Below, one piece after another: positions 1 through 32,000 of a DNA stretch of 32,000 bases. This DNA comes from Erysipelotrichaceae bacterium. Lineage in GTDB: Bacteria; Bacillota_I; Bacilli_A; Erysipelotrichales; Erysipelotrichaceae. Both the position numbers and the translations under genes were made by a program. The stretch covers positions 30,001 through 62,000 of the forward strand of contig JAUVVC010000001.1 in NCBI GenBank assembly GCA_030604855.1, in the 5' to 3' direction. The notes beneath the pieces are model-generated. The model had not been told where the DNA came from. It worked only from the letters and a program-made list of their open reading frames with translations, and searched no databases. Within the stretch, counting starts at the first letter, position 1. Each line of letters starts with the position of its first letter.

Positions 1-560
1 TACTGCTTGAATACTATCAAAGTACGTACCTGGAACATGTGGATGAAGACAAAAAATTAACAGAATACTTATTGGAAGTGCAAAGAAAAAATCGATTGGA
101 TGCATATTCGCATTATGATGTTCAAGTCATCGTAGCTACTCTACAAACCTATATGCAAGATTTCGAAGTGAACGGATTTAAACATAAAGCAAAAAATGTA
201 ACATGTTTATCTTTCGTCAAGAAACGAGCTAAGATATTGCGTAAAGCAATCGAACAAAAAGAAGACCGTTTGAAACCTAATGATTTCAAACGGATCCATG
301 CTTACCGTATCGCGAACAAACGTCTCCGTTATGCACTTGAGTTGCTCAATCCTGATTTTGATGATGCATTCGATAAGCGAATAAAACGTTTGAAAGCAAA
401 AACCGATCAATTGGGAAATCGTTGTGATCTTTATGTCATGCAAGAAGACTTACATGCTTTACGTGTGATTTGGGATCAAAACAGCGAAAAGATGATTTCT
501 TTAAATGACTTTTTGATGTACATTTCATCTGAAATGACAAAGTCTGAAGCAAATGGATAA
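1..560 (+). CDS. CHAD domain-containing protein, C-terminal part (5' end lies outside the window)
   Basis: The frame of ORF 39..560 stays open back to base 3, so the gene starts upstream of the window. RIHAYRIANKRLRYALELL matches the hallmark K-R-L-R-Y-x-x-E helix of CHAD domains. Confidence 0.6.
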   Translation, partial: LLEYYQSTYLEHVDEDKKLTEYLLEVQRKNRLDAYSHYDVQVIVATLQTYMQDFEVNGFKHKAKNVTCLSFVKKRAKILRKAIEQKEDRLKPNDFKRIHAYRIANKRLRYALELLNPDFDDAFDKRIKRLKAKTDQLGNRCDLYVMQEDLHALRVIWDQNSEKMISLNDFLMYISSEMTKSEANG

Positions 561-616
561 AGCAATCACGATAATCTTTGTTAAACTAAAATAAAGTGCT
601 GCGAAAGGAAATCATT

Positions 617-1639
617 ATGAAACTTGGAATCGTTGGGGCGGGTATGATCGTCCATGATGTCTTGAGCTTTTTAACTCAGGTCAAAGGCATCGAAATCACT
701 GCGATCTGCAGTCGCAAATCAAGCTATGAAAAAGCAAAGCAATTGGCCCAACAGGCAGACATCCCTTTGGTGTATGAGGATTTGGAAGCGATGTTAGAGG
801 ATGATCAAATCGACGCGATCTACATTGGTGTACCCAATGATCAACACTTTGCCTTGGCGAAAACAGCCTTGTTGGCAAAGAAACATGTGCTCGTCGAAAA
901 ACCCTTCACCAGCAATCATCGTGAAGCTTTGGTTTTGGCAGATTTGGCAAAAGAACAGGGTTGCATTCTCTATGAAGCGGTTTCGACGCATCATCTTCCC
1001 AACATGCTTTATTTGAAAGAGGACTTGCCTAAACTGGGCGAAATTCGTATCGTCACTTTAAACTATTCACAATATTCAAGCCGCTATGATGCGTTTAAAC
1101 AAGGCGTCATCGCACCTGCTTTTGACCCGAAGTTGTCGGGTGGAGCTTTGATGGATCTGAACATCTACAACTTGAATTTTGTCTTAAACTTATTTGGTGA
1201 ACCAACGAATGTGGAATATTTCGCCAATGTTCAGAAGGGTATTGATACTTCAGGTATCTTGATTTTGGATTATCCAACGTTCAAATGTGTCTGTACAGGG
1301 GCTAAGGATTGTAAGGCTCCGCTCTTTAACAGCATTCAAGGGGAGAAGGGTTCGATCATCATTCAATCTTCAGTGAGTACCTTGGTTAATTACCAAGTAA
1401 TTCTTAATGATTCAACTAAGAAGCAAAGTTCAACGACTGAAGGTGAAATTTTCAACTACAGTGAAGGGAAACATCGTATGTTTGATGTCTTTGTGGAGTT
1501 TGAACGGATCGTTCGTGAGGATGATCGTACGCAAGCGCAGAAAATGTTGGATCTCAGTGTGTTGAGCATGAAGGTTCAAACAGAAGCAAGAATGAAAGCA
1601 GGCATCGTCTTTCCTGCAGACTTGAGTGAGGTGCAGTGA
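617..1639 (+). CDS. Gfo/Idh/MocA family NAD(P)-dependent oxidoreductase
   Basis: Lies in ORF 596..1639. The preferred start is ATG 617 (MKLGIVGAGMI, a Rossmann GxGxxG) after GAAAGGAAA. The VLVEKPF (EKP) motif is typical of the family. Confidence 0.85.
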   Translation: MKLGIVGAGMIVHDVLSFLTQVKGIEITAICSRKSSYEKAKQLAQQADIPLVYEDLEAMLEDDQIDAIYIGVPNDQHFALAKTALLAKKHVLVEKPFTSNHREALVLADLAKEQGCILYEAVSTHHLPNMLYLKEDLPKLGEIRIVTLNYSQYSSRYDAFKQGVIAPAFDPKLSGGALMDLNIYNLNFVLNLFGEPTNVEYFANVQKGIDTSGILILDYPTFKCVCTGAKDCKAPLFNSIQGEKGSIIIQSSVSTLVNYQVILNDSTKKQSSTTEGEIFNYSEGKHRMFDVFVEFERIVREDDRTQAQKMLDLSVLSMKVQTEARMKAGIVFPADLSEVQ

Positions 1640-2043
1640 TGAACTTCAATGAGTTCTTGCATGCCCAAGCCCTGGAGATGGGTTTGGAGGCGGTTCGTTT
1701 CGTGAAAGAGCGTCAATGGCGACGGATTGGAGTCCGCATCATTCTCCATGATGTCTTGGTTTTTCAATACTTGATGGACGGTAAGAACGAAGATAATTAC
1801 CTTCAAGGAAAGATCAATGTCGTTAAAGAGACAGGTCTGAGTTCGGATGAAGTTTACAATCGAAGAACAGAATTTGAACACTTGTTGGATAAAGCGGAAT
1901 ATTGCGTCAGTGGTGGAGCGGTTCCCATCCTTGTGAATAATGAACTTTACGGAGTCATCGCCATCTCAGGGATGACGCAAGAAAAAGATCATGCGTTGGC
2001 CATGGAAGTGCTCAAGAATGCGTATGATCGGGTGAAGGCGTGA
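1639..2043 (+). CDS. GlcG/HbpS-like (UPF0303-type, 'heme-degrading domain') small protein
   Basis: ATG 1639 overlaps the upstream stop (TGATG). The C-terminal GGAVPILVNNELYGVIAISGMTQEKDHALA pattern resembles the GlcG/DUF336/UPF0303 family. Confidence 0.6.
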   Translation: MNFNEFLHAQALEMGLEAVRFVKERQWRRIGVRIILHDVLVFQYLMDGKNEDNYLQGKINVVKETGLSSDEVYNRRTEFEHLLDKAEYCVSGGAVPILVNNELYGVIAISGMTQEKDHALAMEVLKNAYDRVKA

Positions 2044-3065
2044 GACCGATTGTGTGTGCGTTGATTGGAAATGGAAAAAGTGCCAATCGTTATCAACTTC
2101 CCTATATTTTGCAGAGAAAAGACAAGTTTCAGGTTAAAACAATCTATCAAAGAGACCTGTCGGTTTTTAAATGGAAGAAGATTGAAGATATCGAATATAC
2201 GGATGATTTAAATGCGATCTTATTGGATCCTGAGATTGAACTGGTCATCGTGACCTTGCCTTCGCATCTTCATTATGAATACGCGAAGAAAGTGCTTGAG
2301 GCAGGTAAACATTGTGTCGTTGAGAAGCCTTTCACGGAAACACGTGCTCAAGCGGAAGTGCTTTTTGAGCTTGCGAAGGGTAAGGGTTTGATGATTCAGT
2401 GTTATCAGAATCGACGTTTTGACAGTGACCTGCTTACAGCACAAAACGTGATGGCGAGTGCTGTCTTAGGGGATCTACAAGAAATGGAATTGACCTTTGA
2501 TTACGACCGACCTGAAGTGCCTTTAAGCAGTACAGGTTTCAGTCGGATTCATTCCTACTATTATGGACACGCTTGTCACTCCTTGGACCAAGTGATTTCA
2601 CTCTTTGGCAAACCAGATCGTATTGTGTACGATGTGCGACAACTTCTGGGTCCAGGAAGATTGAATGATTATTTTGATGTGGATCTGTTCTATGGGTTGA
2701 TGAAAGTGTCGCTCAAATCCAGTTACTTTCGGGTTGTCCCAAGACCGAGTTTGACCTTGTATGGATCCAAGGGTATGTTTGTCAAACACAAGAAAGATAA
2801 ACAAGAAGAACATTTGAAGCAATTCATTTGGCCGGATTGGGAAGGTTTTGGCAAAGATGAAGTTGAAGATTATGGTATCTTAAGTGTGCGCGACGAAAAT
2901 GGTCATGCACAGTCTTCAAGAGTTGAAACAGTGACAGGCGATTATGGACGCTATTACGATGCCTTGTATCAAACATTACGTTACAATGAACCGAAGTTGG
3001 TTAAAGATGAGCATACCTTATGGCAACTTGAATTCTTAGAGGAAGGCATCAAAGACTTGAAATAA
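2040..3065 (+). CDS. Gfo/Idh/MocA family oxidoreductase (YdgJ/YhhX-like)
   Basis: GTG 2040 overlaps the upstream stop (GTGA). It has an N-terminal ALIGNGKSANRY dinucleotide fold and a VVEKPF motif. Confidence 0.8.
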   Translation: MRPIVCALIGNGKSANRYQLPYILQRKDKFQVKTIYQRDLSVFKWKKIEDIEYTDDLNAILLDPEIELVIVTLPSHLHYEYAKKVLEAGKHCVVEKPFTETRAQAEVLFELAKGKGLMIQCYQNRRFDSDLLTAQNVMASAVLGDLQEMELTFDYDRPEVPLSSTGFSRIHSYYYGHACHSLDQVISLFGKPDRIVYDVRQLLGPGRLNDYFDVDLFYGLMKVSLKSSYFRVVPRPSLTLYGSKGMFVKHKKDKQEEHLKQFIWPDWEGFGKDEVEDYGILSVRDENGHAQSSRVETVTGDYGRYYDALYQTLRYNEPKLVKDEHTLWQLEFLEEGIKDLK

Positions 3066-3100
3066 AAAACACGGAAGCTAAACAACAGCTTCCGTGTTTT
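3066..3100. terminator. Bidirectional rho-independent terminator between convergent genes
   Basis: AAAAA-CACGGAAGCT-aaacaac-AGCTTCCGTG-TTTT: a perfect 10-bp stem flanked by an A-run and a T-run. The stop of the minus-strand symporter (3078-3080) sits inside it. Confidence 0.85.
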
Positions 3101-4391
3101 GATTGTAGATCTCTTCGTTGAGATGACCAGTTTTCTTGGCCACGATGAGGGTTGCGGTTGCGGCACCGGTCACATTGGTGGCAGTACGTCCCATATCCAC
3201 TAGACTTGAGATCGGTGTCATCAAGACGATGACATCCAAAGGGAGCCCCATGCTTGCGAAAACAGCAGTTGCCGTGATGGTGGCAGTACCTGGAACGCCT
3301 ACGGTTCCAATCGAAACCAAGACGGTTGTCCCAATCAACATCGCATATTGTGCAAGTGTGAAGGGGATACCCAAGGCATTGATGGCAAAGACAGCCAACA
3401 TGGTTGGCCAGATACCAGCACATCCAGGCATGCCCATGTTTGCGCCTAAGGTTGCGACGAAGGATGCCACATCTTCATGGATACCGAGGTTTTCTTTAAG
3501 TTGACGAATAGTTACGGGAAGTGTCCCGATCGATGATTGTGAGGTGAAGGCTACGATTTGAGCGGGGAAGATGCCTTTGAAGAAACGAATTGGATTTACT
3601 TTAGCAACGAGTGCGATGAGGGTTCCATGAACCAAGAAGGTCTGAGCAATCAACATCAAATAGGCAACGAGTACAGGTAGAGTCAAGACCCAAAGATCGA
3701 CATTCGCACTGTGACGACTGGTCGCATAAGCAATTAGGGATAAAACGGCATAAGGCGTCAGTTTGATGATGGAGCGAACAATCCCAAAGAGAATTGTATT
3801 TAAAGCATCAATGCCATCTTTGAAAGTTGAGAGAGAAGGAATTCGTTCACGTAACTTAACGAAGGTGAAGCCGATCATTAATGCAAAAATCAATAGGGGA
3901 ATGATTTCTTGATTTGCTGCATGTGCGAAAATATTACGTGGGAAAAGATTAAGGATTGTTTCTAGTAATGTTGGGACCGTTGCGGTGCTGGCTTCACTGC
4001 TTTCAAGAATCGTCACACCAACGCCTAAATTGAAGAGCTTGGATACGACAACGCCTAAGATGGCAGCAACTAGCGTGTTCAAACTCAACCAGAAGATCGA
4101 ACCCAAGCCGATGGATTTCAGTTTCGCAGTACTCTCCAATTGAATGATGGAAGCGATGACACTGACGAAAATCAGAGGGACCACGATTGCGGAGATCAAG
4201 CGTGTGTAAATCTGCCCAAAGATACGAACCAAGTCCACATGCCCTTGAAAGACTAGACCGATAAGAATACCGAAAATCATTGCGATAAGTGTACGGATGC
4301 CAAAGTTGACTTTGCGTTTAGCTAAATAGAATAATAAACCAAATAAAATGAGTGTCGTGCCTAAAGCACTGATTGCGTTTATGGTGAACAT
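3078..4391 (-). CDS. Dicarboxylate/amino acid:cation symporter (DAACS) family, L-cystine carrier TcyP/YhcL-like
   Basis: 437-aa polytopic protein with the DAACS motifs AFTSQSS and VDMGRTATNV. It has GMPGCAGIWPTMLAV where glutamate carriers have NMDGTALY, which as I recall is the TcyP-type pattern. The N-terminal LFYLAKRKVNF also resembles TcyP. SD AAAGGA precedes the ATG. Confidence 0.8.
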   Translation of the reverse strand: MFTINAISALGTTLILFGLLFYLAKRKVNFGIRTLIAMIFGILIGLVFQGHVDLVRIFGQIYTRLISAIVVPLIFVSVIASIIQLESTAKLKSIGLGSIFWLSLNTLVAAILGVVVSKLFNLGVGVTILESSEASTATVPTLLETILNLFPRNIFAHAANQEIIPLLIFALMIGFTFVKLRERIPSLSTFKDGIDALNTILFGIVRSIIKLTPYAVLSLIAYATSRHSANVDLWVLTLPVLVAYLMLIAQTFLVHGTLIALVAKVNPIRFFKGIFPAQIVAFTSQSSIGTLPVTIRQLKENLGIHEDVASFVATLGANMGMPGCAGIWPTMLAVFAINALGIPFTLAQYAMLIGTTVLVSIGTVGVPGTATITATAVFASMGLPLDVIVLMTPISSLVDMGRTATNVTGAATATLIVAKKTGHLNEEIYNQNTEAVV

Positions 4392-4403
4392 AAATTTCCT
4401 TTC

Positions 4404-4430
4404 ATAAAAAAACAGGTCGAAAACCTGTTG
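4404..4430 (-). terminator. Intrinsic terminator inside the 5' leader of the symporter gene (attenuator)
   Basis: The minus strand reads CAACAGGU-UUUCG-ACCUGUU-UUUUUAUG: a 7-bp stem followed by a U-run, ending only about 12 nt before the SD of the symporter. Confidence 0.7.
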
Positions 4431-4462
4431 AAAATGCTAAATGGTTCTCAGTTTAGCGAAAT

Positions 4463-4510
4463 TCAACATCGATTGTGACAACATACAATTCTATTTAATC
4501 GGAATGACAT
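4463..4510 (-). CDS. Candidate 15-aa leader peptide MSFRLNRIVCCHNRC (3 Cys codons)
   Basis: AGGAG (4521-4525, minus strand), a 10-nt spacer, then ATG 4510. The ORF ends at TGA 4463-4465. It lies between the promoter and the leader terminator and is embedded in mutually exclusive pairings. It is too short for the ORF track. Confidence 0.4.
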   Translation of the reverse strand: MSFRLNRIVCCHNRC

Positions 4511-4558
4511 TGTTGAATTGCTCCTAACATAGTAAACATACTAGTGAACTATGTATAG

Positions 4559-4587
4559 ATTATGCAACAATATTCGAATCCTGTCAA
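4559..4587 (-). promoter_or_regulatory. Sigma-A type promoter for the symporter leader
   Basis: The minus strand reads TTGACA (4587-4582), a 17-nt spacer, then CATAAT (4564-4559). Confidence 0.55.
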
Positions 4588-4655
4588 TATGAAAGATCCG
4601 GCTAAGAATAGAACTGTGAATGATATTGTAAGAATTTTCAAATTTATGAAACTAA

Positions 4656-4685
4656 TTGACATTATCAAAATCAGAAGTCTATAAT
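4656..4685 (+). promoter_or_regulatory. Sigma-A type promoter for the T-box operon
   Basis: TTGACA (4656-4661), an 18-nt spacer, then TATAAT (4680-4685), about 15 nt upstream of Stem I. Confidence 0.65.
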
Positions 4686-4700
4686 TGAATTAAATTGAAA

Positions 4701-4942
4701 CGCTTTGAAGAGAAGAGTAGTCTGTGTGGCGTTGGTAGAGAACCCTGAAGTGGTGAAAAGGGGAATCAAACACAGGTGAACATGGTCTTGGAGCGGCATA
4801 CCGAAGGGAAACCTAAGGCTATGACGGACGATTCCGTTATAAATCTAGAGTATGTCTTGTACTCGAAGAGATTCGATCAGCGATGAGCGAATGAACAAAG
4901 GTGGTATCACGGTTTGACCCTCGTCCTTGGATGGGGGTTTTT
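4701..4942 (+). promoter_or_regulatory. T-box riboswitch leader (specifier most likely AUG, Met)
   Basis: Stem I carries GAAGAGUAG (GA/S-turn), an AGAGA bulge and a GGUGAAA distal loop. An F-box CCGUUA is present. The T-box sequence AAAGGUGGUAUCACGG lies at 4897-4912. The terminator ACCCUCGUC-CUUG-GAUGGGGGU + UUUU lies at 4917-4942. Confidence 0.9.
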
Positions 4943-4965
4943 ACGTTTAAAAGGAGAAAAGGGAA

Positions 4966-5544
4966 ATGCAGAAGAAAAATCTAGCACAGCTTATTCTAGG
5001 GGATTGGAATACGAAGACAGTGGTTGGAGTCGCGATTGGTGCAGCGTTGTTTGGGGTCTTGATGGTCTATGGTGGGGTCAAAGTCTTCACGAATACCAAT
5101 CTGACCACAGCGATGTTGATTCCGGTCATTGTTGGGGCATTGTTTGGACCCGTACCGGCCTTGGTGGCGTGTTTCTTTGGAAATGTCATCGCCGATTTGA
5201 TCGGGGGTTGGGGTTTCTGGTTTGACTGGTCGATTGGCAATGGTGTCTTGGGCTTCTTCGTTGGCTTATTGCCGTTGTATGGCGCAGACATCAATAAAGG
5301 GGTCTTTACGGTTAAGCATGCCGTCATCTTTGCCTTGGTTGCCATCTTGGGCAATGCCTTGGCTTTTGGTGTCGTGACACCTTTGTTCACACTCTTGTTC
5401 TTTGGTGGAGAATTGAACATCACTTTCCTACAGTCCTTGACCGGTGGTGCTTCCAATGTCTTGGTTCTCACCGTATTGGGCATTCCTTTGTTGTTTGCTT
5501 TGGCGAAACGCAACGCAAGTTCACAAAATTTGGTCAAAGAATAA
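4966..5544 (+). CDS. ECF transporter substrate-specific (S) component, substrate unknown
   Basis: 192-aa, roughly 6-TM hydrophobic protein directly followed by ECF A-A' and T genes. The SD AAAGGAGAAAAGGGAA precedes the ATG. Confidence 0.8.
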   Translation: MQKKNLAQLILGDWNTKTVVGVAIGAALFGVLMVYGGVKVFTNTNLTTAMLIPVIVGALFGPVPALVACFFGNVIADLIGGWGFWFDWSIGNGVLGFFVGLLPLYGADINKGVFTVKHAVIFALVAILGNALAFGVVTPLFTLLFFGGELNITFLQSLTGGASNVLVLTVLGIPLLFALAKRNASSQNLVKE

Positions 5545-5545
5545 C

Positions 5546-7237
5546 ATGCATAAAGAACCCTTGATCGTCTTCGATCATTTCAGTTTCCGCTATGCTTCAC
5601 AACAGGTGGAAACCCTTAAAAACATTCATCTCACCATTTATAAAGGTGAGAAGGTTTTAATCATCGGTCAAAGCGGCAGTGGGAAGAGTACTTTGGTGCA
5701 TTGCATCAATGGTTTGATTCCCAATTCGTTCAAGGGCGAAATACGTGGATCGTGTACCGTTGCTGGCATGGATATCAGCCATGCCAGCATCTTTTCTTTG
5801 AGTAAACAAGTGGGTACGGTGCTTCAAGACTCCGATGCCCAGTTTGTCGCCTTGTGTGTAGGAGAGGATGTGGCCTTTGCCCTTGAAAATCAAGCGATTG
5901 AAAGAAAAGAAATGATCCCCTTGGTTAAGAAAGCGACGGATAAAGTCGGGATGTCTGATTTTTTGATGCAGGTGCCCTATACGCTTTCAGGTGGCCAAAA
6001 ACAGAAAGTTTCCTTGGCCGGTGTCTTGCACGAAAATGTGAGTATCCTGCTTTTTGATGAACCCTTGGCCAGCTTAGATCCCTTTTCGGGGATGCAAGCG
6101 ATTGAACTCATCGATGCGATCCATCAAGAAGATCGCACGGTCATCATTGTCGAGCATCGTTTGGAAGATGTCATGCATCGTGAGATCGATCGTGTCATTG
6201 TCATGCATGAGGGAGAGATCGTCTATGATGGGGATTTGAATGCTTTGTTAAAAGCAAATATTCTCATTCACTATGGACTGAGGGAACCCTTGTATCTACA
6301 GGCTTTGAATTATGCAAAGATCCCTTTCAGCACCTTTGAAGATGTGACTGACATAAAAAGAATGAATTTTAGTGCAGTTCAAGGTGAATTGAAATCATTT
6401 GTGCCAAAACAGCTCCATAAGCGAATTGATCGTTCTGAAGTACTTTTAACGGTTAAAGACATCCATTTTGCTTATGATGTGAAGCCGGTTCTCAAGGACA
6501 TCCATTTCACGGTTCATCGGGGTGAGCGACTGGCCTTTGTCGGGAAGAATGGGGCAGGTAAGAGTACGATGGCCAAACTATTGTGTGCTTTCGTCCGTCC
6601 AGAAAAGGGTTCGATTGAGTTGAGTGGAACGGATATCAAAGTCTTGACCATCAAAGAAGTGGGCCAAAGAATTGGCTACGTCATGCAGAACCCGAATCAT
6701 ATGATCGTCAAACATTTGATCAAAGATGAGGTACGTTTCGCTCTGGAAAATCAAAGTCTTACCAATGAACAGATCGATGATCGTGTCGAAGATGCCCTTA
6801 AGATCTGTGGCCTGCATTCCATGCGTAATTGGCCGGTATCCGCTGTCAGTTATGGTCAGCGCAAACGTATCACGGTTGCGGCAATCCTTGCTTTAAACCC
6901 AGATATCTTGATCTTAGATGAACCCACTGCCGGTCAGGATTATGCTCATTACTCTGAAATCATGGATTTCTTGGATCAGTTGAACAATGACCATGGCATC
7001 ACCTTCATCTTCATCACTCACGACATGCATCTGGCAATTGAATATACCGATCGAGCCTTGGTGTTTGCGGATGGGGAGTTGATCGCGGATGATGAGATTC
7101 AAGCCATATTGTCGAATCCAGACATCATTGAAAAAGCCAATCTCAAGCAAACATCCTTATATTACCTCGCACAAGCCTGTGGTATAGCGGTTGAACCCTT
7201 TATCCGTTCATTCATTGAACAACGGAGTCAAGCATGA
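5546..7237 (+). CDS. ECF transporter fused ATPase (EcfA-EcfA' duplicated ABC domains)
   Basis: Two ABC cassettes: Walker A GQSGSGKST and GKNGAGKST, signatures LSGGQKQKV and VSYGQRKRI, Walker B LLFDEP and LILDEP. ATG 5546 (MHKEPLIVFDHF) is preferred over the 5444 extension, which overlaps the S gene. Confidence 0.9.
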   Translation: MHKEPLIVFDHFSFRYASQQVETLKNIHLTIYKGEKVLIIGQSGSGKSTLVHCINGLIPNSFKGEIRGSCTVAGMDISHASIFSLSKQVGTVLQDSDAQFVALCVGEDVAFALENQAIERKEMIPLVKKATDKVGMSDFLMQVPYTLSGGQKQKVSLAGVLHENVSILLFDEPLASLDPFSGMQAIELIDAIHQEDRTVIIVEHRLEDVMHREIDRVIVMHEGEIVYDGDLNALLKANILIHYGLREPLYLQALNYAKIPFSTFEDVTDIKRMNFSAVQGELKSFVPKQLHKRIDRSEVLLTVKDIHFAYDVKPVLKDIHFTVHRGERLAFVGKNGAGKSTMAKLLCAFVRPEKGSIELSGTDIKVLTIKEVGQRIGYVMQNPNHMIVKHLIKDEVRFALENQSLTNEQIDDRVEDALKICGLHSMRNWPVSAVSYGQRKRITVAAILALNPDILILDEPTAGQDYAHYSEIMDFLDQLNNDHGITFIFITHDMHLAIEYTDRALVFADGELIADDEIQAILSNPDIIEKANLKQTSLYYLAQACGIAVEPFIRSFIEQRSQA

Positions 7238-8079
7238 AGCAGTTCGTCATCAATGTCACCCCGGGTCCAACTTTTCTTCACCACTTGAGTGGCAAGACCA
7301 AGGTCATGCTTTTCGGAACGTTCATCTTTTATACCTTGATGTCCTTTGATGTGCGTTTGCTTCTACCATTGTTCATTCTGTGTTTGGTCGCACTCATCAG
7401 TTTGAAACCCAATTGGAAAGTGGTCATCGCGCTCTTCACATTCATCTTCTTCATGAATCTGATCAATCTTGTTCTTTTTTGGTTGGTGGATCCGGATGTG
7501 GGTCAGTATTACACGACGGACACACGTACCATTCTGCTAAGCTTAGGAAATTTCTTCTTGAGTCGTGAAACCTTTTGGTATCTGTTGATTCGACAACTCA
7601 AATTAATGACCAGCTTCATGGTTTCCTTGACGTTTATCTTAGCCATCACACCATCTGAATTTGCGGCAGGTTTGTATGGCCTCGGTTTACCGTATAAAGT
7701 CTGTACGGTGGTTTCTTTGGCTTTCCGTTACATTCCAGATATCGCCAATGATTATGAAAACATCAAGATATCACTTCAAGCGCGTGGTTTGGAGATGGAT
7801 AAGCGTAAACTTAATCTCTTCAAGCGTTTGAAAGACAATCTTTTCATTTTATTGCCTTTGATCATCAGTTCATTTGATCGCATCGGGAATATTGCGAATG
7901 CCTTGGATCTTAGAGCCTATGGTTTATTGAAAAAGAGAACGTATTATGCTGAACATGAACCCACCAAGGCGGATCATGTCTTTCGTTTCATCGCGATTGC
8001 GGTTTTAGTGTTCAGTTTTGCTTGGATTGGATCACGGATGATCTGGCCTCCGGTCACACAAATGTGGACCCCCTTTTAA
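7234..8079 (+). CDS. ecfT: ECF transporter transmembrane (T) component, CbiQ/EcfT family
   Basis: ATGA overlap with the ATPase stop. It is a polytopic protein with the coupling-helix region SLQARGLE and ANALDLRAY (A-R-G / A-x-x-x-R motifs). Confidence 0.85.
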   Translation: MKQFVINVTPGPTFLHHLSGKTKVMLFGTFIFYTLMSFDVRLLLPLFILCLVALISLKPNWKVVIALFTFIFFMNLINLVLFWLVDPDVGQYYTTDTRTILLSLGNFFLSRETFWYLLIRQLKLMTSFMVSLTFILAITPSEFAAGLYGLGLPYKVCTVVSLAFRYIPDIANDYENIKISLQARGLEMDKRKLNLFKRLKDNLFILLPLIISSFDRIGNIANALDLRAYGLLKKRTYYAEHEPTKADHVFRFIAIAVLVFSFAWIGSRMIWPPVTQMWTPF

Positions 8080-8087
8080 GGAGCAAT

Positions 8088-9416
8088 ATGCTAAAGCTTG
8101 ATGAACTTCTTGAATTGTTAAGCATCAAAAGTGTGTATGATGAAGCGACGGTGACTGACGTTGAACCCTATGGGAAAGGCGTTGCCCAAGCCCTCGCATT
8201 CATGCGAGAACTGGCTTTGAAAAACAAGCTTGAAGTCAAGGAATACGAGGGACACGCGATCGCAATCTGCTTGGGGGACCAAGAAGAGCGTATTGATGTG
8301 GTCTCCCATCTGGATGTCGTATCCGCGGAGGATTGGGATGAAGATCCCTTCACACCACGGATCGTCAATGGTGAGATCATCGCACGTGGAACTCAGGACA
8401 TGAAAAGTGCAGCGTATCTGACGCTCAAGGCCTTGATTGAAATCAAAAAGAAGAAGATTCCACTACAACGTCAGCTTCGTATCGTGTTGGGTACGGATGA
8501 AGAGCGCACCATGGAAGACATGGTTCATTATGTCAAACAAGCTGGTCAACCGAAGTTTGCCTTTACCCCAGACGGGGCTTTCCCTCTTTCAATTGGAGAG
8601 AAAGGGGCACTCATGTGGCACATCAAAACTCAGATTGAAAGCCCGGTTCTTGAAATGAGGGGCGGAACACAATGCAATGTGATCGCACCCCATTGCACCT
8701 TCACTTTACCGCATGCCTTCAAAGGTTTGATTCACCAAACAACGGAAGCTCTTGACTTTGAAGTGAAGTGCGAAGAAGACCAGGAGCTTCTCCATTATAC
8801 CTTCACAGGCATTGCAGGTCATGCCTCACGTCCAGAAAGTGGACACAATGCGATTGTGGATGCCCTTCAAGTCTTAGCGCTCTGTTTCCCTAAAACAGCC
8901 TTTAAGAAGCTTTATGAGACCTTCGAAAGTCCTTATGCGAGAGGGACAACACTTGCTTATAATATTGAACCGATGGGACCTTTGACGCTCAATCTGGGTA
9001 TCTGTTCACTCCGAAATGGAGTTTTTGAGGCGGACGTGGATTGTCGCTACCCGTATGGGGTCACATCGGATGTTTTGACACAACACTTGACACAAGCATT
9101 ACCGGGTTTTGAGGTCAGCTTACCCTACGATGCCATTCCCATCTTGAATGACATCCAATCACCCTTTATTCAAACTTGTTTGAAGCATTATCGCGCAAAC
9201 TTCATTGATGATCGAGAACCCTTCATATCCGGAGGTGTGACGTATGCCAAGATCATTCAGCCTTGCATCGCCTTTGGACCGCTCTTACCGGGTCGGATCA
9301 GCTTGGCCCATCAGAAGAACGAATCGATTGCCATTGAAGATCTTGAACTTTTGTATCCCTTTTATCGGGATATCCTAATAAAACTTGCCAATTGTGAGGA
9401 GAACCAACATGCCTAA
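8088..9416 (+). CDS. M20 family metallo-hydrolase, PepV/Sapep-like dipeptidase
   Basis: ATG 8088 follows AAGGAG. The motifs SHLDVV, ARGTQDMKSA and LGTDEE match the metal-ligand and catalytic blocks of M20A dipeptidases. Confidence 0.8.
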   Translation: MLKLDELLELLSIKSVYDEATVTDVEPYGKGVAQALAFMRELALKNKLEVKEYEGHAIAICLGDQEERIDVVSHLDVVSAEDWDEDPFTPRIVNGEIIARGTQDMKSAAYLTLKALIEIKKKKIPLQRQLRIVLGTDEERTMEDMVHYVKQAGQPKFAFTPDGAFPLSIGEKGALMWHIKTQIESPVLEMRGGTQCNVIAPHCTFTLPHAFKGLIHQTTEALDFEVKCEEDQELLHYTFTGIAGHASRPESGHNAIVDALQVLALCFPKTAFKKLYETFESPYARGTTLAYNIEPMGPLTLNLGICSLRNGVFEADVDCRYPYGVTSDVLTQHLTQALPGFEVSLPYDAIPILNDIQSPFIQTCLKHYRANFIDDREPFISGGVTYAKIIQPCIAFGPLLPGRISLAHQKNESIAIEDLELLYPFYRDILIKLANCEENQHA

Positions 9417-10248
9417 AACCATCGTTTTTCAATCGGATTTCACCTACAAAGAAGGAGCTGTGGCAGCTATGTATGGGGTGGTCAAACAAGTCGATCCCAA
9501 CTTGGAGATCATCGATCTGACCCATGAGATTCCCAAGTTCGATATTTGGTCTGCTTCATTCAGACTGCACCAGGTTGTGCCTTTCTGGCCCAAAGGAACG
9601 GTCTTTGTCAGTGTCGTCGACCCAGGCGTGGGGACTTTCCGCAAAGCCTGTGTCGCAAAAACCAAGAGTGGTCAATGGGTTGTAACACCTGATAATAAGA
9701 CCTTGACGCATATTGCCAAATTCATTGGACTTGAAGAAGTTCGTGAGATTCCAGCCCATCTTCGTTTCGCATCGCCGTATAAGACGGCCGTCTTTCATGG
9801 TCGTGATGTCTTTGGTTATGTCGGTGCACTGCTTGCGAGTGGTCAAAAGAAGTTCGAAGAAATCGGTGAAGTTTACACGGATTATCAAACTTATGACTTG
9901 GAAGAACCACGAATTGAAGGGGATAAGCTTGTTGGCATCGTAGAGATCTTGGACCCTAATTTTGGAAATGCCTGGACCAATATTCCCATCACCTGGGCGA
10001 AGCAAGTTGGGATTGAGTTCAATGATCTGGTAGAAATCGATATCTATGAGAAAGAACGTTTAGCTTTACAGTTAATCGTCCCTTATAAAGCAACATTTGG
10101 GGGTGTGCATGTGAATGAAGCGGTGATGTATGCGAATGAATTGGAGTGTTTGGCACTTGCCATCAATCAGAATTCATTCATCAACACCTATCACATCCAT
10201 CAAGGTCCAGACTGGTGCATCTGCATCAAGAAGGCAAGTTATGTCTAA
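9409..10248 (+). CDS. S-adenosyl-L-methionine hydroxide adenosyltransferase (DUF62, fluorinase/chlorinase superfamily), paralog 1
   Basis: ATG 9409 follows GAGGAG and overlaps the M20 gene by 8 nt. The protein has FQSDFTYKEGAVAAM, VSVVDPGVGTFR and FHGRD, so the Asp71/Arg78/His130 triad is present. Confidence 0.85.
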   Translation: MPKTIVFQSDFTYKEGAVAAMYGVVKQVDPNLEIIDLTHEIPKFDIWSASFRLHQVVPFWPKGTVFVSVVDPGVGTFRKACVAKTKSGQWVVTPDNKTLTHIAKFIGLEEVREIPAHLRFASPYKTAVFHGRDVFGYVGALLASGQKKFEEIGEVYTDYQTYDLEEPRIEGDKLVGIVEILDPNFGNAWTNIPITWAKQVGIEFNDLVEIDIYEKERLALQLIVPYKATFGGVHVNEAVMYANELECLALAINQNSFINTYHIHQGPDWCICIKKASYV

Positions 10249-11086
10249 GATCTTAGTCCTGCAATCAGACTTTGGAATCGTGGATGGGGCTGTGAGTGCG
10301 ATGATTGGGGTTGCCTTAAGTGTCGATGATTCCTTGAAGATTTTTGACTTGAGTCACTCGATTTCACCTTTCAATATTCATGAAGCATCCTATCGTTTAC
10401 TCCAATCCTTGCAATACTGGCCAGAAGGTTCGGTGTTTGTGAGTGTCGTAGACCCAGGGGTAGGATCGAAACGCAATTCAGTTGTGGTTCGTACACGTGA
10501 GAATCATATTGTAGTGACCCCAAACAATGGGACACTCTCGCATTTGAAGAAGTTTATCGGTATTGAAGAAGTCTTTGAAGTGGATGTGGCGAAACATCGT
10601 CGCAAAGGTGCCAGCAATCAATCGTATACCTTTGATGGTCGTGATTTATATGCCTATATCGGTGCACGTTTGGCTTGTGGGCAACTATCCTTAAATGACG
10701 TAGGACCAAAACTGAGTGAAGATCAAATCATATCCTTTGAACTTCCCGAATCGCTTGTCGAAAATGATTCTGTCAAAGGAAGTGTGGAGATTTATGATGA
10801 GCGTTTCGGTAGTTTATGGACGAGCATCTTGGTAGAGGATTTCAATCAATTAGACCCAAAGTATGGTGATCGTTTCAAAGTCGAAATCAAACATGAAGGC
10901 ATCTCATACCTTGATGAGTCTGTTCTATATGGCCGTGCTTTCAATGATGTGCATGTGCATGATTTGATTCTCTATGTGAATTCATTGAATCGCGTTGCTT
11001 TGGCCTTGAATCAAGATTCTTTGGTCAAGAAGTATGGAATTGGTTTAGGACTGGATTGGACCATAAGCATCACACCCATTCGTTAA
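10241..11086 (+). CDS. SAM hydroxide adenosyltransferase family (DUF62), paralog 2 with altered triad
   Basis: ATG 10241 overlaps the stop of paralog 1 (ATGTCTAA). The protein has LQSDFGIVDGAVSAM and VSVVDPGVGSKR, but FDGRD replaces FHGRD, so the triad His is Asp132. Confidence 0.8.
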   Translation: MSKILVLQSDFGIVDGAVSAMIGVALSVDDSLKIFDLSHSISPFNIHEASYRLLQSLQYWPEGSVFVSVVDPGVGSKRNSVVVRTRENHIVVTPNNGTLSHLKKFIGIEEVFEVDVAKHRRKGASNQSYTFDGRDLYAYIGARLACGQLSLNDVGPKLSEDQIISFELPESLVENDSVKGSVEIYDERFGSLWTSILVEDFNQLDPKYGDRFKVEIKHEGISYLDESVLYGRAFNDVHVHDLILYVNSLNRVALALNQDSLVKKYGIGLGLDWTISITPIR

Positions 11087-11098
11087 GGATGGGTTTTT
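11074..11098 (+). terminator. Rho-independent terminator closing the T-box operon
   Basis: ACCCAT-tcgttaagg-ATGGGT followed by TTTTT. The hairpin spans the stop codon of paralog 2. Confidence 0.7.
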
Positions 11099-11167
11099 AA
11101 TGTGTCATGAACACTGAAATGAATGAATTGTGCTATGCTTTAAAAAACATGATGTGAAGGGAGCATA

Positions 11168-11842
11168 ATGGAAACAGTAGAAAGCATACTGAACACATTG
11201 AAACCGTTCGTCAATGAGACAAGTAAAAAAGTCTATTTCAAGCAAGGCATTCAAGAAGAAGTGTTGGGCATCAAGATGGGCGATTTGCGCAAATTGGCAA
11301 AGCGGATTGGGATGAATACTAAACTGGCTTGGGATCTCTGGAATATGAAGATCTATGAACTTCGCATTCTTGCCTTAAGTATCTTTGATGGGAAAACCCT
11401 AAGTGAAAGCGAACTCTTAAACCTGATAACTTCAACCGATACGAAGTATCTGATTGATGAATATGCATTTTCCCTCGATGCTCAGCGCAGCGATCAATTG
11501 GAACGCATGGAAACTTGGTTCAAACATGATGATCCACGTGTACGACAGACTGCTTGGAATCTTGCGATTGTGTTGAATAATTCCAATCGATTATCCTTTG
11601 AACAACGCGAAGCTTTAGTAGAACGTATTGAACAGGAACTCCTTGATCAAGAACCCAACACTCAATACACGATGAATCGCTTGTTATGTGAGATTGGCAT
11701 CCGCTACGATGATTTAACCGATCGATGCATTGTAATTGGGGAGAAACTTGGCTTGTATCGTGAGATGAAGGTTGCCAAGGGATGTGTATCCCTCTATGCT
11801 CCGGCATGGATCGAAGCGGGACGACGCAACCGCAAACGTTGA
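11168..11842 (+). CDS. DNA alkylation repair-like HEAT-repeat protein
   Basis: 224-aa helical-repeat protein. GIKMGDLRKLAKRIG and the C-terminal KGCVSLYAPAWI resemble proteins annotated as DNA alkylation repair enzymes. The assignment is from memory. Confidence 0.5.
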   Translation: METVESILNTLKPFVNETSKKVYFKQGIQEEVLGIKMGDLRKLAKRIGMNTKLAWDLWNMKIYELRILALSIFDGKTLSESELLNLITSTDTKYLIDEYAFSLDAQRSDQLERMETWFKHDDPRVRQTAWNLAIVLNNSNRLSFEQREALVERIEQELLDQEPNTQYTMNRLLCEIGIRYDDLTDRCIVIGEKLGLYREMKVAKGCVSLYAPAWIEAGRRNRKR

Positions 11843-11906
11843 GCATATCAATAGGCTCCTTTCTTGACTTGATTTAAAATTGAGTCATGCAAAGGAGCTT
11901 TTTATT

Positions 11907-12608
11907 TTGGAAAAATATCGCTTGAGCATTGTGGACATCATTGATGAGAGTCCAAACACGAAAACCTATATCCTTGAAAAACCAGAGTCACTAACTTGGG
12001 ACGAGGGTTCGCATATTCATTTAGCCTTAGAAGATTATGATAAAGATGAAGTCCCCAATAAAGCTTTGGTTCGACACATGTCGATTATGAGTAATTGGGA
12101 TGAAAACAAATTGGCGTTCACCACACGCTTTGTAGAACCCCATTCACCTTTTAAAGAAGGTTTGGCGCATTTGACGAAAGGGGATCATCTGAAAGTCTTC
12201 AAGGTCAATTCACGCATGACACTCAGACGTGAGAATCGGCCGCTGGTATTGATTTCCATGGGGGTTGGTTTGGCAACCATGCGTCCCTTGATTCATCGTT
12301 TCCATCAAGATTCCACCAGCATTCCGATGTTGGTGAATCTAAATGTGGATGCCAATGAAAAAGCCCTATATCAAGATGAATTAGAAGGCTTACGAAATGG
12401 TCGACTTCAATTGCATTGGTGTAAATCGCGCTTGGAGCTGTTTAATGCGTTAGAGTGCTTGAATATCGAGAATCCAATTTACTATGTGGTTGGTAGTGAT
12501 CTCTTCCTAAGAACCATTCTTAAGCGTTTGAAGGCGAAAGGTGTATCGAAGGATGCCATTGTGATCGATAAGAAGTCACACATGTTAGATCTCTATTATG
12601 AATTCTAA
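11907..12608 (+). CDS. Ferredoxin-NADP reductase-like FAD/NAD(P)-binding oxidoreductase
   Basis: R-x-(Y)-S-like RHMS flavin motif, GDHLKV, and the MGVGLATMRP nucleotide-binding loop. TTG 11907 lies 9 nt after AAAGGAG and is preferred over the TTG at 11880 given in the ORF track. Confidence 0.6.
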   Translation: MEKYRLSIVDIIDESPNTKTYILEKPESLTWDEGSHIHLALEDYDKDEVPNKALVRHMSIMSNWDENKLAFTTRFVEPHSPFKEGLAHLTKGDHLKVFKVNSRMTLRRENRPLVLISMGVGLATMRPLIHRFHQDSTSIPMLVNLNVDANEKALYQDELEGLRNGRLQLHWCKSRLELFNALECLNIENPIYYVVGSDLFLRTILKRLKAKGVSKDAIVIDKKSHMLDLYYEF

Positions 12609-12637
12609 AAAAAATACCGGTTGTTTCCGGTATTTTC
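12606..12637. terminator. Bidirectional terminator between the reductase and ferritin genes
   Basis: AAAAAAAATACCGG-ttgttt-CCGGTATTTTCT: a perfect 8-bp stem flanked by an A-run and a T-run. Confidence 0.8.
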
Positions 12638-12647
12638 TATGTTTTGA

Positions 12648-13127
12648 TTAACGATTTCCTAGACGGTCATCCATCATCATGATGCCGATTGGTGTTGGGA
12701 CCTTTTCTAAGCGCGTGATGATATCGACCAAAGTGGCTTCTTCTTCAACTTGCTCATCGATGAACCAATTGTAGAGGTTTGCCATTGGATAGTTCTTTTC
12801 AGCTAATGCTGCTTCATATAAAGCGTTGATGCGGGCTGTGACTTTCTTTTCATGTTCGAGTGAAAGTTTGAAGAGATCCATGAAACCTGGGAAATCCGTT
12901 GGAACAGCTGCAATTGGCTTCAAGAGAACGCGTTCATTGACTTCTTGTAAGAAATGCATCATCTTCTTACCGTGGCTGATTTCTTCTTCAGCTTGTTTAT
13001 CCATCCATTTAGCGGTACCAGGATAACCATTGTCGGCAGCCCAAGTGGACATGGATAGGTAGAGGTAGCTGCTTTCAAATTCAAAATTAATTTGATCTAA
13101 AGCTTGTTCGAGTAATTCTTTTTTCAT
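12648..13127 (-). CDS. Non-heme bacterial ferritin
   Basis: LDQINFEFESSYLYLSMSTW and AEEEISHGKK carry the ferroxidase-centre E/ExxH residues of Ftn-type ferritins. SD AAGGAGA precedes the start. Confidence 0.9.
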   Translation of the reverse strand: MKKELLEQALDQINFEFESSYLYLSMSTWAADNGYPGTAKWMDKQAEEEISHGKKMMHFLQEVNERVLLKPIAAVPTDFPGFMDLFKLSLEHEKKVTARINALYEAALAEKNYPMANLYNWFIDEQVEEEATLVDIITRLEKVPTPIGIMMMDDRLGNR

Positions 13128-13244
13128 TATGTTTGTATTCTCCTTATGTTTGTATTATACCAAATTCCTTTAATAGAAACTTATGCAATGACTAGAAAAC
13201 GAGAATGACTTGCAAAAAGATTTCAATTTAGGGATACTTGAGAC

Positions 13245-14420
13245 ATGAACTTTTCCACATCGACTAAAACACGCATTCTTTTAAGCATCATTTACTTAGG
13301 CTTCATCAGTTTAGGCTTACCCGATGGGGCTTTAGGGATTGGTTGGCCACTCATGCGCTTGGACTTTGGTGTACCCATTCATTATGCGGGTTTCATTCTA
13401 TTCATTACACTTCCTTTATCGGCCTTATCAAGTTTGATGAGTGCGCATTTAGGTGAGAAATATGGTGTTGGTAAGCTTGCGTTTGCGAGTGCTTTATTGA
13501 CCTCTTCTTCATTGTTAGGCATCTCTACCGTTACGTCCTATTGGGGTTTGATTCTGTTTAGTGTTGGTTTGGGTATTGGTCAAGGAGCGGTTGATGCACT
13601 CTTGAATGCCTATGTGGCGAAGCACTATAATGCACGTCACATGTCATGGTTACACGGTTGTTGGGCGGTAGGGGCAACGATCGGTCCTGCACTCATGACG
13701 CGTGTCATCAGCACCTCAGGGGCTTGGTCGATGGGGTATTTGAGTTTAGGGAGTGCTCAGTTCGTAATTGCGCTCATCCTCTTATTTAGTCTTGGCTTTT
13801 GGCTTCATGATGATCATGAAACACGAAACAAGCCAAAAACACGAAGTGCGTTTGATTCAAGAATGTTGTTTGGAATGGCATTGTTCTTCCTTTATGTGGG
13901 GGCAGAGTTGAGCATTGGTTTATGGTCGAACAGTTATTTGATTGAAAAGATGGGTTTAGCTGCGAGTGTATCCGGTTATTTGGTTGCCTTATACTATGGA
14001 TCCATCATGGTGGGACGTTTCTTGTCTGGTTTTGTGGCGGTACACTTGGGTAATCGTGGCTTGATTCGATTGGGTTTGATGATCGTTTCTGGGGGTTTAA
14101 TCATGATGTTTGTTGCGGAGGATGTCATGTTTCTTCGTTTGGGTATGATTTTAATGGGCTTAGGCTTAGCACCGTTATACCCAGCGATGATGCATGAAAC
14201 ACCTCGTCGCTTTAAGGAGGACTTGGCCACACGTTTGATTGGTTATCAGGTAGGCATTGCGTATGGGGGAGGGATGATCATTACGGCGGGCTTAGGTTTC
14301 TTGTTTAATGTATTTGATCTATCCATCTTTTATCCTTTGGTTTTAGTTGTGATTGTCTTGATGATCATTCTGTCAGAACTCTATAACATCAAGACACCAT
14401 CGATTGGTAAAGGTCACTAA
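13245..14420 (+). CDS. MFS transporter
   Basis: 391-aa protein with about 12 TM segments and an MFS-like loop GEKYGVGK. There is no recognisable SD and the ATG sits 6 nt after a candidate -10, so the mRNA may be leaderless. Confidence 0.75.
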   Translation: MNFSTSTKTRILLSIIYLGFISLGLPDGALGIGWPLMRLDFGVPIHYAGFILFITLPLSALSSLMSAHLGEKYGVGKLAFASALLTSSSLLGISTVTSYWGLILFSVGLGIGQGAVDALLNAYVAKHYNARHMSWLHGCWAVGATIGPALMTRVISTSGAWSMGYLSLGSAQFVIALILLFSLGFWLHDDHETRNKPKTRSAFDSRMLFGMALFFLYVGAELSIGLWSNSYLIEKMGLAASVSGYLVALYYGSIMVGRFLSGFVAVHLGNRGLIRLGLMIVSGGLIMMFVAEDVMFLRLGMILMGLGLAPLYPAMMHETPRRFKEDLATRLIGYQVGIAYGGGMIITAGLGFLFNVFDLSIFYPLVLVVIVLMIILSELYNIKTPSIGKGH

Positions 14421-14463
14421 TAGTCCATTATCGGTTAATTCGAAATTGAATATTTCGAGATGA

Positions 14464-14482
14464 TGTAATACAATGTATTACA
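14464..14482. promoter_or_regulatory. Perfect palindrome, candidate RelB operator overlapping the TA promoter
   Basis: TGTAATACA-a-TGTATTACA: 9-nt arms, located 13 nt upstream of the antitoxin ATG and containing a TACAAT -10-like hexamer. Confidence 0.5.
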
Positions 14483-14494
14483 GAGGTGAGCGAT

Positions 14495-14713
14495 ATGAGT
14501 ATCAGTTTTAGAGTCAGTTCTGAAGAAGAAAAACAAATTCGTAATTATGCACAGTTTAAAGGCGTTAGTATAAGCACTTTGATAAAAGAAGCTGTTTTCG
14601 ATCAAATGGAAACGGAGCTTGATCTAATGACATTTAAAGCGATGAAAGATAATCCAAGCTCAGAGCCAAGTGTTTCTCTTGATGAGCTTAAGCGAATGTT
14701 AGATATTGAATGA
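14495..14713 (+). CDS. relB: Type II antitoxin, RelB/DinJ-like ribbon-helix-helix
   Basis: The ATG follows GAGGTG. MSISFRVSSEEEKQIRNYAQFKGVSISTLIKEAV is a typical RHH N-terminus. The gene overlaps the toxin gene by 4 nt (ATGA). Confidence 0.75.
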   Translation: MSISFRVSSEEEKQIRNYAQFKGVSISTLIKEAVFDQMETELDLMTFKAMKDNPSSEPSVSLDELKRMLDIE

Positions 14714-14955
14714 TATATACAGTTCGATTTAGTGTGGACTTTGCGAAGCAAATGAAGAAGCTCGATCCCTATCAAGCTAAATTGATTGTAGCTTGGATTG
14801 ACAAACATTTGGTCAATCAAGATCCCAGGTCTACAGGTAAAGCATTAACCGCAAACTACAAAGGGTCATGGCGATATCGTGTTGGCGATTATCGTATTCT
14901 TGCGGAAATCATTGATGATGAACTTGTTTTGCACTTGTTAATGGTCACACATTGA
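14710..14955 (+). CDS. relE: Type II toxin, RelE/StbE family (C-terminally short)
   Basis: GSWRYRVGDYRILAEIIDDELVLHLLMVTH matches the RelE/ParE-superfamily core. It ends directly after the His that normally precedes the R-x-x-x-Y tail. Confidence 0.75.
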   Translation: MIYTVRFSVDFAKQMKKLDPYQAKLIVAWIDKHLVNQDPRSTGKALTANYKGSWRYRVGDYRILAEIIDDELVLHLLMVTH

Positions 14956-14956
14956 A

Positions 14957-14984
14957 GCCAAGCCACTCGATGAGCTTGGTTTTT
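14957..14984 (+). terminator. Rho-independent terminator after the TA pair
   Basis: GCCAAGC-cactcgatga-GCTTGGT followed by TTTT. Confidence 0.7.
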
Positions 14985-15079
14985 ATATGAGCAAACGCTC
15001 ATATTAGTATTGATATTCCTGTGAAAAGTGCTATATTATATATGAATGATTGCTCAAGTGTTCATTCGTTGGAGGAAAT

Positions 15080-15442
15080 ATGACAGATAAAGAACGTATT
15101 GAAGTCTGTGATTGTGATGTCATCCACCGTGATGTGGTGGAATCTGCACAGAAACAAATGCCCCAAGATGAAAAGCTCTTTGATTTAGCAGAGTTCTTTA
15201 AGGTGTTTGGAGATTCCACACGTATTCGCATCCTTTGGGCTCTTGAAGATCGTGAGATGTGTGTTTGTGACATCGCGTATCTTTTAAACATGACCCAATC
15301 TGCAATCTCCCACCAACTCCGTTCCTTGAAACAAGTTAACTTGGTCAAGAATCGCAGGGAAGGAAAAGTTGTGTATTACTCCCTCAAAGATGAACACATT
15401 AAGCAGATCTTTGATATCGGTATGGAACACATTACCGAGTAG
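15080..15442 (+). CDS. cadC: ArsR/SmtB family metalloregulator, CadC-like
   Basis: ATG 15080 follows GGAGGAAAT. It has an N-terminal VCDCDV Cys pair and the alpha-3 EMCVCDIAYLL motif, then SAISHQLRSLK (HTH) and YYSLKDEHIKQI, closely paralleling pI258 CadC as I recall it. Confidence 0.8.
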   Translation: MTDKERIEVCDCDVIHRDVVESAQKQMPQDEKLFDLAEFFKVFGDSTRIRILWALEDREMCVCDIAYLLNMTQSAISHQLRSLKQVNLVKNRREGKVVYYSLKDEHIKQIFDIGMEHITE

Positions 15443-15453
15443 AAAGCATCACT

Positions 15454-17802
15454 ATGGAAAAAGAAATTCTATTAGAAGGCTTGGACTGTGCCAACTGTTC
15501 AGTCAAAATTGAAAAAGAAGTCAATGCCCTAGAAGGGGTAGAGGCGAACATAAATCTAGTGACAAAGACTTTGCGTCTGAAAACTACTATAAATCACGAT
15601 GAACGTGAACTTTTTGAACAGGTTAAGTCCATTGTGCATAAACATGAGCCGGATGTGGATGTGATCGATAAACACGCATCCAAAGCGATTGAAATCGAAG
15701 CGACTTTGGAAGGTTTAAGTTGTGCAAATTGTGCTGCAAAGATCGAGAAAGCGATTCAAGCTTTGGATGGATTAGACAATGTATCCATTGATTTCGTTTC
15801 AAAGAAGCTTCGTTTCACTACGATGAATGAGAAACAGATACAGCAGATTCACGCTCAAGTGGAAGGAATCGTACATACCATTGAACCGGATACGAAATAC
15901 ATCTTGAAACATGAACAGAAGTCTAGTCTTCAGCGTGCTTTCGATTTGAAACAATTGGGTAAACATCAGTTCAATCAAATCATACGCTTTGGGACAGGCA
16001 TCCTGTTCTTTGTGTCAGGGCTTTTCATCAAAGAACCACCGCTCTTGGAATTGAGTCTATTTCTTATCGCCTATGTGATTGTTGGGGGCGATATCATTCG
16101 TAAAGCTTTTCAAGGTGTGTTAAATAAACAATTCTTCAGTGAGAATTTCTTAATGACCATTGCCACAACCGGAGCGTTTATCGTTGGTGAGTATCCGGAA
16201 GGGGTAGGTGTCATGTTGTTTTACTTGGTGGGTGAGTTTTTCCAAGACTTGGCCGTTGATCATTCACGTAATTCGATTCAAGATCTCATGGATATCCGTC
16301 CGGATACAGCCAACCTTGTACAAGGAGATCGAATTCTTTCCGTTTCTGCGGAAAGTGTTCAAGTCCATGACATCATCCTAGTGCGTCCTGGTGAGAAAGT
16401 CCCTTTGGACGGAAGAATCATCGAAGGCTCCAGCAGCTTTGATACATCACATTTGACCGGTGAGTCCTTACCAAGAGATGTGACTGTAGATGATCAAGCC
16501 TTGGGTGGTTTCGTGAATCTCAGTGGAGTCATCAAAATCAAAGTATCCAAGCCCTTTGCGGAATCGACCGTTGCGAAGATTTTGGATTTGGTTCAAAACG
16601 CAAGCAGTCGTAAAGCCAAGACGGAACAATTCATCACGCGCTTTGCGATGGTTTATACGCCCATCGTTGTGTTTGGAGCACTGGCCTTGGCCTTTATTCC
16701 ACCTTTATTGATTCCAGGCGCAAGCCTTTATGATTGGTTCTATCGTGCGATGATCTTCTTGGTCATCTCATGTCCGTGTGCCTTGGTCATCTCCATACCA
16801 CTGGGTTTCTTTGGTGGTGTAGGTGGTGCTTCCAAGCGCGGAATTCTGGTAAAGGGAAGTAATTATCTCGAAGCGCTTCGTAAAGTCAAAACCATCGTCT
16901 TCGATAAAACAGGGACCTTAACCGAAGGAAAGTTCAGTGTTCATAAGATCATAGCAGAAGATGGCTATTCAGAAGATGAAATCTTAAGGGTAGCGGCGCA
17001 TGCGGAAAGTCATTCTACCCACCCGATCGCAAGTTCAATAAAGAAAGCGTATCGTGGTCGAATTGATTTGAATTTGGCTACAGAGATTAAAGAGTTAGCG
17101 GGTTTGGGTGTTACGATCCATTATGATGGAAAGATAATTCATGTTGGGAATCATCGTTTGATGGATTCCATTGGTTTACAGATTCCAAAACAAGCTGTTT
17201 TAGGGACTTTGATTCATGTGGCGATCGATCATGCATATGCGGGTTCCATATTAATCGCCGATACCATTAAAAAAGAAGCCAAACAAGCCATTACGGATCT
17301 TAAGCAAATGGGTATCCGTACGATACTCTTAAGTGGTGATTTGAAAGGCATTGCAAGCCAAGTTGCCTCAGACTTAGGAATTGATGAAGTCCACGCGGAA
17401 CTCTTACCTCAGGATAAAGTCGCTATTTTCGAACAACTCAATATGAGTAATAAAGATAAGACTGCTTTTGTCGGGGATGGCATCAACGATGCGCCAGTCT
17501 TGGCACGTGCGGATATCGGCATTGCGATGGGTGGTTTGGGATCGGATGCGGCGATTGAAGCCGCAGACATCGTCATCATGAATGATGAACTCACGCAAGT
17601 CGTCACCGCCATGAAGATTGCCAATAAGACACATACGATTGTCTACCAAAATATCGTCTTTGCTTTAGGTGTCAAGGCTATCTTCTTAGTACTGGGTGCC
17701 TTTGGTTTAGCCTCGATGTGGGAAGCCGTCTTTGCGGATACGGGTGTCGCTTTGATTGCGATTGCCAATGCGATGCGTGTCATGCGTACACGTAAACTTT
17801 AA
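15454..17802 (+). CDS. cadA: P1B-type heavy-metal (Cd/Zn/Pb-type) translocating ATPase with two N-terminal HMA domains
   Basis: Two CANC metal-binding domains (GLDCANCSVKIE, GLSCANCAAKIE), SCPCALV (CPC) in the membrane, DKTGTLT phosphorylation site, TGES, and the GDGINDAP hinge. Confidence 0.9.
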   Translation: MEKEILLEGLDCANCSVKIEKEVNALEGVEANINLVTKTLRLKTTINHDERELFEQVKSIVHKHEPDVDVIDKHASKAIEIEATLEGLSCANCAAKIEKAIQALDGLDNVSIDFVSKKLRFTTMNEKQIQQIHAQVEGIVHTIEPDTKYILKHEQKSSLQRAFDLKQLGKHQFNQIIRFGTGILFFVSGLFIKEPPLLELSLFLIAYVIVGGDIIRKAFQGVLNKQFFSENFLMTIATTGAFIVGEYPEGVGVMLFYLVGEFFQDLAVDHSRNSIQDLMDIRPDTANLVQGDRILSVSAESVQVHDIILVRPGEKVPLDGRIIEGSSSFDTSHLTGESLPRDVTVDDQALGGFVNLSGVIKIKVSKPFAESTVAKILDLVQNASSRKAKTEQFITRFAMVYTPIVVFGALALAFIPPLLIPGASLYDWFYRAMIFLVISCPCALVISIPLGFFGGVGGASKRGILVKGSNYLEALRKVKTIVFDKTGTLTEGKFSVHKIIAEDGYSEDEILRVAAHAESHSTHPIASSIKKAYRGRIDLNLATEIKELAGLGVTIHYDGKIIHVGNHRLMDSIGLQIPKQAVLGTLIHVAIDHAYAGSILIADTIKKEAKQAITDLKQMGIRTILLSGDLKGIASQVASDLGIDEVHAELLPQDKVAIFEQLNMSNKDKTAFVGDGINDAPVLARADIGIAMGGLGSDAAIEAADIVIMNDELTQVVTAMKIANKTHTIVYQNIVFALGVKAIFLVLGAFGLASMWEAVFADTGVALIAIANAMRVMRTRKL

Positions 17803-17979
17803 TCATTGACTATCTATTCCATTAGACGTAAAAAACGTGATATGAGTTTGAGTAGAATAAGAACAGACTCAAGGAATCATATCCGTAAATCTCGGTAAGA
17901 CTTAGAATAGCAACAATTTTCAGGTATTCATATATAACGAATAAACGAGTATTCGCTATTAATGAAGAAGTTGTATAAG

Positions 17980-18007
17980 AAAACCGCTCTCACTAGAAGC
18001 GGTTTTT
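17980..18007. terminator. Bidirectional terminator at the left edge of the AT-rich segment
   Basis: AAAACCGC-tctcactagaa-GCGGTTTTT. It reads as a hairpin plus T-run on both strands. Confidence 0.7.
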
Positions 18008-18175
18008 GACGAATAACTGAAAAGAGGGGGCAATTCAGTTATGGAAGTATTCATTGGTGCTAATTACAAGATTCCAACTAAAATTATTTAATGATTATGA
18101 TTTCTAAAAGATATGTTTCGAATTTGTAATTCTAGACAAAATTAATATTAGACTCACTCAAAGTCAGAAAAATTT

Positions 18176-19018
18176 TTAGTTTGATGTATTTACGGTAACA
18201 ACTTTCCCATCAAGCTGAGCACCAGCCTCGATACTTATTGAAGTGCAAAATAAATCTCCTTTTACTACTGCAGATTTCTTCAAAACGATGCTTTCACTTG
18301 CTTTGACTTCACCATTTACTTCTCCAGAAATCTCTACTCGCTTAGCTTCCACATTGCCAAATACTTTTGTTTGATTATTAGCTTCAAAGGTTTCAATAAC
18401 AGAAATATTGCCTTTTAATTCAGATCCACTACATTTGACAGACTTCGCTTGTATGTTTCCTTCAATTATCGAACCAAAATTAACCTCAACAGTATCTTTG
18501 CAGTTAATATCACCCAGAATTTTACCGTTTACTATTAATGAAGTTTCTAATTCCATATTTCCATTCACGACCATCGTATTACTAATTACTGCAATCTCTT
18601 TTGATGCCCCGACATTACCATTTAAACTCATTTCATTTTCCTCTTCTTGTCCCTTTTGGTTAGTTTTGTTTGTTTTATTATCTGCTTTATAATGAGTAAT
18701 CGATTCCCAAACATTTTTCTTTTTGATAGTATCCTCCTTACTGTTTATGGCTGTATCTTCAACTAATTTTGTCTTGATAGGCTCATTCGTTTTAGTTTCT
18801 AAATCTGCAGAATCCAACTCAGCTGCATCATTTGATTTAAAAACAATAAATGGGAAATTATTACCTAACACAGAGATTGTTTTCTTCTCAACATTCTTTT
18901 GATTATCAACTTTCTGATTAGTAATTTCAATGTCTTCAAACTTATCTTCTACGACCTGAAGCAGATTTGATTTTCTTTGATTTTCTAAGTTTTTAGGAAG
19001 TTTTTTATACTTATTCAA
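18176..19018 (-). CDS. Bactofilin-domain (polymer-forming cytoskeletal) protein with a long K/N/E-rich N-terminal extension
   Basis: The C-terminal 140 aa form a beta-helical repeat (VVNGNMELETSLIVNGKILGDI...VEISGEVNGEVKA...VVKGDLFCTSISIEAGAQLDGKV) typical of PF04519. TTG 19018 lies 8 nt after AAAGGAG and is preferred over GTG 19042. Confidence 0.75.
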   Translation of the reverse strand: MNKYKKLPKNLENQRKSNLLQVVEDKFEDIEITNQKVDNQKNVEKKTISVLGNNFPFIVFKSNDAAELDSADLETKTNEPIKTKLVEDTAINSKEDTIKKKNVWESITHYKADNKTNKTNQKGQEEENEMSLNGNVGASKEIAVISNTMVVNGNMELETSLIVNGKILGDINCKDTVEVNFGSIIEGNIQAKSVKCSGSELKGNISVIETFEANNQTKVFGNVEAKRVEISGEVNGEVKASESIVLKKSAVVKGDLFCTSISIEAGAQLDGKVVTVNTSN

Positions 19019-19157
19019 GATAGATGCTCCTTTCAAGTTCACATTTTTCGAACTATTTGTTTGATAATCTCTGTATCTTATGGAGTTGAAATATAACCCA
19101 ACTCTTTTTAAACCTATAAGTTCTGAATTAGCTGTTCGGTAGGTTTCAACTCTTGAT

Positions 19158-22100
19158 TCAAAGATTTAGTAAAGCGTTTAATAGAATCTCGCTTAAGTCC
19201 CTTAATACTTCTAATTCATTTTTAGAGTAGATATGTTTGTCTCGAACAGAGTCAAAACCTATAAATCCGTAACACGCATTGTTGAACATCATTGGCAAGG
19301 TAAGCAGACTTCTTACTTCTTGAGGTTCGAGGATTAATCTCACTGCTGACTCTGGGTCAAGAAGTTCCACATCAGGGATAAAGATTGTCTCTCCAACAAT
19401 GTGGGCATTTGCCCAATCAATAATGTTGCCTAATGGTATCTTTTGAAGTGCCTCGATTTGAGGTGTTATACCTGGTGAACACCATTCGTACGTATTTGAG
19501 CAGGTGGATTCTGTCCAGTCATATTTAAAAATGTATACTCTATCAGCCTTTACAACCGTTCCAATTAACTTAAGTGATTTGCTTATCAACTTTTGATAGT
19601 CAGATTTGTCTGATCTAATGAACTCGGATGCGATTTTTAATAGTATTTTATCTATCGTTTGATCATATATTCCTTGATCAACTATAGTTGCATCAATATA
19701 GTTAAGAGGGAACTTAGAACTTAGTTCCGAAACATGTTTGAAGTATTTTTGATCTTCTTCGAAAAAGTGATGTTTTAAGATATCAAATTCAAGAACAGAT
19801 AAGAATTCTAATACAGTAATGTTATTTGATTTATACTGATCATAATAATCGTAGATCGTTCTTACTAACTTCTTATGAATAGAATGGTGTTCTTTATAGT
19901 TGATATACTTAGTTGCTTCAAGTATCTCCACTTCGTCAGTGAAGTGTCTTCCGATTTTTATCAAAAGGTTATCTAGATGATAAGTAAGTTCAATTGAATC
20001 TATAGTTCGACCTTCAAGCAATTTTCTCAAGTCATATAGTTGTGCGATGAGTTCTTGGTGTTGATGATCGATGATTCTGTTGCCAGAATTCCATTCCACT
20101 TTCCAATAATTTTTCAATTCCTTATTCTCAAATATATGTTTACTCACTGGTAGGAAATTAATATCTTTCGCTGCATGATAATAAAGTTTAAAGTCTATTA
20201 GCCTTAATGGCTTCGAAAACAGATATCCTTGTATACTATCAGGTCTTAATTCGCTTAAGATTTTGAATTGATTTAATGTTTCAACACCTTCAATCGTAAC
20301 TTCTAGATTTAAACCGTGGAGAATAGAAATAATTGCTTCAACAATTTTCAGCGACTTCTGATCACTTTCAATTGAGCTTATTAAAGAACGATCGATCTTA
20401 ACAATGTCAAGAGGGAGCATTCTAAGATAAGCAAATGAAGAATATCCAGTTCCAAAGTCATCAAGTGCTAGACTTAATCCAAGCTCTCTTAAGCGATTGA
20501 ATACTTTAATCACCTCTATACTATCCTGTACTAAACTAGACTCTGTTACTTCTAGTTTTAGCCGCTTAGGATTGATTCCGCTTCTATTGAGTTCATATTT
20601 CAGGCAATTATATAGTTCGTCTTTTCGATCAGATATTGCTATGAATGAAAGATTTATACTTATAGACAAGAGTCCAAACTTTGATTCATCCCAACTTGCC
20701 AATTTTGAACACGTCTCGTGTATGACCCAGTCTGTAATGGGTATAATCAACTTTGTCTTTTCTGCTATTGGGATGAACTCAATCGGAGAAATAACTCCCA
20801 ATTTGGGGTGATTCCATCGTAACAACGCTTCAGCTTGATCAACCATCCCTGACTGAACATTGAAAATTGGTTGGTAATATAGCTCCAATTCTTGCTTATC
20901 AAGTGAGTTTCGTAAGTCTTTCTCAAGGAGTAATTCTCGTTCAATTTTAGATGCTAAAATGGAAGTGTATTGAACATATGTATTTTTTTGTTGTTTAGCT
21001 ACTCCTAAAGCCAATTTAGCATTTCGCAAAAGATCTTTATCATAAAGCGATTTATCTATGATTTCATATCCCATACTGGCATATAAGATTTGTATTCTCT
21101 CATTTATCAATATTTGTGTAGATATTGCTCTCCTTAACAAATCCATATATTCTACGACTTCAGTTTTAGTGTGTTTATTCAGTATAACTACAAATTCATC
21201 GCCTGCATAATAAAAAATAAAGCCATTTTGATCCGTCACTTCTTTTATTCTTTGTGCTACTTGTGCAAGGATAACATCTGCTGAATAGTAGCCAATTTCA
21301 TTGCTCAACTTTCCGAAATCATCTAGATCTATGTAGATAACAGTAAATTTGTTTAAAAGCTCAGTATTTGAGATTATGCTTTCTTCAAATAAGCGTAATG
21401 CTGTTTTGTTTTTAAGCCCAGTAACTGAATCATGCAAATATAGATACTCAATTCTTTCTTTATTCATTTTTTGATCATTAATGTTCTGAATTTGAATGAT
21501 AACAGACTGTTCATTTTCAAACTCTATTGAGCTTGCTGATATGGATGCCCAATATTTTTCATGTTTGGTGTTATAAAGCTCAAGCTCGAAATTATATAGT
21601 AGTCCATTTTTTCTAATTTCACCTATTAGATAATCTGCTTGTTCTGAGTTAACTAAATAATCATCAACATTTATTTTAATGAGGTCTCTTTTTGATAACT
21701 CGAAGTCATGAATTGCGCGAGCATTTGCATATTTGACCACCTTTTCTTTACTGCTCAAAATTAAGATAGGATAGGGTGTATTATCGAGCATTCTCCTATA
21801 TTCGGAATTTTTAGATGCTTCCTCAATGATTTTACGAGTAGTAATATCGTAATGGCTTCCAGCCATTTTTAATGGTTTCCCGTAAACGTCATACTCGATT
21901 ATTTTCCCGCGATCTAGAACCCAAACCCATTTTCCACTTTTATGTCGCATACGAGCTTCAGACTCGTAAATGTCCCTTTGGTTACGAAAATAGAGATCAA
22001 GATTCATTTCAGATTTTTTAAAATCCTCACTGTGAACTAGATTTTTCCATGTCTCAATTGTGGTAGGTTGCAACTCATCTAGTTTATACCCAACAATTCC

Positions 22101-22223
22101 AGCCCATCTTTCATCGAATTTGGTCTCACCTGTAAGTACATTCCATTCCCAATTTCCGACAGTAATGCTTTCGTTAGCTGTATCGAAGTAGTAGATATCA
22201 GTGTTTAAGTACTCGTTTTTCAT
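19158..22223 (-). CDS. Multidomain c-di-GMP protein: PAS-PAS-GGDEF(degenerate AGDEF)-EAL-hemerythrin-GAF
   Basis: Approximate domain spans are PAS aa 20-130 and 140-250, GGDEF 258-420, EAL 440-680, hemerythrin 705-835 and GAF 855-1021. The GGDEF A-site is YYAGDEF. The EAL domain has YQPI, EALLRW, LEVTES, DDFGTGYSS, KIDRS, EGVET and QGYLFSKP. The hemerythrin has IDHQH, HFTDE, HHSIH and HHFFEED. Confidence 0.9.
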   Translation of the reverse strand: MKNEYLNTDIYYFDTANESITVGNWEWNVLTGETKFDERWAGIVGYKLDELQPTTIETWKNLVHSEDFKKSEMNLDLYFRNQRDIYESEARMRHKSGKWVWVLDRGKIIEYDVYGKPLKMAGSHYDITTRKIIEEASKNSEYRRMLDNTPYPILILSSKEKVVKYANARAIHDFELSKRDLIKINVDDYLVNSEQADYLIGEIRKNGLLYNFELELYNTKHEKYWASISASSIEFENEQSVIIQIQNINDQKMNKERIEYLYLHDSVTGLKNKTALRLFEESIISNTELLNKFTVIYIDLDDFGKLSNEIGYYSADVILAQVAQRIKEVTDQNGFIFYYAGDEFVVILNKHTKTEVVEYMDLLRRAISTQILINERIQILYASMGYEIIDKSLYDKDLLRNAKLALGVAKQQKNTYVQYTSILASKIERELLLEKDLRNSLDKQELELYYQPIFNVQSGMVDQAEALLRWNHPKLGVISPIEFIPIAEKTKLIIPITDWVIHETCSKLASWDESKFGLLSISINLSFIAISDRKDELYNCLKYELNRSGINPKRLKLEVTESSLVQDSIEVIKVFNRLRELGLSLALDDFGTGYSSFAYLRMLPLDIVKIDRSLISSIESDQKSLKIVEAIISILHGLNLEVTIEGVETLNQFKILSELRPDSIQGYLFSKPLRLIDFKLYYHAAKDINFLPVSKHIFENKELKNYWKVEWNSGNRIIDHQHQELIAQLYDLRKLLEGRTIDSIELTYHLDNLLIKIGRHFTDEVEILEATKYINYKEHHSIHKKLVRTIYDYYDQYKSNNITVLEFLSVLEFDILKHHFFEEDQKYFKHVSELSSKFPLNYIDATIVDQGIYDQTIDKILLKIASEFIRSDKSDYQKLISKSLKLIGTVVKADRVYIFKYDWTESTCSNTYEWCSPGITPQIEALQKIPLGNIIDWANAHIVGETIFIPDVELLDPESAVRLILEPQEVRSLLTLPMMFNNACYGFIGFDSVRDKHIYSKNELEVLRDLSEILLNALLNL

Positions 22224-22270
22224 TATGAAACCTTTCTTAATTATTTATTAATACGCTAGTTGATAGCAAA

Positions 22271-22360
22271 TAAAAAACACCTACTTGGGAACTGGCTGCC
22301 ATTTTAAAGGCCCTATAGTTTTGCGTCCAATGCTTTCGCACTGTTTGCCTTTTTCTTCAA
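22271..22360 (-). promoter_or_regulatory. c-di-GMP-I (GEMM-I) riboswitch candidate in the 5' leader of the GGDEF-EAL gene
   Basis: The minus-strand RNA reads GAAGAAAAAGGCAAACAGUGCGAAAGCAUUGGACGCAAAACUAUAGGGCCUUUAAAAUGGCAGCCAGUUCCCAAGUAGGUGUUUUUU. GGCAAAC, a 6-bp hairpin capped by GAAA, GGACGCAAA and AUGGCAGCCAGUU parallel the conserved blocks of Vc2 (GGCAAACCAUUCGAAAGAGUGGGACGCAAAGCC...) as I recall them. Confidence 0.75.
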
Positions 22361-22799
22361 TGTTGACAGAATATAACGAACAAATGTTTCAAATAATTAT
22401 TCAAGAAAATCAATGCAATCGGAATGTGGTTACTTTGACTATATTCAAAATACTTAATCTTCTTACATTATTTCATGACTCCTATTACATTTCAAGAAAA
22501 ATATTAGTACTTATTATCATAAAGTTGTTTATCCTTGTGAGATATGATGTTCTTCAATAAAAATATTGTTTTGCGTTAATGTTGATTTAATGCTCTCATA
22601 CTACTGGCAAATTGCTTATTGTGTTTCGTACAAATCTCATATGAAGATATACCACTGATTAGAATTTGGTGGAATTCTATTTTTTATAACATATTATTTT
22701 TGAATATGGATGCTAATAGAAATAGTTGTTTTAATTAATGCACTTAAGTACCACTAATTAATAATAAGTGCTAATATCAAATCACAAAGGGAAATATTT

Positions 22800-23579
22800 A
22801 TGGAAACTAAATTCAAAAAACTCATTCGTTTCAATCTTATCATGGGCTTCTTTCATTTGATTCAAGGCATCGCCATGTTGTTCTTGGCAACTTCTGTCAT
22901 CCAGAAAATCGGTGAATTCCAACCCAGCATCGTTCAGTTCTATCAGACCTTCAATCCAATGACACGATCACTTGAAGTCACTTCGAAAGTCTTGTTCGAT
23001 TTACCATTCGGTATCTTGGTCGCATCTTTTCTCTTGATCTCAGCGATTGCACATGGCTTGATCGTTCTAAACAAAGACCGTTATATTGCGGATCTGAAAA
23101 TCGGTCTCAATCGCTTCCGTTGGTTCGAATACGCTTTGAGCTCATCGATCATGATCGTCTTGATCGCAACCTTGTTTGGCATCTATGACATCGCAAGTTT
23201 AGCTTTGATCTTCATCGTCAATGCATCCATGAATCTATTTGGTTTGGATATGGAAGAATTGAATGCAGGCTTCACCAAAGGCAAAGTCAACTGGGGGCCC
23301 TTCATCTGGGGTTCATTGGCGGGCATCGCACCTTGGATCGCCATCTTCTTGTACATGACCGGAACCGGTAATTACGATCAAGTGCCTTGGTTCGTATGGG
23401 CAATCGTAGGTACATATTTTGTCGCCTTCAACACCTTCCCAATAAACATGATCGCTCAATACTTGAAATTGGGTAAGTGGAAAGATTACCTCTATGGTGA
23501 GCGTTTCTACATCATCCTCAGCTTGGCAGCGAAGTCCATCCTGGCTTGGCTTGTCCTCTTTGGTGCCATGCAACCTTAA
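22800..23579 (+). CDS. Heliorhodopsin
   Basis: 259-aa, 7-TM protein. NRFRWFEYALSSSIMIVLIA, VNASMNLFG and GERFYIILSLAAKSILAW closely parallel heliorhodopsin 48C12 (IFRWVEYSLSSSVMIVLIA, VNASMILFG, GERAYIVLSLVAKSALAW). Lys245, Glu110, His19 and His85 are all present. SD AAAGGGA lies 7 nt before the ATG. Confidence 0.9.
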   Translation: METKFKKLIRFNLIMGFFHLIQGIAMLFLATSVIQKIGEFQPSIVQFYQTFNPMTRSLEVTSKVLFDLPFGILVASFLLISAIAHGLIVLNKDRYIADLKIGLNRFRWFEYALSSSIMIVLIATLFGIYDIASLALIFIVNASMNLFGLDMEELNAGFTKGKVNWGPFIWGSLAGIAPWIAIFLYMTGTGNYDQVPWFVWAIVGTYFVAFNTFPINMIAQYLKLGKWKDYLYGERFYIILSLAAKSILAWLVLFGAMQP

Positions 23580-23600
23580 CGACCTGCAGGTCGTTTTTTT
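23578..23600 (+). terminator. Rho-independent terminator after the heliorhodopsin gene
   Basis: AACGACC-tgca-GGTCGTT followed by TTTTT, immediately after the stop codon. Confidence 0.8.
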
Positions 23601-23641
23601 ATGGCCTGGAATGCGCTATAATAGCGTGGTTGGAGTCCAAT

Positions 23642-25003
23642 ATGCTTGATATCAAAAAAGAGAATCGTTTCATCCTGGGAATCTTGATTCCCATCATCTT
23701 AGAAAATGTGTTATTGACCTTATCCAGTCTAGTCATCACCGGATATGTTGGGCGATTATTAATTTTGGAAATCTCCGCCCAAGGCGTGGCCAATCGCCTG
23801 TATGGGATTTATTTCTCGGTATTCAAAGGTTTGGCGATTGGTTTGATGGTGCTTGCGGCACGACACTTTGGCAGTGGACGATTGGATCGGTGTCGTATTG
23901 TTCAAGCACGTGCGATGGCAATGATTTTACCCTTATCACTTTTATCTTCACTTTTGATGTTTGTTTTTCGTACCGACTTTTTTCGGTTGATCACTCAAGA
24001 TGTTCAAATCTTGGACTTGGCATCGCGCTATTTTCAGATCTCGGTGTTGGGTTTTCCTTTTGTGGCGATCACCGCACTGAATACCGCTGCATTTCAAGCA
24101 CAGGGTAATACTCGTAGACCTTTGTATATTGCGGCATTCGGGAATTTATTCAATATCATCATCGGGTATGTATTGATTTTTGGGACGGTATGGACACCTG
24201 CTTTAGGCTTAAAAGGGGCTGCGATTTCTCTCATCAGTTCACAAATATTAAGTGCGAGTCTGGGCTTATGGGGTCTCTATAGCACGAAAATTGGATTGTT
24301 TAAGGATACCGTAAAAGTATCTGTTCAATCGATGTTCGATCGTTTTGAGAACGGACGGATCTTGGCAACAGGAGTACCGGCAGCGTTTGAGAATACCTTC
24401 TGGCAATTCGCAACCTTGATCATCTCACGTGTCATCATCGCTTATGGGACCGCACATTATGCGGCTTATCAGATGGGGCTTCAAGCAGAAGGTTTAAGTG
24501 AAATGTTGTCAGTTGGTTTCGTAACGGCATCCATCAGTTTGGCATCGATCGCGATTGGGAAGCAGGATGATGCTCTATTCAAGTTCTACTTCAAACGTTT
24601 GACGCAGTTGAGTCTAGTGATCAGTACAATCACCATGACGCTCTTGTTTTTCTTTGCGGAGAATTTAATGGGCTTATTGACGGATAAAGGCGAATTGATT
24701 CAAATCGGAACCCTGTATCTTAAAATCATGGCAGGATCTCAGATCCCTCAAAACATGTCAAAAGTCTTGAACGGCTTCATCCGTTCATCGGGTTATAAAA
24801 CCGTTCCGATGTTGGTCAGTTTCACAGGCTTATGGTTGGTTCGTGTACCTTTGAGTTTATTGGCTCAAAGTGTCCTGGGTTGGGATATCGTAACCATATG
24901 GTGGATCATCAATTTAGACCAATGGGTACGATTCTCAATCAGTTTGACCGTCTTCTTAAAAGCTAAGTTATATGATGCGATTCAAGCTCAAGCTTTGGCT
25001 TGA
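23642..25003 (+). CDS. MATE family efflux transporter
   Basis: ATG 23642 (MLDIKKENRFILGILIPIILEN) is a typical MATE N-terminus. The protein has about 12 TM segments. The upstream extension in ORF 23546 crosses the terminator and is rejected. Confidence 0.85.
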   Translation: MLDIKKENRFILGILIPIILENVLLTLSSLVITGYVGRLLILEISAQGVANRLYGIYFSVFKGLAIGLMVLAARHFGSGRLDRCRIVQARAMAMILPLSLLSSLLMFVFRTDFFRLITQDVQILDLASRYFQISVLGFPFVAITALNTAAFQAQGNTRRPLYIAAFGNLFNIIIGYVLIFGTVWTPALGLKGAAISLISSQILSASLGLWGLYSTKIGLFKDTVKVSVQSMFDRFENGRILATGVPAAFENTFWQFATLIISRVIIAYGTAHYAAYQMGLQAEGLSEMLSVGFVTASISLASIAIGKQDDALFKFYFKRLTQLSLVISTITMTLLFFFAENLMGLLTDKGELIQIGTLYLKIMAGSQIPQNMSKVLNGFIRSSGYKTVPMLVSFTGLWLVRVPLSLLAQSVLGWDIVTIWWIINLDQWVRFSISLTVFLKAKLYDAIQAQALA

Positions 25004-25862
25004 AATTTGATTTTGTGACGATGAAATTGTAGATCATGACCGTAATGAGTACGATCGATGCGCCAATTAAGGATAGCATTGATGGTTGCTCACCAAGAAC
25101 CAAGAATACCCAGATTGGATTCAATACAGGCTCAAGCGTAGCAATGATGGATGCGGTTGTTGCTTGGGTTTGTTTGATACCCAAGGCGAAGAGAATATAA
25201 CCGAAACCTAATTGAAAGATACCCATGGTGATAATAAGGATCCAAACCTGTGGATTTTGATTTAAAGCGAAACTTTGATCAAAAAAGACAAAGGGAATAA
25301 GCAGGACACTTAACAAGTTACCGACGAAAGTCGCATCGATGGGAGATGCGCCAGGCAGTTTGTTTGCGAAAAAGACACCTGCGAAGCTTAAACCAGACGC
25401 AAGGGCTAAGAGATCACCCAGCATGTTTCCAGACTGAAGTTGTTCCAGGAAGAAAAGGCTGATGCCTAAGAAAACACCGAATAAAGCAAAAAGATCACGC
25501 TTGCGTGGTTTTTGTTTATCAATAAAAATGGAAAGTAAGATGATAAAAATCGGAGATGTATATTGAAGGACGATGGCATTGGCTGAGCTGGTCAGTTTGT
25601 TTGCCATCATGAAGAGGATGGTTGTGAGGGTCAGACTGAGTGAAGCCAATAAAATGGAACGATTGAGTCTGAAGCGGAAACTACGATGATAGATGCCAAT
25701 TGTGATGGCTGCGAAAAGCCCGCGAAATGCCGCGATGGTGATGCCAGACCAAGGAATGAGCTTGCCTAAAAGACCGCCAAAACTCCAGAAGATGGCGGCG
25801 AATAAGATGAAAACTGGACCCTTGATTTGTTGTTTCACGTTTGTCATTATAGCAGAAAACAA
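24963..25862 (-). CDS. EamA/DMT family transporter
   Basis: 299-aa protein with about 10 TM segments and two EamA-like halves. Its 3' end overlaps the convergent MATE gene by 41 nt. The start could instead be Met6 (25847). Confidence 0.8.
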   Translation of the reverse strand: MFSAIMTNVKQQIKGPVFILFAAIFWSFGGLLGKLIPWSGITIAAFRGLFAAITIGIYHRSFRFRLNRSILLASLSLTLTTILFMMANKLTSSANAIVLQYTSPIFIILLSIFIDKQKPRKRDLFALFGVFLGISLFFLEQLQSGNMLGDLLALASGLSFAGVFFANKLPGASPIDATFVGNLLSVLLIPFVFFDQSFALNQNPQVWILIITMGIFQLGFGYILFALGIKQTQATTASIIATLEPVLNPIWVFLVLGEQPSMLSLIGASIVLITVMIYNFIVTKSNFKPKLELESHHIT

Positions 25863-25876
25863 AACGTTTGAAATAC

Positions 25877-26314
25877 TTATTCCAAATCAAGAAGTTGAAT
25901 CGCATTAACACCTTTACAGTGTTTAAGATCTTCCAGTAACTGATCCAACGAAACTCGCATATCCAAGATATCCAGCATGAGAATGACCGATGCGATGTTT
26001 CGAATCGGCGTGTTTTGATTTAAGGTTAAAACGTTGGCATTGGTTCGTGCAATAAAACCCAATACTTCCGATAAGACACCTTGTTGGTGGTCTAATAGAA
26101 AGGTAAGAATTGCTTTACGCGTCATTTTATTCTCATCCGGACGAAATACCAAGTCTTTATACTTGTAATAGCTTGAGCGTGATAAGTTCAAACGTTTACA
26201 TGCCTCGCTGATGTCTTTGACCTGTCGTGTTTGAACCAACTCACGTGCTTCAATGACTTTGAGATATGTTTCTGGAATCAACTTTTGATGAATGATGAGA
26301 AATTCAGGTTTCAT
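25877..26314 (-). CDS. UPF0735 ACT domain-containing protein (PheB-like) with N-terminal HTH-like segment
   Basis: ISEACKRLNLSRSSYYKYKDLVFRP followed by an ACT fold (ILTFLLDHQQGVLSEVLGFIARTNANVLTLNQ). It parallels B. subtilis PheB (VDLSRSAFYKYRDAVFPF...) as I recall it. It overlaps thrB by 11 nt. Confidence 0.75.
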   Translation of the reverse strand: MKPEFLIIHQKLIPETYLKVIEARELVQTRQVKDISEACKRLNLSRSSYYKYKDLVFRPDENKMTRKAILTFLLDHQQGVLSEVLGFIARTNANVLTLNQNTPIRNIASVILMLDILDMRVSLDQLLEDLKHCKGVNAIQLLDLE

Positions 26315-27167
26315 AGGACCACGCCATCCCTTTCGTATCCAAATTAACGTCTAAGATCGACCATTTTGCTTGTGTTCCTTCAAGACAGCTCTTCAATAAA
26401 GATTCTTCCTCGTTTGTCACAACCATGAGACTTGGACCTGCGCCACTGAGATAGTAGGCTAAATGCTTTGATGCTAAGTTGTCTGTAATGATTTTGAAGT
26501 CTGGATGAAGATTAAGACGAACGTTTTGGTGAATGCGATCCGTGATCGCCCATGCCAAACGTTCACTGTTTCCCGTACTCAACGCATCCAGTAAAAAGGG
26601 GATTTGACTGAGATTATAGACTGCATCTTCACGTGATATTTGTGTGGGTAAGACCTTACGACTGTGTTCGGTTGAGAGTGTAAAATCTGGAACCAAGAGC
26701 TTGAAATGATATGATGCATGAACGGGATACCGAATGACTTCAACCTTTTCGAAAAGGTGTTTGGAAGCACATAGACCCCCCACGATGGCAGGGACAATGT
26801 TGTCGGGGTGACCCTCAAGTAGATTGGCAAGTTGAATCAAACGCGTACGATCCAAACTTTTTGTGTGCTCGATTAAAGCAGTCGCAACACCTGCCACAAT
26901 CAAGGCAGCACTGGATCCCAGACCTCTTGCCATGGGTATTTCAGAGTGCATCTCAACTTTAAGCGGATGAACTTGGGTTTGTTCCTGTTCGCAAGCGAAT
27001 TGATAGGCTTTTAGAAAAAGATTGTCTTCACTTTCCTCAAAGCCGATGCATTCGTTTTGCCCACTGATCGTAACGATAAAATCCGCATATCGATTGATGG
27101 CTAAGCCGAGACAGTCAAAGCCAGGACCTAGATTGGCACTGGTTGCTGGGACACGTATTCGAATCAT
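26304..27167 (-). CDS. thrB: Homoserine kinase
   Basis: IRVPATSANLGPGFDCLGLA and MARGLGSSAA (GHMP kinase motif II). It overlaps thrC by 4 nt. Confidence 0.9.
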   Translation of the reverse strand: MIRIRVPATSANLGPGFDCLGLAINRYADFIVTISGQNECIGFEESEDNLFLKAYQFACEQEQTQVHPLKVEMHSEIPMARGLGSSAALIVAGVATALIEHTKSLDRTRLIQLANLLEGHPDNIVPAIVGGLCASKHLFEKVEVIRYPVHASYHFKLLVPDFTLSTEHSRKVLPTQISREDAVYNLSQIPFLLDALSTGNSERLAWAITDRIHQNVRLNLHPDFKIITDNLASKHLAYYLSGAGPSLMVVTNEEESLLKSCLEGTQAKWSILDVNLDTKGMAWSYET

Positions 27168-28573
27168 TTCAGCTCCTTTGCTTGAGCGATAGTCAAGATT
27201 TGGGTATGGATTTCAGGGAGATCTTCAAGTGAACGTAAAGCTTTCGGAATCAGAGTTCCTGTTAGCTTTGATAATTCGATCATGGCTTTAAAGTCATCCT
27301 CTGAAGGCTGCGCTTTTAATGCATTAAGAACACTACGCGGGAACTTATACGCTGAAGCAGTCGAAAGAACGGCAAGGGCTTGGTTTGGGTATTCAATTTG
27401 ATAGCGTTCTGCTGCAGCCCATGCGACTGCTGTGTGTGGATCAAGGAGTACCTGCTCTTCATCATAAACCGTTTGAATGGTTTGGCTTGTCAGAACCTCA
27501 TCAATGCGATAAGCCTTGAATCGTGACTGAAGTTGATTTAGTAAATCAGGATCGATTTGATATGCACCTTCATGATCCAAATCATGCATATACTTTGAAA
27601 CGTGCTTATCGTCTGCTTCTAGAAAAAGTAGACGTTCTAGATTACTTGATACTAAGATATCCATGGAAGGGGATTGTGTGTGCATAAATTCTCGTCTAAG
27701 ATTGTATCGACCTTGTGTGAAGAATTCGGTTAAGACATCATTGGCATTGGAGGCGATGATCAGATGCTTGATGGGAAGTCCCATACGATAAGCACAATAG
27801 CCTGCAAAGGCATTTCCAAAATTACCACTCGGGATGGAGAAACTCAAGGCTTCGCCTTTTTGAATTCGGTGATGCTTGATCGCATCGCCATACGCTTTGA
27901 AGTAATAGGCAAGCTGTGGAATCAAGCGACCAATATTGATGGAGTTTGCTGAACCATAGTGGTGATTCTCATCATTTCGAAAGAGGTGTTTAACGACTGC
28001 TTGAGCATCATCAAAATTACCTTCGATTCCATAGACTTTGACACCTTTAGCATCGATCGTAGTCATTTGACGACGTTGGATTGAACTGATGCCCACTTGT
28101 GGATAAAAAACCGTGATGGGGAAAACAGAATCCTTAAATCCCATTAAAGCTGCGGAACCCGTGTCACCACTTGTCGCTGTTAAGATATGAGGAACAACAC
28201 GTGTTCCTGATTTGATGAAAGCGCGATGACTCAGTTCAGGTAAGACACTTAAAGCAATGTCTTTAAAGGCAGCGCTGGGACCGTGGTAGAGTTCAACGAT
28301 TTGATGTTTACGAAAGATACTGGGCACGATTTCAGGTTGCTCAAATTGAGCATAGGCTTTGTGGATAAAATCCTTGTCGATATTTAGTTCGGGAAAAACG
28401 ATGCTTAGAATTTCATAGATGATGTCTTCAAAGGGAAGATTGATCCATGTCTCCCATGAGACAAGTGGAAATTCATTGAACATCCAAAGACCACCATCGG
28501 GTGCCATGGGTTGGATCAATGCTTGCCAAGTAGTTTGTTCTAAATTTGTGTTACGTGTGCTGTAGAGTTTCAT
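27164..28573 (-). CDS. thrC: Threonine synthase (long form)
   Basis: GPSAAFKDIALS (PLP lysine), TSGDTGSAA and PSGNFGN motifs. 469 aa. Confidence 0.9.
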   Translation of the reverse strand: MKLYSTRNTNLEQTTWQALIQPMAPDGGLWMFNEFPLVSWETWINLPFEDIIYEILSIVFPELNIDKDFIHKAYAQFEQPEIVPSIFRKHQIVELYHGPSAAFKDIALSVLPELSHRAFIKSGTRVVPHILTATSGDTGSAALMGFKDSVFPITVFYPQVGISSIQRRQMTTIDAKGVKVYGIEGNFDDAQAVVKHLFRNDENHHYGSANSINIGRLIPQLAYYFKAYGDAIKHHRIQKGEALSFSIPSGNFGNAFAGYCAYRMGLPIKHLIIASNANDVLTEFFTQGRYNLRREFMHTQSPSMDILVSSNLERLLFLEADDKHVSKYMHDLDHEGAYQIDPDLLNQLQSRFKAYRIDEVLTSQTIQTVYDEEQVLLDPHTAVAWAAAERYQIEYPNQALAVLSTASAYKFPRSVLNALKAQPSEDDFKAMIELSKLTGTLIPKALRSLEDLPEIHTQILTIAQAKELK

Positions 28574-28618
28574 ATTTCACTTGTTTTTAATTATACACGA
28601 TGCTAGAATGTTTTCAAT

Positions 28619-29830
28619 ATGAAAACAGATGTATCGAAAATAGAAACAAATAAACGCTTAGGCATTGGTCTACTTGGCTATGGAACAGTGGGAAAAGGTT
28701 TAGAAACTCTCCTTGAGGCAACGGCATCAGATGCCTTCTTTATTGCTAAAATATTACGAAGAGCTACGAAAGCGAATCGTCATGACATGGTTGAAGATAT
28801 TGAATCCTTGCTTCAGGATCCTAATGTGGATATTGTCGTCGAGGTTCTTGGGGGGATAGAACCAGCCCGAACGTATATACTGGCTGCTTTGAACGCAAAG
28901 AAAGCGGTTGTTACTGCGAATAAGGCTTTGATCAATCGACACGGGGATGAATTGGATGCGTGTGCGAAAGCCAACGGTGTTGCTTTGCGTTTCAGTGCAG
29001 CGGTTGGTGGTGGCATTCCTTATCTAGCGACCTTGTTGGAAGTCAAACGTCACACCCAGATTCAAGCGATAGGGGGTATCCTCAATGGTACGAGTAATTT
29101 CATGCTCGATAAGATGGAACGTGAGCAGTGTGCCTTTGAAGAAGCTTTACGTGCAGCACAACAATTGGGTTATGCCGAAGCAGACCCCAGTGCGGATATC
29201 TTAGGCACAGATAGTTTGAATAAGATACGTTTGTCAGGTGTTGTGGCCTTTGATCGGTGGATTGAATTTGAAAGCATTCCATGTGAGGGAATTGCGTATC
29301 TACAAGCTGAGGATATTCAGTTTATTCAAAACTTGGGTTATCATATCCGACTGTTTGCGACCATGTGTCGAAGTGAGGATGGTATCCAAGCTTATGTCGA
29401 ACCTCAGCTTTTTAATGTGGAAGATGCGGAGGCATCTATATTGGCTAATCACAACATCGCTTGGTTCGTTGATTCGATGAATGAGCGTCAAGCTTTGATT
29501 GGACAAGGTGCAGGGGGATTACCAACTGCAGGTAATATTCTACGGGACTTGATGCAGATCAAAGAAAAGACAGGGGGTATGTTGCCGGAAGGACATACGA
29601 AACTTGTCGCAAATAATACCAAAGCGATTCATCCATACCTGATTCGAAGTTCAAAAACCTTGAAATCAGGCTATCTGGAAGCTTTGAGTGAAGTCAAATG
29701 GATACAAGGCAACCGTATCTATCGCATCACAAAAGCCATGGACGTATCACGTATCCATGCCCTCGTTCAGACATTGCGAGCGACAGAACCCATCTTTTTC
29801 GCTGGTATACAAACCAAGGAGACATTATGA
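28619..29830 (+). CDS. hom: Homoserine dehydrogenase
   Basis: N-terminal GLLGYGTVGKG Rossmann motif, VVTANKA, GILNGTSNFML, and AQQLGYAEADPSADILGTD. Confidence 0.9.
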   Translation: MKTDVSKIETNKRLGIGLLGYGTVGKGLETLLEATASDAFFIAKILRRATKANRHDMVEDIESLLQDPNVDIVVEVLGGIEPARTYILAALNAKKAVVTANKALINRHGDELDACAKANGVALRFSAAVGGGIPYLATLLEVKRHTQIQAIGGILNGTSNFMLDKMEREQCAFEEALRAAQQLGYAEADPSADILGTDSLNKIRLSGVVAFDRWIEFESIPCEGIAYLQAEDIQFIQNLGYHIRLFATMCRSEDGIQAYVEPQLFNVEDAEASILANHNIAWFVDSMNERQALIGQGAGGLPTAGNILRDLMQIKEKTGGMLPEGHTKLVANNTKAIHPYLIRSSKTLKSGYLEALSEVKWIQGNRIYRITKAMDVSRIHALVQTLRATEPIFFAGIQTKETL

Positions 29831-31149
29831 AAATCTGTAAATTCGGTGGGTCATCACTCGCCAATGCTAAACAATTCAAAAAAATCATAACCATAGTGGA
29901 AAGCGATCCTAAACGACGAATCGTCGTTGTTTCAGCAGTGGGTAAATCACATCCGGATCAAAACAAAATTACGGATTTACTTTATCTTCTCCATGCGCAT
30001 CTTTTGTATGGGGTGGATTATCAAGCACTCCTGAATGAAATCATTGAGCGTTATCGCTCAATTCAATTGGATCTAGGTTTAAAGTTCGATGTACAAGCGT
30101 TTTTTGATCGTCTTAAAATGGATTTGAGCCCAAAAACAGAACGTGATGCCTTGGTTTCAATCGGTGAAAAACTCAGTGCCATCTTGTGTGCGGAGTACTT
30201 GAACTGGCCAATGATTGATGCGAAGGATGCCATCGTTCTTACAAGTGATGGCACAGTAGATCTTGAACGCTCGACACAGAAACTCAATACGCTTTTTCAA
30301 CAGTATCCTCATTTTGTATTGCCTGGTTTTTATGGGGCTTTACCCAATGGTCGTATCAAGCTTATGAAACGAGGGGGCTCGGACATTACCGGTTCGATTG
30401 TCGCGGCAGCGTTGCATGCGGAAATCTATGAGAACTGGACCGATGTCAGCGGCATCATGATGGCGGACCCTAGAATCGTCCCTGAAGCAAAACCGATTCC
30501 CCAACTGACTTATGGTGAGCTCCGTGAGTTGACATTCATGGGCGCTTCGATTTTGCATGAGGAATCCATTCAAGCGGTCAAACATCTCAACATTCCACTT
30601 AATATTCGCAATACAAATAAACCCGAAGAACTGGGTACTTTGATTCGCAATGATATCATCGATGATGATCAAGCTGAAGGTTTCATAACGGGCATCACTG
30701 GCCTCAAAGACTTTGCGGTCGTAACCGTGCATAAAGAACAAATCGCACGTCACCCACAGGTGTTACGTCAGATTCTAGAGAGCTTTGAACGACATGATTT
30801 GTTGATTGAACACATGACCAAAGGCATCGACAGTTTGAGTCTGACCGTTAAGGTAGAAGCTCTTAAAGAGCGACAATTCGATCTCTTTGCGGATCTCAAA
30901 CAGAAATGTTCGATTGATAAACTAACCTTTGAAGATGATTTGGCCTTAATTGCGGTTGTTGGTCGCAACATGAAAGAAAAGCCAGGCATATCTGGCCAAC
31001 TCTTCAGTGCACTGGGGGCAAAGAACATCAATATTCGTTTGATCGCTCAAGGTACCGATGAGATCAGCATCATCGTGGGTGTCGCCAATGCGGATTTTGA
31101 GTTGACGATTCAAACTCTATACGAACACTTCATTCGTAAGAATGGTTAA
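29827..31149 (+). CDS. Aspartate kinase (monofunctional)
   Basis: ATG 29827 overlaps the hom stop (ATGA). It has the MKICKFGGSSLAN kinase N-terminus, TDVSGIMMADPR, and two C-terminal ACT-like repeats (LIAVVGRNM, ISIIVGV). Confidence 0.9.
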   Translation: MKICKFGGSSLANAKQFKKIITIVESDPKRRIVVVSAVGKSHPDQNKITDLLYLLHAHLLYGVDYQALLNEIIERYRSIQLDLGLKFDVQAFFDRLKMDLSPKTERDALVSIGEKLSAILCAEYLNWPMIDAKDAIVLTSDGTVDLERSTQKLNTLFQQYPHFVLPGFYGALPNGRIKLMKRGGSDITGSIVAAALHAEIYENWTDVSGIMMADPRIVPEAKPIPQLTYGELRELTFMGASILHEESIQAVKHLNIPLNIRNTNKPEELGTLIRNDIIDDDQAEGFITGITGLKDFAVVTVHKEQIARHPQVLRQILESFERHDLLIEHMTKGIDSLSLTVKVEALKERQFDLFADLKQKCSIDKLTFEDDLALIAVVGRNMKEKPGISGQLFSALGAKNINIRLIAQGTDEISIIVGVANADFELTIQTLYEHFIRKNG

Positions 31150-31151
31150 AG

Positions 31152-31174
31152 AAAAGACGAAATATCGTCTTTTT
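31152..31174. terminator. Bidirectional terminator between the aspartate kinase and LacI-family genes
   Basis: AAAGACGA-aata-TCGTCTTT followed by TT. A-rich and T-rich flanks are present on both strands. Confidence 0.75.
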
Positions 31175-32000
31175 AACTGGATTCTTTTTTGATGACTTGG
31201 AAAGGCAGAGTATGTGCTGTGGTGTCCAAGGTTTCGGGTTTTTCAATCCGCTTCAACAACAATTCCATGGCCTTACATCCCAATTCATACGTATTGAGTT
31301 CAACCGTTGTGATGGCAGGTTGCGAGACACTGGAGAAGATGGTGTTGTCAAAACCAACGACGGAAATATCTTCAGGAACGCGTAGGTTTCGAGATTGAAT
31401 CTCATCGATGATGCCAACAGCGGTTAAATCGGAAGTGGCAAAAAAGGCATCGATTTCAGGCTTTTCATCCAATAAGACGGAAGCGACTGCTTTCCCAGAG
31501 ATATAACCAAAATAATACTCTTCAGAGACTTCACATAAGACGGGGAGTCCATGCTTATTCAAGACATCTTTATACGCACGATACTTTTCGATATTAGAAA
31601 CAATTTGAGTCGAACCGGTATGCACATAGGCAATGTTTCGTCGACCCGATGCGATCAAATGTTCCATCAATTCAAAACTTGCCTTATAAAAATCCACACT
31701 GTAATAAGGTGCATTTGATCCGGGCACATATTCGATGGTCTGCACAACAGGGTAGGACTGATTCAAATCATTGATCTCATCCAATTGAAGGGTGTTCGAA
31801 ATCAAAATCATCCCATCCACATAATGATTCCTTAACATCTTTACATAATGTCTCTCACGTTCACGATCCCCATAGGTCGTACAAATCAAAACATTATAGT
31901 TATTATGATGGGCAATGTTTTCAATACCTTGAATGATCATCGAAAAGAATGGATTGTCCACACTGTGCACCAAGACCAGAATCATGTTGGTCTTATCCTT
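31173..32000 (-). CDS. LacI family transcriptional regulator, sugar-binding domain (N-terminal HTH outside the window)
   Basis: ILVLVHSVDNPFFSMIIQGIE, DGMILISN and ISVVGFDN are classic LacI/PBP-type-1 core motifs. The reading frame remains open to the window edge. Confidence 0.8.
   Translation of the reverse strand, partial: KDKTNMILVLVHSVDNPFFSMIIQGIENIAHHNNYNVLICTTYGDRERERHYVKMLRNHYVDGMILISNTLQLDEINDLNQSYPVVQTIEYVPGSNAPYYSVDFYKASFELMEHLIASGRRNIAYVHTGSTQIVSNIEKYRAYKDVLNKHGLPVLCEVSEEYYFGYISGKAVASVLLDEKPEIDAFFATSDLTAVGIIDEIQSRNLRVPEDISVVGFDNTIFSSVSQPAITTVELNTYELGCKAMELLLKRIEKPETLDTTAHTLPFQVIKKESS

Follow-up and report, generated by a model that had tools for sequence, protein, structure and literature searches.

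The leader of a TcyP-like cystine-type symporter gene in the window (the whole 32,000-nt stretch of Erysipelotrichaceae DNA analyzed) is considered, with moderate confidence, to be a ribosome-mediated transcription attenuator keyed to Cys. What is observed is a short ORF with its own Shine-Dalgarno sequence, an intrinsic terminator, conservation of the Cys codons amid changes in the peptide, and the independent recurrence of Cys-run mini-ORFs.

All features of the leader lie on the minus strand (Table 1). The promoter, the Shine-Dalgarno-led 15-codon ORF, the intrinsic terminator and the transporter gene described in the initial annotation were each found where it had placed them; its segments seg1, seg2 and seg3 were exact in sequence, and the 9-bp seg1:seg2 and 7-bp seg2:seg3 helices can form. 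As in leader-peptide attenuators, the ORF lies within the 5′ leader and is equipped with a ribosome-binding site and a start codon, and the intrinsic terminator stands between it and the structural gene. Two terminator-like sites were found in the scanned region, where 0.4 were expected, and the whole leader folded only modestly better than its shuffles (z = −2.1). Seg2 is free 3′ of a ribosome stalled at Cys10/11 and is covered by a ribosome at the stop codon.

Table 1. Features of the transporter gene and its leader (positions in the window).
Feature	Positions	Strand	Remarks
Putatively regulated gene, 437-aa SDF/DAACS symporter, TcyP-like	3078..4391	−	Pfam PF00375, 342 bits; ATG at 4391
Intrinsic terminator, AACAGGUU-UUC-GACCUGUU plus U-run	4404..4429	−	8-bp stem 4429-4411, U7, U-run to 4406
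Segment Z, GGUUUUCG	4418..4425	−	terminator upper 5′ arm and loop; partner of X
Seg3, UUCAACA	4426..4432	−	overlaps first 4 nt of terminator 5′ arm
Hairpin P (CUGAG-AACCA-UUUAG)	4437..4451	−	5′ strand overlaps segment X
Segment X, UGAGAACC	4443..4450	−	complementary to Z; begins 15 nt past first base of stop codon
Seg2, UGUUGAAUU	4460..4468	−	Cys15, stop codon and 3 nt
Leader ORF, MSFRLNRIVCCHNRC	4463..4510	−	15 codons plus UGA; Cys at codons 10, 11 and 15
Tandem Cys codons 10-11 (UGU UGU), candidate sensor	4478..4483	−	CC kept across lineages
Seg1, AAUUCAACA	4511..4519	−	between Shine-Dalgarno and AUG; 9 bp possible with seg2
Shine-Dalgarno AGGAG of leader ORF	4521..4525	−	10 nt 5′ of ATG 4510
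26-nt palindrome, CATAGTTCAC..GTTTACTATG	4528..4553	−	at predicted transcription start, just 5′ of leader Shine-Dalgarno
Sigma-70-type promoter	4559..4587	−	TTGACA 4587-4582, 17 nt, CATAAT 4564-4559; 11/12 consensus matches

Assignments of the transporter to GltP, DctA or SstT scored far below the NCBIfam cut-offs, and UniRef gives the name L-cystine uptake protein TcyP to the 52% homologue found in Erysipelothrix larvae. The putative cystine-type substrate is assigned by family and annotation transfer only. The neighborhood of the gene is sulfur-related: the divergent operon carries a Met-specifier T-box on the plus strand (4696-4931), 110 nt away, and homologues adjoin genes of the Cys/Met PLP-enzyme or thiol-peroxidase type.

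Conservation was followed in a close clade with 91-96% transporter identity (the window, L001-3, L011-14, L022 and L026), and helices were compared over 7 distinct sequences including the more distant L004; scans of metagenome and genome collections added few further in-clade sequences. Across the 5 sequence variants of the close clade, the 15 codons, the frame and the Shine-Dalgarno are kept and CC is constant, while codons 2-9 vary, giving peptides that begin MSFRLNRIV-, MLLRVNNVV-, MLLNVNRIM-, MRIRVLRMV- or MLLRVNYRV- and each continue with CCH(N/S)RC and the stop codon. At L004/L005, with the same synteny and 72% transporter identity, the ORF encodes an unrelated 18-codon peptide, MHSTQFYLTNTENCCLSK, and both the tandem Cys and the terminator are retained. 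CC is the only peptide feature common to the close clade and L004; in both, the CC block lies 27-33 nt upstream of segment X, with the start of the ORF shifted by 4 codons. AGGAG is present in all relatives at 6-10 nt from the ATG, the −35 TTGACA is conserved (TTGACT in L004) and the −10 is variable. The terminator is kept in all close relatives and in L004, and of the non-coding blocks shared by the window clade and L004, CUGA(G/A)AACCA and AACAGGUUUUC are the best conserved.

More distant loci, retrieved by transporter protein homology alone, also carry Cys-run mini-ORFs. In the Erysipelothrix HDW6B/anatis/aquatica group, the peptide reads M(E/G)I(L/Q)CCCTFSN.. up to the stop codon and the terminator abuts the transporter Shine-Dalgarno, and the E. 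larvae leader encodes MRMLDCICY...SCRCCG and has a terminator. Sedimentibacter-like leaders end in ...ICCCCR; their indels are in frame and their Cys codons differ synonymously (UGU UGU UGU UGC versus UGU UGC UGU UGC). In the leaders of this type at L016, L017, L024 and L025, the Cys tract pairs with an ACA box beside the Shine-Dalgarno. Dinucleotide shuffling of the 200 nt upstream of the window gene produced a Shine-Dalgarno-led ORF of 8-40 codons with at least two tandem Cys in 0.4% of cases, and the chance across loci was 0.03-0.9% per 200-nt region; in the whole window, 7 of 513 mini-ORFs had tandem Cys. The clustered cognate codons are thus conserved while the peptide drifts, as is typical of leader-peptide attenuators, and the comparative data support a putative Cys-keyed leader peptide. 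Since the leader ORF is absent from several loci (the ~61% orthologues, one Erysipelothrix locus, one Lachnospiraceae locus and metagenome contig L030), the element is dispensable and patchy.

In the proposed mechanism, transcription would start just downstream of CATAAT, at about position 4552, and a ribosome would translate the 15-codon leader ORF, its passage over the tandem Cys codons being set by charged tRNA-Cys. The position reached by the ribosome would decide which part of the RNA linking the ORF end to the terminator is exposed at the time RNA polymerase synthesizes the latter (4429-4406). When Cys-tRNA is ample, the RNA would adopt its default fold, which includes the terminator, and transcription would end before the transporter gene. 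With scarce Cys-tRNA, the ribosome would wait at Cys10/11, an alternative fold would sequester the 5′ arm of the terminator and the transporter would be transcribed. Stalling would thus be the sensed event, and we infer that Cys shortage turns the gene on. Two candidates for the antiterminator can be named, seg2:seg3 and the more widely conserved X:Z. A point against this mechanism is that, in some Bacillota at least, transcription and translation are considered to be only weakly coupled, so that a pause of RNA polymerase would be needed for such an attenuator.

The initial annotation had proposed to look in relatives for the mini-ORF and for compensatory changes upstream of tcyP orthologues. 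The mini-ORF did recur, as described above, and seg1:seg2 shows a single compensatory change, A-U to C-G, plus two wobble changes of A to G, with a weakened helix in L013; its outer pair varies among C-G (3 sequences), A-U (2) and G-U (1). Seg2:seg3 fared worse. This helix is invariant in the close clade, and therefore uninformative there, 5 of its 7 pairs are broken in L004, and no variant supporting covariation was found among the 7 sequences. It overlaps the terminator only by AACA (4 nt), is about isoenergetic with it and presents a barrier of ~3.9 kcal/mol. Taken alone, the pairings are weaker evidence; ~5% of shuffles also contain 7 Watson-Crick pairs with the terminator flank.

At the level of predicted pairing, the terminator competitor conserved in both lineages is X:Z (UGAGAACC:GGUUUUCG), with 98% of cells paired and two one-sided wobble-to-Watson-Crick changes in L004. 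Its energy is −7.0 kcal/mol and its barrier to the terminator ~11 kcal/mol. In L004, it consists of 8 perfect Watson-Crick pairs (shuffling p ~0.016); in the window alone, with G-U allowed, it is at chance level (p ~0.24). Despite their differing ORFs and spacers, the window clade and L004 both place the start of X exactly 15 nt past the stop codon's first base. Only X:Z, hairpin P (97% of cells paired over 7 sequences, with one pair being G-C, G-U or A-U) and the terminator (96%) are helices conserved in both the window clade and L004. The covariation term of RNAalifold was unfavorable, and its consensus consisted of the terminator and a non-covarying upstream helix. Seg2:seg3 and X:Z are contiguous on their 3′ strand (4432-4418) and could act jointly.

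Three other pairings were considered and set aside. Helix A:C (GAUGUUGAAUUUC with GAA..AUUUAGCAUU) appears in the MFE folds and in the RNAalifold consensus, with uncompensated weakening in L001 and L011, and is broken in L004. The hairpin GCUAAA:UUUAGC is not conserved in L004 and loses its inner pair in the L001 group. Pairing of the ORF end with the flank of the transporter ribosome-binding site, read by eye as GAAUUUC:GAAAUUU in the window and UCAAAAUAA:UUAUUUUGA in L004, is not maintained in L001 and L011.

The switch was modeled by nested-only nearest-neighbor folding of what is an AU-rich RNA. In ribosome-masked equilibrium folds of the window clade, the terminator kept a probability of 0.65-1.0 with the ribosome at Cys10/11, seg2:seg3 never much lowered the predicted terminator probability, and the mask scans gave no consistent switch. 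The constrained folding suggested in the initial annotation thus did not reproduce readthrough on stalling at Cys in the window clade, which is the reason why the direction of the switch is inferred rather than shown. The four-segment trp-type scheme of the initial annotation is not supported in that form, seg2:seg3 being a weak helix with a 4-nt overlap that is easily displaced and is lost in L004. In favor of the attenuator, the co-transcriptional prefix downstream of a ribosome stalled at Cys in the window folds into seg2:seg3 on top of the GCUAAA:UUUAGC hairpin, at −12.4 kcal/mol, before the 3′ arm of the terminator exists.

The E. larvae leader behaved at equilibrium as a clean trp-type switch. 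P(terminator) was ≤0.2 with the ribosome at codons 2-17, including Cys6 and Cys8, and ~0.9 at codons 18 to stop; the antiterminator there is the 3′ end of the ORF paired with the terminator flank, the same layout as seg2:seg3. For L004 at equilibrium, P(terminator) fell from 0.8-0.9 with the ribosome on the Cys codons to 0.2 with it on the stop codon. A barrier-limited co-transcriptional model gave a polarity opposite to the proposal in the window clade and in L004: the terminator forms if the ribosome is at CC or absent and the nucleotides directly following the stop codon are free, and a ribosome on the stop codon masks those nucleotides and leaves the RNA trapped in X:Z. The flip from terminator to X:Z occurs at stop +9/+10 in both lineages. 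This model is a crude home-made heuristic, threshold-sensitive and blind to pseudoknots, and it served as a flag only.

These results bear on a reading in which the same Cys ORF and terminator work with inverse polarity, X:Z being the antiterminator and the transporter being expressed only with well-charged tRNA-Cys. A ribosome at the stop codon would mask the next 10-12 nt (B/seg2 in the window, UCACAAA in L004) and dissolve the hairpin that holds UGAGAACC; the freed segment would pair with GGUUUUCG, and the terminator could not nucleate. With the ribosome held at the Cys codons, or with none, the X-holding hairpin would stay intact and the terminator would form. This reading is regarded as unlikely. 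In its favor are the conservation of X:Z, hairpin P and the terminator, and of no other helix, in both the window clade and L004, the perfect X:Z pairing in L004, the higher barrier of X:Z (~11 versus 3.9 kcal/mol for seg2:seg3) and the identical 15-nt spacing from stop codon to X. The model flip when the free RNA begins 9-10 nt past the first base of the stop codon, in both lineages, and the L004 equilibrium folds point the same way. However, the polarity would be physiologically odd for a cystine importer. Cys-responsive CymR and T-box systems are on under Cys shortage. Mycobacterial Cys-responsive sORFs also switch on under Cys shortage (bioRxiv 10.1101/834739), so that the inverse polarity would run against the other known Cys-responsive systems. 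In addition, a ribosome stays only briefly at a stop codon, which would make its signal a fragile one; tRNA charging is already saturated when amino-acid levels are low and is a poor sensor of excess; and the E. larvae leader models with the classical polarity. The chance-level X:Z of the window and the threshold-sensitive heuristic kinetics on AU-rich, nested-only models count against it as well.

The lack of a convincing Cys-stall switch in the ribosome-masked folds, together with the position of CUGA(G/A)AACCA and AACAGGUUUUC as the top conserved non-coding blocks, would also suit a ligand- or protein-binding attenuator, either a riboswitch-like element of an undescribed class or the target of an RNA-binding protein, in which CUGARAACCA, GGUUUUC and the terminator are the active core and the mini-ORF is incidental. 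This is held to be improbable. In an Rfam search of the window and 13 related loci, at gathering and permissive thresholds, no family matched the leader; on the minus strand, there was no match to any riboswitch or T-box class, the kind of match that would have spoken against the initial annotation. T-box RF00230 was not found on the minus strand even at E ≤ 10, the sole T-box being that on the plus strand in the neighboring operon, and S-box/SAM-I, SAM-II and other Rfam 15 sulfur riboswitches gave nothing at the gathering score. Moreover, the conserved core is tiny and does not form a covariation-supported multi-helix aptamer, and a ligand or protein would leave unexplained the recurrence of Shine-Dalgarno-led in-frame Cys-run ORFs in unrelated leaders, the synonymous Cys-codon changes and the in-frame indels.

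Some low-scoring matches were also dismissed. A SAM-II match on the opposite strand (12 bits, E = 9.6) is noise, as is a match of 14.7 bits across the leader to SQ1002, an sRNA that adjoins feoA2 in C. difficile; the latter was not reproduced. Matches to mir-90, mir-1829 and mir-32 reflect merely the hairpin potential of seg1:seg2 and seg2:seg3.

The palindrome at the transcription start has a core, ATAGT-N14-ACTAT, that is exact in 16 of 16 related loci with this promoter type, including the ~61% orthologues without a leader ORF. Its outer stem is invariant in 7 sequences, and the leader copy is the only exact match in the window. It is a candidate for either a repressor operator or a 5′-terminal stem-loop, and its conservation suggests a second, putatively promoter-level, control. 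That a repressor on this palindrome is the only control, with the mini-ORF and the hairpin plus U-run having no regulatory role, is given the same low probability as the ligand- or protein-binding attenuator. An exact, uniquely placed palindrome kept in all orthologous loci, including those without leader ORF or terminator, is what such control would leave, but a strong unregulated terminator between the promoter and its sole gene would be costly and is nonetheless conserved at 72% protein identity, and the recurrence of Cys-run ORFs would go unexplained. Promoter control is also compatible with attenuation, the two not being mutually exclusive.

It is very improbable that the mini-ORF encodes a functional Cys-rich micro-peptide, for example metal- or redox-active, co-expressed with the transporter: its C-terminal CCH(N/S)RC, unchanged throughout the close clade, does resemble a metal-binding motif, but the peptides of L004, Erysipelothrix and Sedimentibacter have nothing beyond CC in common with it, the invariant 3′ part of the ORF doubles as RNA pairing with the leader, and a terminator intervenes between the ORF and the transporter gene.

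T-boxes, riboswitches and repressors such as CymR are the usual explanation for amino-acid control in Bacillota. A Cys-codon leader peptide that recurs before cystine-type transporters, in genomes of Erysipelotrichaceae, Erysipelothrix and the Sedimentibacter-like type, would bring a ribosome-based sensor of cysteine into this repertoire, and would carry Cys-keyed attenuation past Actinobacteria and the motif predicted for cysS in Rhodobacterales. It would also provide a functional label, sulfur amino-acid uptake, for an unannotated DAACS subfamily in largely uncultured organisms, and a compact system, with terminator and non-terminator versions, for leader-peptide attenuation under presumably poor transcription-translation coupling. 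The inverse polarity, if true, would mean a tRNA-charging-based substrate induction, for example for cysteine catabolism in amino-acid-fermenting anaerobic Bacillota.

The finding is not categorically new. In literature searches, reports of Cys leader ORFs in Bacillota or for a transporter were not found, in agreement with the remark in the initial annotation that such a leader is unusual in Bacillota. In this phylum, tcyP and cys genes are controlled by Cys T-boxes or CymR; the physiological input there, tRNA-Cys charging or the pool of cysteine, and the kind of target are the same, whereas the window leader has no T-box structure and its sensing would be ribosomal, not by tRNA-RNA contact or by a protein. 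With the E. coli trpL, hisL and pheL attenuators, it shares a short Shine-Dalgarno-led ORF with tandem cognate codons near the stop, a terminator just upstream of the regulated gene and several predicted mutually exclusive pairings between them. Unlike these, it would be keyed to Cys, would regulate a transporter instead of a biosynthetic operon and belongs to Bacillota (Erysipelotrichaceae); its 2:3-type antiterminator is weak, with a 4-nt overlap and a switch not reproduced in silico, and its best-conserved competitor has a 1:3 topology, in which X pairs with Y or Z.

Among Cys-keyed elements, uORFC-8-2 upstream of cysS in Rhodobacterales has tandem Cys codons 14-15, stems and a terminal terminator, and is predicted to act by Cys-tRNA-sensing attenuation (Brewer et al. 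2021, PMC8632094). Compared by description, its architecture is analogous, without detectable sequence relation, and it precedes another gene (cysS) in Alphaproteobacteria; with gene association and phylum both different, the window leader is not assigned to this motif. Candidate Cys leader peptides have also been described in Actinobacteria (PMC1262725), and the mycobacterial polycysteine sORF attenuators (Ms5788A) are leaderless and act on translation by sequestering the Shine-Dalgarno, with no terminator (bioRxiv 10.1101/834739). The mycobacterial and actinobacterial leaders resemble the present one in having a run of Cys codons near the end of a short upstream ORF and in sensing, here putatively, cysteine supply, and the pairing of the mycobacterial Cys tract with a downstream ACA-rich box is resembled by the Sedimentibacter-type leaders. 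The window leader falls outside the mycobacterial type, since its ORF is Shine-Dalgarno-led, its CC is not a long run and a terminator follows. Finally, the His leader of Bacillus hisS/hisZ (PMC2965389) and the Phe-codon uORFC-13-1 upstream of aroF in Acholeplasma (PMC8632094), attenuators noted earlier in Firmicutes and Mollicutes relatives, likewise combine an ordinary amino-acid-codon leader peptide with a terminator in lineages where T-boxes and riboswitches otherwise prevail; they differ from the window leader in the amino acid and in the genes.

The elements that the initial annotation had described on the minus strand were all found at their claimed positions by scanning or reading of the sequence, from the promoter through the mini-ORF and the terminator to the transporter gene. 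The segments seg1 (4519-4511), seg2 (4468-4460) and seg3 (UUCAACA, 4432-4426) also have the sequences attributed to them, with 9 base pairs possible for seg1:seg2 and 7 for seg2:seg3. Terminator-like sites numbered two in the 900 nt scanned, against 0.4 expected. The next start with a long ORF is the ATG at 4391, and its 437-aa product belongs to the sodium:dicarboxylate symporter family (PF00375, 342 bits), scoring far under the NCBIfam cut-offs for GltP, DctA and SstT in a profile comparison. Since the upstream neighbour is divergent, the terminator cannot be that gene's, and its location inside the 5' leader of the transporter identifies it as a putative attenuator.

Features of the transporter leader and of the divergent operon
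Feature	Position	Strand	Evidence
Promoter, TTGACA, 17 nt, CATAAT	4587-4582, 4564-4559	-	Promoter scan, 11/12 consensus matches
Palindrome, core ATAGT-N14-ACTAT	4528-4553, core 4552-4529	-	At predicted transcription start
Shine-Dalgarno AGGAG, 10 nt 5' of ATG 4510	4525-4521	-	Read from sequence
Leader ORF MSFRLNRIVCCHNRC, then stop	4510-4463	-	Read from sequence
Intrinsic-terminator-like site, 8-bp stem then U-run	Stem 4429-4411	-	Terminator scan
T-box leader, full-length	4696-4931	+	Rfam 90.2 bits (marginally below the 93-bit cut-off), E = 3e-20
T-box-led operon	4966-11086	+	ECF S-component, fused ECF ATPases, ECF T-component, M20 peptidase, two SAM hydroxide adenosyltransferase (PF01887) paralogues

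The reading of the mini-ORF as a leader peptide keyed to cysteine is well supported by comparative genomics, as Cys runs are kept in otherwise unrelated leader ORFs of orthologous genes. Related loci were fetched via the transporter protein only, so their upstream regions are an unbiased sample. The nearest genomes are uncultured Erysipelotrichaceae MAGs (e.g., UBA8511, UBA4808), and the close clade (91-96% transporter identity) has five distinct leader ORFs (MSFRLNRIVCCHNRC, MLLNVNRIMCCHNRC, MRIRVLRMVCCHNRC, MLLRVNNVVCCHSRC and MLLRVNYRVCCHSRC), each led by a Shine-Dalgarno and 15 codons long, in which codons 2-9 vary freely with the frame intact and no stop codons. The 72% relatives L004 and L005, with the same synteny, retain the promoter, 5' palindrome, AGGAG and terminator around an 18-codon ORF (MHSTQFYLTNTENCCLSK) unrelated to the window peptide, CC being the sole peptide feature kept. 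This CC block lies 27-33 nt 5' of a conserved CUGA(G/A)AACCA in the window lineage and L004, with the ORF start shifted by four codons.

Three more groups of leaders carry Cys runs. In the Erysipelothrix HDW6B/anatis/aquatica group (51% identity; L033-L038, 1049-1200), the ORFs MEILCCCTFSNYNGNTKV, MGIQCCCTFSNDNGNTKV and MGIQCCCTFSNDNWNTKV follow the pattern M(E/G)I(L/Q)CCCTFSN... before the stop, and the terminator stands directly against the transporter's Shine-Dalgarno. Erysipelothrix larvae (CP013213; 52%; locus L029, 1160-1370) has the ORF MRMLDCICYEKGRINQLFLSCRCCG (MRMLDCICY...SCRCCG), followed by a terminator; its leader has the strings UCGAUGUUG and AACCAUUUA in common with that of the window. 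The Erysipelothrix leader ORFs, in front of tcyP-like genes, are unannotated, and these cultured species could serve as experimental models. In Sedimentibacter and allied genomes (52-53%), the ORF ends in ...(I/M)CCCCR or ...ICCCCRYN, with a synonymous Cys codon change (UGU UGU UGU UGC vs UGU UGC UGU UGC) and in-frame indels of one or two codons, a pattern typical of a frame that is translated. No leader ORF is present in L006, L007 and L009 (~61% orthologues), in L015 (Erysipelothrix), in L028 (Lachnospiraceae) or in L030. When the 200-nt upstream regions were dinucleotide-shuffled, 0.03-0.9% of the shuffles yielded an ORF of 8-40 codons preceded by a Shine-Dalgarno and containing two or more Cys codons in tandem, and tandem Cys occurs in only 7 of the 513 mini-ORFs of the whole 32-kb window. 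Recurrence of Cys-run ORFs in four to five independent lineages, among about a dozen sampled, is far beyond chance.

The four-segment switch proposed along trp-type lines, with seg2:seg3 as antiterminator, fared less well. Before the terminator 3' arm is made, the RNA downstream of a ribosome stalled at Cys has the seg2:seg3 fold as its minimum-free-energy structure (-12.4 kcal/mol). Together with the GCUAAA:UUUAGC hairpin, seg2:seg3 amounts to -10.3 kcal/mol, vs -11.1 to -11.7 for the terminator plus the same hairpin. It grips only AACA of the terminator arm, four bases for which the UGUU of seg2 competes with that of the terminator 3' arm, and the estimated barrier from seg2:seg3 to the terminator is ~3.9 kcal/mol. 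The most stable fold is a hybrid of 4 bp of seg2:seg3 and a 7-bp terminator (-14.9), and in ribosome-masked partition functions with stalls at Cys10/11 the terminator kept P = 0.65-1.0 in all four close variants. Over 7 distinct leaders, the claimed pairings were conserved in part: seg1:seg2 has one compensatory-type pair (C-G in 3 sequences, A-U in 2, G-U in 1) besides two A-to-G wobble changes and a weaker helix in L013, a close relative. No variation in seg2:seg3 occurs within the close clade, and 5 of its 7 pairs are disrupted in L004. The switch as proposed is not well supported.

The helices kept in both the window clade and L004 are the terminator, hairpin P (CUGAG/UUUAG; 97% of cells paired) and X:Z, the pairing of UGAGAACC (4450-4443) with GGUUUUCG (4425-4418; 98% of cells paired). 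In L004, two changes from wobble to Watson-Crick pairing bring X:Z to eight Watson-Crick pairs; on shuffling, p is 0.016 for X:Z there and 0.24 for the window alone. X:Z (-7.0 kcal/mol) is separated from the terminator by ~11 kcal/mol, and in co-transcriptional prefixes the terminator arm pairs predominantly in this way. RNAalifold returned only the terminator and a non-covarying helix for the 3' domain. The distance from the first base of the stop codon to X is exactly 15 nt in the window and L004 lineages. The CUGA(G/A)AACC block (4451-4443; L004 2079-2087) begins 14-15 nt after that base (4465; L004 2065), a spacing kept despite unlike ORF lengths and spacer sequences, which puts the block just past the leading edge of a terminating ribosome. 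Since seg3 adjoins Z without a gap, seg2:seg3 and X:Z could together hold the whole terminator 5' arm as a pseudoknot. In addition, the stop-codon region is complementary to a stretch immediately 5' of the transporter's ribosome-binding site or overlapping it, 4464-4458 with 4399-4393 in the window (GAAUUUC:GAAAUUU) and 2059-2067 with 2114-2122 in L004 (UCAAAAUAA:UUAUUUUGA). This complementarity could provide a translational layer; it is lost in L001 and L011, two related loci.

The direction of the switch was modeled with conflicting outcomes. In a crude, barrier-limited co-transcriptional model of the window clade and L004, the terminator formed when the RNA just 3' of the stop codon was free and X:Z when it was masked, with the flip at stop +9/+10 nt in both. 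As a terminating ribosome covers this region, these models run opposite to trp logic. For E. larvae, in contrast, the leader models at equilibrium as a clean classical switch, with P(terminator) ≤0.2 while the ribosome is anywhere in codons 2-17 (Cys6 and Cys8 among them) and ~0.9 from codon 18 to the stop; its predicted antiterminator joins the 3' end of the ORF (UGUCGAUGU) to the terminator flank (ACAUUGACA), in the same layout as seg2:seg3. A common physiological polarity is expected of orthologous genes that carry comparable Cys ORFs, so at least one set of models must be wrong, and folding was judged incapable of settling the direction. The better-supported guess is classical polarity, by analogy with the mycobacterial precedent and from the biology of an importer of a limiting amino acid.

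Control at the promoter may be older. The palindrome core is exact in 16/16 related loci with the same promoter type, including orthologues without the ORF and terminator, in which the inner part co-varies with symmetry kept (e.g., ATAGTTCTCAgatgTGAGAACTAT); such copies lie at L006 2959-2982 and L009 325-348, and no second exact match occurs within the window. Whether it is a putative repressor operator or a 5' stem-loop, its presence suggests that the attenuator is a later addition to older promoter-level control. Upstream of distant orthologues, motifs such as ATAGGAAAAG and GTAGGAATAT (L016 ~2310-2345, L024 ~1275-1305, L028 ~1140-1170) form candidate sites resembling the Bacillus CymR box.

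The T-box lies 110 nt from the transporter leader on the opposite strand, and its specifier is AUG (Met) by alignment, so the Cys leader stands back-to-back with a putative methionine-starvation operon. This operon may serve uptake or salvage, for SAM or a Met-containing compound, and the divergent arrangement is retained in L001-L005. At L031 (1-2556), from the abundant transporter homologue cluster P0014 (939 member sequences), the transporter start overlaps the 3' end of a gene for a PLP enzyme of Cys/Met metabolism (PF01053), indicating one operon, and an AhpC/TSA-redoxin gene lies downstream of the transporter homologue in L006-L009. Both neighbours support a sulfur or thiol role of the transporter family. 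Elsewhere in the window, a c-di-GMP-I riboswitch (22284-22359, minus strand, 64.5 bits) lies directly 5' of an ORF (19158-22223, minus strand) for a 1021-aa PAS-PAS-GGDEF-EAL-hemerythrin-GAF protein, so that this enzyme of c-di-GMP turnover is apparently controlled by a c-di-GMP riboswitch. A heliorhodopsin gene (22800-23579, plus strand; PF18761, 302 bits) is also present, the host being apparently an uncultured Erysipelotrichaceae.

No Rfam family matched the leader in the window or 13 related loci at gathering or permissive thresholds. The view that Cys leader attenuation is unusual in Bacillota agrees with the literature search, which found no Cys-codon leader ORF reported for this phylum or for any transporter. 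In Firmicutes and relatives, leader peptides for other amino acids are described for Bacillus hisS/hisZ (His; PMC2965389) and upstream of Acholeplasma aroF (Phe uORF; PMC8632094). Candidate Cys-codon leader ORFs without terminators are reported in Actinobacteria (PMC1262725), and for Rhodobacterales cysS, a uORF with Cys codons in tandem and an intrinsic terminator have been predicted (uORFC-8-2; PMC8632094). In mycobacteria, polycysteine leaderless sORFs acting on translation have been validated, and their authors stated in 2020 that uORF-mediated cysteine attenuation was previously undescribed (bioRxiv 10.1101/834739). The Sedimentibacter-type leaders (L016, L017, L018, L024, L025) resemble these translational attenuators: no obvious terminator was found in the leader preceding the transporter match (at 2501 or 1501), and the Cys tract UGUUGUUGUUG can pair with a CACAACAACA box that lies 4-10 nt 5' of the transporter's Shine-Dalgarno. 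The window leader widens the known range of Cys leaders to a new lineage and a new target gene, rather than representing a new kind of system.

Follow-up and report, generated by a model that had tools for sequence, protein, structure and literature searches.

What brings an ECF importer, an M20 hydrolase and two DUF62 proteins under the control of a single T-box leader? The question is raised by an operon in a 32,000-nucleotide stretch of an Erysipelotrichaceae bacterium genome (contig JAUVVC010000001.1, positions 30,001 to 62,000), which will be denoted as the window. DUF62 enzymes hydrolyse S-adenosylmethionine (SAM) to adenosine and L-methionine in vitro, and an earlier note on this DNA had read the arrangement as a candidate methionine-scavenging system. 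As set out below, its AUG specifier, the starvation control and the linkage of DUF62 to the transporter stand, while its views of the DUF62 role and of the M20 enzyme as a core partner do not.

Layout of the operon

Six packed plus-strand genes, all with an ATG start and a correct frame, are situated between a consensus promoter with T-box leader and one terminator (window positions 4656-11098, Table 1). Every element that the earlier note had listed for this region was found in place or within a few bases, and the HMM searches it proposed assign all six proteins by Pfam and NCBIfam. The promoter is separated from the T-box start by about 10 nt, and the loop of the operon terminator contains the stop codon of the second DUF62 gene.

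Table 1. Features of the operon in window coordinates.
Feature	Position	Strand	Description
Sigma-70-type promoter	4656-4685	+	TTGACA-18 nt-TATAAT, 12/12 consensus matches
T-box leader RF00230, Met specifier	4696-4931	+	Rfam covariance match
T-box intrinsic terminator (leader OFF state)	4916-4945	+	10-bp stem (4916-4939) and T-run; overlaps 3′ end of Rfam match
S component gene	4966-5544	+	192 aa, UPF0397/PF07155 family
Fused EcfA-EcfA′ ATPase gene	5546-7237	+	563 aa, DUF3744 linker; 1-nt gap from S
Terminator-like hairpin inside ecfAA′	5761-5799	+	11-bp stem, then UCUUUUCUUU
EcfT transmembrane component gene	7234-8079	+	281 aa; ATGA overlap with ecfAA′
M20 gene	8088-9416	+	442 aa; 8-nt gap from EcfT
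DUF62 paralog 1 gene	9409-10248	+	279 aa; 8-nt overlap with M20
DUF62 paralog 2 gene	10241-11086	+	281 aa; 8-nt overlap with paralog 1
Operon terminator	11074-11099	+	8-bp stem (11074-11094) and T-run

Methionine-specific control

The leader was missed by the default Rfam scan of the window, as its 90.2 bits fall below the gathering score of 93. In line with what had been suspected, a permissive scan returned a full-length match to RF00230 (model 1-219 of 219, E 1.6e-20). The specifier AUG occupies positions 4782-4784 and is followed by G4785; on its 3′ side the specifier loop has the sequence GAA-C-AUG-G, directly next to the UCUU/GAGA helix, and in the Stem I fold U-GAA-C-AUG-G stays unpaired in the loop. 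The T-box bulge UGGU is located at 4902-4905 and would pair with the A73-CCA acceptor end. Met-specifier T-boxes are present in three lineages, namely the window, a second Erysipelotrichaceae lineage (L039, 93.0 bits) and Caproicibacter (L055). Among these diverged orthologous leaders AUG-G is invariant and the underlying helix shows covariation, which bears out the AUG specifier that had been put forward conditionally. It is strongly supported that, with tRNA-Met uncharged, the leader would read past its terminator and the six genes would be transcribed.

Three Oscillospiraceae loci (L016, L019 and L024) harbor a SAM-I aptamer and terminator directly upstream of DUF62-DUF62-S-AA′-T, and in Bacillus a SAM-I riboswitch precedes a distant S-AA′-T operon (31% identical). 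Since an unrelated sensor thus controls an orthologous cassette as well as a distant homologue, induction of the cassette by methionine/SAM starvation is robust. A recognisable Met/SAM riboregulator is absent from most cassette loci scanned, and an FMN riboswitch from all of them.

The transporter module

There is strong support for a dedicated (group I) ECF importer encoded by the three transporter genes. EcfAA′ contains two ABC_tran domains and PF12558 and passes the NCBIfam models TIGR04520 (417 bits, cutoff 315) and TIGR04521 (368 bits, cutoff 330), EcfT matches PF02361 CbiQ (E 3.9e-21) and the S component PF07155 (E 1.4e-29). The S component belongs to a discrete DUF62-linked subfamily with at least 63% identity, the next full-length relatives showing at most 43%.

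By NCBIfam, the S component also passes NF010182 'ECF-type riboflavin transporter' (132 bits vs a cutoff of 99), and thus formally falls into a vitamin-specific family, an outcome that the earlier note had regarded as speaking against its reading. On inspection, the label finds no support: neither sequence nor profile searches relate the protein to solved RibU or any other solved S component, FMN riboswitches are missing as described above, and PF07155 is mixed, as it also includes the B6 transporters PdxU and PdxU2/HmpT (PMC9997740). The predicted fold, which has only ECF S components among its top 21 PDB matches, is equidistant from FolT, RibU, BioY and ThiT. A transporter for riboflavin or another B vitamin with the neighboring enzymes as mere passengers, to which the B6 members of PF07155 lend some plausibility, is therefore very improbable, the more so because the scanned loci lack linked riboflavin or B6 genes, the detected regulators are specific for Met or SAM, and passengers cannot account for the DUF62 linkage described below.

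The strongest terminator-like site of the region lies within ecfAA′, about 215 nt from its start. Of 75 distinct sequences, about 45 contain the hairpin, whose arms show compensatory changes; its pairing is seen in 71% of cells vs 29-46% in slid controls, and its level of covariation was reached by none of 500 shuffles. It is a candidate partial terminator or mRNA-stabilising element that would set how much S component is made relative to the ECF module, and by ending or stabilising some transcripts it may provide the S component in excess.

Linkage of DUF62 genes to the transporter

The proposed neighborhood survey was extended to 80 related loci from several phyla, 70 of them informative, with DUF62 genes counted within 9 kb of the S gene. 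One to five DUF62 genes adjoin the transporter in 67 of the 70 loci, which confirms the linkage in relatives and spans Erysipelotrichaceae, Lachnospiraceae, Oscillospiraceae, Clostridiaceae and Spirochaetes. The linked loci differ in gene order and in their flanking genes, and no further gene family recurs next to the transporter in the informative set. Such adjacency with varying order and flanks is the hallmark of a functional cassette; in the literature searched, no description of this near-obligatory pairing was found. In Bacillus, Paenibacillus, Lactobacillus, Cetobacterium and Vibrio, distant members of the family comprise S-AA′-T without DUF62, hence the family as a whole does not need it.

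The M20 gene product is a dipeptidase of the Sapep/PepV type (TIGR01887, 258.8 bits vs a cutoff of 208). Among PDB structures it matches S. aureus Sapep best (3KHX, E 1.8e-40), with PepV (1LFW) next, and the motifs HLDVV, GTQD, DEE and HQKNE are seen in the Sapep/PepV alignment. The hydrolase noticed earlier is thus present and refined in type, but with its gene in only 35 of the 70 informative loci it is facultative, an accessory cassette member and no core partner.

The DUF62 paralogs

Both paralogs consist of two domains, PF01887 and PF20257, with 2ZBU (E 6e-44 for paralog 1), PH0463 and MJ1651 as best PDB matches. The proteins begin directly at the conserved SDF motif and therefore appear cytoplasmic, so that their substrate needs prior import; that they would act as conserved cytoplasmic partners of the importer is strongly supported. 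The Asp-Arg-His triad, the defining feature of SAM hydrolases (PMC10491745), is complete in paralog 1 and kept in 99 of the 122 DUF62 copies of cassette loci, while in paralog 2 the histidine is replaced by aspartate (D-R-D; FDGRD vs FHGRD). The two share 42% identity and fall into separate clades of 32 and 33 members, which, as judged from their sequences, are anciently diverged and maintained; altogether the cassette enzymes make up at least four clades, which lie far apart from the SAM hydrolases characterised so far. Both paralogs score far under the NCBIfam (R)-SAM hydrolase equivalog cutoffs.

The physiological role of DUF62 is no longer wholly unassigned, contrary to what had been assumed: clean-up of (R)-SAM has since been put forward as a role, together with knockout data from archaea (bioRxiv 10.1101/2025.08.29.672840). 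This role is disputed in PMC12120602, where some DUF62 enzymes are argued to serve a different function and opposite sulfonium diastereoselectivity is documented among family members. That argument, together with the low scores and the number of clades, leaves room for new specificities, such that the substrate might be another, more stable adenosyl-sulfur compound (S-adenosylhomocysteine, 5′-methylthioadenosine, S-ribosyl-methionine, decarboxylated SAM or a Se-/ethyl- analogue) whose cleavage would supply homocysteine, methanethiol or methionine to methionine synthesis. A methylthioadenosine ECF family, MtaTUV, has been predicted in TCDB (PMC3654945), and S-adenosylhomocysteine and methylthioadenosine are chemically more persistent than SAM. 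However, the known chemistry of the family requires a sulfonium leaving group, whereas these thioethers leave poorly, and the hydrolase triad is conserved just as in bona fide SAM hydrolases, which renders this option improbable.

A proposed salvage route

The cassette points to an undescribed methionine-scavenging route. We see about an even chance that it is a methionine/SAM-starvation salvage operon, whose importer would take up an adenosyl-sulfonium compound, most probably SAM, to be hydrolysed to methionine and adenosine. Part of the extracellular SAM would be the inactive (R)-sulfonium epimer, which forms spontaneously. In the DUF62 paralogs an activated water would displace L-methionine from C5′, and the two products would supply translation and purine salvage. 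The paralogs may be kept for complementary substrate or epimer preference, a specialisation that fits the arrays of two to five paralogs in distinct conserved clades, or for hetero-oligomer assembly. The M20 dipeptidase could provide an optional second methionine route, for instance from Met-containing dipeptides.

The SAM-import reading is weakened by the lability of SAM and its presumed scarcity in the extracellular environment. In bacteria, the only SAM uptake known to date runs through DMT-type carriers of obligate intracellular parasites (PMC12676344). The DUF62-less distant operons, the missing regulator at most loci and the low equivalog scores also count against salvage, as do the loss of the triad histidine in paralog 2 and a PepV-like dipeptidase without obvious role on SAM.

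Alternatively, the genes might be co-regulated without sharing a substrate, with the importer taking up methionine or a non-adenosyl precursor and DUF62 recycling the cell's own (R)-SAM or surplus SAM into methionine in starvation. Intracellular (R)-SAM hydrolysis is the sole supported in vivo role of DUF62 so far (bioRxiv 10.1101/2025.08.29.672840), the TCDB entry for the Met-regulated ECF family reads 'methionine precursor' (PMC3654945), the SAM-I-regulated homologues without DUF62 suggest a transporter function independent of it, and M20 hydrolases are suited to liberating methionine from peptides or acyl conjugates. We nevertheless consider co-regulation unlikely. The adjacency holds across phyla, even where no common regulator is detectable and where flanks and order differ, which argues for more than regulon membership, and arrays of four to five paralogs are hard to justify for a minor endogenous by-product. 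Furthermore, the (R)-SAM burden rises with SAM, yet SAM switches expression off; this is opposite to the need of a housekeeping clean-up and fits starvation salvage.

Comparison with known systems

The MtsTUV transporter (TCDB 3.A.1.29, 'methionine precursor (Met-P)' ECF family) is a comparative-genomics prediction from 2009 (PMC3654945). By its description there, it resembles the window operon in its dedicated S/fused-ATPase/T composition and in its membership of the methionine regulon via S-box or Met T-box leaders, whereas the DUF62 pairing belongs to the cassette, the SAM-I-regulated distant homologues being devoid of it. The characterised DUF62 enzymes (PH0463, StDUF62 and the SAMH of S. 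acidocaldarius and H. volcanii) share both domains with the cassette paralogs, and the triad with paralog 1 and most other copies. They are, however, stand-alone housekeeping metabolite-repair genes, in contrast to the transporter-linked, starvation-induced and low-scoring cassette enzymes with their several distinct clades and the exchanged histidine in the window.

The SAM transporters of Rickettsia and Chlamydia (DMT superfamily; PMC3104491), the sole established bacterial SAM importers, likewise supply organisms that lack sufficient SAM or methionine, but they are unrelated secondary carriers of obligate intracellular parasites that use SAM directly, without a linked hydrolase. A precedent for an ECF S component clustered with enzymes processing the imported compound is QrtT-QueK-QueL of C. 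difficile (PMC11477304), where a riboswitch controls the S component and cytoplasmic enzymes dismantle a nucleoside-type compound to a precursor. S-component family, enzymes and ligand differ, and QrtT employs a shared ECF module whereas the cassette encodes its own AA′T; by analogy, the same logic would support the salvage route proposed here.

Organization of the operon

Promoter, T-box leader, six packed genes with their start codons and junctions, and a single terminator had been proposed in an earlier note, and all of them are present as described there. Of the six open reading frames, S and ecfAA′ are 1 nt apart, ecfAA′ and the EcfT gene overlap by ATGA, 8 nt separate the EcfT gene from M20, and the last two junctions are overlaps of 8 nt each. 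The family assignments proposed for them likewise hold in HMM searches (PF07155 for the S component, TIGR04520 and TIGR04521 for the ATPase, PF02361 for EcfT, TIGR01887 for the M20 protein, PF01887 and PF20257 for both DUF62 proteins). The EcfA and EcfA′ domains reside on one 563-aa protein, each model scoring above its cutoff, and the gene matching PF02361 (EcfT) is the next one downstream; S-AA′-T is a group I (dedicated) ECF importer with all components in one operon. The M20 protein reaches 258.8 bits with TIGR01887 (Sapep/PepV subfamily, cutoff 208) and falls below the PepV equivalog cutoff (275 vs 435), while its motifs HLDVV, GTQD, DEE and HQKNE align by inspection to Sapep (PDB code 3KHX).

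Features of the operon and of its surroundings (window coordinates)
Feature	Position	Strand	Remarks
Sigma-70 promoter	4656-4685	+	TTGACA-18-TATAAT, perfect consensus
T-box leader (RF00230)	4696-4931	+	permissive Rfam scan, model 1-219 of 219
Specifier codon AUG	4782-4784	+	Rfam alignment and Stem I minimum-free-energy fold
T-box leader terminator and T-run	4916-4939	+	terminator prediction
S component	4966-5544	+	
Fused EcfAA′	5546-7237	+	
Terminator-like hairpin in ecfAA′	5761-5799	+	hairpin 5761-5789, then UCUUUUCUUU
EcfT	7234-8079	+	
M20	8088-9416	+	
DUF62 paralog 1	9409-10248	+	
DUF62 paralog 2	10241-11086	+	
Operon intrinsic terminator	11074-11094	+	terminator prediction; encloses last stop codon
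SDF-family symporter gene	3078-4391	-	divergent
SDF symporter leader	4392-4587	-	
Terminator-like hairpin and T-run in SDF leader	4429-4411	-	about 20 nt before start codon
SDF promoter	4587-4559	-	near consensus, 11/12
PAS/GGDEF/EAL gene	19158-22223	-	1021-aa protein
c-di-GMP-I riboswitch	22284-22359	-	64.5 bits

The strongest terminator-like site of the region lies about 215 nt into ecfAA′ and consists of an 11-bp stem followed by a U-rich tail. About 45 of the 75 distinct orthologous sequences keep it and show compensatory changes in its arms (GCUGGCA/UGCCAGC, GCCGGCA/UGCCGGC, GCUGGUG/CACCAGC, GCCGGAA/UUCCGGC), some of the arm changes costing amino-acid substitutions. Pairing is found in 71% of the cells compared with 29-46% in slid controls, and covariation as high as that observed is seen in none of 500 shuffles. 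Possible functions of the hairpin are partial termination or 3′-end stabilisation, either of which would raise the S component over the ECF module.

Two further regulatory arrangements are found elsewhere in the window. The leader of the divergent SDF-family symporter gene ends in a terminator-like hairpin with a T-run, which suggests an attenuator or riboswitch; it matches no Rfam family and folds no better than shuffled sequences. The c-di-GMP-I riboswitch is located directly upstream of a gene encoding PAS, GGDEF, EAL, hemerythrin and GAF domains, so that a c-di-GMP sensor controls a c-di-GMP turnover enzyme in an apparent feedback loop.

The T-box leader and its specifier

A search of the leader with RF00230, as the earlier note had proposed, gives a full-length match of 90.2 bits (E 1.6e-20), just below the gathering score of 93; the absence of a T-box from the default Rfam scan is a threshold artefact, as permissive filters recover the complete element. 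The Rfam alignment and the minimum-free-energy fold agree in placing GAA-C-AUG-G on the 3′ side of the Stem I specifier loop, where it abuts a UCUU/GAGA helix and the usual purine follows AUG in the specifier position. The T-box sequence AAAGGUGGUAUCACGG comprises a UGGU bulge complementary to A73-CCA and would compete with the leader terminator. We take tRNA-Met to carry the discriminator A73, which matches this bulge, and tRNA-Trp has G73. The alternative specifier UGG is disfavoured because the UGGU bulge fits A73 and not G73. No tRNA genes are present in the window.

Two other T-box lineages precede the same cassette, namely a second Erysipelotrichaceae group with S components about 65% identical to that of the window (loci L039, L044 and L059; the L039 leader scores 93.0 bits, exactly the gathering score) and Caproicibacter (L055). 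GAA-N-AUG-G is invariant across the T-box lineages, while the helix below it occurs in three sequences, GAGA/UCUU, CAG/CUG (L039/L059) and GGAG/CUCC (L055). The AUG specifier, on which the methionine proposal had been made conditional, is thus corroborated by the register of the loop next to the helix in the window and by the retention of AUG-G in three lineages that differ in helix sequence. Read in this way, the operon would be switched on by uncharged tRNA-Met through the predicted T-box antitermination.

In the Caproicibacter locus a further leader, GC-rich and about 275 nt long (L055, 2200-2470), lies between the terminator of the Met T-box and the S gene; it matches no Rfam family at gathering score and may represent a second, tandem regulatory element. 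T-box-like regular-expression matches in L031, L035 and L071 were rejected, being without any Rfam match at E ≤0.001.

Distribution of the cassette

S-component homologues were aligned and 80 loci with 10-kb flanks were retrieved from a one-genome-per-species collection; all of them belong to one tight subfamily, whose S components share 63% identity or more with the window protein. Linkage was counted by tBLASTn with the six window proteins, followed by a tally over 70 informative loci. The neighborhood survey which the earlier note had called for confirms the association of DUF62 with the ECF importer across several phyla: 67 of the 70 informative loci have DUF62 no more than 9 kb from the S gene, with one copy in 19 loci, two in 30 and three, four or five in six loci each. 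The M20 gene accompanies only half of the loci (35/70), and the dipeptidase is an optional member that probably supplies methionine by another route. Gene orders comprise S-AA′-T-M20-D-D, S-AA′-T-D-D, D-D-S-AA′-T and D-S-AA′-T-D-D (D, DUF62 gene) as well as S-AA′-T followed by four or five D, and the hosts include Erysipelotrichaceae, Lachnospiraceae, Oscillospiraceae, Clostridiaceae, Christensenellaceae and Spirochaetes. Clustering of all open reading frames at the loci reveals no recurrent families besides the cassette genes, the flanking genes being lineage-specific. Given the variable order, the wide range of hosts, the lineage-specific flanks and the steady presence of DUF62, this pattern is that of a mobile functional cassette with transporter and DUF62 as its core.

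In a published gene table, consecutive S. aureus locus tags are annotated as this S-component family and as SAM hydroxide adenosyltransferase (PMC13210130), a hint from annotation that the pairing also exists in this model organism. Isolates carrying the cassette are Anaerocolumna sedimenticola, Thermoclostridium caenicola DSM 19027 and Parasphaerochaeta coccoides; as these are named and presumably cultivable strains, experiments are feasible.

SAM-I riboswitches and other leaders

Rfam scans of 16 loci detect a SAM-I riboswitch of 77 bits upstream of D-D-S-AA′-T in locus L016, and sequence profiles extend this leader to L019 and L024. The order in L016 is promoter, aptamer, intrinsic terminator, RBS and DUF62 start codon, as predicted for a classical OFF switch with the DUF62 genes first under its control. 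A SAM-I riboswitch (85.8 bits) also precedes a distant Bacillus S-AA′-T operon. With T-boxes and SAM-I riboswitches, two unrelated sensors of methionine/SAM status are thus predicted to govern the transporter family in five lineages.

Most of the remaining cassette loci have no riboregulator recognisable by Rfam scans or sequence profiles. The largest cluster of leaders lacking T-box and S-box comprises ten loci from Clostridiaceae and Thermoclostridium (L017, L018, L021, L022, L023, L025, L029, L042, L056 and L069), which share a promoter block CTATTGACTAATTGAAAGAAAAATGTAATAT upstream of S and, immediately ahead of the RBS, a conserved hairpin ATAACCCCG...CGGGGTTAT. A shared novel riboswitch was considered and rejected, the middle part of these leaders being poorly conserved; these leaders probably bring the cassette under operator or translational control particular to the lineage, possibly through a protein. 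The T. caenicola locus also has a lysine riboswitch of 103.9 bits (L022, 9355-9528, minus strand), located shortly upstream of the cassette on the other strand; it controls the divergent neighbor and is unrelated to the cassette.

The DUF62 paralogs

Enzymes of the DUF62 family occur widely in bacteria and archaea, with many structures solved. Both paralogs match PF01887 (E 1e-45 to 1e-47) and PF20257 (E about 1e-15), and among proteins of solved structure they match best to 2ZBU, PH0463, MJ1651 (deposited as '(R)-SAM hydrolase'), the chlorinase SalL and fluorinases. With the (R)-SAM hydrolase equivalog models paralog 1 scores 117.5 bits (NF053629, cutoff 470) and 110.4 bits (NF058624, cutoff 350), with similar values for paralog 2; to judge from these scores, the paralogs are members of the DUF62 family and not demonstrable (R)-SAM hydrolase equivalogs.

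DUF62 hydrolases are reported to share an invariant Asp-Arg-His triad that the halogenases lack (PMC10491745). The complete triad (Asp68, Arg75 and His127 in PH0463 numbering, counted by hand on the alignment) is found in 99 of 122 cassette DUF62 copies including paralog 1, whereas paralog 2 keeps Asp and Arg and has Asp for His (FDGRD). This exchange is confined to the clade of paralog 2 and a few others; outside the window it is seen in the second copies of L001, L004 and L039 and in the first copies of L024, L053 and L072. Tyr, Asn or Glu occupy the His position in single cases among the 122 copies. The two paralogs are 42% identical and belong to separate clades of 32 and 33 members, which are repeatedly found together; besides these there are two more catalytic clades, with 33 and 11 members.

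Tandem arrays of four or five D after S-AA′-T occur in twelve loci of rumen, gut and Sphaerochaeta type (L030, L032, L036, L041, L043, L048, L049, L063, L068, L074, L079 and L080). Eleven degenerate copies without the triad are found only in such larger arrays, at the loci to which tBLASTn assigns four to five DUF62 genes, and ORF-based clustering places one triad-less copy in each of the twelve loci except L036. Such copies might act as binding proteins or as subunits without catalytic function.

The S component and its 'riboflavin' annotation

The S component matches PF07155 (E 1.4e-29), and its family is named UPF0397 in UniProt. Among 1.84 billion cluster representatives, searched exhaustively, there are only 277 relatives at E ≤0.001, of which the tight subfamily corresponds to one full-length representative at 69% identity and the next full-length relatives are at 40-43%, as expected for a discrete subfamily. 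More distant members (26-36% identity) form S-AA′-T in Lactobacillus amylolyticus, Cetobacterium, Bacillus, Vibrio and Paenibacillus; no DUF62 gene was found near them in plasmid-collection records and Paenibacillus chromosomes, and only the Bacillus locus among the distant homologues examined has a SAM-I riboswitch. The S component of the nearest outgroup (42% identity; L085, 6028-8190) is solitary, without AA′T, and lies between genes for a NUDIX hydrolase and a B12-binding radical-SAM enzyme, while another outgroup S component (L088) adjoins a phosphoribosyltransferase gene; each of the two is represented by a single short contig.

The earlier note had regarded a vitamin-specific S component as incompatible with its proposal. 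On this point the result is divided: the protein passes NCBIfam NF010182, 'ECF-type riboflavin transporter' (132.3 bits, cutoff 99), but shows neither homology to solved RibU nor an FMN riboswitch context. Neither phmmer nor a 16-sequence profile finds a PDB homologue at E ≤1, RibU 3P5N and 5KBW included. A Foldseek search of the PDB with the AlphaFold model (pLDDT 74.7) gives ECF S components as all of the best 21 matches, and the model is similarly close to FolT, RibU, BioY, ThiT and PanT (TM 0.5-0.65, 11-17% identity). No FMN riboswitch is present in the window or in 23 Rfam-scanned loci, where methionine/SAM sensors are found instead, and PF07155 also holds the B6 transporters PdxU and PdxU2/HmpT (PMC9997740). 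For these four reasons riboflavin specificity was regarded as unsupported and the label given no weight; the annotation 'riboflavin transporter', spread over many genomes, is probably misleading.

Proposed function

The importer would take up an adenosyl-sulfonium compound, most simply SAM, which the DUF62 enzymes would then split into methionine and adenosine. Mere co-regulation of transporter and enzymes is the alternative to such a shared substrate. We infer a shared substrate because the adjacency persists where the regulators differ or are undetectable, and because expression that is off with SAM and on with uncharged tRNA-Met has the wrong sign for a clean-up enzyme whose substrate, (R)-SAM, accumulates with SAM. 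Two further arguments are that the DUF62 enzymes have no visible signal sequence, so that their substrate would have to be imported, and that the multi-copy arrays suggest a range of substrates or epimers.

DUF62 relatives can show opposite sulfonium stereoselectivity (PMC12120602), which makes it an attractive idea that the paralog pair would divide its labor between the (S,S) and (R,S) epimers. Caveats to SAM as the cargo are the lability of SAM and the existence of S-AA′-T homologues without DUF62.

A further caveat is that the only SAM importers known in bacteria are unrelated carriers found in obligate parasites (PMC12676344, PMC3104491). The physiological purpose of DUF62 was still debated in 2025 (PMC12120602; bioRxiv 10.1101/2025.08.29.672840). 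The most far-reaching version of the SAM reading, which we consider tentative and rather doubtful, is that the cassette constitutes the first ECF-type SAM importer and the first SAM uptake in free-living bacteria, that the long-sought bacterial role of DUF62 is nutrient salvage and not metabolite repair, and that the two paralog clades are stereo-complementary hydrolases converting both SAM epimers to methionine and adenosine. Were SAM the cargo, the SAM transporters outside obligate parasites would gain a new class, anaerobes of gut, rumen and digesters would use SAM as a methionine source, and the result would bear on the uptake of SAM-analogue antibiotics. The near-obligatory cross-phylum pairing of DUF62 with an importer under Met/SAM RNA switches makes the purpose of DUF62 accessible to simple experiments.

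Comparison with known systems

The searchable literature, outside which the 2009 comparative-genomics and 2008 DUF62 papers lie, makes no mention of DUF62 together with ECF transporters or of an ECF SAM importer. A predicted methionine-regulated ECF importer is already known, and what appears to be new is the conserved enzymatic partner, which suggests the substrate. Compared by description, the window transporter resembles MtsTUV in being an operon of S, fused ATPase and T under S-box or Met T-box control; TCDB lists MtsTUV as a 'methionine precursor' ECF family (3.A.1.29; PMC3654945). The logic of the cassette is also similar to that of the QrtT-QueK-QueL queuosine salvage cluster (PMC11477304).

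Follow-up and report, generated by a model that had tools for sequence, protein, structure and literature searches.

A predicted hemerythrin-containing EAL phosphodiesterase encoded with a c-di-GMP riboswitch and a bactofilin in an Erysipelotrichaceae genome

In a window of 32,000 nt from an Erysipelotrichaceae bacterium (the whole stretch of DNA analysed here), we found a gene that probably encodes a riboswitch-controlled, O2/redox-gated c-di-GMP phosphodiesterase (PDE) functionally tied to a bactofilin. The N-terminal two-thirds of the protein would form a DosP-like core of two PAS domains, a non-catalytic GGDEF domain and a catalytically competent EAL domain, behind which a diiron bacteriohemerythrin and a GAF domain would be attached via flexible linkers. 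The PDE gene would be the first of a laterally acquired three-part unit made up of a c-di-GMP-I riboswitch, the phosphodiesterase and the bactofilin. The riboswitch would set operon expression by cellular c-di-GMP and thereby place feedback on the messenger's own degradation. Meantime, the oxidation or O2 state of the diiron site would reshape the N-terminal loop of the hemerythrin, a loop that connects straight to the last helix of the EAL domain, and so alter EAL activity, with the PAS and GAF domains supplying additional inputs. The bactofilin, expressed alongside, would serve as the cellular output or else as a scaffold at the membrane that positions the enzyme. The riboswitch, the bactofilin, the low-GC island and the long-form relatives described below go beyond the first-pass annotation. 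Features and coordinates are listed in Table 1.

Table 1 Features of the riboswitch-PDE-bactofilin region, in window coordinates
Feature	Coordinates	Strand	Basis
Low-GC island with riboswitch, PDE and bactofilin gene, 4.7 kb	18050..22790		GC 0.323
Bactofilin gene, 280 aa from TTG at 19018, AAGGAG 8 nt upstream	18176..19018	-	PF04519
CDS of the 1021-aa PAS-PAS-GGDEF*-EAL-hemerythrin-GAF protein, stop codon included	19158..22223	-	Open frame
GAF domain, aa 876-1015	19179..19598	-	PF01590, 33.2 bits vs cut-off 22.4
Bacteriohemerythrin domain, aa 707-830, 7/7 diiron ligands	19734..20105	-	TIGR02481 and PF01814
EAL domain, aa 435-672	20208..20921	-	PF00563, Pfam 234.2 bits vs cut-off 31.3
Degenerate GGDEF domain (AGDEF), aa 263-414	20982..21437	-	Pfam 74.8 bits
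PAS_9 domain, aa 151-249	21477..21773	-	Pfam 33.1 bits
PAS_3 domain, aa 35-123	21855..22121	-	Pfam 68.4 bits
Ribosome-binding site GAAAGG, 7 nt before ATG at 22223	22231..22236	-	Sequence inspection
Conserved U-tract (UUUUUUAUUU), starting 6 nt past the aptamer; part of the expression platform	22268..22277	-	Leader alignment
c-di-GMP-I (GEMM-I) riboswitch aptamer, 60 nt upstream of the PDE gene	22284..22359	-	RF01051
Promoter-like site TTGAAA, 17 nt spacer, TG-AATAAT	22467..22495	-	Consensus scan, about 110 nt upstream of riboswitch

The first-pass annotation had read six domains in the order PAS, PAS, GGDEF, EAL, hemerythrin and GAF and proposed a Pfam scan, which recovered all of them, each above its curated cut-off. 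No transmembrane segment was detected in the 1021 residues (maximum Kyte-Doolittle value over 19 residues, 1.32); the protein is soluble and probably dimeric. In the AlphaFold2 model the individual domains were well folded (mean pLDDT 81.7), and disordered linkers flanked the hemerythrin (residues 694-704 and 832-854). With linkers this flexible and a pTM of 0.43, the model gives no basis for placing a signalling interface. The best full-length structural matches were the E. coli DosP structures 9CMF and 9BKV (Foldseek, E 1e-42 to 1e-37), the top one at E 1e-42.

The EAL motifs on which an active phosphodiesterase had been predicted (YQPI, EALLR, INLS, LEVTES, DDFGTGYSS, KID, EGVE and QGY) were every one present in the translation. 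Results showed that the catalytic residues E465, R469, N524, E558/E561, D588/D589, K609, E645/E648 and Q665 are intact, and that together with loop 6 (DDFGTGYSS) they align with the active EAL structures of MorA (4RNH) and PA0575 (5M3C) and are at least 90% conserved across the family. These two Pseudomonas aeruginosa proteins are the closest solved GGDEF-EAL sequences (E 1e-73, about 33% identity); their EAL active-site motifs are all identical to those found here, but their GGDEF motif is intact and they carry neither hemerythrin nor GAF. The EAL domain reached a target-normalised Foldseek TM-score of 0.93 against the EAL domains of MorA and BifA. Judged by these residues, the protein should hydrolyse c-di-GMP to pGpG.

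The GGDEF domain, described earlier as degraded, indeed contains NK in place of NR, DDFGKLSNE and YYAGDEF, and the RxxD I-site upstream of the motif is absent, with DQNG at that place. The losses comprise the Arg before the motif (now Tyr), the guanine-contact Asn (Ser), the Lys of DxFK (Gly) and a late Arg (Asn). Its Pfam score was 74.8 bits, whereas intact GGDEF genes in this genome reach 130-171 bits. The domain is degenerate across the whole family, and in relatives the motif decays further, to DGDEF, TGDEF, DYDEF and ESDEF, while D299/D301 and D342-E343-F344 are conserved in the family. An active diguanylate cyclase was rejected as an assignment on the AGDEF motif, the lost substrate contacts and the missing I-site, yet the fold is still recognised at 74.8 bits.

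The hemerythrin domain barely exceeded the cut-off of Pfam PF01814 (residues 715-829, 28.2 vs 25.3 bits) and also passed NCBIfam TIGR02481 (residues 707-830, 57.4 vs 51.75); the stricter bacteriohemerythrin subfamily model NF033749 scored below cut-off (52.1 vs 84). Its TIGR02481 range agrees with the 19719-20111 placed by the first-pass annotation, and the motifs IDHQH, HFTDE, HHSIH and HFFEED stand in the translation with the ligand set complete. The seven ligands H722, H760, E764, H779, H783, H819 and D824 (five His, one Glu and one Asp in the pattern H...HxxxE...HxxxH...HxxxxD) pair one-to-one with H23, H59, E63, H78, H82, H118 and D123 of DcrH-Hr (2AVK/2AWC), and all seven were invariant in 22 family sequences (21 relatives), down to 36% identity over the aligned hemerythrin-GAF region. 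This invariance points to the metal site being under selection, even where the C-terminal cyclase is missing. AlphaFold2 placed a four-helix bundle at residues 716-834 (helices 716-738, 743-770, 776-798 and 804-834; pLDDT about 80-95). The domain is predicted to bind iron. The GAF domain showed a GAF fold (target-normalised Foldseek TM-score 0.8-0.87 to GAF structures) and belongs to a widespread subfamily with a conserved Cys: among 110 homologous GAFs of proteins that do not belong to the family, mostly sensor histidine kinases, 107 keep C915.

Upstream of the PDE gene, the RF01051 covariance model gave 64.5 bits (gathering score 35), the sole match in the 1.62-Mb genome, with a canonical aptamer core of GGCAAAC, GACGCAAA and CAGCC. 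The c-di-GMP-I-GGC variant RF03167 was rejected, as it scored 56 bits against a gathering score of 59 and GACGCAAA holds the canonical A, not the variant G. The same aptamer lies 5' of homologous genes at loci L015/16, L017/44, L022, L077 and L018/19, and precedes all five short-form genes examined plus one medium-form gene. Five aligned leaders showed compensatory changes in the GAAA-capped stem (CAGUGC/GCAUUG, CAAUGU/ACAUUG and CAACGU/AUGUUG), the only helix that varies, and the T run was invariant across them. Folding allowed two arrangements for the U-tract: pairing with the A-rich sequence that flanks the aptamer on its 5' side, or a position after a weak, poorly conserved hairpin overlapping the aptamer; lying only 6 nt after the aptamer, the tract leaves no space for a separate terminator hairpin. 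The promoter-like site matches 10 of 12 consensus positions and has an extended -10, although such sites are no commoner in this sequence than after shuffling, and the evidence is weak.

The bactofilin core scored 94.6 bits (Pfam PF04519, cut-off 27.9), and database gene calls likewise gave 280 aa. Its basic N-terminal peptide, MNKYKKLPKNL, is followed by a variable linker of about 120 residues and the core; in an alignment of four orthologues the peptide MNK(Y/F)KKLPKNL was invariant and the linker varied. The PDE-bactofilin gap is 139 nt with no predicted terminator within it, and from this gap alone we infer that the two genes form an operon. A bactofilin gene lies directly 3' of the PDE gene in seven family loci, namely all five short-form loci examined and two of the P0012 clade. 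Riboswitch, PDE and bactofilin co-occur in 5/5 short-form loci examined (47-100% identity). Elsewhere, a bactofilin of 45% identity that shares this N-terminal peptide adjoins a PAS-GGDEF-HD-GYP gene instead. The bactofilin gene described here is the only one in its genome.

The unit was probably acquired laterally, as a 32% GC island within a 42.5% GC genome makes such an origin probable. The island falls in the lowest 0.6% of the genome's 4.6-kb windows (mean GC 0.425, sd 0.024), and the PDE gene has a GC of 0.337, while the genome's ten remaining GGDEF/EAL genes have 0.41-0.46. A homologous unit with 47% identity (L022) sits in a contig of uniform 0.27 GC. The 4.7-kb cassette appears to move laterally, and it may be a signalling module readily exchanged between genomes. 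The c-di-GMP network of the genome comprises 11 GGDEF loci and 5 EAL loci, with one PilZ gene, beside flagellin genes. A membrane GGDEF-hemerythrin cyclase (TM-GGDEF-hemerythrin) is encoded too and, by analogy, would be a candidate partner or natural counterpart of the PDE.

The roughly 25 relatives occur in long, medium and short forms, and the long forms (1570-1577 aa) account for the sensors downstream of the EAL, a placement noted earlier as uncommon. In these, the sequence continues past the GAF with PAS-PAS-GGDEF bearing an intact RWGGDEF, so that the hemerythrin-GAF pair stands as the sensor part at the N-terminal end of a second module, a cyclase. Placed ahead of PAS-PAS-GGDEF there, the pair may have arisen as a control of the cyclase and not of the EAL. 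This raises a rival reading, in which the hemerythrin-GAF tail is left over from a bifunctional ancestor of the order PAS-GGDEF*-EAL-Hr-GAF-PAS-PAS-GGDEF and serves the short form mainly in dimerisation or stability, with no redox input to the EAL. The terminal GGDEF was lost or split off more than once on a midpoint-rooted tree (L076 has a separate 157-aa GGDEF ORF), and bactofilin linkage found either side of the root would fit a long ancestor. However, the tree is rooted by midpoint only and does not fix loss against gain. Moreover, had the tail been only a spacer, it should have eroded like the GGDEF motif, but all seven metal ligands and the entry loop W-x3-W-x-SG-x3-ID-x-QH do not vary within the short clade, where identity falls to 47%; we regard the remnant reading as quite unlikely. 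Far less credit still goes to a bifunctional enzyme whose AGDEF domain remains a diguanylate cyclase, the protein both making and degrading c-di-GMP. AGDEF alone is compatible with activity, as at the catalytically active site of V. cholerae VCA0965 (PMC3974145), and the acidic and DEF residues are conserved. Against this stand the several further substrate or transition-state contacts replaced, an HMM score half that of the intact cyclases of the same genome, and orthologues with DYDEF or ESDEF, and we consider dual activity very improbable.

Doubt also attaches to the signal and to the role of the bactofilin. The hemerythrin might report iron availability, NO or peroxide stress instead of O2 or redox state, linking c-di-GMP to iron or nitrosative stress. 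Hemerythrin-like domains are also described in metal-transporting P1B-5 ATPases, a setting of metal and not O2 handling (PMC9388753), Bhr-HD-GYP showed no stable O2 adduct and held its iron only when reduced (PMC8846402), and the genome encodes two further HHE-type hemerythrin proteins. The ligand set is nevertheless of the O2-carrier/DcrH type, not the reduced HHE set, and genes for iron uptake or NO detoxification are absent from the unit; the P-type ATPase and ArsR genes nearby fall beyond the island's borders and have native GC. Such a signal seems a poor candidate. Alternatively, the protein could act mainly by protein contact with the bactofilin, like a trigger enzyme of the PdeR/PdeL type, in which case c-di-GMP binding and turnover at the EAL site would steer bactofilin assembly or localisation and not the global c-di-GMP pool. 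Consistent with this are the strict PDE-bactofilin adjacency across the seven loci, the occurrence of this bactofilin subfamily next to an HD-GYP gene as well, the fixed N-terminal peptide next to a drifting linker and the single bactofilin gene of the genome; yet the peptide could merely target the membrane, and some medium and long forms have no bactofilin neighbour. We think this receptor role unlikely, though it deserves some weight. A more elaborate version of the preferred reading, a gated phosphodiesterase tied to a bactofilin, is a similarly speculative idea. Here the unit would be a portable and self-contained c-di-GMP 'homeostat with an address', in which the riboswitch reads the level, the hemerythrin/GAF-gated EAL degrades the messenger solely under a defined oxygen or redox state, and a dedicated bactofilin docks the enzyme at the membrane via MNKYKKLPKNL. 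This would create a sink for c-di-GMP at one place in the cell, such as the flagellar or division apparatus. If true, the enzyme would be the first EAL phosphodiesterase under hemerythrin control, and the unit the first direct functional link of the bactofilin cytoskeleton to c-di-GMP turnover.

Known O2/redox-gated c-di-GMP enzymes use heme-PAS, globin or hemerythrin sensors, and of the hemerythrin-gated kind just two have been characterised, the cyclase Bhr-DGC and an HD-GYP enzyme. According to a 2022 review, no hemerythrin-coupled EAL phosphodiesterase was known or had been studied (PMC9388753), and the literature we searched contained no characterised hemerythrin-EAL enzyme and no such paper later than that review. 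The protein and its relatives give a concrete family for this missing type, and the long, medium and short forms are a natural deletion series for asking whether the hemerythrin-GAF pair controls the EAL or the C-terminal GGDEF. In core order (PAS, PAS, degenerate GGDEF, active EAL) the protein resembles E. coli DosP (PdeO), a gas/redox-gated PDE paired with the sensor cyclase DosC, whose place would be taken here by the TM-GGDEF-hemerythrin candidate. DosP, however, senses by heme in its N-terminal PAS, whereas here a diiron hemerythrin and a GAF follow the EAL. Assignment to the DosP equivalog NF008467 was rejected (294.7 bits vs cut-off 857, match confined to residues 250-677). In Bhr-HD-GYP of Ferrovum sp. 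PN-J185 and Vc Bhr-DGC of Vibrio cholerae, a bacteriohemerythrin controls a c-di-GMP enzyme whose reduced form is more active (PMC9388753, PMC8846402). Both carry the hemerythrin at the N terminus as their sole sensor, with HD-GYP or GGDEF as output; our protein differs in its EAL output and in an internal, C-terminally placed hemerythrin accompanied by two PAS domains, a GAF and a pseudo-GGDEF. It was not assigned to the Bhr-DGC/Bhr-HD-GYP type, defined by an N-terminal hemerythrin, as its own follows the EAL and precedes the GAF. A precedent for a hemerythrin sensor after a signalling domain is the C-terminal one of DcrH, the Desulfovibrio vulgaris chemoreceptor, which is also the best solved sequence match for the domain (2AWC/2AVK, E 4e-5); DcrH, however, has a methyl-accepting chemotaxis output, not a c-di-GMP enzyme, and no GAF.

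Neither a strict riboswitch-phosphodiesterase-bactofilin association nor a paper tying bactofilin to a c-di-GMP riboswitch was found in the literature searched, the one match, on CdbA, being unrelated. The association, together with the same bactofilin subfamily beside an HD-GYP gene, suggests that c-di-GMP signalling is linked to a cytoskeletal polymer in Bacillota. The bactofilin shares its core and its flagellated Bacillota setting with BacE/BacF of Bacillus subtilis, which are reportedly required to assemble the flagellar hook and filament (PMC4627819), the effects depending on the strain (PMC9103452). It differs from them in its linker of about 120 residues, its distinct conserved N-terminal peptide and the linkage of its gene to c-di-GMP enzymes. 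The riboswitch, for its part, has the canonical aptamer core of the Vc2 type (RF01051), but its U-tract comes 6 nt past the aptamer and it would control the messenger's own phosphodiesterase and a bactofilin. Each component of the unit comes from a known family.

The first-pass annotation had read the 1021-codon open reading frame (ORF) as a c-di-GMP phosphodiesterase (PDE) with the domain order PAS-PAS-GGDEF-EAL-hemerythrin-GAF, and had supposed that this order was uncharacterised. A Pfam scan gave the same six domains in the same order, hemerythrin and GAF among them, all above the curated cut-offs, and no description of the combination was found in the literature searched. The protein contained no hydrophobic stretch of membrane-spanning length. 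An AlphaFold2 model built with 23 family sequences showed confident individual domains (mean pLDDT 81.7) and uncertain relative domain placement (pTM 0.43); in it, disordered linkers (694-704 and 832-854) flanked the hemerythrin four-helix bundle (716-834). E. coli DosP was the best full-length structural match. The observation of the first-pass annotation was fully confirmed, and its inferences hold as far as the sequence can tell.

Features of the PDE locus and related elements; positions are those of the window unless a contig (C) of the same genome or a relative's locus (L) is named
Feature	Position (strand)	PDE residues	Evidence or remark
PDE gene	19158-22223 (-)		ATG start, preceded by GAAAGG
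PAS_3		35-123	Pfam, above curated cut-off
PAS_9		151-249	Pfam, above curated cut-off
GGDEF		263-414	Pfam, 74.8 bits, above curated cut-off
EAL		435-672	Pfam, 234 bits, above curated cut-off
Hemerythrin		715-829	Pfam, 28.2 bits vs cut-off 25.3
GAF	19179-19598	876-1015	Pfam, 33.2 bits vs cut-off 22.4
c-di-GMP-I aptamer	22284-22359 (-)		RF01051, 64.5 bits vs gathering score 35
Bactofilin gene, predicted start TTG 19018	18176-19018 (-)		PF04519, 94.6 bits
Bactofilin, longest ORF	18176-19042 (-)		opens at GTG 19042
Low-GC island	18050-22790		32.3% GC
Bidirectional hairpin	~17985-18005		left edge of island
ArsR-family regulator, then P1B-type ATPase	15050-17802 (+)		native GC
Heliorhodopsin gene	22800-23579 (+)		PF18761, 302 bits
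Hemerythrin-tagged cyclase	C4 113331-114899 (+)		GGDEF, 139 bits
Candidate c-di-GMP-II riboswitch	C8:10211-10294 (-)		46.8 bits vs gathering score 53.5
Candidate c-di-GMP-II riboswitch	C2:258125-258209 (-)		45.2 bits vs gathering score 53.5
Other AT-rich stretches	C2:1-6500, C7:1-3500, C2:169000-174500		GC 0.28-0.34
Split PDE and bactofilin	L076 954-5762
HD-GYP/bactofilin locus	L080 1-7882

Aligned with the GGDEF-EAL structures of PA0575 (5M3C) and MorA (4RNH), each matched at E ~1e-73, the EAL domain kept all catalytic and metal-binding positions, as its motifs had suggested (YQP, EALLR, N524, EVTES, loop 6 DDFGTGYSS, KID, EGVE and QG), and the catalytic columns were ≥90% conserved in 23 relatives. 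These alignments show that the PDE carries what should be a competent EAL site. In the same alignments the GGDEF domain proved as degenerate as had been claimed, with several GTP and catalytic positions replaced: the motif is AGDEF, the preceding Arg is Tyr, the guanine-contact Asn is Ser, the Lys of DxFK is Gly, a late Arg is Asn, and the RxxD I-site is absent. Relatives carried DGDEF, TGDEF, DYDEF or ESDEF at the AGDEF position, and the HMM score of the domain was about half that of the intact cyclases of the genome. AGDEF alone would permit cyclase activity, as in VCA0965 (PMC3974145); it is the combination of losses that makes such activity unlikely here.

The full diiron ligand set read earlier from the hemerythrin was upheld: H722, H760, E764, H779, H783, H819 and D824 matched one-to-one the seven ligands of DcrH-Hr, the hemerythrin domain of a Desulfovibrio vulgaris chemoreceptor. 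These seven positions did not vary among 22 sequences, whose identity over the aligned hemerythrin-GAF region fell as low as 36%. The HMM score was marginal, while the ligand pattern was perfect: the hemerythrin-domain model of NCBIfam (TIGR02481) was passed (57.4 vs cut-off 51.75), and the narrower bacteriohemerythrin subfamily model scored below its cut-off (52 vs 84).

The GAF domain alone was 40-54% identical to sensor-kinase GAFs of many phyla, in a subfamily spanning Bacteroidales, Brocadiia, Thermotogaceae, Leptospiraceae, Cloacimonadota and others, with identities of up to 52%. The signature DRxYIF..NTxEWC..LQ..W..Q..S..P..GFxGFDxV was strictly kept in this subfamily, and 107 of 110 homologous GAFs from outside the PDE family (97%) retained Cys915. 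A PDB sequence search gave no meaningful match to the domain. Bilin binding was considered, as cyanobacteriochrome and phytochrome GAFs topped the Foldseek list for the C-terminal model; the identity of these matches was 13-17% and the PDB is rich in bilin-GAF entries, both of which disfavour it, and the absence of heme oxygenase (PF01126) from the genome counts against it as well, so the idea was dropped. Heme binding, as by the GAF of MsmS, was another idea considered for this domain.

A search with the hemerythrin-GAF part of the PDE as query recovered about 25 proteins, nearly all from metagenomes, that share its Pfam set. Domain scans and motif searches revealed three length classes. Long forms (1570-1577 aa) contain three PAS domains, the degenerate GGDEF, EAL, hemerythrin, GAF, two further PAS domains and a final GGDEF with an intact RWGGDEF; medium forms (1410-1422 aa) keep this order minus the final GGDEF, and short forms (1021-1172 aa) have nothing after the GAF. 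Behind one medium gene (1413 aa, PDE-hemerythrin-GAF-PAS; locus L076) come a GGDEF ORF of its own (157 aa) and then a bactofilin gene; this arrangement is a long form split in two, a frameshift or an assembly error. In a midpoint-rooted tree of the shared GGDEF-EAL-hemerythrin-GAF region, the short forms made up one clade (SH-aLRT 100) and medium forms originated at least twice. The placing of sensor domains behind the catalytic domain is explained by the long forms, because there the hemerythrin-GAF block forms the sensory N-terminus of a second module, a cyclase. The studied PDE belongs to a branch without this module, which may have been lost there or gained in the long forms. When 201 genomes of the GTDB family were searched, the complete hemerythrin-GAF block occurred only in this genome and two of the same genus, whose proteins are long forms with 32-34% identity to the PDE. 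Only one other full match, Erysipelotrichaceae bacterium UBA4808 (60%), came from the species-representative collection.

Upstream of the PDE gene, on the same strand and 60 nt 5' of the ATG, lies the sole c-di-GMP-I match in the whole 1.62-Mb assembly. A permissive scan had first labelled it a c-di-GMP-I-GGC variant; this label was rejected, the score being below the cut-off of that family, the canonical A present and the RF01051 score higher. A conserved U-tract begins 6 nt 3' of the aptamer, and two foldings of the expression platform can be drawn. One pairs the U-tract with the A-rich 5' flank of the aptamer, and the ligand-closed aptamer would then act as a terminator (OFF switch). In the other, the U-tract follows a terminator-like hairpin (GACGC...GGUGU) that overlaps and would compete with the aptamer, giving an ON switch; this hairpin is weak (-8 kcal/mol) and is missing in two relatives' loci (L017 and L018). 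Covariation decided for neither the OFF nor the ON pairing. Elsewhere in the genome, two candidate c-di-GMP-II riboswitches scored just below the Rfam gathering score (E ~1e-9, genome).

The only bactofilin gene in the genome lies 139 nt 3' of the PDE stop codon. Its true start is predicted to be the TTG (280 aa) rather than the GTG of the longest ORF, because the conserved N-terminus, a preceding AAGGAG site and 280-aa database entries agree. The protein opens with a basic peptide (MNKYKKLPKNL) that is invariant, continues with a poorly conserved stretch of about 120 residues and ends with the bactofilin core. Comparison of relatives' loci showed that the linkage of PDE and bactofilin is conserved.

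Riboswitch and bactofilin gene at loci encoding PDE relatives
Locus	PDE form (identity)	Riboswitch	Bactofilin
Window	short (100%)	yes	yes
L015/L016	short (87%)	yes	yes
L017/L044	short (60%)	yes	yes
L077	short (protein P0006)	yes	yes
L022	short (47%)	yes	yes
L018/19	medium	yes	no
L075	long	no	yes
L076	split	no	yes
L020/21	long	no	no
L078	long	no	no
L042	long	no	not seen in ORF list

A metagenome scan with the bactofilin alignment recovered one near-identical locus amid swamping pattern matches. At locus L080, a bactofilin of 45% identity with the N-terminus MNKFKKLPKNL sits behind a PAS-PAS-GGDEF-HD-GYP gene, and no riboswitch was detected there. Since this copy adjoins an HD-GYP gene, the window-type bactofilin subfamily is found beside phosphodiesterase-type genes whose catalytic domains belong to two unrelated classes. 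Upstream of the L080 pair, a CheB-CheR-PAS fusion is encoded together with a CHASE4-PAS-GGDEF-HD-GYP protein. Bactofilins of B. subtilis have been connected with flagellar assembly (PMC4627819), although the effects depend on the strain (PMC9103452); no link between bactofilins and c-di-GMP riboswitches was present in the literature searched.

The genome carries 11 GGDEF loci, 5 EAL loci and one PilZ protein, whose gene adjoins flagellin genes. Contig C4 encodes a membrane protein of 523 aa: a multi-pass region at the N-terminus precedes an intact GGDEF (RWGGEEF) and a C-terminal bacteriohemerythrin that has all ligands and is 32% identical to that of the PDE. By analogy, this cyclase may be the partner of the hemerythrin-tagged PDE, a pairing that resembles the sensor cyclase and sensor PDE DosC/DosP of E. 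coli. The PDE would hydrolyse c-di-GMP, at a rate that the diiron site would modulate according to its redox or O2 state. The signal may pass through the N-terminal loop of the hemerythrin, which has a direct connection to the final helix of the EAL domain; this loop is called 'fluxional' in the title of the paper on the DcrH-Hr structure. The PAS and GAF domains may supply further inputs. The riboswitch would make PDE expression dependent on c-di-GMP and would therefore create feedback. A 2022 review of hemerythrin sensors named Bhr-HD-GYP as the only hemerythrin phosphodiesterase and knew of none with an EAL domain (PMC9388753), and no later report of a hemerythrin-EAL phosphodiesterase was present in the literature searched, up to late 2026. 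Every part of the unit belongs to a known family; the literature searched contained no account of the combination.

The unit of riboswitch, PDE gene and bactofilin gene forms an island of low GC (genome mean 42.5%), in the bottom 0.6% of windows across the genome, whereas GC is 41-46% in its other ten GGDEF/EAL genes. Because of this low GC and of the 47%-identical copy of the unit in a contig with uniform 27% GC, the unit looks imported from a lower-GC relative, and lateral transfer is suggested by base composition. No empty insertion site was found among four same-genus genomes, which are not syntenic here: their heliorhodopsin gene is missing or in another context (78% identical in G159 and G194), and their ATPase is only 55% identical and located elsewhere. 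The left edge of the island is marked by a hairpin that ends the ArsR and ATPase genes; the ATPase has two HMA domains. The divergent heliorhodopsin gene adjoins the island and was considered as a functional partner, an idea rejected because this adjacency is limited to the window and the 87% relative (L015) and is absent from L017, L022 and L077; the gene probably does no more than mark where the unit was inserted. Other strongly AT-rich stretches on contigs C2 and C7 are possibly further acquired islands.

Follow-up and report, generated by a model that had tools for sequence, protein, structure and literature searches.

The c-di-GMP-I (GEMM-I) aptamers are among the commonest riboswitch classes. 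A Firmicute member, Cd1 from the Clostridioides difficile flgB leader, is reported to lack a P1 helix and to act as a transcriptional OFF switch through a downstream expression platform. Its terminator is a separate element. In Vc2, from the Vibrio cholerae tfoY leader (3IRW, 3MXH), G20 contacts one guanine of c-di-GMP, C92 forms a Watson-Crick pair with the other and A47 intercalates between the ligand bases (PMC6140456). The regulatory event in Vc2 is the ligand-driven formation of P1 (PMC11705072), which turns expression off at the level of translation. Relatives that sense cGAMP or are bispecific carry A at position 20; it is this A that lets the G20A variant of Vc2, and likewise an aptamer occurring naturally in C. 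beijerinckii, recognise both cGAMP and c-di-GMP (PMC6140456). In another class, the HMP-PP (thiS) riboswitch, aptamer and intrinsic terminator form one unit and the decision is made with the polymerase on the U-run (PMC6478431); there the terminator is strong and the ligand suppresses it, switching the gene on. A terminator stabilised by its ligand was considered in a 2024 review to be possible in principle and unlikely to be found (PMC10907184).

The RNA described here lies on the minus strand of a 32-kb stretch of Erysipelotrichaceae DNA, the whole of which is called the window. It shares with Vc2 the three-helix junction, the GAAA tetraloop, G20/A47/C92 and C44/G83, and formation of P1 upon ligand binding is proposed to turn expression off as it does in Vc2. 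The long P3 of Vc2 carries a canonical tetraloop receptor, whereas P3 of the window is cut to an 8-nt loop. Vc2 acts on translation; P1 of the window runs up against a U-tract, about 50 nt ahead of the start codon, and is proposed to act on transcription. The window resembles Cd1 in having little canonical P1 by the pocket and in the proposed transcriptional OFF direction but, unlike Cd1 with its downstream platform, has no second hairpin. GEMM-Ib (3',3'-cGAMP; Geobacter) and the bispecific A20 variants (C. beijerinckii Cbe 1-2) have the same fold with A at position 20, where the window has G. The consensus of the family RF03167 also combines a short P3, its loop rich in A, with an outer P1 drawn in the model. 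As in HMP-PP, aptamer and terminator would form a single unit deciding on the U-run, but the stem of the window is weak and the ligand is proposed to complete it.

Calling a riboswitch at this locus adds little in itself, as a routine Rfam scan would annotate the aptamer; what may be unusual is the expression platform, in which P1 runs straight into a U-run. The comparisons reported below show the identity and fold of the aptamer, its canonical G20/A47/C92 pocket, its conservation before one gene family and a conserved U-tract at constant spacing behind it. The mechanism beyond the conserved U-run next to P1 is one that we infer from sequence.

Identity and anatomy of the aptamer

The initial annotation had read the patch at 22271-22360 as a GEMM-I riboswitch and had named a scan with the RF01051 covariance model as the check on that reading. 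When the whole window was scanned with the 4227 families of Rfam 15, positions 22359-22284 of the minus strand matched model positions 1-87 of RF01051 (c-di-GMP-I/GEMM-I) with 64.5 bits and an E value of 1.3e-10, a significant full-length match well above the gathering score of 35 and the sole gathering-level match in the 32 kb. Every sequence block listed in that annotation was found on the minus strand where it had been placed, and the GC content of the patch was 0.42, against 0.24-0.33 in the surrounding spacer. An open frame antisense to the aptamer (22285-22560) exists mechanically, but was rightly dismissed as spurious: Pfam gave no match for it, and in distant orthologous leaders the underlying sequence is not conserved.

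The RF01051 score and the compensatory changes in orthologues and in a wider subclass, both given below, bear out the GEMM-I identity, and the patch is almost certainly a genuine GEMM-I aptamer. A full-length score, the first hairpin, the AAA linker and AG bulge, the pocket bases and the 5' position were all found. The first hairpin of GEMM RNAs is defined by a 2-bp and a 6-bp stem around an internal loop under a GNRA tetraloop (PMC1950547), and P2 of the window has the GC/GC pairs and 6-bp stem around an internal loop, the GNRA cap and covariation. The GC-AAA-ACU linker and the GGC-AG-CC bulge of the second hairpin are likewise present in the Rfam alignment. Vc2 numbering was fixed by matching this alignment to residue statements in PMC11705072 and PMC6140456, with A33 in the GAAA loop, A25-G42, C44-G83, and G21 and G45 at the helix base as anchors, and with C92 as the second base after P3. 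The CC of the pocket is invariant in 10/10 related leaders, the preceding base being C, G or A. The features are collected in the table.

Features of the leader and of the two genes behind it, listed 5' to 3' in window coordinates
Feature	Position	Strand	Basis
P1 5' strand AACAUUGAAG	22355-22364	-	RNAalifold consensus (8 leaders), pair counts
A-rich junction AAAAA, from P1 to position 20	22350-22354	-	fits family consensus 'aaAAa', Rfam alignments
GGCAAAC	22349-22343	-	sequence
G20 equivalent (Vc2 numbering), specificity position	22349	-	Rfam alignment
Hairpin P2 (Rfam P1): GC/GC base, AAA/GAC internal loop, CAGUGC/GCAUUG 6-bp stem	22323-22348	-	
CAGUGC-GAAA-GCAUUG hairpin	22343-22328	-	sequence
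GAAA tetraloop of P2	22337-22334	-	
GGACGC	22328-22323	-	sequence
C44 equivalent, in P2	22325	-	
Linker A's; A22322 is the A47 equivalent	22321-22322	-	Rfam alignment
Hairpin P3 (Rfam P2), short: AACU-AUA-GGGCC, loop, GGC-AG-CC-AGUU	22290-22320	-	
AACUAUAGGGCC, 5' part of P3	22320-22309	-	sequence
UUUAAAAU, 8-nt P3 loop	22308-22301	-	sequence and Rfam alignment
GGCAGCCAGUU	22300-22290	-	sequence
G83 equivalent, in P3	22296	-	
CCC: C22288 is the C92 equivalent; C22287 is the C93 equivalent and opens P1	22287-22289	-	
CCCAAGUAG	22289-22281	-	sequence
P1 3' strand CAAGUAGGUGUU, enters the U-run	22276-22287	-	
GUGUUUUUU	22280-22272	-	sequence
U-tract UUUUUUAUUU, proposed termination point	22268-22277	-	
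Unconserved spacer between U-tract and RBS	22239-22267	-	no conserved pairing predicted
RBS AAGAAAGG	22238-22231	-	sequence; GAAAGG conserved in orthologues
ATG start codon of the regulated gene	22223	-	sequence
Regulated gene, 1021 aa: PAS_3, PAS_9, GGDEF, EAL, hemerythrin, GAF	19158-22223	-	Pfam
Bactofilin gene	18176-19042	-	Pfam

In a permissive scan, RF03167 (c-di-GMP-I-GGC) won the clan competition with 56 bits, below its own gathering score of 59. Around A47 the window reads GACGC-A-AA against the RF03167 consensus GACGC-G-AA, and it is this A rather than G that separates the two. The sub-threshold score and the A at position 47 thus led to membership of RF03167 being rejected and the window being assigned to canonical RF01051. 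A match to DapZ at 22714-22795 was discarded as chance (21.5 bits against a threshold of 56, E 0.3). Position 20 is G (G22349) rather than the A of cGAMP-type aptamers, which predicts c-di-GMP as the ligand and agrees with the c-di-GMP class to which the patch had originally been assigned.

The regulated gene and its relatives

The aptamer lies on the same strand as a PAS-GGDEF-EAL gene and upstream of it. The leader location given in the initial annotation was correct, but not the distance, since 60 nt rather than about 50 nt separate the 3' end of the aptamer from the ATG. When the product was aligned with the MucR and MorA structures, all EAL signatures were found intact (EALLRW, EVTES, DDFGTGYSS, KIDRS, EGVET, QGYLFSKP), and the GGDEF half was found to be degenerate, with AGDEF, with FG against FK, and with GY..AD against GH..GD in MucR/MorA. 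An intact EAL domain beside a degenerate GGDEF site makes phosphodiesterase the likelier activity, as had been guessed at the outset; the EAL half has the look of a competent catalyst, and phosphodiesterase is the most likely function of the product.

Downstream of this gene lies one for a bactofilin, whose translation probably begins at TTG 19018, which follows GAAAGGAG. No terminator was found in the 116-nt gap between the 1021-aa ORF and the bactofilin gene, and the latter keeps its position after the PAS-GGDEF-EAL gene in most relatives. The gap without a terminator and the synteny make a two-gene operon likely, in which the PAS-GGDEF-EAL-hemerythrin-GAF and bactofilin genes are probably co-transcribed. 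In this uncultured lineage of Erysipelotrichaceae, c-di-GMP would feed back on a multi-sensor phosphodiesterase (PAS, hemerythrin, GAF) and a bactofilin. On the other side of the leader, a heliorhodopsin gene runs divergently across a 576-nt spacer, an arrangement that is syntenic in locus L122.

The closest genome record is that of an uncultured Erysipelotrichaceae MAG (95% protein identity), the one close relative in the genome collection, and the wider comparison was drawn from protein homologues and their contigs. A GEMM-I aptamer was present in the same position before eight orthologues (95, 87, 85, 61, 55, 54, 53 and 48% identity) and also before a PAS-GGDEF-EAL paralogue with 39% identity (locus L133); these aptamers scored 54.4-65 bits with RF01051. 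Three longer homologues (1413-1576 aa) had no GEMM-I aptamer upstream. Across the eight orthologous leaders 98.4% of cells were paired, with compensatory changes in four P2 pairs. GEMM RNAs typically stand before genes with roles in signalling, motility or the cell surface. GGDEF and PAS genes were already among the GEMM-associated genes in 2007 (PMC1950547).

The short P3

The distal part of P3 had been noted as unusually short. It is indeed short, two positions replacing 13 positions of the consensus, but it is not the oddity of a single copy and belongs to a widespread subclass. At least 120 loci were found when metagenome contigs were scanned for GGCAAA-N6-GAAA-N6-GACGCAAA-N{14,24}-CAGCC. 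Among the metagenome matches listed, 105 of 127 had the same 21-nt span as the window, and the subclass consensus was GCUAYAGGGNC-UKUAAAAU-GN'CAGCC.

Covariation was assessed in a gapless alignment of 70 distinct short-P3 members. Pairing was found in 97.8% of cells, against 84.9% in shuffles, with changes on both sides in 119 cells and compensatory changes in 6/6 P2 stem pairs. The P3 helices were 98.6-99.4% paired, the distal P3 pair was altered on both sides in 11 of the 70 sequences, and the 8-nt loop was nearly invariant though left free by the search pattern. The shared span, the distal covariation and the nearly invariant loop indicate that the short P3 is a common sub-architecture and not a defect. 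The subclass (metagenome loci L003-L121) is identical to the window in P3 architecture and 21-nt span. Most of its loci continue with AGYUGCA and then a strong GC-rich terminator, or have a Shine-Dalgarno (SD) sequence in the tail; the window group, unlike these, continues with AGUUCCCAAGUARRUG and then the U-run.

The distal helix carrying the 11-nt tetraloop receptor motif is absent from P3 of the window, which has the UUUAAAAU loop instead. A receptor for the GAAA tetraloop is usual but not universal, occurring in about 50% of GEMM members as a non-defining feature, and some GEMM RNAs, in the words of the 2007 description, 'could be novel tetraloop receptors' (PMC1950547). In place of such a receptor, the conserved P3 loop may plausibly be where the GAAA tetraloop docks. 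Pairing of CCUUU in the loop with AAAGG as an anti-SD was considered and rejected, as the subclass mostly reads CCUGU and stands before unrelated genes. Being kept across the subclass before such genes, the loop is conserved for a reason related to the aptamer.

The closing helix, the U-run and the mode of control

Unconstrained folding of the eight leaders with RNAalifold gave a closing helix, AACAUU/RRUGUU, that ended inside the U-run, together with P2 and P3, and no conserved pairing downstream of that helix. In the window, outer P1 is predicted to pair AACAUU (22364-22359) with GGUGUU (22281-22276), and an inner pair, G22355-C22287 (C93), lies directly under the pocket by homology with P1 of the RF03167 model. 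Direct reading of the alignments found both the CC and a G located six bases ahead of position 20 in 10/10 leaders, so that P1 can be seen as a single imperfect helix reaching from the pocket to the U-tract. The range originally given for the patch needs only slight extension, the functional unit beginning a few bases upstream of it, at about 22364.

Alignment of the orthologous leaders showed a conserved block that comprised AACAUUGAAGAAAAAG, the aptamer, CCCAAGUARRUG and 5-8 U. Upstream of AACAUU the diverged orthologues could not be aligned, and conservation was again absent from the 35-50 nt that separate the U-run from the RBS GAAAGG. The first U of the run lay 16 nt past CAGCC in the window and in 8/8 orthologous leaders. 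The purine pair before UG was GG, GA, AG or AA by lineage and always faced UU, and the only substitutions in the closing helix among orthologues were from G-U to A-U. The sole two-sided change was that of the paralogue L133, whose helix pairs AGAAC with GUUCU, is unrelated in sequence, has a predicted energy of -7.0 kcal/mol (0/500 shuffles were as good) and is directly followed by UUUUAUUU. A promoter-like TTGACT-17-TATTCT in L133 would place the transcript start at the closing helix.

Folding of the window alone gave a weaker picture. The outer closing duplex was worth only -1.9 kcal/mol, an equally good adjacent duplex was obtained with 375 of 500 shuffled flanks, and the helix had a predicted pairing probability of about 0.2 without ligand; in the orthologous leader L127 and in L133 it was predicted to form without ligand (P about 0.9). 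The closing helix can thus not be claimed from the energy of the window, and the predicted pairing is instead argued for by conservation, one-sided substitutions and one paralogue.

Intrinsic terminators have a stable GC-containing stem with a U-run directly behind it, and a helix and U-run that adjoin at constant spacing are their hallmark. The U-run (U6AUUU) is conserved, and its stem would be the helix that closes the three-way junction, which is weak and AU/GU-rich; a simple terminator scan does not call it. Bona fide terminators elsewhere in the window, one of them directly after the heliorhodopsin gene, have 7-15 bp with 3-6 GC pairs, and beside such ordinary GC-containing terminators the weak P1/U-run looks conditional. 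Neither another terminator nor an SD-sequestering helix was present or conserved in the window scan, the folds and the orthologous leaders. A leader peptide starting from the RUG before the U-run was rejected: there is no SD, the frames of 3-15 codons are unconserved, and L133 has no start there.

Several other pairings were tried. The downstream minimum-free-energy hairpin (AGUAGGUG with UAUUUGCU, AGUU with AACU) is disrupted by substitutions in L001, the 95% relative, and does not appear when the leaders are folded as a consensus. No terminator overlapping the 3' side of P3, the classic ON platform of the Weinberg type exemplified by locus L082, is present in the window, and the sole candidate overlapping the P3 3' strand, CA(G)CC with GGUG, is lost where orthologues read AAUG. 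Pairing of the tail with the P2 3' strand (CAUUGG) works in 7/8 leaders and fails in L128, which has a different P2 sequence. AAAGGC of the 5' flank with GCCUUU of P3, as an anti-aptamer, is lost in L127 and L128.

The U-run is fixed relative to the helix and nothing else is conserved before the RBS, which points to transcription termination; the strand adjoining the U's has no conserved partner other than the 5' flank, which suggests that the terminator hairpin is the whole P1-closed aptamer. It is proposed that the operon is controlled by termination at the U-tract, with the aptamer's own P1 (22364-22355 with 22287-22276) as the terminator stem. P1 would be too weak to close the three-way junction alone. 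With c-di-GMP in the pocket, G20 of the 5' strand would be tied to C92 of the 3' strand, and P1 would zip into the U-tract hybrid while RNA polymerase stood on the U's, releasing the transcript. High c-di-GMP would turn the operon off, and a separate antiterminator would be unneeded. About 12 nt of RNA are held inside the polymerase (PMC6478431). On that figure C92 (22288) is already exposed when the polymerase is on U22277-22272, so the pocket could fill during a pause on the U-tract. A closing helix fused to the U-run makes an OFF switch more natural than an ON switch, and an OFF switch on a phosphodiesterase gene would give positive feedback, a latch, rather than homeostasis. This explanation as a whole, a GEMM-I riboswitch in the leader of a two-gene operon with P1 as terminator stem and acting in the OFF direction, is the favoured one but is tentative and may well be wrong in part. 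No terminator stabilised directly by a ligand has been validated so far, and kinetic arguments have been made against such a design (PMC10907184); the window's outer duplex amounts to only -1.9 kcal/mol, the ligand-free helix of L127 and L133 would fit a default-terminating design equally well, and an OFF circuit on a phosphodiesterase is less intuitive than negative feedback.

The initial annotation had proposed the opposite sign, in which the 5' strand of P3, CUAUAGGG, pairs in the absence of ligand with CCCAAGUAG as a weak terminator and c-di-GMP, by locking P3, allows read-through, for homeostasis. A terminator competing with P3 is the commonest GEMM design (78/322), although the classic form uses the 3' side of the hairpin and not the 5' side (PMC1950547). 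Negative feedback on a phosphodiesterase is biologically attractive, and the hairpin is among the near-optimal folds of the window (-15.4 against -15.7 to -16.0 kcal/mol for the aptamer fold). It has an internal mismatch, however, and ends 3 nt before the U-run, and across the eight orthologous leaders its pairs only break, without compensation: the outer C-G is lost in 4/8, a U-G in 3/8 and a G-C in 1/8. The competing terminator was therefore abandoned, and with it the ON-switch and homeostasis reading that was built upon it, which is now very unlikely. Even less credible, to the point of being negligible, is a sequence relic that resembles an aptamer but neither binds a ligand nor regulates, given the full-length score, the intact pocket bases and a conservation with compensatory changes down to 39% identity while the flanks diverged. 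Post-transcriptional action, with the U-run as a single-stranded, AU-rich site for a nuclease or RNA-binding protein or as a weak partner of the purine-rich RBS, is unlikely. Around the RBS there is an AAGAAA with which UUUUUU could pair, and as a terminator stem the closing helix would be very weak, but no pairing of U-run or aptamer to the RBS is conserved, the RBS lies about 35-50 nt past the U-run across unconserved sequence, and the fixed abutment of helix and U-run is that of an intrinsic terminator.

The main rival to the OFF model uses the same parts with the sign reversed: P1 and the U-run would terminate by default, and the ligand would remodel the top of P1, for example by freeing C92/C93, and so weaken it. 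Such an ON switch would again give phosphodiesterase homeostasis, and the terminator-embedded HMP-PP aptamer works in this way (PMC6478431). The closing helix is predicted to form ligand-free in L127 and L133, and L133 has alternative inner registers (AGGU/ACCU or GGUG/CUUC), the first of which would, in the absence of ligand, bury C92. No comparable C92-burying register is evident in the window group, however, the length of the linkers allows the outer helix and a bound pocket to exist together, and Vc2 responds to its ligand by forming P1, not by losing it (PMC11705072). The reversed sign is on balance fairly unlikely. Should the OFF model be correct, this would be a new variant of expression platform, and the c-di-GMP feedback a latch. 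The conserved fusion of a weak P1 to a U-tract, with no other conserved element, is a compact candidate for a ligand-completed terminator and, if it is one, would offer a simple system for the minimal expression platform of a transcriptional riboswitch. That this group of GEMM-I riboswitches combines such a direct OFF switch, in which P1, once stabilised by the ligand, serves as the stem of the terminator and neither a further terminator nor an antiterminator is needed, with a drift of specificity at position 20 is possible but doubtful.

Position 20 was A in the orthologous leaders L127 and L128 and in the paralogue L133. The occurrence of G or A within one gene family would point to a specificity that drifts between c-di-GMP alone and either both messengers or cGAMP, and this polymorphism in orthologous leaders is a natural series for shifts in second-messenger specificity. 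An unrelated locus with a U-run just after the aptamer, L014, was considered for the direction of the switch and found uninformative, being tandem and placed before a secreted transglutaminase-like protein; of its two GEMM-I aptamers the first carries G20 and the second A20.

Ligand-specificity base and short-P3 aptamers

The base equivalent to Vc2 G20 (position 20) was retained as G in the window and in six other relatives among the leaders of the same gene family. An A occupied this position in the leaders of two orthologous genes (L127 and L128) and of the 39% identity paralogue at L133. Such an A marks GEMM-I variants that sense cGAMP or are bispecific.

The L133 leader downstream of P1 (L133:1385-1500) contained a second U-run (GGUUUUUUC) 3′ of the U-run adjoining P1, as well as a small hairpin (GGGAAUA...UAUUUCC) that led into UUUUUG, and the start codon lay about 100 nt downstream, after both elements. 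This region of the leader may constitute a second attenuator.

In the short-P3 subclass (L003-L121, metagenome loci for the most part from human gut), the tetraloop-receptor helix gave way to an 8-nt loop, U(G/U)UAAAAU, which was almost invariant and may offer the GAAA tetraloop another place to dock. At L014, an unrelated locus, two GEMM-I aptamers were arranged in tandem (L014:1200-1560, minus strand). The first had G at position 20 and was followed by U6GU6; the second had A (AAUAGCAAAC) and carried within its tail an SD (GGGAG) directly preceding the AUG of a 267-aa secreted transglutaminase-like protein.

Bactofilin gene

No terminator was found in the 116-nt gap between the GGDEF-EAL and bactofilin genes. 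The bactofilin gene kept its position in most homologous loci, including L131 and L132, which lack the riboswitch, and this conservation suggests that the two genes form a functional pair. At about window 18005-17980 there was a hairpin resembling a terminator, with a U-run.

Divergent spacer and other genes

The heliorhodopsin gene lay upstream of the riboswitch-controlled operon and divergent from it, across a 576-nt spacer, an arrangement shared by the orthologous locus L122. The gene has its own canonical terminator, which lies inside the next ORF (MatE, 23546-25003), in the start region assigned to that ORF by mechanical calling. The remainder of the spacer (window 22420-22800) was about 85% identical to the orthologous locus L001, from which it differed by a 32-nt insertion/deletion and in one block that had diverged, and gave no RNA-family matches; a DapZ match there (E 0.3) was dismissed as chance.

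Coordinates of features in the window and in related leaders
Feature	Location	Strand	Detail
A at position 20, orthologous leader	L127:1658-1733		UAGCAAAC
A at position 20, orthologous leader	L128:802-877		GAGCAAAU
A at position 20, paralogous leader	L133:1311-1384		UAGCAAAC
Ferritin-like gene	window 12648-13127
Heavy-metal P-type ATPase	window 15454-17802
Bactofilin gene	window 18176-19042	-	3′ of GGDEF-EAL gene
Promoter-like element	window 22495-22467	-	TTGAAA-17-AATAAT, TG upstream
Heliorhodopsin gene	window 22800-23579	+	PF18761, E 4e-90
Canonical heliorhodopsin terminator	window 23578-23595

A threonine-pathway cluster was also present at window 26304-31149, comprising genes for a GHMP (homoserine-type) kinase, threonine synthase, homoserine dehydrogenase and an aspartokinase with ACT domains.

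Follow-up and report, generated by a model that had tools for sequence, protein, structure and literature searches.

The window, the whole 32,000-nucleotide stretch of DNA analysed here, encodes what is very probably a stand-alone, functional heliorhodopsin with a slow green-light photocycle and a partner encoded elsewhere, belonging to a widespread clade of Firmicutes and Chloroflexi that includes TfHeR of Trichococcus flocculiformis. Judging from the family at large, the protein would reside in the membrane with its N-terminus inside, bind all-trans retinal at K245 with E110 as counterion, and pump no ions. Green light would set off a slow photocycle that changes the cytoplasmic loops and thereby modulates a partner protein, probably encoded elsewhere in the genome, as the locus itself offers no name for it. 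Transcription would start from a short conserved promoter region of its own and end at its own terminator.

Identity, relatives and transcription of the heliorhodopsin gene

The initial annotation had described an intact 259-aa product resembling heliorhodopsin 48C12 over its full length and had proposed a search with the Pfam family. The protein matches PF18761 (Heliorhodopsin) from end to end (residues 8-257 against profile positions 1-242 of 242; 301.7 bits versus a cut-off of 26.7, E=4.4e-90) and the NCBIfam equivalog NF038020 'heliorhodopsin HeR' with 275.8 bits versus a cut-off of 100. Furthermore, a phmmer search against the PDB retrieved TaHeR (6is6, E=7.8e-53), the eukaryotic Cv06 (9vfc, 1.5e-50) and 48C12 (6su3, 7.3e-44), with the 48C12 alignment spanning residues 5-259. 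Together these matches confirm both parts of that description. H19, E110 and K245 correspond to H23, E107 and K241 of 48C12, respectively, and H85 to the histidine in the 'salfHfiv' stretch, which we take to be H80. None of the four varies in a clade alignment of 25 sequences. The earlier identification of the retinal lysine, the glutamate counterion and both histidines was correct, as were the codon coordinates given for K245 and E110 (Table 1).

Assuming an N-in orientation, with helix boundaries taken by homology, the predicted cytoplasmic loops contain 13 Lys and Arg residues versus three in the extracellular loops, which is the pattern expected of the inverted, N-in topology under the positive-inside rule. 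An AlphaFold2 model computed from the clade alignment of 25 sequences had low confidence (mean pLDDT 58) because this alignment is shallow (76-85% identity); the fold is settled by the sequence matches to solved heliorhodopsins, to which the model adds no support. Comparison of the window with its three close relatives (L003-L005, see below) yielded a dN/dS of 0.02-0.04 at a dS of ~0.5-0.6, the same range as for the adjoining MATE gene, so the heliorhodopsin is under strong purifying selection. The protein possesses every defining trait of the heliorhodopsin family that can be read from its sequence. Within that known family it is ordinary, and a standard annotation pipeline would name the gene correctly.

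An identical protein is encoded on two short public contigs (L001 and L002). Three further genomes labelled Erysipelotrichaceae, L003 (UBA8511), L004 and L005, encode heliorhodopsins with 97-98% identity, and their flanking genes are 92-100% identical. Since the closest genomes are labelled Erysipelotrichaceae, and thus Bacillota, the host is a monoderm, in agreement with the earlier assignment. In total, 4335 database proteins matched at E<=0.001; the best 120 of these 4335 are all at least 76% identical, and several of the 120 are already named "heliorhodopsin HeR" by NCBI. A literature search for heliorhodopsins in Erysipelotrichaceae found nothing relevant. The window protein adds an uncharacterised member to a heliorhodopsin clade found very widely among environmental Firmicutes and Chloroflexi. 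Near-identical and 80%-identical copies are already public. Beyond correct annotation, the importance of the gene is small.

For synteny comparisons we used 80 genome loci whose heliorhodopsins are 73-98% identical to the window protein, with the taxonomy of MAG contigs taken from the labels as deposited. These labels, which cover both MAGs and isolates (L003-L082), comprise Erysipelotrichia, Clostridia, Bacilli (Trichococcus, Jeotgalibaca), Acholeplasma, Anaerolineae, Dehalococcoidia and Eggerthellales, with heliorhodopsins at least 73% identical throughout. Cross-phylum pairs reach 89-90% identity, for example L018 (Anaerolineaceae) with L035 and L046 (both Clostridia), and at each locus the GC content of the heliorhodopsin gene tracks that of its flanks (0.29-0.58). 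This combination of cross-phylum identity and flank-like GC content points to old horizontal spread followed by amelioration, to very strong constraint, or to mis-binned contigs. For many of the relatives, the MAG names (AnMBR, HGW) suggest anaerobic reactors and groundwater, as read from the names only. A light function is not obvious in such habitats, which counts against our preferred explanation.

The gene had been described as monocistronic, with its own Shine-Dalgarno (SD) sequence and terminator, a view supported by upstream conservation and by a kept terminator stem. The last ~62 bp before the ATG are ~90-92% identical to L003-L005 versus 73-76% at third codon positions, and we infer that the conserved stretch is the promoter/operator region of the heliorhodopsin. 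Within it, the inverted repeat GCACTTA-N18-TAAGTGC is kept in all three relatives despite the coding dS of ~0.5-0.6, and it may serve as an operator for some regulator. Further copies that could indicate a regulon were sought across the window and none was found, with 0 expected by chance. A consensus scan of the conserved stretch did not call a full sigma-70 site. At the 3' end, the terminator stem is kept in the same relatives and the loop is variable.

A common operator upstream of the heliorhodopsins was sought in 81 loci; no motif is shared, and each sub-lineage has its own palindromes. Two loci of one Erysipelotrichaceae sub-lineage (L049 and L051) contain a Fur-box-like sequence, TGATAATGATTATCT, 67 bp upstream of the heliorhodopsin with 14 of 15 matches to TGATAATNATTATCA. 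This site is found in those two loci only and is absent from the window. A PerR-like site occurs, weakly, upstream of one heliorhodopsin among the 81 loci (L078).

Table 1. Coordinates of the heliorhodopsin unit and adjoining features in the window.
Feature	Position	Strand	Details and basis
Low-GC accessory segment	17804..22717		4.9 kb; composition and absence from L003/L005; outside the heliorhodopsin unit
Bactofilin-domain gene	18176-19042	-	288 aa
PDE gene	19158-22223	-	1021 aa; PAS-PAS-GGDEF(AGDEF)-EAL-hemerythrin-GAF; Pfam domains
c-di-GMP-I riboswitch RF01051	22284-22359	-	64.5 bits versus gathering score 35
Conserved promoter-proximal region of heliorhodopsin	22734..22799	+	Conservation versus L003-L005
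Inverted repeat GCACTTA-N18-TAAGTGC	22740-22771		Perfect 7-bp arms; overlaps extended -10-like TGCTAATAT
Extended -10-like TGCTAATAT	22769-22777	+	Read from sequence
SD AAGGGA	22787-22792	+	~7 nt before heliorhodopsin ATG; read from sequence
Heliorhodopsin gene	22800..23579	+	ATG start, 259 aa; ORF list and profile matches
H19 codon	22854-22856	+	Conserved His pair
H85 codon	23052-23054	+	Conserved His pair
Counterion E110 codon	23127-23129	+	48C12 alignment
Schiff-base K245 codon	23532-23534	+	48C12 alignment
Heliorhodopsin intrinsic terminator	23578..23595	+	7-bp stem with 4 GC pairs, then TTTTTTT
MATE efflux transporter gene	23642-25003	+	Follows heliorhodopsin; Pfam/NCBIfam match

Characterised relatives and retinal supply

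The closest characterised relative is TfHeR (T. flocculiformis DSM 2094, locus L072), a member of the same clade with 77% identity over the full length, the same retinal lysine, counterion and histidine pair, and likewise a monoderm Firmicute host. TfHeR absorbs at 542 nm, shows no ion pumping and binds the class II CPD photolyase of its own operon, raising repair activity about three-fold in a light-dependent manner; binding needs R162 and K227, with E97 assisting (PMC9769723). By analogy, the window protein could bind a class II CPD photolyase encoded elsewhere, enhance repair and extend it to green light. The high identity to TfHeR speaks for such a role, as do the retention of K227 (K223 here), the conservative replacement of E97 (D93 here) and the fact that photolyase is the only light-related neighbour family to recur in the clade, occurring within ±4 genes at 8 of 81 loci, including Trichococcus loci and L034. 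None of these eight lies in the window lineage, however, and R162 corresponds to F158, a position that varies across the 25-sequence clade alignment, so that an essential TfHeR contact residue is lost in the window protein. Furthermore, the TfHeR operon combines the class II CPD photolyase with DUF2238, both of which are absent from the window; a scan of 33 ORFs there (all non-overlapping ORFs of at least 80 aa, minus one over the riboswitch and one nested in a homoserine dehydrogenase gene) detected no member of the photolyase family. The window protein also differs from TfHeR by a 3-residue deletion in the cytoplasmic B-C loop. The type of heliorhodopsin that assists a photolyase is recognised by a nearby photolyase and by the R162 and K227 contacts; the window has neither the nearby photolyase nor the complete contact set. 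A photolyase partnership like that of TfHeR is thus possible but weakened, and we regard it as unlikely for this protein.

Likeness to the structurally solved TaHeR, 48C12 and Cv06 extends to the FG-loop motif GKWxxYLxGE and to the fenestration residues F168, G175, F210 and N211, all of which are kept. The extracellular A-B loop of the window protein is 7 residues longer than those of TaHeR and 48C12. P214 is shared with Cv06, whereas TaHeR and 48C12 have Ala at this position, and M217 stands where 48C12 has Q213.

The initial annotation had noted that crt and blh genes are lacking in the window, and the scan of the 33 ORFs bears this out, as carotenoid- and retinal-synthesis families were sought and none was found. 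Judging from heliorhodopsin-bearing Firmicutes in general, uptake from the environment is the most likely source of retinal here, possibly of a xanthophyll antenna too. Genes for retinal synthesis may also lie elsewhere in the genome. A lateral fenestration motif has been proposed to bind carotenoids (bioRxiv 10.1101/2025.11.27.691015), and its residues F168, S172, G175, F210, N211 and P214 are all present in the alignment with structural homologues, so the window protein would be compatible with the idea of a carotenoid antenna.

The downstream exporter and clade-wide gene neighbourhoods

Two other heliorhodopsins have reported partners, with AbHeR regulating glutamine synthetase (PMC9529153) and OcHeR regulating the OmrDE ABC transporter (PMC11109279). 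They are likened to the window protein by common family membership and by a presumed light-dependent regulation through protein-protein contact that involves no ion transport. Both share an operon with their partner, whereas the window heliorhodopsin is monocistronic and has neighbours that are kept only within its own lineage. Ten recurrent groups of operon partners have been described, including glutamine synthetase, an ABC transporter, MerR and DUF2177/DUF2238 (PMC11109279). None of these ten families flanks the window heliorhodopsin, as judged from the Pfam domains of its neighbours. Nor does the arrangement of the locus correspond to the operon-partnered type, since the upstream neighbour is divergent and the MATE gene stands behind a terminator with a -10 element of its own.

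The gene that follows the heliorhodopsin does encode a MATE exporter, as stated in the initial annotation, which also entertained an interaction between the two proteins. In this model, the heliorhodopsin would regulate the exporter in a light-dependent manner, comparable to the up-regulation of OmrDE by OcHeR, which provides a precedent for the control of a drug exporter by a heliorhodopsin (PMC11109279). In the window, L001 and L003-L005, the MATE gene has the same orientation as the heliorhodopsin gene and follows it after 62 bp. Between the two genes, however, are the kept terminator and, after it, a separate TATAAT for the MATE gene that is conserved in the window and L003-L005. In addition, the ten recurrent neighbour groups do not include MATE (PMC11109279), and a MATE homologue was not found near the heliorhodopsin in any of the 76 loci beyond the window lineage. 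MATE adjoins the heliorhodopsin only in the lineage of the window, L001 and L003-L005, as does EamA at the loci where its homologues are neighbours. A light-dependent link to the exporter is therefore improbable, and a heliorhodopsin acting apart from its neighbours, with a partner encoded elsewhere, remains the preferred reading.

In the wider clade, the immediate neighbours of the heliorhodopsin, 140 in all, were counted over the 76 loci beyond the window lineage (heliorhodopsins 74-85% identical). They belong to 124 Pfam families; the most frequent of these is counted 6 times, and GGDEF twice. Within ±4 genes, the commonest neighbour family is a DEAD-box helicase (10 of 81 loci), which is syntenic in one sub-lineage. 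From this scatter of neighbour families it follows that neither the PDE upstream of the window heliorhodopsin nor the MATE exporter is a conserved partner. The absence of any conserved neighbour in 81 loci, despite 74-100% identity and strong purifying selection, fits a partner-independent role as well as a partner whose gene lies elsewhere. Gene context is unlikely, on its own, to resolve what heliorhodopsins do in this clade, for which physiological partners are known in a minority of hosts.

Several minor associations were seen among the neighbours. At locus L058, the heliorhodopsin gene is followed after 259 bp by a PAS-PAS-GGDEF-HD-GYP gene in the same orientation (L058:6837-9203); beyond the window lineage, just one other c-di-GMP enzyme was found as an immediate neighbour. 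Porphyrin- or haem-related neighbours occur at low frequency, namely a TspO/MBR protein (L006:1837-2229) and, at four loci, a SOUL haem-binding protein. DUF2238, DUF2177, Cdd1/DUF4332 helix-hairpin-helix proteins and SelO also recur beside heliorhodopsins of the clade.

The divergent c-di-GMP gene and its low-GC segment

Upstream of the heliorhodopsin and divergent from it, the window encodes a large PDE whose domains, together with the RF01051 match, confirm the initial description of a riboswitch-controlled hemerythrin GGDEF-EAL protein. The covariance model is covered completely (positions 1-87 of 87), and the riboswitch lies 60 nt upstream of the PDE start codon. The two genes were also said to share a 576-bp control region. 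The size of the gap is right (22224-22799), but most of it is island DNA and only the last ~82 bp are common to all four genomes.

The PDE, its riboswitch and a bactofilin-domain gene lie in a segment of distinct composition. Its GC content is 32.5% versus 42.7% for the remaining window, and the GC profile runs at 30-35% from ~17800 to ~22800 and at ~43% elsewhere, including the heliorhodopsin. GC3 of the bactofilin and PDE genes is 0.26-0.29 versus 0.43-0.57 for neighbouring genes. Homology to L003 and L005 stops at the stop codon of a P-type ATPase gene (17803) and resumes at 22718 (L003) or 22705 (L005), leaving 82-95 bp up to the heliorhodopsin ATG. In place of the segment, both genomes have a ~450-bp gap with a small membrane-protein ORF of ~85 aa. 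The segment is present in L004 and lies at the edge of the short contigs L001 and L002, so that it is missing from two of three separately assembled genomes of close relatives with 97-98% identical heliorhodopsins. From the GC content and the alignment breaks, we conclude that the PDE, riboswitch and bactofilin gene form an accessory segment that took the place of a small gene in some members of the lineage. Genomes with and without it do not differ in the heliorhodopsin, in its proximal regulatory region or in the level of constraint. The comparative data show that the adjacency of heliorhodopsin and PDE is recent and dispensable; it stems from gain or loss of the accessory segment, and a functional module is not supported.

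These results bear on the suggestion, offered as speculation in the initial annotation, that the heliorhodopsin and the hemerythrin GGDEF-EAL protein work together as a photo-oxidative-stress or lifestyle-switch module; light sensing would then feed into c-di-GMP turnover. In both the window and L004, the two genes adjoin each other in divergent orientation, the unrelated L058 has its GGDEF-HD-GYP gene close downstream of a heliorhodopsin, and heliorhodopsins have been proposed as oxidative-stress switches, with PAS and histidine-kinase genes near them and "less frequently GGDEF and EAL" (PMC8612252). Against this, the PDE belongs to a segment without counterpart in L003 and L005, whose heliorhodopsins are nevertheless almost identical and equally constrained, and the proximal regulatory region is unchanged whether or not the PDE is there. 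The initial annotation had made conservation of the c-di-GMP neighbourhood in other genomes a test of the idea, and with c-di-GMP enzymes as immediate neighbours in 2 of 76 loci, the neighbourhood is essentially not conserved. The two GGDEF proteins among 140 immediate neighbours correspond, by a rough estimate, to about chance level in Firmicutes, and a literature search for a link between heliorhodopsin and c-di-GMP did not find one. The tie between light sensing and the adjacent O2/c-di-GMP sensor is therefore most improbable. As the adjacency arises from segment gain or loss, it is unusable as guilt-by-association evidence for heliorhodopsin function.

A narrower version, in which heliorhodopsin and PDE have become newly coupled in the segment-bearing strains only (window, L001/L002 and L004), with light and oxygen converging on c-di-GMP, deserves equally little credence and would, if true, amount to a recent, lineage-specific rewiring of heliorhodopsin output.

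A 91-aa ORF between the PDE and the heliorhodopsin (22285-22560, plus strand) was considered as a gene and rejected because of its overlap with the minus-strand riboswitch. A terminator-like hairpin with a T-run (CCACTGATTAGAATTTGGTGG, 22652-22672, plus strand) is present at the right edge of the low-GC segment and has no plus-strand gene upstream of it.

Elsewhere in the window, the region 4966-11086 encodes an ECF-type transporter (S component, fused double ATPase and CbiQ-like T component), followed by an M20 peptidase and two tandem SAM hydroxide adenosyltransferase paralogues (PF01887/PF20257). In the region 14710-17802, an 81-aa ORF for a ParE-family toxin precedes the genes for an ArsR-family regulator and an HMA-domain P-type heavy-metal ATPase, and the 3' end of this ATPase gene forms the left boundary of the low-GC segment.
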